From Microbotryum violaceum (lineage: Eukaryota), in the NCBI GenBank assembly GCA_001244265.2, contig CDLV01000018.1, positions 496,001 through 560,000 on the forward strand: a stretch of 64,000 bases of DNA, in the 5' to 3' direction. Of this stretch, positions 1 through 64,000 are shown piece by piece (position 1 is the first letter of the stretch; each line of letters begins with the position of its first letter). The notes beneath the pieces were generated by a model, which worked only from the letters and a program-made list of their open reading frames with translations, searched no databases and was not told where the DNA came from. The translations under genes and the position numbers were made by a program.

Positions 1-550
1 TTGGTGCCTGGAGGCGGATGCGGATGTCGAAGAGGTGGCGTGTGAAGCAGCCGTCCGGGGCCCGGAGCTGGAAGACCCACTTCGCGTGATCGATTGCTAG
101 ACGCCGAGGCAGATCAATCAAACCGAAGCCGCCGTGATCAAGAGGGGTGCAGAGGCGCGACCGGGAGACCTTCGGACGTCGCTGAGTAGCATCCGAAGCT
201 CGACCGTGAATGGCGAGCATGGCGGCCTCCTCGATCTCCTTGACAACGCTCTTGGGGGCGGGAAGGAATCGGCTGTAGTACAAGATCTTTGTGTAGCAGT
301 AGATGTTGATGATCGAACACTTGGCTGCATATGGGAGATCGTACATCGGAATCGAGCGTATCCGAGCGATGGTCGAGGCCTTGACATCTTCCCAGCCCGC
401 ATCCTCGGCGATCTCCACCCCGACCTGAATACTAAGGTAGCGAAACTGCGAATCGCTGAGACGCCAGGTCCCGAGATCTGGGGCGATCGACCGATCCCGA
501 AAAATTAAGTCACTCCGAAGAGGGGGAGAGGGAAAGGAGAAAGATTTGGA
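1..550 (-). mobile_element. Truncated non-LTR retrotransposon (L1/Tx1-like) ORF2 fragment, RT thumb and downstream region; runs off the window start
   Basis: Manual minus-strand translation (absent from the ORF track) is open from ~550 to 1: SKSF...FRYLSIQVG...W...KCSIINIYCYTKILYY...PKVSRSRLCTPLDHGGFGLIDL...HAKWVFQL. This matches the L1-clade FxYLG and LxxPxxxGGxGLxDL motifs that follow the RT core. Confidence 0.8.
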
Positions 551-2391
551 CTAAGAGCGTTGGCGTGCATCACAGCTCTGTGGGCGATTGCACAAGTACT
601 CCCTAATAATAGGTCAATCTCATTAGCAAGTTGCCCTAGTCCTGGGGCCATCCAGCAACCCGGGTTGCAGGCGGGCAACATGTATGGCTACGCCGCGCGG
701 AAGCGAGGGTCGAAGGCGCGCCGCGCGCGCCACTTTTTAGCGTGCTTATGTATATAGCCAGAGGTGGGATCATCGCACAAAGCCAAACCCGGCTCGTGAC
801 CTCGGCCCCACATCTGCAGTGTACCGCCGGGGCTGGGATCAGATCAGATCCGCAACCACTCAGCAACCACTTTCTACCTTCACTTCCAGACACTCCTTCT
901 TCAATTTATTCAAACTGGTATAAAACTTTTATAACAGAATCGCGAGCGCAGATTCCTCACTTCCAACACCTTTCGGTCCTGCAAGTTCTGACTGGTTCGG
1001 CCCCTGAAATAGTGAAGGGTCGGAACCCGCCATCTTCAAGACGCTTGAAACACTCTCCGGCAGCGCGGCCCGGGGATGCGGGATCTAGAGTGTTTTGTGG
1101 CAGTTCTCCATGCAGTCGTTTTAACTAAGACGGGGATTGGAAGGTACATGCTCGACTGAATGCGCCGATCGGATAGGCCAGCCCTGGCAGTGGCAGTGCA
1201 GCGAGCCGGCTCCATATAACGCCCGGAGCGCGCCGAGTTGGCGTGTTGGGAATGAGGGTTAGGAATCGCGCGCGTTCATTGGTAATCTGTTTAGAAGCGC
1301 TCGTCTGTTTAGTGAAGCCTGGCGATGCGCACCAACCGTTGTCTTCTCGCCACGGTTAGATTACACGCTCGTCAGTCTCTTATTCGCCGGACACGCTGAA
1401 AACTCACGGCTTCTCAGTCTGGTAGTCCTCGTTACAAGACGGAACAACGCAGCCGCCTATGCATGCCGTTTAGCTGTGACTAGTGAAGCTGAATTGGTCA
1501 TATGAATCCAGGTCCTACCAAGTAAAAAAACTTCGGGCCCGACTTTGCCATTGACGCCTGTCATCGCCGCACTGATCATCATCTCCCCCCCCCCCCCCCT
1601 CCTTCCTTCCTCCCTCCCCACACTCGCTTCGATCTATATCCACCATGAATGTTAGTCCGAGTAGCTATGCAGAACCCTCCACCTCATTTTGACTGAGACT
1701 GTCCTTGGTAACATACCAATTCATAAAGATTCAACGGCCCACGTATAAGCTTGAATAAGATTAGGAGCTGTCCTCCGCGTCCAGGGGCAACTGCTGAATG
1801 GTGCCTACGCAAATTGTTGAACAAATTCTCAACCTAAACATGATAGATCACAACCTCAGCCAACAAGTAGATATTACTCCACTTTCTCCGTTGATTATCA
1901 GTCCTTTCTTGAAAAGGCGACTCACCACCTGTTACAGGTGCTCATTTCGCAGTCGGGCATGATATGGACCGCACACTCGTAGCGACATTTTTTGTTCCTG
2001 GCAAGACAAGAGTACAGCAGCGAGTCAATCCCTAGAGCTTCAGAAGGGGAAAGCGGATCTTCAGATTCCGTTTGGGGCAACAACGTACCATTCCATACAA
2101 TTCAGGAAGTTGCAAGGCAACGCCAGCGTCCTTGCCTTGCCGGGAGTAATCGCTGCGGCCCTCGCATGTCGCGCGAGGAAGACGACGAGGAGGAGGAAGG
2201 CGAGTGATTTGATCATGTGGTTAAAACGACGCTGATGACGGTGAACAACACAAGAGGGAGAGCAGTCGTAATAGTTAAGAAGAAAGCCAAAGGGCGTGGT
2301 CCTGCTCGGACATTGTGGTACTCGGGATTTCGTCGGAATCGACATTTTAATTCATGTATTCGGCATTTCTAGCTGTCAAGGGAACTGCGGG

Positions 2392-2453
2392 TGTAGCGAG
2401 CCGAGTTCAGGAGTCATTTCGGTTGTAGCGGGGCCGAGTTCCGGAGTCATTTC
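2392..2453. repeat. Two-copy imperfect direct repeat (~30 bp)
   Basis: tgtagcgagccgagttcaggagtcatttc followed by tgtagcggggccgagttccggagtcatttc. Confidence 0.6.
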
Positions 2454-3329
2454 AAATTGTCAAGGTCAACATCGGTTCCGGCAGGGTCAAACACCGATTT
2501 CGGCAGACTTCTCACCGATAAAGCGCTTCCAGGTAAACTCAGTACTTCGATGGCTCAAGGATCAAGTATTAGCGACAAGGCATGCGGGAGGAAATATGAA
2601 GCTGAACTCAGGTTTGTTTTCGGAAGGATCAGTCTGAAGGTATGGGTCCTACTGAAGTGGACAATTCATCACTACTCACTCCCTTCTGGTACGACAGAAG
2701 TCGAAGGACTACAGCCAGTGATGGTAGTGCCGAAATAGCCGATGGACTTCACCGAAGTGTATAAGCACATCATGAGGAAAGCCGAAAAATGCCGAAGCAT
2801 AGGAGACACCGCCCCTCCCGCGCTTAGCGCCCCTCCCGTCCCACATCGCGAGCAGACACCGACAACACCTCCTAAGTGAGCCGTGAGTCGCTCTCAGCCT
2901 GGCCGTGGGGAGAACGGAGCCGCTCATCCCGCGGATATTGCCAGGTGTTGTGAGATGAGCTCAACAGATACCTTTCAGATCATCACCTTGACAATTTCGG
3001 TCGATTAGACAGGGTGAGGCTTCGTCTCGCTGTCGAACTCCGAGCGGCCGGCAGTATCATTTGGCACATGACCGTCCTCTTTAATCTCGCTGTTCTGCAA
3101 AAAGATACCGAGCCCTCGGTTCCATGGAGTTCAGATAACTGCCCGCCGAACTCATTGGGGCACACCGTTTTGTGATGTTCTCGCACGACCTGAGTGGCCT
3201 GCTGACGGCAAGATTTTGGCGGACAACTGCTACTAGTTCGGAGATGAACCGAGCTGAAGCTCAGGCAGCTCGGACATCTCTCAGAAGTTTGCGCAACTCT
3301 ACGGTGCGGAGGTCGCACAAAGATATGAT

Positions 3330-5412
3330 GTGATACCAGCATTGGCTTGGGGTTCTCAAAATCCGAGCATCAGGCATGATGTCACATCATCCGCCATCGT
3401 TCATCGGCCGTCGTCATCACCGCTCGCACCGCTTTCTCTTTTCTCGGCGACGATCGTGCCTGGGCGCTGGGTGCCAAGCGCGGCGTTCGACGTTGACACG
3501 CGCGACTCGCATTCGACGGTCTTCAATCTTGACCGTTCTCATTCTGTCCCACTAGGCGTAGACAAGCGATTTGGATGGTTCGTTCCCCATATCTCCAGCT
3601 TACTACGGAGCCCATACTAATCCCCAGCTTGATTCCCCGGGTAGAACTTCCTGACGCAATTCGTCGCAAGCCCCAACGAGGTTGCACCGCCCCGAGCAGT
3701 TCGCATCTCGTCCGCGACGCAGGCTCCCTTTGAGGATCCAAGGGCACACCATACCCATAGTCATCGTCATCGACAGGATAGTGATCTTTCGGACAATCAA
3801 GCTTCATCTCTATCCGAGTCGACGAGCTCGTGCTCGTGCTCGTGGAAGGGCAGCGCCCAAGGTAGCACTTCCACTTTCGTCCTCGGTGACTCTAGCGTTT
3901 TACCATCCGTCGAACTTGAAGGTTCCACCGGCCCGACGAACTCTGAGACTTCCACAGCCAACCCAGCTGTTTCGGGTCACGACGCAGACAGGATCAGTCT
4001 GAGCGATCGATCGAATCGCTCTTCTCTACGACGAGACTCGAAAAAGAGTGATAGTTCCTCCTTTTACAGCTTCACGAGTTCGGTCGATTGGCAAGCGCAG
4101 GAAGAGAAGACGGCCGAGAAATTTGCTCACCTCCGACACGACTTTGTCACCGAGGAACCGGAGGAGGTGCCCGAGATTGAGCCTATGATCGAGCCACCGT
4201 CTTTGAAGAAGGGGGATGTGAGGACTTTTTCACCGAAAGTGGTCGCAACCGTGGCGCTGTGGGAGGATGGGACGCTCCGCTCGTTGAAAGGGAAAGGAAG
4301 CGCAAACAAAACGGATCGCGATGCGGTCGAGCAATGGACTGTTGAGGGGGTGTTGTGGATCACTCGCAAGGTCAGACGAGCGCAAACGAGCGAGACCAAT
4401 ACTCTAGATGCTAAAGTTACGTTCTTACTCTTGCCTGACAGTCGGAGCTCATCTTCGTCATCGACCAGTCGGTCCCACCCCGCCGCTTCATAGCGGCTCG
4501 TCCTGCCTTCAAGTCGCGCCGTTCCTCCTCCCTCTTCCACTTTGGTCGAAGTGGGAGCAAGTCCCGTTCTACGTCCCCCGCCTCCTCAATAAAGTCCGAT
4601 CGAGCCCTTCGGTTGAGTAAATCGATGGATTATCGCTCGCCCAACGTCTCACCGCCTCGTAAACGATCGTACCTCCGACGATTGTTCAGCTCCAAAAAAC
4701 ATGACAGCGACGACGAGGACGACGATGATCGCTCCTTCTCTCGAGCCACGACAATCAACACTGCCCAAAATCTCAGGTTCTCTCGAACGGTGACGAGCGA
4801 TAAAGTGATTCTGCATGGGCGCAAATACGAATCCTCGAACGCGGTCGCATTCCAAGATTTTCATTCTTCGACACCTAGCGAGTCGACTCCCCTTCCTTGC
4901 CCCTTCCCGGAAATAAACCATCGACCAATTTCGAGTCTTTATGTTTCTTCACCCAATTTGATCACGAAATTAGTGTACCATCCTGCCAGTCGACCAAGTA
5001 GGAGTCGATTCGGTTCCGTGCACACGCTCGAATCCTCCGCCGGCGATCTACTACTCGCTCCTCATCCACTTCATCGTCATGGTTCCATAACTCCGCCTGC
5101 CGATGGAATAGCACCCGAAACGACTCTACCAAGTCGTACGTCACCAAGTTTGGAAATGGACGTCGCGCCTTTGGTCAAGATGAGTCGTTTGGGATCGCGC
5201 GCGACGAGAGAGGAGGAAGCGGGTCACTTGAGGGAGGTGACGGTCACCATCCATTTCGATATGGGCGGCGGAGGCTTATTGTCAAAGTGAGTTTCGCTTT
5301 GCTCAGTCCTTCTCACGGGTAATCGCTGATATTATTGCCCAACGACAGTGACGAAGACGAAGCACAACAATTCTACGAGCATCTATGCAACCTGATGGAA
5401 CGAAGCAAATGA
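3330..5412 (+). CDS. Spliced hypothetical Ser-rich protein; 5' end uncertain
   Basis: Open frame 3645-4440, GT-AG intron 4441-4493, open frame to 5286, intron (gtgagt...cag), last exon DEDEAQQFYEHLCNLMERSK* ending 5412. Confidence 0.55.
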
Positions 5413-5670
5413 AAAGACTTAACGACCAAGTTGGCGGTTAGTCCCAGCCTCGCACAAGCACATATAGTTGTACTGCTCTTCACGCATTCGTTTCACCTCT
5501 CCCGACCTCTTTTTGCGAGGTTATTACCAATTTATGCCTCCCCTCTCTCTCTCTCTCAAAAAGAGTCCGACCAAGTCGTAATCTTATGTACTGTAAGGAG
5601 GAAGCTTCCCCAACATGTGCTGCATCACCAAGAGAAACATAATTTCAATAGTGAGATCACGCAAAAAAAC

Positions 5671-7107
5671 CTAGAACAACAATCTCGCCGCGACGCCATC
5701 CCCACTGGGTGCAAGTAAATCGCTCCCCGTTGTCGGGGTTTTGCCACCGCCCGTTCCCGGGATACTCGGGACTTGAGGTGTATGCAACACACCCCTCCCT
5801 CCCGCCAAAAACCCGACCCACATCGCGATCGCGAGGACGAGGTGCAGAACGGCGATGACGATGAGCAAGGCTCGCGAGGATACGTTGGGTGCGGTGGTGA
5901 TGACGGGGTAGAGATTGCGTAGGAGGAAGGCGCCAGAGAGAGCGGTTGCGATCAAGACGAGAACCGCTCGAAGAGGTGAGTAAGGGATCAGGGTGAGCCA
6001 CTGTGGTTTTGACAGTCAGAAGCTGCGGGTCAGTGCGTGGTCAACCGCAAGGGCTCGTGGAAAGAGATGAGCTTTTGGACTTGCGGCTGTGACGATCCAG
6101 ATGGTGGCTTGGTAACCATACAGCGAGACGATCTCGACCGCTGACCGCTCCGTCGACCCAGCCCAGTACTTGAGAGCAACCCAAATGATAAAGGGGAGGC
6201 CGAGGCAGTACATGTACCTGTAGGAGTCAGAAGAGGGCGGATGAGCATCGAAGAATTGATCGAGGAGTTAGAGAGGAGGCCTTACACGAGCGAGACGGCA
6301 GCTCCGAGTCGGGTAAAGTCGTAGGTGTACTGTTCACCCGCAAGATAGGCCTCGACCGACGCGGAGAGAGAGGAGATGAGGAAGAGGGAGAAGATGAGGG
6401 TTGTCGGGATCCAAAAGGGGCCTGGGAGGGGGAGAACGGGCTTGAGCACACGCGCCACAGGAACGAATTGCTCTCGCGTGGTGAACATGAACGCACCGTA
6501 GAGGTCGGGTACGCCGGAGAGTACTTCTCCGATATAGTCCTCGCGTGGGAGGAACGTCCTTGCGCCGCGTGTGAGCACGGTGACGGTATCGACATCAAAG
6601 TAGCCCGTGTCTGCGCGAGTGGAGTTGTGTCGGCTCGGATCAGGGTGACGGCTCATCAAAACACAACACGATGGCTATGGCTGACGAGTGGAACGTACAG
6701 AAATCGAGGTTGAGCACTCCCCCGGACTTTGTGGCGCCGTTGAGGGTCTGTTCGAAGCGCTGCTCGGCCTCGTACAGGTTGCTCGGCGCTGAGGAGCCTC
6801 CCCCGCCAACGCTGCCGGAGCGAGACCCGCCCGAGGGGGAGATCCGACCCGAGGGCACATCCGAGGCGATTGTAGTCGAGCCAAAGTCTGTTCCAGGAAG
6901 TGTCGAGAGGTCGGTCGAGACGGTGTACAGTCGGAGCGGGAGCGGGCGAGCGTGACGTTGACGGGCACCGTTCATTCAGTCAGCTCTCAGAGTGCTAGGC
7001 TTGTGACGTGGTCCACACACACACACGGGTGACTAACCTTGGAAAGCTAGCGGTTGAGTAGCCGACTCGTCGGCATCGAACAGGGTGCTGCTATTCTGGC
7101 GCGACAT
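5671..7107 (-). CDS. Yip1-domain Golgi membrane protein (YIPF1/2, Yip5-like), multi-exon
   Basis: Exons encode YFDVDT..VL.R, PDLYGPFWIPTTLIF, SLYGYQATIWI and hydrophobic TM segments; ATG at 7107 (MSRQNSSTLFDADE), stop at 5671. Confidence 0.85.
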
Positions 7108-7681
7108 GGTCGGTGCGACGGTGTTACGGAAGAGCGAGTGGGGAGACAGGAGGAGGGAGACAGGAGGAGGCGTGTCTGGCCGTGTCCAGCCCAAGAGGCG
7201 CGTCCAAGTTTCTTTCCAGCTCTACTATCCTCTCCCGAGCTCTCCAATCTCTTTAACTCTCACTCTTTCTGTTTCGACGACTGCCCAGATTCTTCTCGGC
7301 ACAAAACACGCGTCAGAAGAAATGGCATTCCCGACCCAAGAGTCTATACTGTAAGGGCTATGCCTCTCCATTTCTCTCGTTTGGTAATTAACTTCTAGCT
7401 GAAACTCGGTAACGACGTTTAACAAGTAACTCTCACCGCCTCGACTCGACTTCGATCTACGACCGTCCTCGCGACTCTCCGTGAGGCATAGCCCTTACAT
7501 ATATATATCCCCACCGAGCCCATATACTATACACCACTAGCCAGCACTAAACAGACAATTCGAGAAAGACAGGTTACGTGTATGCATTATGGGAACCGGA
7601 ACTAGGAACTAGGTATGAAAAAAAGCGGGTCATAGTAACTGGAAAGCGACCCATCATAAGGAACGGATATGGAGGCCTTGA

Positions 7682-10600
7682 TCATGACGGAAGCTGGTCA
7701 GGAAGCAACAGCTCGGCGAGTTGCTCGAGCCCAGGTCGGATGTAGTCGACGTTGGCGTAAATGGCGAACGAAATCACCGTGATCAAAACGGGGATCCCTG
7801 CAAGTACAGCGCAAAGATTATTGTTAGCATACAGTGCTAAAAAATTGCACATGACCTCATTGCGCAAAACCTACAGAACAGCCAGAGCATGCGATCCTGA
7901 TCGACACCTTGACGCTTGCGTCCGAGCGCGAGCTCGAGCTTCTCCTTGTTGAACTTGACGCGCGATTCGCGAGCCGCAGTCCTCGGTGTGGTCGCACCCG
8001 AAGGTGGGTTACTGACGATCGACGAGATTGACGTTGTCGAGGAAGCGAACGTGGCCGGGGCCGAACCGAGCGGTCGTTGCGACTTGGTCAATGGCGAGAG
8101 CGGCGCAAGCAATCGATCCGTGGGAGAGTACACAGGAGGTGGCGACGACGGGTTCTTGGTCGTGAACCATGCACTCCAATCTTTGCCGATGCCCGCCGCT
8201 CGCGCGGCTCGTTCGAGTGCAACCGACCTCTCTGTCATCGTCGCGTCCGAGTCGGCGTCCGAGTCATCGACGCGTGGCATGGTCGCCTGCTCGGACTTGC
8301 CGCCAAGGAAGGAAGGCATGCTCGCCATGGCCATGCCAGGAAAAGCCGTCAGTTCGGGCATGTGGTGCAGAGGCGCAAATGCGTTCGCCTTGGCCTTTTT
8401 CCACATGTCGGTCACTACACCGTTCGACTCGCCCGGTGCAGTCTTCTCCGAGTCGTCGGCGCTCAATCCGTTGGTCTTTCTCCTGCGCGAGAAAAGCCAG
8501 CCCGTCGGTGCGATCGAGCCTTGTTGCTTCGGTGATACGGTCGCCACGGTGGGCACTACAATCGGCTCTTTGACATCTGCAAAGAACGTTCCTCGAGTCA
8601 GCTCGGTGCAAGACAGGACGATGGAGAAGTGACCTCGTCAGGCTTACCAAGCGAGGTGACTACAGAAGTCTCTGGCCAGTCCGCCTCGGCAAGCACGTCT
8701 TCCTCAGCCTCGAGCAGATATTGCAGCGAGACGATGGAAGCATTGCGAGACGCGCGTCGCGAGAATTGGCGCTCGTCCTCGTCCACAGACTCGGCATCGT
8801 CTTCCTCCGAGTCAAATGCGCTGGCCGAAGGGCTCGAGTCCCAACTATCCGCGTCAGAGTCCGAATCATCCTCATCCGAAGAAGTCTGCTCCTCGGAGCC
8901 TGATCCGAGATCCGACAGCTCGTCAACTTCCGGGGCTTCGTACGACTGAACTTGAGAAGGTTGCACCATGGCGAAGCGGGGTCGTTGGGGCATCGACCTG
9001 TGCGGTCCACGACTCGCAGGCCGGCTGTGGCGCAGAATCTCTTCGACATCAACGTCGTCTCTCTCCTGGGCAATGTCGAGAGCGATCTTGCCCTGCAAGT
9101 TGCGCACGCCCGTAGCGGATCCGGCGTCGAGGAGCTGGCGAGCGATGGCGACTCGGCCGTACAGAGCTGCAAAGTGCAGCGCCGTGTAGCCACTGCGGTC
9201 ACGAACATCAACGTTGACTTGACGGGCGAGGAGGAACTGGGTCAGGCGATGGAAACCAAGAACGGTGGCGAGGTGCAGCAAGGTGTGGCCTTGGGCATTG
9301 GGGTGGGAGATGGGGGAGTGTGCCAGAGGCAGAGACGGCGCCGATCCGGGTATAAGCGAGGGGTCGAGGTCGAGCAACGACAGGAACTTGATGACGATCC
9401 CTTCAAAGTTTCGCGTCTCGCCTGCGGACGAGTAAGGCAGAGGTGCAGGCATGGGAGCAGGCGACGAAGCGCCACTCGTGCTCGCTGCCGAAGCTCGGCG
9501 CGAATGTGCGCGGGACGAAGGTCGCGACGATTCTGACGCCATGTACACAGAGGCGGCAGCGGCCTCGAGGCTCATGGCCAAGCTTGCAGCATCCCTGGAT
9601 ACGCTGTTCGCGGTCGGGCTGGTCGTACGACTGCCGTTGGTTGATGCGCCGCCGTTGGTGTTGTTGCTACCAGGACCGTTGCCGACGATGCGCATCGCCA
9701 CAGCGCTAGCATCCTCCAAGCGACCCGTCATCTTAAGTCCGACGACTTGCAGCGCAAGTTCGAGCAGCGAGCGATCCGAGTCGTCCTTGTAGGTGAACAG
9801 CTGCAGGCCCGTACCTTGCTCCACCGTGAGCGGTACACCCTTGATCCCAACGACGACGGGTCCAGGGTTCGCCGATGGTGGCAGCACGCATACAAGCGTG
9901 TTGGCAGACCAATAGTGCGTCGGCACCGCCGCGTTATCACCAAAGACGCACGTGAGGTTCGGCACAAAGTTGTTGCCCAGAACCGTGACCTCGATACCAC
10001 CATGTACGGGCCCTTCACCCGGGATCAAACGACTGATGCGCGGCTGGGGCGCTGCCGACATTGCGGGCGAACGCAGTTGGTTCTGCAACAACGTCCAGTC
10101 GATACCGCTGGGGACGTTCGTAGCCAACGGTGTCGCAACGTGCGACGTTGATCCGTTTTGAGACGCCGGGTGAAGCAAGCTGGCCGCAGCTGCCGCCGAG
10201 TTGCCACCAAAAGCGCCTACGAGACCACTTGCGAACATCTGCTGCTCTCGTTGCTGTTGCTGTTGTTGTTGCTGCTGCTGCTGCAGGTACTGCTGCTGCT
10301 GCTGCTGGAGGTGGCGGTGCGCAAGCGACGACTGCGAGTCCACAACGGGCGACCGCGTAGCATTCGACAATGCCGGGATGCTGGTCGTCGTCATCGACGG
10401 CGGCGAGCTAAGACTGTTGAAGAAGGACTGGAACGAGTCATCGACCGAGGTCGTCGCCGAGCGGGGCGAGAACTGAGGCGAGCTACTGCGCGACGGCCAG
10501 TCGAAATGCGTCGACGACGAGCGAGCAGGCGAGGGCGCGGTCGAGACGTCGGTCGAGTGGGAGAGCGAGTTATTGCGCATACCAAGAGTCGAGTCGGTCA

Positions 10601-13423
10601 TCATTGTGTCGCCGCTGCTGCCAACTTCGGCAGCTGTGAGATCCATCCCGATCCCACCCACGAGACCAAGCGCCGACTCCCATTGCTCCACCCGTGGTTG
10701 CGGCTGCAGAGGTGAAGCGGCTGCCGATGCCGCGACCAGGGGCGTTGCCGCGGGAAGAGGAAGGTTTACGGAAGGCGCAGAACCCGGTGTAGAGCCTGAG
10801 ACAGCAGCGTCCGGCACCGGGCGGAGCGGCGGGGAAGGTTGACTCAGCGATGTCATGACGAAAGAAGGGGACCGATGTGACGTTCCATTCGACGAGCGCT
10901 TCCGAGGCGGTCGTTGAACCGAATCGTAAGGCTTGGCCTTTTTGCCCGAGCTCGGACTCATTTCGGATCGACTCGACGTGCGCGACAGGTTCACCGAGGA
11001 AACACCGCTCTTGGTCGACGGGGCGCTGTCTTCGTCGTCACTCTCAGTGTTCAAGCCTCCTGCAGCCCTCGATCGATTCGTTGTTCGCTTCGTCGGCTTC
11101 AACTGACCCGGCAATACCAGTGAAGCGGCGGAGATGACCTGATCGGTTTTGGATGGTGCGCCGTTCTTCTTTTTTGCCGCTTTAGCCTTCTTCGACGTGG
11201 ATGATTTGGACGAAGCGACAGATGGTGCAACGGAAGGTACAGCGGAAGGTACAGCGGAAGGTACAGCGGACTGCTCAACCGACTCGACGCTCATATCGAC
11301 GGAGCAAGCCGGTTTGGTGCCTGTTGTGGTCTTGTGATCATCCGTAATCATGATGGGCGGCGTCTGCCCCGTCGCCACGACATTGCCTTCATTGTCTCGC
11401 GCTTTGAACGCAACGACGAATCCCTTGCGCTCCTTGTGGTGTCGGCAGTAGCATGTGATGCGCGTAGGAATCACTGTCTCGCCACCGTTGAACTCGAGGA
11501 ACTCGCCGCAGTTGAAGACTACGACCTTCTGCTTCTCCTCCTCGAGATCGAAAACGAGCTCTTCACCCAAAGCGGCGGCGGTCTTGTTGCCTTTTTTGCG
11601 TTGCGCTCGTTTCATCTCGCGCTGCTGGCACCCGGTGCAGATCATGATTTCCTCGTTCGGCTGTGTGCTACGACGGACGGCAACTTCGAGAGTAAGGGTG
11701 TTGGCGGCAGGGGGATCCGGAGCTGTTGAACGAGGATCAAAAACTGTCAGCTTTTGCCCGACAGGTGAGACTATCCAATCACCCCATTCCCACTGACCAA
11801 TTTTGCCCGTCTTCTTCACCGGCCTCTTTTTCAGAGCGAGCGTCGAGGGCAAGCGCACATGCGTCCAATTGCCAATCCGGTCAAACGCCTGCGACGCTCC
11901 CGATTCTAATCCCCCATCAAGCGTCATGTACGCCTCACCGTGCATCTTGCCCGCCGCTGAAGAGGTCGACGCCACGGGATTGGCACCTTGCTGGAATTGC
12001 CTGTCCTTCACAAGCACCAAAGAGATCTTGATCTGCGTCTCTACGCGCGACTTGGCCCCGATCTTGGGAATACCGAGAGCGAGCAGTTGCACATCACCGA
12101 GACCACCGGCAGCACTGAGGCGCTTGCGGTCCGCTTCGCGAGTCAACCGCGTCAAGACCTGGGAAGCGATGACGGCGTCCTTGGTGACCAGGTTCAGCGA
12201 AGCTCCTCCCGCGCTTGCTGTGCTCGTCAAGGAAGGCTTTCGAGACGGGTCCCGCGAGGCGTTGTAGCTGGAAGCGTGGTCGGGGCTGCTGCTCCGGGAC
12301 ATGGCCGAGTCACCCTTCGCCTGCGACGCAGCTTGAGCAGGGCTGTCGTTCAGTACTCGACACTCTTTCTCCTCTTCTTCGTCTGTAGCCTCATGCTCCT
12401 TCTGTGCAGTCGCAACACGGTCGAGTGCCGCCTCGTCTTCGAGTTTCCTCTGCGCATTCAGCGGCGGAGAAGGGTTACCGCCCATCAGTTGCGGGGCGAT
12501 CCCGGCGTTGACAGCCGAAAGATCGACGGGCATCGACATAACCGCATGCCGAGAGGATGACGATGCAAAGCCGTTGCCGTTCCCTGATGCGACGGGTGAG
12601 CCAATGGTCGAAGGTCTGATCGTAGTATGGTCAAAGAGAGGCCTAAGCGCGTCAGTCAGATGCTTCACCCCAAAGCAAGCCCACCTATAGGAACTGACCC
12701 GCACTCGTGACCGTGAACGACGGACTCGAATTCTACTTCCATCTGATCCTCGAGCTGTTTGCGACGAGGCGAATCGTTGAAGCTCTTCGCGAGCATCGAG
12801 GCTCCCGCACTGCCGAGGGCGGAGGCGCCTTCTAGTAATTGGTTAGACGGGGTCGACGGCGAATGCACGGTCGTGTTGGGCGCTGTGGACCAGAAGTCTC
12901 GAGCTGAAAAAAGCGGTGCAGCGGAAATAGAGGAGGAATTTGCTGCTTCTGTTGCTGGTGCAGTGACTGCTGCGCGTGAAGGTCGAGCAGCGGCGAACGA
13001 GTCGAGATCATCGATGTCGATTGCGTCGCCGGACGAGGGTGGCGGAGGCGGAGAGGCCTCATGAGCGCCCGTCCAGTGGTAGTCGGCGCCTTGCAGCGCA
13101 TGCGCGGACCAGTTGGAATGACCGTCGTACATGCCGACGGTAGCTCCCCCGTTGGTTGATGCGGGTGATGAATCGGCTCTTGTTGTGGCTGTAGCGATGG
13201 GTGCGCTGCAAGTGGTGCCGAACGCGCCGGTGTGGCTGCCGTGACCGTGGCCGAGCAACGCAGGCGAATTCGCAGAGTGAACGAGGCCCGCACTGGTGCC
13301 CGAGTCAGATGGCGACGCTGACGACGGGTCCGACGACGTCGACGACGAGTCAAAGTCGGGGTCGTAAAAGTCCATCAACGCCGGCGGCGAGTTGTGGTGG
13401 TTGAGACCAATCAGGAACTCCAT
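7682..13423 (-). CDS. SPT23/MGA2: Spt23/Mga2-like ER-anchored transcription factor (IPT/TIG domain, ankyrin repeats, C-terminal TM)
   Basis: KSRVETQIKISL, RITCYCRHHKE..GF, PIMITDDHK, PRISRLIPGEGPVHGGIEVTVLG (IPT), GHTLLHLA/GYTALHFAA ankyrins, DRMLWLFWIPVL TM; several GT-AG introns. Confidence 0.92.
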
Positions 13424-25733: not shown

Positions 25734-27419
25734 TCAGTAAGGAACGACACCGGCCAACTTGAGCACTTGGGGCGTAGGCTTGACTGGATCCAAGCTTTGG
25801 GTGAAGAGAGGGTCCGGTTTGCCCGTTTCGGGACGAATGCGACCTTCGGAACGAGGAATCGAGTCGGCGCCGTGAAAAGGGGCGTGCGAGGTTCCGTCAC
25901 CCTTTTGGAAGGCCAGGTCACGGACTTTCTTGTCCTGTTCAGATACGAGCGAAGCAGGGCCCATGCACACATCTACGTGGGAATAAATTCATATATCGGT
26001 GTCAGTATTCATTTGAGCGCTCTGAAGAGGCTACCACCGAATCGACCCGTGAAACTTACACGTAACCATACGATCGCGAGTACCACTTGGAGGCTCGTTC
26101 TGATGCATCGTCGAAGAGTCCCAAAGGATTAGATCACCGGGACCAGCGCAGACCTTGAGCCACTCGCAACTTAGCAGGCCAAATCACCGAGGGTTAGCTT
26201 GGGTGCCGAGATGCCGTCAACTTTAGGGGAGGACTCACCCTTGATCAATGAACCATTGCTTTTCCTCGTCGCTAAAGGTGTGGCTGTCGATCCGAGTGCC
26301 ATCGGGCAAGGGTGGTCGCCCGTGAAGGTCGAAGAACTGCTTCATCAACTTGTTGGAGCCCTTCATCACGAGCAAGCCACCGTCGTCGGGGCCGTTCTCG
26401 TTGAGGTTAACAATGCCTTGTGCGACGAAAAAGCCTTTGCGGAGGGGGTGCTGGTCGATGTGTTGCCACGCCGATCCGGGCTCGCCCTTCTTGGGTCCTT
26501 GGCCAGGCAACATTAGCGATGCGCCTAAGAAAGGAGGGACCGAATGCGTAGACATGGTTTCCCGAGAGCGAGTTAGGTCGACGAGTGATGACAACAGTGA
26601 AAATCCAGGTTCCGGACGAACCATCAAAGCTGCAAACAAGCTCATCGGTTCCCCACAAGTTCGCGAATGCTCCCACCACACCGGGTTCGCATCTGGAGGA
26701 GGAGAGACCTTTAAGCGGAACAATCTTCTGAGGAGACATCTTCGAACGTACCGAATGTCCCAAACCCATTGCTGTTGACCCATCGAGTAAGCGCCACCAT
26801 GGTACACTGCAAAGGAAATGGGCAGATTAGAAGGCGGGTGGGCAATTTAGGCAATCCTGTCTCGTCCACGGGCAATTTAGGCACTCCTGTCTCATCCACC
26901 GGGACCAGCGGACAATCCGCCGTGCCGCTCGGGCTGGTCCGAAAACTCACTGCCGCCTTTGAAGTGCATGGGCAAATATTCCTGCGTATGCGTGGCCGGG
27001 TCGTCCTTTTTGAAGCCATAGCCATGTCCGGCGAGCCAGTCGAAAGCTCGTGCACGGTATTGCAATGCCTTCTCGCGCGGGATCGCCTCCTTGACGACGG
27101 CGAAGCCCTGGTCGCGCAGCTCGTCGCGACAGTCGCCAAAGTGCTGCTTGTCGAGCAGATCCGCGTACGGGAACGGCGGAATGCGCCTCAGGATCTCTTC
27201 TTCGGACTGCATCCGCGACTGTTCCGAGGCCCGACGTTTCAGCGCAGGGTTGAACAGGCCCCATTGGGTGATCGCAGAAGCTGCACTGGCATCATCAGCG
27301 GGCACGCCGCTGACCGTCGCGCCGAAGGCCGTCGAGGCGACGCCGGTCCTCGTTGCACCGCCGGCCGATTCTTTGCTGAAATGGTTCGCCGTGGGGCGAG
27401 CGATGCTCTGGGTGGCCAT
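25734..27419 (-). CDS. Phytanoyl-CoA dioxygenase (PhyH)-like Fe(II)/2OG oxygenase, multi-exon
   Basis: DQGFAVVKEAIP, WGTDELVCSFDG, W.HIDQ (HxD), QGIVNLNENGPDDGGL, GDLILWDSSTMH (distal His), YVCMGP; exons joined by GT-AG introns. Confidence 0.85.
26840..26899. repeat. 2x30-bp tandem duplication in intron 1 of the PhyH-like gene
   Basis: gggcaatttaggcaatcctgtctcgtccac / gggcaatttaggcactcctgtctcatccac. Confidence 0.75.
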
Positions 27420-27760
27420 AGCAAGACTTGCAGGAAGGAGGTGTGGTAAAGAGGTAGGTCGGGGTGTGAAAGGGTGTCAGAAAGATATGTGGATTGCAAG
27501 AGGAGAAGCGAATCTCCCTCCGTACCACCTCATAAGCGCCCCAGACTCTTTCCCCCTCTTTCCCCACAGCAGTCCCACAACTGCCCAAACCCCTGAGACC
27601 GGCGCTTCCCTACAGCGAATTCAACCGAACTCGGCCGCGCGACCGCGAGCGGCTCGACCGCTTGAGCCAACTTCGTCGAACATGACTGGCCTACTTCCTC
27701 CTGCTCGGCTAAACCCTGGGCGCACGCGTGTGACGACGGTGACCAGTTTGGAACCGGACT

Positions 27761-28131
27761 AGATTAGATCAGATCTGAAACTGATTACAGGGGTCCAGAT
27801 CAAGTTCAGATCAATCCAGCCTCGAGGAAGAAAACCAAAAGTAGGCGGTACCTAGATGGTGCCATTGTGATGTCAACTGCGGTGCACCATGAGGATGAGG
27901 ACGAGGATGAGGTTGTGGAGGAAGAAGATGGGGATTTCAATATGTATACATGTAGAAGTCTCTGCGCCAAATTAGGCAATTTCATGTCTCAGATCAAATT
28001 GATCTGTTCAGATCAGATCAAATTGACCTGTTCAGATCAGATCAAGATCAGATCAATCAAGGCAGAACATAAAAATTCTGATCTAATCTGATCTCTGATC
28101 CGGCGGTGATCTGATCTAATGCGGACCCTTG
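27761..28131. mobile_element. Probable non-autonomous DNA transposon remnant with AGATC subterminal repeats
   Basis: Dense AGATC/GATCT repeats at both ends in inverted orientation (attagatcagatc 27763-27775 vs gatctgatctaat 28108-28120); CAGGGGTCC at 27788 vs GGACCCTTG ending 28131; acidic coding-like remnant inside. Confidence 0.55.
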
Positions 28132-28283
28132 TTAAGACTCAGCTGAAGAAAGTGGAAGTATGGTGACAGTACAGAGTAGACCTAGGGCCGTCTTGGTTGG
28201 CAGTTACCAGGCAATCGGCTCCCATGAATCAAGAATCGCGAACTTGGAGGTTCCAAGCTCATGGCAAGGCGGATTCATGCGCG

Positions 28284-28446
28284 CCTGCGCCGTATGTCGG
28301 GATCCAGCCCGCGAGTCCATGTTCGTTCAAAGTACTGATTAGAGACGTCGTTATTAAACATCAGATCCCCAAATAACGACGTCTCTTACGATCAATAGTT
28401 TGAACGAACATGGACTCGCGGTCTGTATCCCGACATACGGCGCAGG
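28284..28446. repeat. Long inverted repeat/hairpin (72- and 75-nt arms, 16-nt loop)
   Basis: 28284-28355 is the reverse complement of 28372-28446 apart from ~4 mismatches and a 3-nt indel. Confidence 0.92.
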
Positions 28447-28846
28447 ACAAGATCGGCAAATGCTTTGTAAATGCGGGAGACCTCCCGCATGTGTGGCTTT
28501 TAGGCCGCGTGGATCGAATGCGGGGTAGGCGGCTCTTGAGTTTCTTCTTGAGACCGGCGATTCTCCGCTGTCATGCGGGGGAACGTAGGCATTTCTGCTG
28601 TAGCAGCCGACGGAGCGTTCCGACCGCCGACATCCAGCCGGTTGATTTTTCGGGGGCTACCACAGCCTCACAAGGTAGAATAGAATTCGAGTAAGAATAC
28701 TTTATTCCTTTCGAGTAACAAGTTACAACACCGAGTCAAGACCCAAGAGACCTAAACACACTTGAAGGCGTGCGCACACACACAACACCGCGACCCCATA
28801 AAAGTCTCCCCAGAATAAACGAGCACCATTTGCGCGCTCGGAAAAC

Positions 28847-30574
28847 TTAAATCGTGTATCGGAAAGTCGTGGATCCTTCAATCTCGGTGCCGTTAAGGTC
28901 AGCGGAGGCGTTGGCCCGGCTGAAGGCGAACGAAAGACCGGCGAGCATGAGGAGGATAGCACCCTGGCAGCCGATCGTGGCGCCGAGACCGGGGAGGTAT
29001 AGGGGGTAGTCAACCTGGCGATAGACGAGCGAGGCGAAGATACCGCCTACGCCACCCATGCCGATGACGATGGCCGAAGAGACGGCGCGCTTGGAGTGGT
29101 TGCGCACGTTGTTGGCCGAGTAGGCGAGTACCGCGGGACGTTGGCTTGGCATCCCGCAATGGCGAGGAAAGATCCGAAGTAGCGGACGCCGATTTTACCA
29201 CCCCAGCCCATGATGATTAGACCGATAGTGCAGACGATGGCGTTGATGGCAATGAAGAGGGCACGCTTGCGCATCTTGTCAGCACCGTAGGCAATCGCGA
29301 AGGTGTGGAGGGCGGCGAACACGTATGGCGGTGCAGAGAGGATCAAGGAAAGCTCGTTCGAATATCCCCCACCGGCAAGAATGACGGGAAGGAAGTAAGA
29401 GAAGGCGTAGGCGGGCATGGTCGAGAAGCAGAAGCAGAGACCGAAGACCCAAAGTTTGTAATCGGCGCAGTGCCTCATGAACGAGCCGAAGGTGAGGTGA
29501 TCGGGAGCGGAGTCTCCTCGGTCGAGTTCGATGCGCTCCTGAACCATTTTGGTTTGATCCGGGGTAAGGAAAGTTGCCTTGTCGGGGAAGTCGACAATCA
29601 AAGCGAATCCGATCAAGCCGAGGCCGACGGTCGCAGCACCGAAGACAATGAAGATCCATCGCCATGCGGCGATGCCGTGTTGGCCGCCCAGCTTGGAGAT
29701 ACCGTAGCCGAGGATGTTGGAGAAACCAGAGATGACCATCGAGGTGAGGTAAAAGACGGCCATGCGCTTTTGCGTCTCGTATCGAGTGTACCAGCACGAG
29801 ATCAGGAAGACGCAACCAGGGAAGAAACCACTCTCGAGGAGTCCGAGGAGAACACGGCAGGCGGCGAGCTGGTGCCAGTTGGTGACGAATCCCATTCCGA
29901 GCATGACAGCACCCCAGAGGGCGACGATAGCGGACAAAAGGTTGCGAGCACCAATCTTGCGGAGCAGGATGTTGGAAGGGAGCTCGAAAACGATGTAAGG
30001 AGGGAAAAACTATAGGGTGAGGGTGGCGCCTAGGTCAGCTCATTGTTTCTCCTTGGCACTGAACAACGCGGACGCTCATGACCTACGACACAAGTGATGA
30101 TAGAGTAGCGTTGGCCAACGGTCAACTTCAAATCCTTCGCCATACCCGCAACACGAGCAACAGAGATGTTGCTGTGAGATGGAACGAAACAAGTGCCAAG
30201 GCTGTCAGTCAAGGACCACGTCACTGCGCAGCAGAACAGACTCGGACTGATAAAGCACTGACGTTCTGTCAATAAGCGAAATCGCATAGAGGGCACCAAG
30301 AATGATCAAAAGGCGGCGATCGACCTTCTGCCTGTAGTTAGAAAGAAAGGCACACAAGAGTGTAAGCGAACTACACTCACGACAGAGCCAGCTCGAAGTA
30401 GTCACGCGCGCGGCGACCCAAACGCCCCCAATCGACTCGCCAAAGAGGTTGTCCTACTCACATTGTCTTGCGCTCGAACTCCTTGTCCCAGGTGCGAGCC
30501 TCGAGAGCATTGGTAGCATTGTCCTCTCGGTGGAGCTTGTCATGCTTGTTGTCTTGGGAGCTGACCGAAGACAT
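28847..30574 (-). CDS. MFS transporter, anion:cation symporter (Tna1/Dal5-like) family, copy A; carries a -1 frameshift at ~29136 (pseudogene or assembly error)
   Basis: KVDRRLL...SLIDRTNI, FFPPYIVFELPSN, RVLLGLLESGFFPG...SCWY.R.E, WRWIF, DFP..A.FLT; G3 at 29135-29137 where copy B has G4. Confidence 0.9.
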
Positions 30575-32273
30575 GGCGGGTGAAGGCGATGGAGGCGAAA
30601 GGAGACGAAAACACGAAAGGCTCGATTTAGGTCAAAGACGACCGGTAGGGGTGTAGGTGGCAGTCGAGGGTGGTGACGAGTGATTGTAGGTCGTTCGAGT
30701 GGTTTATAGGAAGGCAAAGGGGATGGAACGACGCAACGAAGCTGGGGTCTCCCCCAGATTTGCCCCGGTTTCTTCGATGAAGCGACTCCGAGCGGGGTGG
30801 GCGCTGCGCGCGTCGGCGTCAGCGCCGAGCTTCGGACCGGGAATCTCTTGGCGCGCTCTTCCCCAAGCCAGGAATGACCGATTGCAGCTGAGGAGGGACG
30901 CACGGGGCGCGGTCTTGGCAAAACAATGCCACTGCCGTCCGCAGAAACTTCATGCTCTAGTCCGGTCAAGTGCCTCGTCAGCGTGCCTTCATCGACGCCC
31001 TTTTACGGTCCGGCAGCGCTTCGACACCGGATTCTTCTCTCGCATTTGCGGGGCTGTTGCAAATGTCAATTGATGATGTGGCATCGTCGCCGAGGTCCAG
31101 CTGCTCGCCGAATTTTCGAAGGCACGCAAACGCCCTGCCGGAGTCCGGTTTTACTCAGCCCGAGTTGGAGCTTCGCAATGCTTACCACTATTTTGCCAAG
31201 TCTCCTGTGTGCCTTATTTTTCAACGTGCGATCAAACTTGAAAGTCGGTGAGTTCAGCAAACAACGTCTAGGCTAGAAAGAGAATGAAGGTTTTGAATAA
31301 TAGAGAATAAGGCAAAATTTTCAAACATAATCCGGCAAATTAGCTGGGTAGGTAAGTGCACTGGTAGTTTTGTTTCCGAGGGCTAGGTGCACAAGACGTG
31401 GTAGTTTTTTTTAGGAGCTTCCCGTCCGCTTTGAGCTGCTCTTGAGTGGTTCCATATTCATCATTCAGATTCGCTTCTTTCTTCTAAGCTCTGTCAAATT
31501 TGTAGCTAGACACCAAGAGAATCGTTTTTTTCATTTAGGTGGTGACCGAGGGAGATGCTCAGCGGCACTTGGCTCCGGTTCGACGTTATGATCGCAGTTC
31601 TTCAATTTCTTGTGCCATTAAAATCGCCTGGACAGCGAATTGTCCCAGCTTGCGATCGACTTGTGGCCCGTCACTGCATACTGATCAGAAATTGATGAGA
31701 AATATCGCAAACATTCTCGGGTGACATCACGTAGCTATCTGCTTCCTATGAACTCGAAGGACCGGCACCATGCGCACGCTGTTCAAGTCGGTGGGGTCTC
31801 TGCGCCACTCTCGACTGCCGATCGATCCGTGAGACATGCGTCGACGATTGTCCGTGATGGAATGACTAACCCCTCCTTAACACTCGCTTTGGTCAACTTC
31901 CGATGTTTCGCGTGGAACTAACTCCACCGAGCGCAGACGGTCTTTGTGAAAACTCCTCGATCGCATCGCGTCTGCGACTTTTCTCTCGAATAGCCCCTGT
32001 CTGCCGACTTTCTTACTCGATGCCTGGTAACCGACAAGTACTCTGTGCTATCTCATCGATCCATTCCCCACAAGGTAACGAAAATCCGAAAATTATCAGT
32101 GCATCCAAAGAGCCCTTAATTCATATCTTCGAGTAAGAAGTTACAACACCGAGTCAAGACAACAAGTCGAGACCCGAGAGACCTAAACACACGAATGCGC
32201 ACACACACACAAAACCACAATCCCATAAAAGTCTCCCCCGAACAAACAAGCACCATTCGCGCGATCAAAAAAC

Positions 32274-34004
32274 TTAAATCGTGTATCGGAAAGTCGTGGA
32301 TCCTTCAATCTCGGTGCCGTTAAGGTCAGCGGAGGCGTTGGCCCGGCTGAAGGCGAACGAAAGGCCGGCGAGCATGAGGAGGATAGCACCCTGGCAGCCG
32401 ATCGTGGCGCCGAGACCGGGGAGGTATCGGGGGTAGTCAACCTGGCGGTAGACGAGCGAGGCGAAGATACCGCCGACGCCACCCATGCCGATGACGATGG
32501 CCGAAGAGACGGCGCGCTTGGAGTGGTTGCGCACGTTGTTGGCCGAGTAGGCGAGTACCGCGGGGACGTTGGCTTGGCATCCCGCAATGGCGAGGAAAGA
32601 TCCGAAGTAGCGGACGCCGATTTTACCACCCCAGCCCATGATGATTAGACCGATAGTGCAGACGATGGCGTTGATGGCGATGAAGAGGGCACGCTTGCGC
32701 ATCTTGTCAGCACCGTAGGCAATCGCGAAGGTGTGGAGGGCGGCGAAGACGTATGGCGGGGCGGACAAAATGAGCGAGAGTTGAGTCGAGTATCCACCAC
32801 CCGCGAGGATGACGGGAAGGAAGTAAGAGAAGGCGTAGGCGGGCATGGTCGAGAAGCAGAAGCAGAGACCGAAGACCCAAAGTTTGTAATCGGCGCAGTG
32901 CCTCATGAACGAGCCGAAGGTGAGGTGATCGGGAGCGGAGTCTCCTCGGTCGAGTTCGATGCGCTCCTGAACCATTTTGGTTTGATCCGGGGTAAGGAAA
33001 GTCGCCTTGTCGGGGAAGTCGACAATCAAAGCGAATCCGATCAAGCCGAGGCCGACGGTCGCAGCACCGAAGACAATGAAGATCCATCGCCATGCGGCGA
33101 TGCCGTGTTGGCCGCCCAGCTTGGAGATACCGTAGCCGAGGATGTTGGAGAAACCAGAGATGACCATCGAGGTGAGGTAAAAGACGGCCATGCGCTTTTG
33201 CGTCTCGTATCGAGTGTACCAGCACGAGATCAGGAAGACGCAACCAGGGAAGAAACCACTCTCGAGGAGTCCGAGGAGAACACGGCAGGCGGCGAGCTGG
33301 TGCCAGTTGGTGACGAATCCCATTCCGAGCATGACAGCACCCCAGAGGGCGACGATAGCGGACAAAAGGTTGCGAGCACCAATCTTGCGGAGCAGGATGT
33401 TGGACGGAAGCTCGAAGACGATGTAAGGAGGGAAGAACTGCCGAGCGCGATCATAAGAAAAGGGATCAGCTGAGCCATTGCACTGAAGTGATCGGCAAAC
33501 GGAAGGATCAAAAGGCTTACGACGCAGGTGATGATCGAGTAGCGCTGGCCGACAGTCAACTTCAAGTCCTTGGCCATACCGGCAACACGAGCAACAGAGA
33601 TGTTGCTGTCAGGGGACGGAGGATGAAATTTTCGGATCAAGTCAGCCGTCCGGTTCGGAATTGACGATATCAAACAGAGGTAAAGTAAAACTGACGTTCG
33701 ATCGATGAGCGAGATGGCGTAGAGAGCACCGAGTATGATCAAAAGGCGACGATCGACCTTAGCCCTGTGAGTGATAATATCTTACAAAGGTCAGTTCTCA
33801 ATTCTTCTTGAATATGCGAGCGCAAGAGGGGCACCTCAACCGGGGCTAGCTCCGAAGTTCCAAGCCTGTCGGAACACGTAAAACAATGACTTACATGGTC
33901 TTGCGCTCAAAGTCCTTGTCCCATGTGTGGGCCTCAAGCGTGTTGATAGCAGCATTCTCCTTGTGCTGTGCTGTGGGCTTATCTTGCGAGCTGATCGAAG
34001 ACAT
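32274..34004 (-). CDS. MFS transporter, ACS family, copy B (intact tandem paralog)
   Basis: Same motifs and same intron positions as copy A; last exon open through FRYTI*. Confidence 0.92.
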
Positions 34005-35326
34005 TGCGAGATATGAGAATTGAGTACTGGAGACTTAGCGGAAGAGTTCGTGCGGGTGCGAGGTCGGCTCGGATGAGGTGCGGGTAGGGGCGTTGACGAC
34101 AGGCGACAAAGAGGAAGTGACGCTTGGACAAGTTGAGAGAGAAGAGAGAGAGAGGCGCAGAAACAAAGGACTGGGGAAAGGAGGACACCTAATCTACGGA
34201 GAATACGGGTGCTATCAAAGCGTGTTGCATGCGTTCAATAAAACCTGGGGATACCCGGACGGAGATCCAGGTTAAGACCTCTCGAAGGGCCAGAAGCACC
34301 TTTCTGATTTGCCAAGCTCAACCAAGGCAATGGATCGCCTCTGGGGCCTCTCGCTGTAGCCCATCACCGATCAATCACGGAACGGAGCCCATTATACAGC
34401 TTGCTTCGGAAAAACTGGGGCCCTGAGCCCGACGAAAGTGGGGTAGGAAAAGATGATCTGCGACTTGAGCTCGAGATCGCTTCCCGGTCGGTCGATCATT
34501 GCGGTTCGCCCGCCGCCCCCAACCCCACACTTTTTTCTAGGCCCAAAGCCTGACCTTGGCCGACGAGTCAGAAACCCCCTCCCTTCTCCCCCGCTTCATT
34601 ATTGAAGGAGCGGATCTCAATTGCTCCGATTCGGGATGCTGCAGCCTTCGAAGCACACTCAGCGATCGAACTTGACGGACGAGCCAAGTCTACAAAGTTC
34701 TCGATCTAGCAAGCGCGCGTCGATCGCCTTAATCACAAAAAGCTTGGCAACCCTCCAGAGTCAGGACGAGTTTCTTCCCTTCTTTTCATCATCGGCCTCG
34801 GCTACTTTTCGCAACCGGTGTTGCGGGGATGACCTGACCCACAGTCATGAAATCGAAAGCTCTTACAACAGCAATCGCCCAGGTATTGGTGCAACGCCAG
34901 TTTAACAGTTTGTCTCGGGTACTCACTGCTCAGGCAACCGCCGGGCGCCCCTAACAACGAGAACTGCGGGGGTTGTGCAACGAGGTCACGAGGTCGGGCT
35001 CGGCACTTGAAAGGACCGATGCGCGCTAGACTCTTCTAGACCTCTCTGCCTACCGTCGAGAACAAACGGCGCGTGGCCCATGGGCCTTCTGCAAACTTTA
35101 TTTGGGCTTCCCAGACCATCTCATGAGGGCCGAAGACTCCGGAGCGCGAGTAACTGCCTCCCCAGAGCGGCTCCGAGCTGGATCCGGGTCGGTCACATGA
35201 CTTGGCGGCCGGAGCGCCCTCTCAAAGCGGGTAGCACTTTGAAAAAGAGTCAACAATTTTTACGTCAAACAAATTTTCTGATTATTGTATTCACGACCTC
35301 GATCTGGTGTGGCTGCGAGCTCAATT

Positions 35327-37601
35327 TTACTGTACGACATACGCAAAGCCCGAGTCAGCTTCTAGCCCGGACACGTCCTCAGCCCCGCCGTCCCACTCAC
35401 CGTAATGACAGACGGTTCCTTTCTGCTCGTGATCTCGACCAACCTACTCAAGCTCAACGCGACCTCGATCAAAGGCTTGAGACCCTCTTGCGTATCTCTA
35501 GCGTATTCCCTATCGTCCTTGGAGTACTTTTCGACATAGAGACGGATCGTCGCCCCACTCGAGCCGGTACCGGACAACCTAAAGACAATCCTCGAGCCAT
35601 CCTCAAAGCGGACGTAAAGACCTTGGTTCTTGGAGATCGAACCGTCGATGGGGTCGGTGTAGGCAAAGTTGTCGGCCTCGGCGACGTTGAAGGACGTCTC
35701 GGACGAAGTCGCCTTCAAGGCCTTACCGACGAACCCGGACGACGCGAACGATTGCTCGAGTTGCTTCATCACCTCGTTGGCCTTGTCCGAATCGACTTCC
35801 TCGTAGTCGTAGCGCGAGAAGAAGGTGCGACCGTACTTGGTGTAGTGGTCTTGCAACACACCCGAGATCCCCTCGATGCCTTGCTTTTGCGCCGAGGCGA
35901 GGATGTTGAGCCACGCGATCACGGCCCAAAGACCATCCTTTTCTCGAATATGGTCCGAACCTGTACCGAACGACTCTTCACCGCAGATCGAAAGACGTCC
36001 CGCGTCCATGAGGTTTCCAAAAAACTTCCATCCTAAGTAAGCCGAGAGACGAGGTGATCGTCAGCTTGACCGAACTTGATTCGTCTTTCTCGAAAGGAGA
36101 ATCTCTGTACGCACCGGTGGGGACTTCAAAGACCTCGAACTTCTTGGCCTTGGCCACGAGATCGATGGCACCACTGGTGGGCATACTCCTCGCCAAGCCC
36201 TTGACACCACCCTTTTGGAAGTAAGGTATCGACTCTGCCCAATCGGCGATGATCGCGACCGAATCACTCGGCGTGACGAAAGCACCCTTGCCGTAGATCA
36301 TGTTGCGATCACCATCACCATCCGAAGCGGCACCAAAGGCGATGTGGTTCTTCTCGACTTGCTCGACGAGCGAGTGCGCGTAGGTCAAGTTGGGGTCGGG
36401 GTGACCGCCGGCAAAATCGGGCGAAGGCTCGCAGCCTTGAATCGAAGACTCGCCGAGACCGAGCTCGTTGACAAAGATCTCACGGGCGTAAGGACCGGTG
36501 ACACCGGACAGGCCGTCGAAGAGGACCGAGGCCGAGGGGGACTGGACGTATTCCTTGATGAGGGCAAAGTCGAAGATGGACTTGAGTAAAGCGACGTAAG
36601 GCTTGACCGAGTCGATCACCTCGACGGTGATGGGACCCAACTCGGTCGTTCCGAGTTTGGAGAGATCGATCTACGAGTACTAGAACGAGTTTAATATGGT
36701 GGAACGGAAATGTGCAGGCAGCCCTGAGTTTTTTGACCCACCTCGGGCAAGTCGACGAGCTTGTAGCTCTCGAGCTGCTTGGAGATGTCGTAGACCTTGT
36801 TGGTCACGCTCTCGGGTGCAGGTCCACCGTTCTCCATGTTGTACTTGATACCGAAATCGGCGTTGGGTCCACCGGGGTTGTGACTGGCGGTGAGGAGGAT
36901 GCCTCCCGTGGCCTTCCTCGCTCGGATGATGTGCGACACAGCGGGGGTGGAGAAGATGGCGTGCTGGCCGATGATGAGGTGCTTGACCTTGTTGCCGGCC
37001 GCGATCTTGACAATCTTTTGGACGCACTCGGGCGAATAGTAGCGACCATCCCCGCCGACGACGAGTGTCGCTCCTTCTGCGCCCGGGGACGGGATACCGT
37101 GGAGGATGGCCTGGATAAAGTTTTCGGTGTAGTTTTGCTGCTGGAAAACGGTGACCCTGGTTTGGAAGTGAAGGAGTGGTCAGCACCGATTCCAAGCCGC
37201 GGAATTGGGATGACATAGTCGTGTCCGGGGTGCGGCTCGTCATTCCAGCCTCATTTCCGCCCCCCACGTCAGAGAGGTGGTTTGTGGCGGAGGCAGAGTC
37301 GAGCCTGGAAGAGTGAGCATGGTTGCAACCTACTTTTTGCGCAAACCCGACGTTCCGGGCCTAGAAAGAAGGGTACAAGGGGAGAAGCCATGCGTCAGAA
37401 ATTAGAAAGGAAATACACTGCACGAGATCATAGCCGATCACCCCCGGGGATTCGATTCGCCTTGTGGCGGCGGGGCGGCGGGCGGAGCAGGTGCCGCCTG
37501 TTCCCGTTTTTGGTCCCCTACGGTGGCAGGTTGGACTGAACTTACTTTTGGTCCTGGTAAGGCTTGGTCTGGATGGTCTGGATGGAGTAGTTAGATGTCA
37601 T
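35327..37601 (-). CDS. PGM: Phosphoglucomutase
   Basis: [29 protein letters not shown] (catalytic Ser), DGDGDR metal loop, [22 protein letters not shown]; stop TAA lies in a separate final exon at 35327-35329. Confidence 0.97.
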
Positions 37602-38214
37602 GGTGGGATGTCTGAGAAGGGGGGAGGAGGGTTATTGGGAGTGGGGGAGCAGAATGAAGGCGGATGCGTGGTGGCCGGCTATACGGGCCCAGACTCGCGA
37701 TTTCGTCATGGCTCGTGGGGAAAGCATCTGGTGGATTATTTGTTACCAACGCGAGTGGTAAGTAGTGCTCAATTCCATCCGGCTAATAAGCAAAGGCCGA
37801 TGTCAAAAAGTCGGCGCAAATTCTGGAGGAAGTGTAGGGCCTTTGATGGGCTCGTTTCTTTGACTTTTGACATTGGAAAGGAGTCAAGTCGATGTCGACA
37901 GTGAGCGAACTTTGAAATTGCACCTAATTGCACCAATTGATACAAGGGGGAGGGGGGTCCGAGCGCAAGCGGCACTCTGCGGCACTCGACTCGAGGACGT
38001 CGCCGCGCTTGGCCGGGCACTCTCTCGCCTGCTCGACTCGACTCGACCGATCCACGCACTCGATGTGAGTACTTCCTACAGCTTTGGGCGTGCACTCCCA
38101 CGACGGTGTTGCACTGTTGTCGCTGGCCTGGGGTGCTGTGGACCCAGTACGGAGTGCCTGGTGCGACCGAGTGCCAGCTGACCGGACCTTACTGGCATGC
38201 GACCCTGCACAGAC

Positions 38215-40432
38215 ATGTCCATACCGCCATTTCGACCAGGACAATACGCTGGAGTCGGACAAGGACTGCCGACCAATCGTTTCAGCTCCCCGGCGACCAC
38301 GACTCCGTCAGCGTCAGCCTCAGCCTCAGCCTCACAGCAGCAGCAGTCCTCGGCCGTTTCAGCTGGGTTACGGCAACCGTCAACAGCCAACGGAGCCCAT
38401 TCCTCACCGCTGCAGCACCTCGTCGGTCGTACTCGTAGCGCCTCCAACGCAGCCGCCATGGCCTCGTTCGCATTCGGCCAACACCAACAGCAGCAACAGC
38501 AGCAACACCAGCAGCAGCAGCAACACAACTCCACCGCGAGTCAGCCCTTGCCACCAGGTAAGCGAGCTCACCCATCCAATTCACACATCCCTCCACAGCA
38601 GCACCTTGCTGACACTTTACTTCTTGCACCTTGTCCTCTTTACCCGGTCCAACCCTTACATGCTCCATCCATCTCCCGTCTGACTTGCCGACGGGCCCCT
38701 CTGGCGTTGTCGTCGTTCCCTTTGCGCGCCTCGCCTGACCCGACCCCCACGCTCTCGACTTGGGATCGTCGACAGGACTGACCGCAGCACAAGAAGCCAA
38801 CCTCGACCCGAGCGACTTTCCAGCACTAGGCGGCGCAGCAGGTGCACCTTCGACGCCGTCCGCCGTGACGAGCCTGCCTTCGTCGTACGCGTCCTTGATC
38901 GGGCCTGCGACTCCGACCGCCAACACCTCGCTCGGATCGGCCTCCGCGATTGGCCAACCTCTGGCCAATGGACTACCCCGCGAGTTCTCGGCCGACGACT
39001 TCCCGGCACTGGGCGGCATGTCGTCCCCGTCCAACACCGCTGGCCACCAAGGCAACTCGGCTAGCAGCGGTGCCGCAGCTCAAGTTTCGACAGGGAGCTA
39101 CGACCCGACCGCGGCCACAAGCTCACTCGCCAACGGATTAAACGGCCTCTCCTTGCTATCGAACCGGAACGTGTCCTCTATGGGGCCAAGTGAGCAGGCC
39201 AGCGCAGCCGCCGCGTTGCAGCACCAGCAGCAGCATCGCGCCAACTTGCTCGGAGCGATGAACGGGGGGAGAAGCGCATCTTCTCAGGCAGACGCCGACA
39301 AGCGGGTGAGCAAAGAGGAAAGAGGTTCAGGTGGAGAAAAGAAAGGAGGAATGGTGGGCTGATCGAGAGCGATGTGTGTTCTCTTACTCTCTGCGCGCAG
39401 AGTTTCGGTCTGAAACAGCAGGCTGGCACCCCACAACAACAACAGCCCTGGGCAGCCTCGGCACAGTTCGCCAACGGTGGAGGTGCAGCAGCATCATCTT
39501 TACCGCCAAATCCTTCGGACGGCGCACCGTCATCAATGCGGTCGCCTTCCATGCTCTCGTCCACAGCGGCTTCGTCGGCTCTGCCCCCACCTCCGGGTGT
39601 CAATTCGTTGCTGCTCTCTTCGGCCGCAACACATCGAGGGGCGATCGGATCCGCGGGGGGGAATACGACCGGAGCCGCAAGTGCACCTCTACCACCGCCA
39701 ACAGCACCATCCGCCTCTACAACAACCAACGCTTCGACAACGGGAGCAGCAACAGCAGGAACGGGGTTGACAGCAGGTGGTGTGATGGGGAATCAAGTAC
39801 CACAGACGCCGGCGCAACAGATCCTGTTCAGTCCGGCCGATCGTTATGGGTTGTTGGGGTTACTGCACATCATCAAGACGAGCGATCCGGACCTCAACAT
39901 GCTCGCACTTGGGAATGATCTGACCACACTGGGCTTGGACCTATCTGCAAGCGAGTGAGTGTCTTTGAAGTGTGCAGCATGAAGCGTATCGGGGCGAATG
40001 AGGCTGACCATGCAACATATTGTCTCCTGCAGCAACCTGTTCTCGACCTTCATCACGCCATGGTCGGATTCCAAAACGGCCTCCGGGCTCAACATTGAAC
40101 CCGAATTTCACCTCCCGTCGTGCTACAACGTGCAACCTCCACCGGCACAAACCAAGATCGGCAACTTTTCGGACGAGACGCTCTTCTTCATTTTTTACTC
40201 GCAACCGCGCGACGCGATGCAGGAGATGGCCGCGCACGAGTTGTACAAGCACAATTGGAGGTACCACAAGGAGATGAAGGTATGGTTGACCAAAGAGGCC
40301 GGTACGGAACCGAGTCAGAAGACGGCAACGTACGAGAGAGGTAGTTATATCCTGTTTGATCCGAATGGGTGGGAAAGGGTTAGGAGAGAGTTTGTGCTCG
40401 AGTTTGCGGCGTTGGAGAGTCGGAGGGCTTGA
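38215..40432 (+). CDS. NOT2: CCR4-NOT subunit Not2 (Cdc36)
   Basis: DFPAL motifs, DRYGLLGLL..I...DPDL.MLALG.DLTTLGLDL, PEFHLPSCY, FSDETLFFIFYSQPRD..Q..AA.ELY..NWRYHK, YERGSY..FDP..W. Confidence 0.93.
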
Positions 40433-40763
40433 GCCAAGAACTGGCGGTGAGCAACAAATGACGGTGGGGTTGACCCCTACGTTTCTCTTGTGCTGTTTTT
40501 CAAATCGGTTTCTACCCTTTTTCTTTTCCTCTTTTCAGCTGGGCGTGTCCATTACAAGTCCCTCTTTTTGCTGTAACATGAACGAAATTTTCTTTCTCTG
40601 TGCCTGTCTCTCGCTCCGACTATGGTGCATATATTCGCCTTTCGAGGGATAGACTCGCACGAGCCGTCATTTGTTGTCGGAAAGGTGGGTTAGGGGTTGC
40701 TGAATAATACAAAAGAATGCTTCCTCCTTTGCTCTGTGTGGTCTACTGCGTTTCCAATGCGCT

Positions 40764-41201
40764 CTATCGCTTGGCCATCATCTGGGCGTTCATCTCGGAG
40801 AACCTCAGACCGACTCGCTGCAGGGAATAAAGACGGGGGCAGTCAGAACTAGGGAATGGACTGGAGGGGTATCGGTCCTTCACGGGCGTAATGTTGATTC
40901 ACCTCGGAATGTTTCAAGAACTTGTCGGCGCAAGTCGAGACGCAAGCTTCCTACTCGGGCGCGAGAGACAAGTTTCTATCAATTAGCATATACTCCCTTC
41001 CGATCCCGATCCCGATCCGCACACTCTGAGCCCACTGACCTCCTTTGAGCTAAGCGCTTTACTTGTAAAATCGTTACAGCACGAGGTGAAGCATCGCTCG
41101 ACGAGGTTCGTGTAGAGGTTCATGAAATCTTTCATTTGCTTTTGTTGCATCATCGCTTCGAAAGCTTGTGCGGTAGCGGGGTTCATCGCGGAGGCGTCCA
41201 T
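40764..41201 (-). CDS. TIM9: Mitochondrial small Tim chaperone Tim9
   Basis: QKQMKDFMNLYTNLVERCFTSCCNDFTSKALSSKE|EACVSTCADKFLKHSE|RVGLRFSEMNA; twin CX3C; 3 exons. Confidence 0.95.
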
Positions 41202-41787
41202 GGTGAGAGTTGCGGGAGAGGTTGGCTTAAGTTGGGTTGGTTGGTAGGGTTAGAACTGTACAGGACGCAAAATAGAGGATTAGTTTGGGGATTGAGCATG
41301 GATGGAGGGGAGGAGGAGGCCCATTGCGGGCAACGAGGAGGGGGCAGCCGCGGAGGGAGCGACTACGGTGTCCAAGCAAACAAGTAGAATCTGCTTTGAC
41401 ACCTCTCTCTGAAAAACACTTACGGGTTTGGCTCGGGTGGAGTTGGGGTGGGCGTGACTCGATGTGTGGGGGATTGGGACTAGAAGAAGCGAGCGAGTCA
41501 GTGCTGCGCCAGGCCGTGCGGCGAGGACCGAGCCAGTGCGAGTCAGGGCCCGCATTACCGCGCGCATTCCCTGATTAGCTCGAGGCGTAGTCGTAAATGT
41601 AAAAGGGGGGGAGATGACGATTTGTGCAGGCTGCTTCGCACCGACCGACTCACGCGGCGCCGACTTACTCGCTCACGCCCTCTCATCTCCACCTCCACCT
41701 TGCACCCTCGCATCCACCGCATCCTCCGCATTCCAACACCTCGCACCACTCGCTCAAAGACAACACCACACACTCTACGCTTCCACT

Positions 41788-42912
41788 ATGGCAGTTCGTA
41801 AGTGCGGATCCGTCTTCGCACAGCGCACGCCTTCCGGAAATGCACCTGCTGCAATGATCGAGGAGGTGTGCATCAGCACCGTGAGCTGACCTTTTCTGGC
41901 AACTCTTGTTCCGCACAGGTTGTCGTTTCGAAAACTCCTCCGACGTAAGCCGACCCCACCTCGAAGCGCCACGCTCCGTCAGCCCCTGACGACTTAATGA
42001 GCGGCCGCCACCCCGCTAACGCTCTTAACCCTCGCATCCGCACAGATTGGCGTCTTTGCGTCCTTGACCAACTCTTACTGCCTCTCGTCCGTATCGGTCG
42101 GATCGACCAACTTTTACTCCACCTTCGAGGCCGAACTCGCGGATGTGATCCCTGTGATTCAGACCAGCATCGGAGGCACACGTATCATTGGGAGATTGGT
42201 AGCAGGTAAGCCTCACATAAATAACATTTTTTGAATCCCTTGACTGCCAAAGACTGACACCAAGCCTTATTGTTTATTTCACGTAGGTAACCGACACGGT
42301 CTACTCGTCCCTTCGACCACGACCGATCAAGAACTGCAACACCTGCGCAACTGTCTACCCGAATCCGTCGCCCTGCAACGCATCGAGGAACGGCTCTCGG
42401 CGCTGGGCAACATCATTGCTTGCAACGACTACGTTGCGCTCGTGCACCCCGACATTGACCGAGAAACTGAAGAGATCATCGCCGACGTGCTCAAAGTGGA
42501 GGTGTTCCGTCAAACGATCGCCGACAACGTGCTTGTTGGGAGTTATTGCCGCATTTCGAACCAGGGAGCATTGGTGCACCCCAAGACCTCGATTCAGGAC
42601 CAGGACGAGTTGAGTTCTTTGTTGCAGGTCCCTTTGGTCGCAGGGACCGTGAACCGAGGTTCGGACGTCATTGGCGCAGGGATGATTGTCAACGGTCAGT
42701 TTTCGCTCTTTTTGCGCGCGCGCTTCTCTCTCTTCCGATGCAATCGAAACCGAGCTTCTGACTCCTCTGAACGCACAGATTGGTCCGCTTTTACCGGTCT
42801 CGAAACGACCGCTACGGAAATCTCGGTGCTCGAAGCCGCTTTCAAGCTTGGCGGACAGGACACGAGTAAAATCGCCGGGATGAGGGATACGCTCGTCGAA
42901 GGCTTTGCATGA
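41788..42912 (+). CDS. TIF6: Translation initiation/ribosome biogenesis factor eIF6
   Basis: [76 protein letters not shown]. Confidence 0.97.
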
Positions 42913-43317
42913 TCGCTTTCAACGCGGGACTACCGTTCGTTTCTCTTCTTTTATTTGATTGTATTGTGCTGTTCTAGAGTTACAATACAAATTGCATTTA
43001 CGTCTGAGAGCCCGAGAAGAGAGGCGGTCAGGCCGGAGGAGCCTTCGCGTTCGGAGCCATCATGTCGACTCGACCTCTCAGTTTGATCGGATCCGAGTCT
43101 TCTGCAGCTTGGTCACCTTCGAGTCATTACCTATCCCAGATCTCTACTGGTTTGCACCCACTACAGGCAGCTAGACTCGCTCGTCAACGGGTGTCTCGGA
43201 GTCATTTCGGCCGCACGGACCTCGCCAAGGTTCGCAAGCCCGAGGTCGTTTTCGCGCTGCGGCTCACCTCCTCGTCTTCTACCCCTCGCCCCTCGCCCCT
43301 CAAACCAGCTACGCACG

Positions 43318-45136
43318 ATGGGCAAAACAGGCAAAGCGATTAAACGTCGAAAGTTGGCCGAAGCGACCGCACTGGCCACGAAGCTTGCTGCGCCGGAACT
43401 ACTCGACGACCATTCGGATGATGACCTCGACTCGTTGGCCGATTCGCCACCGAGTTCAACCGCGCGTCCCACAGCATCCGCATCACTATCGAAGGATCTT
43501 TTACAGGGTTTGATCTTACCTGCTCATTTGGCGGTGACGGTCAAGACGTTGAATGCGTTGGTGCAACACCCGGAGTTGCTCAAGGACACGGCGAGCAAGA
43601 CGACGCGCACACAGCTCAAGGGGTTGAGGACCGCCTTGTTCGATGTACAGAGGCTGTCGAGTGAGGTCAATCAGGCAACGGGTGGGTGGCATCAACTGAT
43701 CGAGTAGTCACGATGTTGAGGGGGGAGAGTACTCAGCCGACGGTCCGTTCCTTGCCCACCAGGCACCTCGTTGACCTCCCGAATCTCGTCGGCGCTCTCC
43801 CAATCGAGGTACACCGACGCCCTCGTGCTCTTGTCCGAAATGAGGATCAGAGAACAGCAGCCCAAACTCGGTGCATTGCAACGCTGGGTCAGGGAATGTG
43901 ATTGCGCTTCGAGGGCCGACGGTTCGTTCGGCGATCAGGAAGTGCTCAAGGTTTTGGATGCGATCCTGAGGTGTTGCAACGGCGTCACACCACGCGCAAT
44001 CGCCTCGAATGACGACATCGTCGATGACGGAAGTGTGGTCAAGAGGCATGACGAATGGGTCTATCGCACACCAAGTGGTTTGGACCTCTACGGAGAGATC
44101 AAACAGCATCGGCTTCCTCTCCCCTCCCAACGGCTTCAACTCGCCAAAGCCTTCAGGCTACTACAGACCACGCCCGGTCCAGAACGACTACCTCCGAATC
44201 ATCACCCAGCCTACCAGTACACCTCTGAACCAGGTTCGATTCCATTAGACCTCGAGCCCGCGACCCTTGCCTCAAGGGCTGAAGTCCCCAACGTGCCTGG
44301 CGCGTTCATCCTGCTCGACATTCTGAGCCCCGACGAATGCAAAACCATCTTGGCCGGGGCCGAAAGCGTCGGCTTCTCCCCTGATCGTCCACTGGGACCT
44401 CAGACGAGCGTTCTGGCTCATGTACGTCAATCTCATCTCGCAGTATAGTGAACAAACCCAGCCAATGAAAACGCTCGGATCACGTTCGCAGAACCTTTAT
44501 TGGTTAGCGGATAAAGAGTTCATGCGTCGACTCGACTCGCGTACCTTGCACCTCTTACCCCCGAAATCGATGGCGGCAAACTCGTCGGCATTAACGCGAG
44601 GTTCAGGGTTTATCGTTATGTTCCTGGATCGATCTATAGGTACGTCATTCGGAAAATTGTGAAGTGAGTAGACGGCTAATGTTGCCTTGTGGGGGGGTTT
44701 CAGGCCTCATCTTGATGGCGCGGCACCACCTTCTGGACTGTCGTCATCCGGTGCATTCCAATTCGATACCAGTCCCGTCGATGAACCGCAAATGTCGCGG
44801 CTAACATTCCTCGTAAGCCTTGACAGGCGCACCGACTCACTCACTGAAACGCCACTGATTTTTCCTCAACTCTCCCCCCCCCAGATTTACCTTAACGACC
44901 ACTTCACCAACGGATGTACGACGTTCTTCCTCCCTTCCCCCCACCAAATAGGTCGCTTGGACGCCTACCCTGTCAAACCGTTAATGGGAGCAGCACTGGT
45001 CTTCCCCCACGGTGATTCAAAGGGAAGTTTGTTGCATGAGGGATCACCGGTTATGGGCGAGGGGGAGGCCAAGTATGTGATTAGGACTGAAGTGGTTTAT
45101 CAGGTCGCAGCGACGGTCGGGGGAATGAAGAAGTAA
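43318..45136 (+). CDS. Prolyl-4-hydroxylase-like 2OG-Fe(II) oxygenase; apparent frameshift at 44558-44562
   Basis: VPGAFILLDILSPDEC, GINARFRVYRY.PG..YRPHLDGA (HxD), LTFLIYLND.F..G.T.FF, LLHEGSPV, KYVIRTEV.Y. Confidence 0.85.
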
Positions 45137-45618
45137 GGGGGGAGGAAGTGAGCTCGTACGGGTTCGTTTTTTCTTTTGTTTGCTTGGTTTTGTAAAACGT
45201 ATTGGGTAGTACTTTTGTAAAGTATGAAGTCGCCTGGCCATAACCGCATCTTCAATGAGATTACGTCCGCGCGAAACACAGCGCACGGCATCATCACTCG
45301 GCCGAGATATGTTCCACCGAGTTCTGCGGACTGGTCCGGTTATACGTCGGCTTGCTGATCCTCGCTTGAAGTTGGGGCGAAGCCGAACATGAGGCTTTGA
45401 AAATTGCACCGTTCTCTCAAGGGGTCGTGATCACGAGAACCGCGGCCAGTGAGCAGTAGTGAGCAGTGTGGGGGGCTGTGAGCCTGTGAGGGGCTGTGAG
45501 TGGCTGTGTGGGGGGCCTGCTCAATGCTCTGGTCGCGCTCTGATCGTCGCTCTTCCTCCTTGACCTTCACACCTCACTCCAACTCACTCCGACCGTCGTC
45601 ACACTCTTTGATTCGGCC

Positions 45619-46800
45619 ATGGCTCCGAGCAAAAAGACTATCGAGCCTGCAGACTTTGTCAAGCTTGGTGAGGTTCGACCCGCACCACCACTACCACTAC
45701 CCCCCTTCACCGACTCGACCCTTGGCGCCAAAGCTAACCTGAACCATGTTCCTCTCCAGGCGGCGAAGTTGTCCTTGAGGAAGGGCGCAATAGGCTGCCA
45801 CGGTACCGGTGTCGGGTGTGCCCGCGGCTCTTGGCGCGGCGTTGGTGCAAATCGAAGTTCCAGCAACATCTCACCACGCGCGCGCACCACCAAAACTTAC
45901 AATTCCCTACAGGATTCAGCGACGACCGACCCGCCTCGCCGAGCACGCTGCCGTCGTCGCCGTACCGCATGATTACGCCAATACCTTCTCTGGCGTCGTC
46001 GCCGTACCGCACGGTTATGCCTGTGTCGTCGAGGGGTTCGGTCGGCCCTGCTGTTCCTCCCTCGGTGCGAAGCTCGCCGCGCGCAGTGATCTCGGATCGC
46101 CCGTAAGGGTAGCTGATGCAACAGAAGACGTTCGAGCCGATCTGGCGCTCCGTGGCCTGCCGACGACCGATGAGTTTGTGTCAATCTCGACCGTGAGTCT
46201 GGACCGACACTTCCCTCTCCCCCCGCCTCGTTTCTTTTCTCCTTTGCTATCCACCCCTCCAATGCCCCGTCCCAAACCCGCTCACATGTGCACTCCATGG
46301 TGGCCCTGTATCGCTGATATTGATATTGTCCCCGAGGCAGAACTTGCGCCACTCAGCCATGGTCGACGACCCATTCCGCATAGCCCTCGAAGTCTTGATG
46401 GCCAGCGTGGCAAGGTCGGCTGGAAAAGTTGCCAACAGGACCTCGGTTACTATGTCGAGCGGAGGAGACAAGGCCAAGCTCAGGGTGAGGCGCAGTCAAG
46501 CAGATCTTTCTGGGCTGGGTCCGGTTCGGTCCAAGCTGAACAGGTGCGATGCGAGGTGGCCCACACAGACGCCCGGATCGCAATCAGCGGAGGCTCGGCG
46601 CCGGCCGTTTCTTGACGCGTCTCCATGCTCGGCCCACTGACCCGGGTGCTTTTCTGTTTGCTCTTGACTCGATGTGTGCAGGAACAAGCGGCCATGTCGT
46701 CGTTGCCCAGGGTCGCGGGCTCCCGCTCCCGCTCGTCTCGCTGACGGTTCGACTCCCGCTCGACAGCTTTCATCTTGCAAGCCTCTTTCGTTTCCCTACT
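45619..46800 (+). CDS. Possible spliced hypothetical protein or relic; boundaries uncertain
   Basis: gccATG MAPSKKTIEPADFVKL followed by canonical gtgag/ctaac/cag intron signals and further short ORFs; no recognisable domain. Confidence 0.3.
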
Positions 46801-47400
46801 TGCTTGAGCTTGACCTGTACATTTCCTCCCTTTTCCCATCCACGCTTTCTACTATGTACACCGTTTGCCTTTGCACCGGTTCGCTGGCGGCGCCCACGCT
46901 CCTCCGACGGGTCGCACCTATCCTCTGTCTCTTGACGCACGCACGCACCGCTCAAGTCGTTTCTTCCGAATCTATTCGTTGCAGCTCTCCATTTTGCATG
47001 GCAGTGACCATAGCATCGTTTCAGCATTTCAGTTTACCCCAATTATGAATGCACCATCACAGGCGTCCTTGAACCGTGTGAAGCGAGGTGTGTGAACCCC
47101 GAGCCCGAGAAGTCTCCGACCTCCTGTTCGCCTCATGACCACCTCACCCGCCTTGAGGTCACCCCAGGAGGCGTGAGGCGGCAATGCGTTGACCTTTCTG
47201 GGTTTGAAAATGAGGGCCCCTCTCACTACAGCTGAACCAAGGCGGGGATTCGTTGGAATTTCGTTGGAATTAAATACATGCGCAGGTAAGAATAACTTGT
47301 GTCAAGGAGAAGACGTTACGAAGACACTACCAAAAGGGGACGATAAGATGTCGACAGGGGAAAACTGAGGGACTTATAGAGGGGGCGTTACTCATTATGG

Positions 47401-49513
47401 TCAGAAAAGCCGAGCGCCAGCGCGTGGGTGGTGGTTCTTGTTTTTGATATGAGTGAGATCTCCGAGATCTCGTGAAATTTTTGGTGAGTGTTGAAAGTGT
47501 CGTTGATTATGGAGGGGAAGCGGGTGAGACGAGCGATGGGTCGCTTCGGTCTGACCGGCCCCTGCGGCGTGCACTTGGGTAGGGCTAGACAAAGGAGTCT
47601 GAGGTCGCTCCGAGTGGGGTCTATCCGGTACTTGAGCCTCTGAACGCTTTGAACGCGACTGCGCAGCTCGAGTCGTAGCGGCCAACATGTTCGACCATTC
47701 GACATCCGAAGCGTTCGCCGCTGAGCAATCGCCCGCAGAGCTGACAGCACCGGGGGTCGCAACGCGTACGGGCAGGGAGATCTGATTGGACGGTGGAGTC
47801 TGTGACTGAGGTTCCAATGACCATCCGGGCGGATAATAGTAAGGCTGACCGGGGTTTTGAGGACCCGTCGGCGTCGAGCTTGGCTCAGGAGAAGAAAGAT
47901 GGCCGCTGGTACTGCGTGTTGACGACTGCGAAAACCCGGGAGTAGGGAGGTGCAAGGACGAATTGGCGTTGAAGAGGCTGCTGCCCAAAGGTCGCGAAGA
48001 GTCGTTCGGAAGGAAAAACGGACCCGAGGAATGTCCGCTATGTGCGAAGGAGCTATTCGAAGGCCCGTCCATCAAAGCTGGACCATGCTGGTAGTTCGAA
48101 TGACACGCCGCAGTTGGCCCCGAATGACTTGTGCCGATGCTGTAACCCGATCGAGCAAGAGTCGAAGACGAGCCAAAGTTGAGCAAAGCAAGTGGGTTTG
48201 TGTTGGAAAGCGAATGCGGTCGGGCTTGGAATTCAGCCGAACACGAAGACGCCATGGGGGAGTAGAAATCGAACGAGGTTGGTGGGGGCAACGCACGATG
48301 TCGGTACATGGCTTCGTGACTTCCGCCGCCAACGCTGGGCACCCCGGGTGGTAGGGTATGCGAAGGCAGTGTGTAGTGGCTGAGATTGCTCATCGATGGC
48401 ATGCCGTCAGATGGGCCCCAGCCAGCATGGTGATGGACGTCGGGGTAGGGGGAGCTGGCGGCGAGCGTGCTGCTGTTGTGCAGGGGCACCGAGCCCGTAG
48501 GCGAGGATGAAGCCGACGACGACGCCGAACTGTGCCTCCTTGAGGAACACCGATGCCGACGAGCTAGCAAAGATGCGTGGGGGCCGGTTTTCATTGGGAA
48601 GTGAATTCGGGTGTTTCGGCCCACGACCGAATCAAGTGAGTGAAGGCGAACGGGTGAGACAACGGGAAAGGAGGGCGAAGCGGAAGCGCACCGCCAATTA
48701 GGTAATGAGAGCTTGGGCACTGGTCAGCTACGGGCTTAATTGAGGAACAGCTGTACAAACGCCGGCAGTAGGTGATGTTCGCTGATCCGCGCTAGTAAGC
48801 GCCCCCAACCCGCGCGCCGCGACCCCGCGAGTAACAACTTGAGCGCCGCCGCGTTGTTGAGAGGGGTGTCGCGCACTGGCGCCGCCTGCACAGACCCCCT
48901 TTCGTCTTCGCGACGCCGCCCAACCTCCGCGCACCAGCCAGGTTCGTGAAGGGAAGTGGGGCTGGGACTTACGGTTGATGTGGTCGAAGATTTCTTCGCT
49001 GCAACTGGCGCTGCGATACCCGCAATAGACTTGCTCGAGGTCGTGGTTCCTTGCTTTGGCTACGTAGATGCGAACGGAGAAGCAGAAGGGATCGAGGACG
49101 GAGCCGATCCGAGAGTCAGCGATCGAGCCCGACTTGACATTGGAGCCCGATTCGGCCGACACTTACCAGTTCGTAGGCACGCATAACAGGGTTCACCCTC
49201 TGTTCCCGTACAGCGAACCCGACGAATGTGGCATCTGGTACCCGACCATTCCCGAGTCCCGACATTTTCCAAGGCGAAAATCGAGTCAGCCCTCGCGTGC
49301 ACATGGAACCCCACCGCCCCACATGCAGAGCGCATCGCTGCCACCCGCCTAGTGAGCGGGCTCGAGTCCGTCGACCTCGGGCTGGGAGCCGTCGAGTACG
49401 GAAGCGAAAGACTGGACCTCTAGCACTTACCTGCTGCAAGCCTTGTTCCTGCCCTTGATGATCGTCTTGGTCCAGCTTTGTGGGTAAGGGTGTGCCGAAG
49501 CATGAGTACTCAT
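47401..49513 (-). CDS. Zn(II)2Cys6 transcription factor with long Ser/Pro-rich tail
   Basis: Spliced exons give KGRNKACSRCHIRRVRCTGTEGEPCYACLRTAKARNHDLEQVYC (six Cys); followed by the low-complexity ORF 47401-48720, whose junction to the Zn cluster is uncertain. Confidence 0.75.
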
Positions 49514-50518
49514 GGTCGGGCGCTGAGGATGCATGGTATACCGAAGCGAAGATGTGGAGGCAAAGCGCTGTGCCGGAGGAATCCGAGTCCAATTTTGAAG
49601 GGCGTCGACGATGCTCTTCCGACTCGAGGAAAAAGAAGCGAAAGAGACATAAAGACTAGACGACCACGGAAAATGGACAGGAGCGTTGAAGTGACTAAAA
49701 GGTCATAACATAGGCCAGAAAATAAGGTGATTATCGTGGCATATTTCTGCAAAGTATGTGGAGTTCTGCGCGACCCACCAAAGGTGGGCGGTGTATTTCG
49801 GCGTCGGAAGGGTCTCTTCTTGCCGGCGAAGCCCCTGTTGCGATGTGCACGCCATCAGCACCGCTTTGGACTCTCCCCGCACGCTCGCGCGCGGGCCCTC
49901 TGTCAAAGAAGGCTCGAGGGCTTTTTTTCTCTCAAGACGCTAAGGTCGAGGTGAAGTACGGCCGAACCGGATGAGCTATTTTGGCGCGCAAACCACCCTG
50001 CCCTTTCCCTCGTCTTCGCTTCGCGCAGCACAGGCCTCCTTTATGACCGTGTGGAGAATGCCCACTTTTCAGTCGTGACCCCTGTCCAAAGCCTTGACGG
50101 ATATTGTGACCTACCTTTTCCGGAAGACAATCGGATCCTCCACAGTAGGCTAAAGCGTATGATAAAGCTTTCATCGCTTAGCCCGGTGGCAGTACATCAA
50201 GTGCAACTTCGAGGTGATGTGGACAATTGATCGAAGCTCAGTGAAACCGCGTCTGGCGATCGACGTCTGGCTTCGATAGGAGACGAGTGCTTTTTATCAT
50301 GGGAAATGCACCGGCGGACTTGGGTGTCAGCTCTCGCTCGCACAGATAAAAAGGTCGTTAATGTATTGCAGGCATGGCCAGGAAACAGATTGACAGAAAA
50401 AGACAAACGCGAACGAGTTGGAGATTTCGGATGCCCGGCGGGCCAGCATATGCACGTTCGCAGCACGGCCGGGCACGAAATGGGGTAGTGACGAAACCAA
50501 GCGATGCAAGAAGGCATA

Positions 50519-53500
50519 CTAGATCGAGCAAGAAGGATTGATAGCATGGACCTTGATGACGGGAGGACTTTTGGTCATGTCGGACCTGTGAAGAACGCGG
50601 CATGATGATTTATCAGTATTTGATGCGTGCAATGGAGCGAGCGTTTCGAAAGCAGCGTGCGAATAACACTCACGTGATGACGACCGGCACGGTCTGCAGT
50701 TCTCGAACGGTTTGGATACAATGCTGGTCACGGTCGGACAAGCCCTCGAATTTAAGTGGCATTCTGTTGAGACTCTTGAGCCTCTGACCGGTCATTCGAA
50801 GCGGTTGTTTCCTCTGGCCGTCCGCCGGCTCCTCGTCGTCCTCGTCGTCCTGCAACGACAGGGTGTCCAAAGGTGCGGTACGGTCAGTATTCCAATCGTG
50901 GTCAAATACAACGTCGAGCAGGTACTCACGTCGAATAATGCGCTCTCCGCCTTCGACTTTTTGTCGGCATGGTTGCCCAAGCCGCGCGCATGGAACTCGG
51001 CCTGGTCGCGGATGCGCAACAGGTGCTCGTCGTTGTTCTTCTCGGCGAGCCAACCCAGGACCTCGACGTTCTTCTTCCAATAGATCGACAGGCTGTTGTC
51101 GTGCTCGTCATATTGCGTCGACTCGGTCGGCATTTGATCCTGCAGTGACGATACGAGCGACGTGTGAGGTGCTGTCAGGGTCAAGAGGTAGAGCAGACAT
51201 CAAGACTTACAACATGAACCCTCTTCTCGATGCCAAACTCGACAACGAGGACGTCAAAGGCCTGGTCCAAGACACCGATCACGACAGCGGGTCGAATGAC
51301 GGGACCGTAGCGTTTCGTAAGGTCGTGGACGAGCACACAGAGCATCAAGTGCTGCGACTGCTCTTGCGCCAACTTGGCGTTCATTTTCTTGATGTTACAC
51401 ATCGACGCAATCTTGCTCACGGCCTCGACATCGAGTGAGAACTTGGGTTCGCCGACACTCACTTGCTGCGCCTCGTGCGCTGCTTCTTGAGCCGCCTGGT
51501 GCGCAAGGATCGCCTCCAATTGGCGATGCACGATCACGTCGGCGTACCTTCGGATCGGAGACGTGAAGTGCGTGTAGAGGGGCACGTTGAGCGCGTAGTG
51601 GGAGTACTTGGAGATGTCGAGCGTGCCCGTGCAAAAGTATTTGGCCTGTTGCATCGAACGCTTGCTGAGATGCTGCAGCGTTGTGCGAGACGCCTCGTCG
51701 GTGACTTGGTTGAACGAGTTCATCAAAGCGCCAGGTCCACTGCCATCCAGTTTGATACCCAATCGACCCATGCGTTCGATGAAGCCGTCCAGACGACGAT
51801 CAATAGGCGGTTCGTGGCGTCTCAAAAGTGCTTGGTCGGGGAGGGCAGTGGCGATCTTACGCGCAACGGACATGTTGGCCAACAACATGAACTCTTCGAT
51901 CAACTCGTTCGCCTCCTTGCGCACGTAGTGATCGCAGTCCTCTGGCTGGCCATCCTCATCGAGCTTGAAGGAAACCTTGACGTTATCGATCCGCAACGCG
52001 CCATTCTCGAAACGCTCCTTCTTGAGGTTGCGCGCAATCATGTTGAAGCGCTTGATGTCCTCGATCGCCTCGAGACGCTCTTGCTCGGTCTCGAACTTGC
52101 CCTGGATGAGGTCGCGACCCTCGAGCACCTCTTGGACATCGCTATAAGCGAGTTTGGCCCTCGAATTGATCAAAGTCTTGCCGAACCAGGTCGATAGCAC
52201 CTTGCCTTCGCGCGTCATCTTCCACACGACACTGAACGTCAACTTGTCGCTGCGCGGGTTCAAGCTGCAGAGCTCCTCGCTCAAAGTCGGGGGCAACAAT
52301 GGAACGGCGCGCTGGACGAGGTAAACGGTCGTCCCACGCTTACGGGCCTCACGATCGAGCGCGGTGTTGGGTCGAACAAAGTGCGATACGTCGGCGATGT
52401 GGACTCCGACTTCGAACGTGCCATCCTCGAGCTCGACCACGTGCAAAGCGTCGTCAAGATCTTTTGCCGTCTCGGGATCGATGGTGAAGACGCGCTGGTC
52501 GCGAAAGTCGCGGCGTACTTCGGGTTGCTGTTCGCGCTCGGGAATGGACCACCGAATGGGTGGCAAGCATTTGACGACGGCATCCGAGAAATCTGCAGAG
52601 AGAGTCCGGCTCAGCTCCTACATTTACAACGATCACCACTGAGATTAGAGATGAGACTGACCATCGTTACTAAAGTTGCAATTCTTCAGGAGCGCGTTCG
52701 TCTCGGCCTCGATATCACCAATCTCTCCCAACTCTTCGACCAAACCGCCGAAAGGGTGTAAACTAGATTTGGGCCAGCGCTTGATGCTGCCGAGGAACAG
52801 CCTCGAGGCGTACTTGTCCGGACACTCAATGAAATCCTCGGGCGCTTGATCGGTTGGGATTGCAATAAGCGGAACGCGCTTATCGGTTGGTCGGAACCAA
52901 ATGATCCTCGGTGCAGGGACGTGGTTGCCTCCGCCGCCGTACGGCTGCTGCTGCGAGGCGTTGCCTGATGACGGCGTCGAATTGTTGTTGCCCGAGCGAA
53001 GATCGACGCCCTCGCGTTCTCGGCGCTCCGACTCTTGCTTTTGCTGCGTCGCTGCAGAACTGGGCCGCAAGACACCCAGCATACCACTGAAAAGCTGTCC
53101 GGGTGCTCGCTCAACCACGGCAACGATGTGACCGGCATACTGAGGCTTCTGGTCGTCGTTGACCTCCTCGTCTTCGAACAAGAGCATACCCTGGCCCTCG
53201 ACTTCAACGTCGTCTTTCTTCTTGTCGATCTTGCGCAGATCGCGCGTCGCACGAGGGTCGTAACTAGCGTTCTCCTCCTTCTTGCGCTTCTTCTCCTCCT
53301 TGTCCTTCTTCGTTCCCCACACTTCGTCGACATCGAGGAGTTCGACGGCGACGAGATCGCCCTCCAACGCACGGTTGCGATCCTTGGATCCGCAGATGTA
53401 GATGTCGGAATCGAGCGTGTCGGTAGCGACGTACGCGTCGGAACGGTTCCTTTTGTTGACCCTCAAGGTCCCGATGACCAACTTGCCGGCCTGGACCAAA

Positions 53501-55257
53501 GGCGGGATCGAGGCTTGAGGCAGATAAGGAGCGAACAAGGTCTTCCTCGCCTGATTGCCCTGCTGGTTGTGTTGACCCGGTGGGGGCAAGCCACCGCCGT
53601 AGGATGCCATCGCTAATTGACCCGGTCCTTGACCCAACGTCGACATCCCGAACGAGGGGACGCGAGCGTGACCCGCCGAAGCTCGATAAGCCGCTAGCTG
53701 TTGAAGATGTGCCGACGCCTCGGCGAGGTTCGCCTGATGTTGACCCGGTCCAGTGAAAGACGCTTGCCATCCTCCGAGCGAGGACATGCTGCCGCTCTGT
53801 CGCCGTTGGTGGCCACAGGCACGACCGGCTGACGCCTGGTCGTTGGAGGTGTTAAAGTCGAGCCTCTGCTGGTTGCGATCGTTCATAGAGTTGTGATTAC
53901 CATCTTGGGCATGGTTGGGGAACTGGAAGCTGCTAGAGAGAGTTTGTTGATCAGGCTGCCCCGTAGGCTGCTGGTGCTGTTGTTGTTGTAGGGCCTTGGT
54001 GTTGACCGAGTGGCGGCGCCCATGGCCTTTTGGCAGACCAGCCGCAGAGGAGTTGCCCGACGCCGCAGAGGCCGAGCCAACGATGGGCCCAGCATTGAAC
54101 GAACCCATTTGGCCAAAGGAGTTCGCACCGCCACCGCTGCCGAACGAACTGAAGGCACTCTGGCCACGTCGATGGCTCGGAGGTGGGTTCGAGGTCGCGA
54201 TGTTGACCGGCACTGGTTGCGTCGGCTCCACGCCGGAAGCGGCTTGGAGCTGCTGCTGCTGCATGTCACCAAACCGTGCCAAGAGTTGTTCTTGCTGAAT
54301 GCGCAGATTCGTCAATTGCTGTTGGATCGCCAGCTGCTCGCTCAGGAGCTCGCTGGCCTGACTCGCCACGCCGGTTGCGGCCTGCTGTTGAGCGGTCTGT
54401 TGCCCGAAAGAGCCTTGCAATTGTGCGGCTTGCATTTGAGCGTACTGTTGTTGCGTCGAGGTTGCGGGAGGGAACGAGAAGCCAAATCCTCCCACTCGTG
54501 CACCATTGCCACCGGCGCCCAAGCTTTGAGCAGCCGCGAACCCGCCGACGAATTCGGCCCCGGGTCCGATCGCATCCATGGCAGAGAAGTCGGCGTACTG
54601 TCGTGGAGCTGCTGCTGCGGCACCGGCACCGGCACCGGAACCAGTTTTGGTAGCTCGAGCGATCGCGGCGGCGGACCTCGGGACGCCTTCCATCAGGTCA
54701 AAGTGGGTCGCCGTCGGTGTGACGAGCGATTCGTCGAGTGAGTCATGGATGGGGCCCAGCAGGTTGGGCTGGAAGCCGCCGGCTTGCGGGTTCAGGCTCG
54801 ATGACAAGGTCTGGATCATCGGAGCTGACGCCGGTGGGGTCGTCGACGACGCTTGGTTCTTGCGGTGCGGTCCCCCTCCGCCACCAGCTTGTTGACGTTG
54901 GCGTGCTGGCGAGTTCGAGTTGGAGCGGGGTTGGTTCTGGTGACCCGAACGATTGGTGACCGAAGCTTGTAGGGAAGAAAATTCGGACGAAGGTGAATCC
55001 TGGGGCTTAGATATGATATTTTTGGTACTCGCCATACCTTGACTTGCGTTGGCCTGGCCATTGTTGGAGGCTCGTCCCGACTGTTTTTCTGCGTTGCTGC
55101 GACTGCCCTTGCGAGAGTGGGGGGCCGATCCGGCTCCCTTGTTGGCGGCGACGTTAGGACTGGACGATGAGGTGGATGGGGTCGTCTGCTTGGGTGTGGC
55201 TGAGCCGGTCCTTTTCTGTGTGTTTGTAGGCGGAGGTGTGACGCTTTCTTCGGTCAT
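50519..55257 (-). CDS. SSD1: Ssd1/Dis3L2-family RNB (RNase II) protein with Q-rich N-terminus
   Basis: RKTLFAPYLPQA, G.LRVNKRNRSDAYV, ICGSKDRNRALEGDLVAVEL, IWFRPTDKRVPLIAIP, TIDPETAKDLDDALH, HYALNVPLYTHFTSPIRRYAD. Confidence 0.93.
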
Positions 55258-56714
55258 GATGCTGTAGGCGAGATGAATGGAGCTCTCGTTCGTCAGTTCG
55301 GGCACACCAAAGTGGATGTCTCAAGTGGGGTCGTCAGACAAAGAGGCCCTATCGCCGTCTCGGGGCGGTGGTGTATCGACGTGTCAAAGAGTCACCAGAG
55401 AATCAATGCTGACTGGCGTCAGACCTATGATCCACCTATGTAGCTCGTGATGGCGTGACAACAAGCTCGCGATAGGGTATAGGGTGCGAGCGACCGAGGT
55501 GACGTGGACGCGTGCGGGGAGGCAGATGGTGGGTGTGGCGTCGAAGGCGGTCGATGCGGAAGCAAGATCCGCTGACAGGCTTTGAACGTCCCACTCACCC
55601 TATAAACGATCCGTTCGTATTAAGACGAAAGAGATAGGCGTAGCAATCAAGTCGACAAAAGAAGACCGAGTTCCTGAAAGGCGTTCAGTTCGGGTGAAAG
55701 CGAGCTAGCTATAACTAAATCCAAAAGTGGGGGCGATCCGTGCGCGTCGTGGGGCTGACGACGACCTGGGGAAAGGGAAACCGGCGCGACGAGGGCGAGG
55801 TGCAGGGAAACGACACGATGCAGCGTGTTCAGTACTAGCGCTTCAGATGGTGCATTGTGAGCAGAGGTGTTACGGTCGTCAGCTCGAGGGGCGGTGCAGG
55901 AGCTGTGCGAGGTAGCGTGACTGAGCTGGGAGCGCTCAGGAGAGAACGCGCGTAGTCGTGGCAGCGATGGTTGGAACTCGGCTCGTGCGACCCAAGAAGG
56001 GAACGCAATGCTCCCACCGATCGACGACCAGATTGAGGACTCACCTCGTGGATAGTCACTAACGAAGGGAATGGATGTGAGCAGCCGACGCAGCGACTCG
56101 GAAAGCAAAGGTGCGTTGGGACGTGGAACCTATTCGACGGCGAATGGTGCTAAACTGAGCCCGGCGCGGAGTTGTAGTGGCGCAAGTCGCGCGCGCGCTG
56201 AGGGTGGCCCCAAATGAACAGAGGTGCCACCTATGCGGGTCAAAATAAGCCTAACAAATATACTACCCCGCGCGCGGCGAGTTTAGGGAGCTTTTTGAAG
56301 ATTTGGCCCAGGAAAACGTTGGTGCGGGCTAGGTGCACCATTGCCCTGCCAACCCCCAGCCCCCGGAGGCAAAAGTGGTCACTAATCCGGGCACTTGCTA
56401 CTTATCCCCGCTCATGGTCCATCTGCCTCAGCACCACGAGTTCCCCCCACTTCCCTCCAACCAAGGCCTTGCAGGCTCGCACCCATCGCTTCAAGCATGG
56501 ACATCCTACCACACACACCACCACCTCTACAACCTCGCTCAGCATCGCCAGTCGGAACAGAGAAGGGAAAACGCACTGACAAGACCAAGCGCAAGAAGAG
56601 AGCACGACCGTGAGGAGGAGGAGGAGGAAGAAGGTGATCAGCAGCAACAAGGACACGTTCGAGAATGGGGCCACGACGTCGGTCGGAACGGAGGAGGAGG
56701 CGAAGACGAAGAAG

Positions 56715-59700
56715 ATGAAGAAGAGGAAATTATGGACCAAGCGAGTACGGAAAAGGGAGCCATCGTTGTCCCCGGATAGCGAGCTGTTCGACAAGGCGTT
56801 CGGCTTCAACTTCGGTATTTTTCGCTCTCCAACGAAGAGGCGTCCGAAACGTCAGCCGGGCCCTCCCCTATCACCATCAGTCCAGAGGTCAACGCGTCGT
56901 CGGAAGGAGCATTCGGAGAAATCCATTGCCGGCCTCCACAAATCATCGTCCGAGGCTTGGACTGACATTGCCGATGGCGCAACGGCGTGGCCTCTAGACA
57001 CCGAGACCGGCGGCTTCGAGCACGACTTCGAGCCCCACAGCGCGCCCGACTTTGAGCCCGACTACGACTTCGGTCGCGATTTCGGCGGTGGATACTCATC
57101 TGGACCGGAGCATTCGCCATTCCACCCAGACGGTGCTTCTCAAGACCAAGCGCCCTCTTCCCTTAAGCGATCGCAGATCGAGAGGAACGCCAAGAAGCAG
57201 CGCAATCGTCGCCGGAATGCGAGGGCCGAAGCTAAGACTAGGGCGTCAAAACGAGCTGAACTTCTCCAGGCGTACCTATTAATGAATAAAAAGGCCAAAG
57301 AAGTGCTTCGACAGAGCGGGTTTGTCCCTTCCTCGGACGACGAGGGGTGGTGCGACGCATGTCATGAACGCCGAGTCACCAGAAAGTTCCGGGTTGTCGA
57401 CCTGTTCTTTGCAGGTAAGTGCTTATGTTGCACGTATTTTGTCAATCACCCTTACGCTATCGTCTTGGACTGGTTTTATATCCCCCAACCATGAGCAGGC
57501 GTGCGAGAACTACGATACTGCCCACGCTATTCCGAGATCCAAACCCTGGCAGCTCACGGTCTTCTCCCGACGTCGTCATCTTCAATCCGAAAAAGAGAAG
57601 GCATCACCGCATTCACCTTTCGCACGATCGAATATCTCAACACCTACTGGGGGGTAGATCCTTTTGGTATCTATGACATGTCCGAAGCGCTCATTCTCTT
57701 TTGGTCCTCTAAATTATCCTCGGAGGATCCTTTTAACAAGGTGGGCTCTGGACAGGGTCAGGCCGGTAACATTCACTGTTTCTTACAGAAAATATTGGAA
57801 GCTTCCCAGGGTCCAACCGTGCGTCAGCATCTTCAAGCCGCAATGGATGAATATCGATTTATGCAACAGCTGCAGGTAACTTTGACCGCCGAATTTATCG
57901 GCCTCTCCCGCGCGAGCGTCTGGCCGACGTTTGTCCGGCATGTTTTGGGCCTCGGATCGATGAAGCCGGCAAGAGCGAGAATGACCTCGATGTCATCATT
58001 GCTGTCGACGGCAATTTTCAGCATCGACGATTCGCGCGGGCAACTGCTGATCCTCTCAAGTCACGTCCAGCGTTATTCCTGTCACCAGACAAGATTCGAA
58101 ACGAGCAAGCTTTGATCGACGGATCGACTGAAGCGGGCGAGCAGAGGTACCTTGGTGCTGCTGGTGTCGGGTCACCCGAACCCAATAATGCGTTGACCCG
58201 ACTGTCTGTGATTGCTAAACGGGCTATTCTATCATATAGGACGAATGCACAGCGAACTGGAAGGCCGCAGATGGTGGTGTGACCTCCGCTTTGTCAAATG
58301 TAGTAGCCGACACAGGCCTCGTTGCTGCAGTGTGCCGTCATGATCATTGCCTGCGACTTTGCAACCTTCATCAATCAGGTGAAAAGTATGTGTGGACCGG
58401 CCATCTGTGACTCCAGGCAAGGACACTAATAAGCGAGTTTGGTCTACCGCAAGTTAGTATATCCCGTGTCGCTGTTGAAATGGATTCTCGAAGAAGTTGA
58501 AGTCGGAGAAACGGATTGTACTACGGGACCTGCGCGTACCAGTGACGCTACAAACGTCGGATCCAGCTCGGGATCGAGCTCCCACCAAAGTTCGAGTCAG
58601 GATCGAAGTCGCGTTGGAGTCGCGTATGATATCGCCTGCAACTTATCGTCGCACTTACGCCGTGTGAGTTTGTTCGTGACACTCAGCCTGAACATTGGCT
58701 TAGTCCGTAGCTGAACAGCTCATCTCTCCCCGGTATGCGCAGCGCAATCTTCTGGCAGACCACTTACCGCGTCTAGAATTTGCTCTCTCGTCGATACATG
58801 CCTATGCGCACAAGTGGTCCTGCCAGGTTGACTTTGATCCGCGCTTTTTACCCAGTTTTGGTTTGACTGATGCCAAGGGAGCCGAGCGCTTGTGGTCGCA
58901 GCTTCGAGGCATGATACCCATGAATCGATCATCCAGTGCCTCCCATCGGCTGGAGAACATCAATCGTCGAGCGTCTGCTTATAACAAGCAGCATCTGGCC
59001 GAACTTGGTTCGCCTAAGCGTCCAGTCTTTCATGCACTACCTTACCATGTCGCTGATCTTTGGCGTATCGATCATGCCCAGTGACCAAACTTAATTCTCG
59101 ACTCAAAAACGCAATCAAGCTCAAGGCCGAAGCCGACAGAGTCATTGCTGAGGTCGTTAATCGCTCCGCCGAATGGACGGTCGCTACCCTCCTTGAACAA
59201 TGACACGCGCAACGTGCAGCGTCCAAGCAGATCCCTCTGAAAGAGCAGCGCAAAGAGGTAGCCGAGATGCGCAACGTCATGTTCAAGCTTGAGCTGATTA
59301 ACAGAGACATCGCAGCATGCCGGTGGGTCTGAGCTATCGTCGTCGTTTGGGAGTGAGACACGAACCGGTAACCTAACTTCGGTATTCATTTTTCGATTGC
59401 TACAGGGAAGACCTAGCCTGCGTGAACACCATAGATACGAACAAGCTTATAGAACAGTCGACTCAACTTCAGCAGCTGGCCAAACAACGGCAGGTTCTTG
59501 ATGATCGACTGAACTCCTTACGCACGTCGGACATAAACATCAGTGTCCTGGACCCTGGTACGTCACTCCCTTCTTCCATTCTGACCCTCTGGTGTGATCC
59601 CCGTTGTCCTCGCTTAAATATTTCAATACCTTTGATTGGCACGGACTAGGAATTTGCCTGCACATTGATTATCGCATCTCGCTCGCTGTGGGACTTGGTC

Positions 59701-60666
59701 GTACAATATCGACAGGGAGCTGAGAAGCTGCGGCTCCCGTGCCTAGGCGGTAAAGCCCTCGGTAGGAAATCCATGGTACGAGTCTTCTGCGCCGGCAGAA
59801 GGAACGCTGATGTGTAGCAATGCCAGCTCATAGGTACGAAAGCGGCTGGTCTCCTGGTCAAGAATCTTAATTATTTGCGTTCAAGACTCATGAAGGCAGT
59901 GGCGATGTATAACGACGAGGTGAAAAAGTATGCTGCCATCCTCGCCAATTCTGAGGATTCCCATTCGATCTTGAGAACCCGAAGGGTACCGCCGTCAGCC
60001 CCAGAGGATCTCAACGAACTGCTCAAACTTGATATCTTGGCGCCGCTCTGGAACAACGGATTATATAGTCATCCCACTGAGCCGTGGGCCTACGATGATG
60101 ATGTTCGTGTCGGCATTCCAGCAGTATTGTCTCGCGCAAGATGCCAGCAAGAAATCAAGCGACTTGGATGGGAAGTGCGTCGCATTGGACGGTGGCTGAT
60201 AAGCCGTCGCAAGAGGTTTCAGCAAGTTCGCCAGCAATCACTCCAACGAGATGAGCAGGATGACTCTGCGATGATGATGCTCGAGCAAGAAGAAGAGCGT
60301 CTTAGAAATATTGCGCGCCGATGGTTTTCGAAGGGCGGCCTAGATCACCTGTGGGAATGCACCCGGCAAACCGGCGAACCGCAAGTGGAGGAGTGGGTCG
60401 AGCTTCGAATGTGGTGCACCGACGACGTTGATGTTTTTCAACGAACCACAGCGGGTGGCTTGCCGGATCACACATGGCCAGACTGCATCAATGATGGGAT
60501 GGTCGGAGAGTCAGACGACATCACCACGGATCATGACACCCTTCTTGACATCAGTGATCATTCGAGCGATGATCTGAGTCATCATTCCGTCGACACTACC
60601 GATTACGGCGCCTTCAGTGACGAGATCAACGAGAACTTTGATGAAGACGATGGCGATGTTTTTTAG
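56715..60666 (+). mobile_element. KDZ (Kyakuja-Dileera-Zisupton) transposase with CxC1-like Cys cluster, ~9 introns, inactivated
   Basis: WCDAC...VVDLFF...YC...LAAHGLLPTS...TAFTF (CxC1-like); CPACFG, IAVDGNFQHRR, CTANWKAA, DTGLVAAVCRHD, GEK, YDIACNL, HAYAHKWSCQ, FGLTDAKGAERLWS, EPWAYDDDVRVGI; frameshift at ~57908 and in-frame TGA at 59201. Confidence 0.92.
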
Positions 60667-62739
60667 GGGATTTGATATTGATCATATATAGTTGCAGTCT
60701 TTTGCCCAGTTGCTACTTGCACTAGTAAAGAGATCAATGATGCGTTCATTTCGCTAGTAATTCTACCCGTTATACGTCGCTTCGCCAGGAAGTGCAACAA
60801 GAGCGATCAGACATCCAAGACCCGGCATCGCTAAATCGCTCGATCTTGCGGTGGCTCGCCTAATGTCGCTCGAGTAAAGCTGGCAGCCGGAGCCCAACAC
60901 GACCGGTAAGATTTAGAAGAAGAGCGCGTTACACTGAGGGAGTGAACACAAGCGTCCATTGCATCTTTTTTGCACTGACTGCACTGAGATCTCCTACATG
61001 TAGACCGCGCTCCCTGCCAGTCAGTCACATGCGCAGTCCGTGTCGTGCCTTGGGTGACACTTCCCAAACAGTCAGCAGGGATTGCAAAAGTACTTATTAT
61101 ATTCCAACACTGCCGACTACATTTTGATGTATACTTGAACGAAGTCCTGATCCAGCTCACAGTCCCAACGTCGTACAAAGGTCTTCTGTGGTGTTGCCAC
61201 GGCCACTCCGAGGCTCACACTCGCCCAGCTCCGTAGTGTTTGCCTCGGCACTTGGTTGATGACTTTTCAAACGCAAGGACCAGAAGTTGATCACCCCTAA
61301 CAGTCTTTTTCTGTATTATGTAATGAGTTATACATTGGTGGCACTTTAATGAGCTCTTTGCTAAGTTGCTTATAGCCAGCGTACTGCTTTGTCGCAATTC
61401 CTTCCTGCGTAGTTCACACGCTCACTGTAATCTCGATGCGAAGTACGTCATCACGGGCGCTTGCGTTTTAACAGTCGAACTGCAGCAAGTCATAGTCACC
61501 CATACCCAAAGTATTGTGCTATATTTGACTGAACAAAGCCACGAGGGAGTCAGACTCACCTTGACACACCCCTTGCTCTGTCGTTGCTCTACGTTTTCTC
61601 ATCGCGTTAGGCGGCTTGAGAGTTCTGCACGCTGTTGTGGCCTAGGCCTCCTTCTAATATCGACCGACCGACTGCCCTGCCGTGGTTTTCGGCGATGGCA
61701 GGTCATATAGTCTTTTGTGACACCAATCAGGGTTCAAACTCAAGGTGGACAACACGTCGTGTTGGAGTCAGACTGAAAGTACCCAAACCGGGAGGGTGTT
61801 TTCAAAGTTCTTTTCGACGGGACATACCGTCTTGTCATCATTGTGATGGTCATCTTCTTGGTCTTCAGTTGGGTCTTATAGTTGCGACGATGGGTGAATT
61901 CAGGATGGGACATGAAAAGAGAGGTCGAGCTGTCGTCTGACCTCTGTATTGCAGTCCCACCGAATGCCCTCACAGTTGTCCACCGTCCGGTTTTGCGGCG
62001 CGCAGGCAGTTAAGGGTTATGCAGTGGCAACCGGTTCGACCTGAAGGTGAAGTCAGATTGTATCTAAGGGAAGAAGACAACGGTAGGCCAAAAGGTCAAA
62101 CAGACGTGTGCAACGAGACCCGGTCAATGGTACGGTGCCTTCGGACGAAGCATGGATACATGGATATGATAATGATTAAGAGGGATCGGTTCGCAAGTGT
62201 GTTTGAAACGGGAGGCGCAAGAAACGGCGATGAGGTCGAAGTTGGAAAAGGTGTATGGACATTTGGTTGTACATCACAAGTTCAGAAGAAGAAGAAGAAG
62301 AAAGAGGAGATGCGTCGGCCGAGAGCTATTCTAATTTCGTTGACCCAAAGGTAAATAGATGCGCAGAGATGTCGCCTTGCCTGGATGCGAGCGCCACACC
62401 GTTGTGCTGCGGCCCATGCGGTGCGCCCCGAGTCCTTGTAGGACAAAGGTGGGGAACGATTGGTTGTGAAGAAAGACTCCAGTGTAATCTCTGGAAGGGG
62501 GGCCGTAGATGAACGGGATGCCGGCGCCCGGAGCACACAGGGGCCCCCGGGCCTTGACGTAGGAAACGGTCCGCTGGGGGGGGGTCGAGTATGCCCAGTG
62601 ATCTAGGCGGAGCCTGACAGAATGAGCGTTCTGATGGTATTGATTACAATCCTGTTAAGATTAATTGCCACAATCAAGATGGCAGCTGAGACGCTGTATG
62701 CGTGCATGACAATCATCTGAAACTAAACTCAAGGATCTA

Positions 62740-62862
62740 CACTGAAAGACGCGTCACTGAAAGACGCGTCACTGAAAGTCGCGTCACTGAAAGACGCGTC
62801 ACTGAAAGACGCGTCACTGAAAGACGCGTCACTGAAAGACGCGTCACTGAAAGACGCGTCAC
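62740..62862. repeat. Minisatellite: 8 x 15-bp CACTGAAAGACGCGT
   Basis: Eight consecutive units, with one substitution (GTCGCGT) in unit 3. Confidence 0.97.
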
Positions 62863-62906
62863 AAACCACAGAGACATAACAAATATCGGTCATCTTGCAG
62901 ACCGAC

Positions 62907-64000
62907 TCAGAGCATAGTATGCCCAAAGAAAGACATAAGAACGGTCTCAATCCATCGACGATGTTTTGCTTCATTCATCCTCCGGTCTCCTCCGCCACCC
63001 CCCCCCCCCCCCCCCCCCCCCGCTATTTTTTCTCTATCTTCTTCTCCGCTTTTTTCTGCGCCGCGTACTTCTCCGCCTTCCTCCCCGGCTCCACCAAATC
63101 TTGGGCTCAGGGGTCCTTCTCCGCCATTCAAGTCATTGTCGCTTGCCTCTGCCTCCGTGTTGTCGTTCGGGTCCGCCGAGGGTACGATAGCGAGGCGGCC
63201 GTGACGGAGGTCGTCAATGATAGCCTTGAGCTGAGCAACGGTTCGCTTGGGCGATGTCTCTGCACTATGATGCAGAGCCATTTCGTATCTACTCTTCGTT
63301 CCGGGCTTGATCCGCAATTTGACACCCAGTGCCTTCAAGCCCTGGGTAGACCATATCATCTTCTTCTGAGGTGTGAAATCGCCTATCGATGATTCCGTGT
63401 CGGAACGGCGATGTATAGTCTCGAGAGCAAAGTCTGTAAAGACGGAAATGATTAGCACGGAGTCGAGCCCGATCAGATGCAGACTACTTACTGAGTTGGG
63501 CGCGGAACAGAGTGCCGTGCCATTTTCCAAGAACGCCACGAGTAGCACTGTCCATCGAGCGAGTTTTTGCTGATATATGAGACGAAAACATATGTCACAT
63601 AATTGGTAACGGTAACTTGGTCTCATGCGCGTATAACTTGCGATGAAAGGCTCACCCTCTTTCAGATTTGCCGCTTCATTGGCCTTGAGTGTCTCATCCC
63701 AGCTCATCTTGGAAGCAAAATTAGACAACAAGGAATTGCCGGATGGATCCTTGAAGTCGTTGCAGTGAGCTGCAAATCTGAGCCCACTTAGGGTTACCCT
63801 TGCTTGCTCTCTGGTGTAAAACCTTGATTACAGGGTCCGAGAGAAATCTAGACCACGCATTGCCCTTCGAAGCGAGCCTGTCGAACTTTTTGACGGCCTG
63901 AACGAGCCTTGCATGAGATATGCCGAGTTTCGCGGCCATCTTGAGCTCCGAGTAATATCTTCGAGCGGCCCAGCGCTTCAGCGAGGTCCACTTTCTTTGA
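62907..64000 (-). CDS. 3' part of an unknown, probably spliced protein convergent with the KDZ transposase (likely element-associated)
   Basis: Open frames RRYYSELKMAAKLGISHARL...GNAWSRFL and ...WSTQGLKALGVKLRIKPG...LKAIIDDL..., with an acidic/Gly tail partly encoded by a 24-nt homopolymer; continues beyond the window. Confidence 0.45.

Follow-up and report, generated by a model that had tools for sequence, protein, structure and literature searches.

A probable degenerate copy of a multi-copy KDZ transposon with a convergent partner gene in Microbotryum violaceum

The window analysed here is a 64,000-nt stretch of M. violaceum DNA (contig CDLV01000018.1), and its last part, from position 56228 to beyond 64000 (+ strand), is very probably a single, degenerate member of a KDZ (Kyakuja-Dileera-Zisupton) family of cut-and-paste DNA transposons. 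This family occurs in multiple copies in Microbotryum, the anther-smut fungi, and its transposase gene is accompanied by a convergent partner gene. Elements of this kind were known before; the constant partner gene is without description in the literature searched. We infer transposition from the copy number, the common left end with differing flanks, and family identity.

Contigs of sequencing runs placed the left terminus at 56228, where the element begins CACCTATGCGGG. Single-copy flank contigs stopped at 56254 (run X12) and 56257 (run X1), i.e. 26–29 nt inside the element, and contigs of other copies began to match at 56226–56228 with unlike sequence upstream (four contigs in X1, agreement 0.53). 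At the same point, contig depth rose approximately 10-fold, from 4.6–6.5 in the flank to 50–107 within the element in X1, and from 29 (29.2) to 234–443 in X12. As depths added up over assembly contigs do not equal copy numbers, we relied on single collapsed contigs, with depths of 67.9 in X1 (2293 nt, 12 differences) and 295.6 in X12 (1717 nt). Because the flank contigs of X1 match the window without a single difference, this run could be its source and hence not independent of it. The high level persisted through the spacer between the two genes to 64000, in agreement with the original prediction of one element running from ∼56.2 kb past the end of the window. Furthermore, one X12 contig ran from 61513 straight into 63648; it represents a deletion derivative and ties the spacer to the partner gene. 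The right terminus lies off the window, within which no inverted repeat pairs with 56228; the left-end 24-mer had no matches in a metagenome scan.

The transposase gene (56497–60666, + strand; a pseudogene here) was delineated by tblastn with the homologues P0004 and P0007 and by spliced RNA contigs of run X18. Its exons 1–4 lie at 56497–57414, 57499–58146, 58240–58386 and 58454–58663, and exons 5–8 at 58719–59007, 59082–59322, 59406–59761 and 59834–60666. The RNA contigs joined 57410 to 57495, 58141 to 58238, 58383 to 58451 and 58662 to 58743, followed by 59006 to 59081, 59321 to 59407 and 59760 to 59833, and those of homologous copies extended to ∼60736. About ten exons had been expected; RNA contigs and homologue alignment together gave eight, or 9–10 with two optional in-frame introns included. 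The transposase encoded by the family unit measures ∼1200 aa: a basic N-terminus is followed by a CxC1-like cysteine cluster, then by the KDZ catalytic domain and finally by a C-terminal region of ∼470 aa that had no Pfam match. Aligned to the family consensus, the window agrees at 1112 of 1188 residues (93.6%), and homologues, 89–97% identical, carry the KDZ domain and in some cases CxC1 as well.

The KDZ catalytic core spans four exons (58004–59000, + strand). Its motifs DGNF (58007), YDIAC (58625) and ERLWS (58884), which we take to contain the catalytic residues, were intact on the + strand exactly where they had been predicted, and among 16 family members the DGNF columns show conservation of 90% or more. 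Pfam KDZ (PF18758) matched the translations of three window exons with E-values of 0.012, 0.026 and 2.1e-17, the best at 64 bits (cutoff 26.6); full-length homologues reached 164 bits. The predicted CxC1-like cluster (57330–57700, + strand) is split by an 84-nt intron (57415–57498), and here the outcome was mixed. One of two homologues passed the Pfam CxC1 model (P0007, residues 280–370, 28.8 bits, cutoff 26.9) and P0004 fell below it at 22.9 bits, while the two exon pieces of the window, searched separately, gave no match. The window also reads CPRY for the CPCY of homologues, Arg replacing one Cys of this region. The DNA that follows the core had been described as Cys-rich, degenerate and coding-like, and as internal cargo. 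Its first ∼1.6 kb (59.1–60.67 kb) is instead the conserved C-terminal half of the transposase, to which P0004 and P0007 align as far as 60663–60672; what comes next, ∼60.74–62.9 kb, is spacer with no sign of coding. Thus, no internal cargo was found.

The copy in the window is dead, with two in-frame stops, three small indels that shift the frame and ∼123 codons deleted from the partner gene. A 2-bp insertion at 56599–56600 shifts the frame at codon 35, where homologues read KRKKSTTV, and contigs of all four runs lack it. A 1-bp deletion in a C run at 57906 also shifts the frame; the extra C is present in all four runs, and the frames of the alignment segments switch at 57908. Each of these two is either confined to this copy or an artefact of assembly. 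The third, a 2-bp AG insertion before the intron-2 donor (58145–58146) that shifts the frame once spliced, is absent in X1, X12 and X15, and errors in the consensus of the window's assembly could account for all three of these small private indels. The first stop, a TGA at 59201–59203 (Trp in full-length homologues), cuts the transposase at ∼764 aa, after the KDZ domain. It is common to the abundant genomic copies: gene models P0001 and P0003 end ...TLLEQ, and a G at 59203 was read in X18 only, with none in depths of 67.9 (X1), 295.6 (X12) and 21.8 (X15). The second, a TAG at 59647–59649, stands for Tyr in the homologues P0004 and P0007. All five lesions lie on the + strand.

The two convergent genes are separated by a spacer of ∼2.2 kb (60737–62906), examined by Pfam and Rfam searches and RNA depth; in M. 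saponariae the locus tags of the two genes are consecutive. It comprises a 224-bp indel-polymorphic segment (61152–61375), a (GAA)n run (∼62276–62313) and a minisatellite. The six longest reading frames of the spacer had no Pfam match, and an Rfam search of it returned no family. In the one run inspected for RNA, X18, no contigs covered 60742–61675, and depth was 7–26 from beyond 61675 to 63076. The ACGCGT array noted earlier proved to be a 15-bp minisatellite, CACTGAAAGACGCGT × 8.2, at 62740–62862 (+ strand), delimited by repeat search and contig comparison; over the whole window its pattern had 10 matches against 2.56 expected, and none of 100 shuffles reached 10. Contigs in X12 (depth 176) and X15 skipped 105 bp, or seven units, from 62739 to 62845, and X1 and X18 contigs left the array after about one unit. 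The array is therefore a copy-specific expansion of what amounts to ∼1.2 units in other copies. We also considered a conserved subterminal array of binding sites, which is ruled out by the internal position and by the single unit or so elsewhere.

The partner gene (62907–64000, − strand; likewise a pseudogene here) was mapped by tblastn of P0013, P0021 and P0031, an RNA joint and splice sites. Codons 1–72 lie off the window, codons 73–135 at 63999–63799, and codons 136 to ∼258 are deleted (∼63798–63787). There follow an exon (63786–63656), an intron (63655–63570), an exon (63569–63492), an intron (63491–63434) and the last exon (63433–62907), which includes a poly-C/poly-Gly tract at 62998–63021. 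The RNA joint, 63569 to 63656, has CT..AC ends, i.e. GT..AG on the − strand. DNA contigs of X1 and X12 share this deletion point, apart from 8 bp that differ at 63788–63795. The NAWSRF motif was found in this convergent gene as claimed, at 63861 on the − strand.

The partner product of ∼477 aa was found in Microbotryum only. A search of 1.84 billion proteins gave only five representatives, the named ones all being copies or fragments of Microbotryum elements, and no free-standing homologue. Family, fold and solved-structure searches gave no significant match. HTH_50 matched 11 of 14 partner proteins, all under the 27-bit cutoff (best E-value 0.0044). Structure prediction, proposed earlier as a check, yielded an unusable model for the full-length protein (pLDDT 38.6) and a helix-turn-helix-like model for a 67-aa fragment encoded in the window (pLDDT 65), without a fold match at E ≤ 0.001. 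We tentatively regard the partner as an accessory factor; DNA binding or regulation through an N-terminal helix-turn-helix-like segment would be its likeliest mode of action, and the sole basis for such a role is the sub-threshold signal.

To follow the pairing of the two genes, we read adjacency from locus-tag names rather than coordinates. In M. saponariae, the partner occupied the adjacent tag in 17 of the 18 KDZ genes listed and stood two tags away in the other; the main KDZ cluster of this species has 20 members, 5 of them outside this list. The claim that an accessory gene travels with the transposase was thus borne out for all 18 listed genes. Six further transposase/partner pairs, within three tags, were seen in M. 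silenes-dioicae. A diverged pair (Chr6-3g09011/09013), in whose subfamily both genes are open, was 72% identical in the transposase (510/709) and 69% in the partner (306/441, three gap positions). The two genes adjoin in essentially every listed copy of the two species and diverge in step. A check had been proposed on whether transposase, array and partner recur together: the two genes do, and the array is expanded in this copy. Spliced X18 RNA contigs covered both genes, showing that homologous copies are transcribed and spliced; as X18 differs by 4–6% in the neighbouring gene, this RNA stems from homologous copies in a relative and not from the present copy.

Two readings would deny that the unit is one mobile element. 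Two unrelated repeats might lie adjacent or nested, the KDZ element ending at ∼60.7–62.9 kb and a second one carrying the NAWSRF gene; the lack of an inverted-repeat mate for 56228 in the window, zero RNA cover between the genes, and assembly breaks at the (GAA)n run, the array and the poly-C tract are all compatible with this. It is nevertheless very improbable, given a partner within two tags at 18/18 listed M. saponariae genes, the same pairing in the diverged subfamily, multi-copy depth unbroken over the spacer and the contig that bridges spacer and partner gene. Equally remote is a segmentally duplicated, immobile host gene pair from a domesticated KDZ-derived family. Some Cryptococcus KDZ-domain genes do lack transposon features, as described in the accessible text of PMC11343200, but about 10 near-identical copies with a sharp common left end and differing flanks, M. 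saponariae copies on contigs named for at least nine chromosomes, and typical transposon decay with internal-deletion derivatives all speak for a mobile unit.

Within the single-element reading, it is less clear what the partner does. It may be cargo rather than a transposition factor, helping element or host otherwise (e.g. by countering silencing) or riding as a passenger. We consider this rather unlikely, although no domain of the partner, DNA-binding or other, reached significance, and the abundant sub-lineage (X1, X12) spread with its partner gene deleted. KDZ and other fungal transposons also carry non-transposase genes, according to the accessible parts of PMC12730594 and PMC11343200. 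The TET/JBP genes on other fungal transposons have been proposed to counter silencing. Against cargo stand the failure to find a free-standing homologue among the 1.84 billion proteins and the fixed position and orientation of the partner, with divergence in step with the transposase; the deleted derivative, moreover, can be served by supply in trans.

The closest known counterparts are large basidiomycete DNA transposons, the Cryptococcus elements KDZ1, KDZ2 and KDZ3 (Dileera clade) and KDZx1 (Zisupton), in whose transposases a CxC cluster precedes the KDZ domain; KDZ1–3 carry CxC1 (PMC11343200, accessible text), as does one of the two Microbotryum homologues scanned. These elements of 6.4–10.9 kb are mobile, make 8-bp target site duplications (TSDs) and hold at least one extra gene of unknown function whose protein, like the Microbotryum partner, is without known domains (PMC11343200). 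As the partner has no detectable relative outside Microbotryum, its sequence sets it apart from these accessory genes. For the Cryptococcus elements, mobility, terminal inverted repeats and the 8-bp TSD were demonstrated (PMC11343200); the right end of the Microbotryum element is off the window. Kyakuja, Dileera and Zisupton, multi-gene elements in Pucciniomycotina and Agaricomycotina, belong to the same transposase superfamily (Kojima, 2025; PMC12730594, in the part accessible). Kyakuja has 5′-CA..TG-3′ ends and 7-bp TSDs (PMC12730594), and the Microbotryum left end likewise starts with CA. TSDs of Dileera and Zisupton are 8 bp. These families were studied for a TET/JBP gene (PMC12730594), whereas the present part of the Microbotryum element has none, as originally noted: neither the 14 translations scanned from 56.6–64.0 kb nor the partner and transposase homologues had such a Pfam match, the scan covering the element inside the window, and no Pfam family beyond KDZ was found among those 14. 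In the accessible text of PMC12730594, Microbotryum is mentioned for TCG hypermutation only. [quoted passage not shown]

How might the unit move? The transposase would bind the element ends (on the left, 5′-CACC...), excise the unit and re-insert it, and insertion would be expected to leave a 7–8-bp target duplication, as for other KDZ elements. Maize En/Spm, a two-protein DNA transposon of an unrelated transposase superfamily, encodes TnpA plus TnpD, and by analogy with such second proteins the partner could be an element-encoded accessory factor. PIF/Harbinger offers the same parallel: Nuwa, again of an unrelated superfamily, pairs its transposase with a Myb/SANT DNA-binding protein (PMC12730594, accessible text). 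In both systems, as here, the second gene is constant in autonomous copies, DNA binding being putative for the Microbotryum partner, and defective derivatives multiply, presumably via supply in trans. The sub-lineage of the present copy appears to fit this pattern: although its transposase is TGA-truncated (59201) and its partner gene deleted, it stands at about 10 near-identical copies. Intact relatives therefore probably mobilised it in trans, and the partner would act in trans or be unneeded. A bolder proposal, which we hold as doubtful, is that Microbotryum KDZ elements are obligate two-component transposons, in which the orphan 477-aa partner, a lineage-specific factor, recognises element DNA or recruits the transposase. 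The KDZ transposase would then be unable to mobilise the element alone, and truncated or deleted derivatives like the present copy would spread only by borrowing both proteins. If true, the partner would be the first defined helper protein for the poorly understood KDZ superfamily.

KDZ elements are large mobile elements of fungi that were recognised only recently, and their movement causes drug-resistance mutations in Cryptococcus, where their extra genes are unexplained; a constant, co-diverging partner gene provides a clean system for asking whether KDZ needs a helper protein. The particular copy in the window is ordinary dead transposon DNA. It sits ∼0.9 kb upstream of an SSD1-like gene.

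The central inference of the original prediction, that the KDZ transposase gene and the convergent partner gene belong to one element, is supported by the arrangement of both genes in relatives and in other copies. A partner gene lies within two locus tags of every one of the 18 KDZ genes listed for M. saponariae (15 of the 20 main-cluster members and three from other clusters), and in 17 cases it occupies the directly adjacent tag. The remaining pair, Chr6-3g09011/09013, is two tags apart and represents a diverged subfamily with both genes open; compared with the main family, its transposase is 72% (510/709) and its partner 69% identical (306/441, 3 gap positions). Six transposase/partner pairs were found in M. 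silenes-dioicae, each within three tags, and most unnamed partner proteins are encoded on contigs equal in size to KDZ-bearing contigs. One contig from sequencing run X12 joins 61513 to 63648; it represents a derivative whose internal deletion runs from the spacer into the partner gene.

The left boundary was located by comparing assembly contigs of four public sequencing runs with positions 50001–64000 of the window. Flank contigs have depths of 4.6–6.5 in X1 and 29.2 in X12 and stop at 56257 and 56254 respectively; inside the element, contig depths include 67.9 in X1 (a contig of 2293 nt with 12 differences) and 295.6–310.6 in X12. By this coarse measure, the interior is present at approximately ten times single-copy depth, which is kept up to the window end. 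Contigs from other copies start matching at 56226–56228 and carry unlike sequence upstream (four in X1, with an agreement of 0.53, and more in X15 and X18). Because the depth step and this shared start coincide, we place the left end at 56228, where the element reads CACCTATGCGGG. Since the flank contigs of X1 show no differences from the window, this run may be the window's source. Contigs were absent over 63077–64000 in X15 and over 60742–61675 in X18. The right end lies outside the window. Within the window, blastn found no further copies, and nothing forms an inverted repeat with the left end; a metagenome scan with the left-end 24-mer gave 0 matches.

The left end is situated ∼0.9 kb upstream of the reading frame of a neighbouring gene (51181–55320, − strand), whose RNB, Dis3L2 C-terminal and Dis3-type cold-shock domains are as expected of an SSD1-like gene. 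An X18 RNA contig skips 55852–56063, upstream of this reading frame, which suggests a 5′ UTR intron; with such an intron, position 56228 would adjoin or lie at the promoter or first exon of the putative SSD1-like gene.

In Cryptococcus, KDZ transposons of 6.4–10.9 kb are described as mobile; their transposases combine CxC and KDZ, their TSDs measure 8 bp, and they carry additional genes whose function is unknown (PMC11343200). The survey by Kojima defines the ends and TSDs of Kyakuja, Dileera and Zisupton (PMC12730594). The left end of the Microbotryum element begins with CA, like the Kyakuja ends reported in section 3.2.1 of that survey. A literature search combining Microbotryum with KDZ, Zisupton, Kyakuja or Dileera, with supplements outside its scope, found no paper describing the element family; KDZ is not mentioned in the available text of a paper on Microbotryum transposable elements, whose supplements may list the family (10.1101/2022.08.03.502670). 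The element is a further member of the KDZ group, in which transposons with extra genes are already documented.

Motif search of the window recovered the KDZ motifs at their predicted starts on the + strand (DGNF at 58007, YDIAC at 58625 and ERLWS at 58884), and three separate exon translations matched the Pfam KDZ model, the best scoring 64 bits (cutoff 26.6). A protein search with the best exon retrieved 11 clusters from M. silenes-dioicae and M. saponariae (56–97% identity); precomputed annotation assigns KDZ to all 11 and CxC1 additionally to three. Accordingly, the window derives from an anther-smut fungus. Full-length homologues comprise 1195–1228 aa. One of these, P0007, matched Pfam KDZ with 164 bits and CxC1 with 28.8 bits (cutoff 26.9), and another, P0004, matched KDZ with 163.9 bits and CxC1 with 22.9 bits, under the same cutoff; in tblastn, the two proteins covered 56466–60672 in seven frame-shifting pieces. 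Contigs of X18 skip canonical introns, which identifies this run as RNA; it derives from a relative, and none of the runs listed, X18 included, is recorded as RNA. Together, X18 contig joints and splice-site sequences define a transposase gene of eight exons on the + strand, which starts with the ATG at 56497 and ends with the TAG at 60664–60666. The DNA following the KDZ core, which had been taken for degenerate extra coding sequence, had to be reassigned: 59.1–60.67 kb encodes the conserved C-terminal half of this transposase. RNA contigs give an intron of 72 nt at 59762–59833, where public gene models use one of 42 nt.

Of 1188 aligned transposase residues, 1112 (93.6%) are identical between the window and the family consensus. 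The gene carries several lesions, all on the + strand. A 2-bp insertion at 56599–56600 is missing in contigs of all four runs, a 1-bp deletion in a C run at 57906 is filled by one inserted C in contigs of all four, and a 2-bp AG insertion at 58145–58146, just before a splice donor, is missing in X1, X12 and X15; errors in the consensus of the window assembly could account for all three small indels. The donor position at 58387 lacks GT, and comparison with full-length homologues revealed TGA for Trp at 59201–59203 and TAG for Tyr at 59647–59649. The TGA is not private to this copy, since DNA contigs of X1, X12 and X15 share it (base 59203 is G in the RNA run X18 only) and two M. silenes-dioicae models, P0001 and P0003, end at this site as well. 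It is common to an abundant genomic sub-lineage of about 10 near-identical copies (X1, X12 and X15 contigs) and leaves a ∼764-aa transposase that retains the KDZ domain and the region of the CxC1 cluster and lacks the ∼440-aa C-terminal region. Either this short transposase is active or the copies are moved in trans. TCG hypermutation was rejected as the source of changes, as just two of the 20 substitutions checked among those specific to the window match TCG>TTG. The window copy is ordinary decayed transposon DNA.

The NAWSRF motif of the partner gene was found at 63861 on the − strand, as predicted. Searches with reading frames from this strand returned 22 proteins; all those with a species name are from Microbotryum, most have 450–493 aa, and none carries a Pfam domain. 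Scanning 1.84 billion representatives yielded five, all of the partner family or its fragments, and no relatives outside Microbotryum were found in Pfam, solved structures, the protein atlas or these representatives. P0035, listed at 50% identity, was rejected as a distant relative; it is a frameshifted fragment. Homologue alignment assigns partner codons 73–135 to 63999–63799 and codons 259 to the end to 63794 downwards, with codons ∼136–258 deleted (all − strand). On the same strand, an 86-nt intron with GT..AG ends was defined by an RNA contig at 63655–63570, and canonical splice sites delimit a second at 63491–63434. Public models of both element genes often keep introns (regions 59762–59833 and 63434–63655), and several database proteins of the family (e.g. 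P0013, P0033 and P0035) include stretches that are frameshifted or derived from introns. DNA contigs of multi-copy depth in X1 and X12 span this deletion point too, differing by 8 bp, so the deletion is common to the abundant sub-lineage. The last partner exon contains a 24-C run at 62998–63021, i.e. poly-Gly on the − strand, after which family members show three different C-terminal tails (alignment A1), as expected if changes in C-tract length shift the frame.

What might the partner do? The protein has a helical core and acidic, serine-rich ends. HTH_50 matched residues ∼79–107 in 11 of 14 members, all sub-threshold (best E 0.0044). The full-length model was unusable (pLDDT 38.6); a 67-aa fragment from the window was modelled as helix-turn-helix-helix (pLDDT 65) and gave no Foldseek match at E ≤ 0.001. 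RacA, Cro and HigA appear in rows at E 3–9 with short helix-turn-helix segments, which is a lead only. Complex prediction between transposase residues 740–1195 and partner residues 45–425 yielded no usable result (score 0.00). Harbinger and En/Spm elements each encode a second protein, and on this analogy we tentatively consider the partner an element-encoded accessory factor that may bind DNA. The main rival reading, a cargo gene with some other purpose, seems only somewhat less likely. The spread of the partner-deleted sub-lineage fits the accessory as well as the cargo reading, if intact copies supply the proteins in trans.

The internal cargo of the original prediction was not seen in the spacer (∼60.74–62.9 kb): six chosen reading frames gave no Pfam match, no Rfam family was detected, X18 RNA contigs leave 60742–61675 uncovered, and M. 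saponariae has no gene models between transposase and partner. The ACGCGT array is present, as a 15-bp minisatellite (CACTGAAAGACGCGT, 8.2 copies) at 62740–62862. Allowing ≤ 3 mismatches, its pattern has 10 matches in the window versus 2.56 expected, two of them outside the array (30057 and 53751) and none elsewhere in the element. In X12 (depth 176) and X15, contigs jump over seven of the eight units, and those in X1 and X18 exit the array after one; the array is an expansion limited to the window copy or a few copies. En/Spm-style subterminal binding sites were rejected as an explanation, the motif occurring nowhere else in the element and other copies having approximately one unit. A 224-bp segment at 61152–61375, with CCAGC on each side, is missing from part of the other copies, and contigs without it have roughly half the multi-copy depth (X1, X12 and X15); it resembles an indel polymorphism among copies that arose through microhomology. 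The spacer also holds a (GAA)n microsatellite at 62276–62313, and short-read assemblies of the element break at this repeat, at the array and at the poly-C tract.
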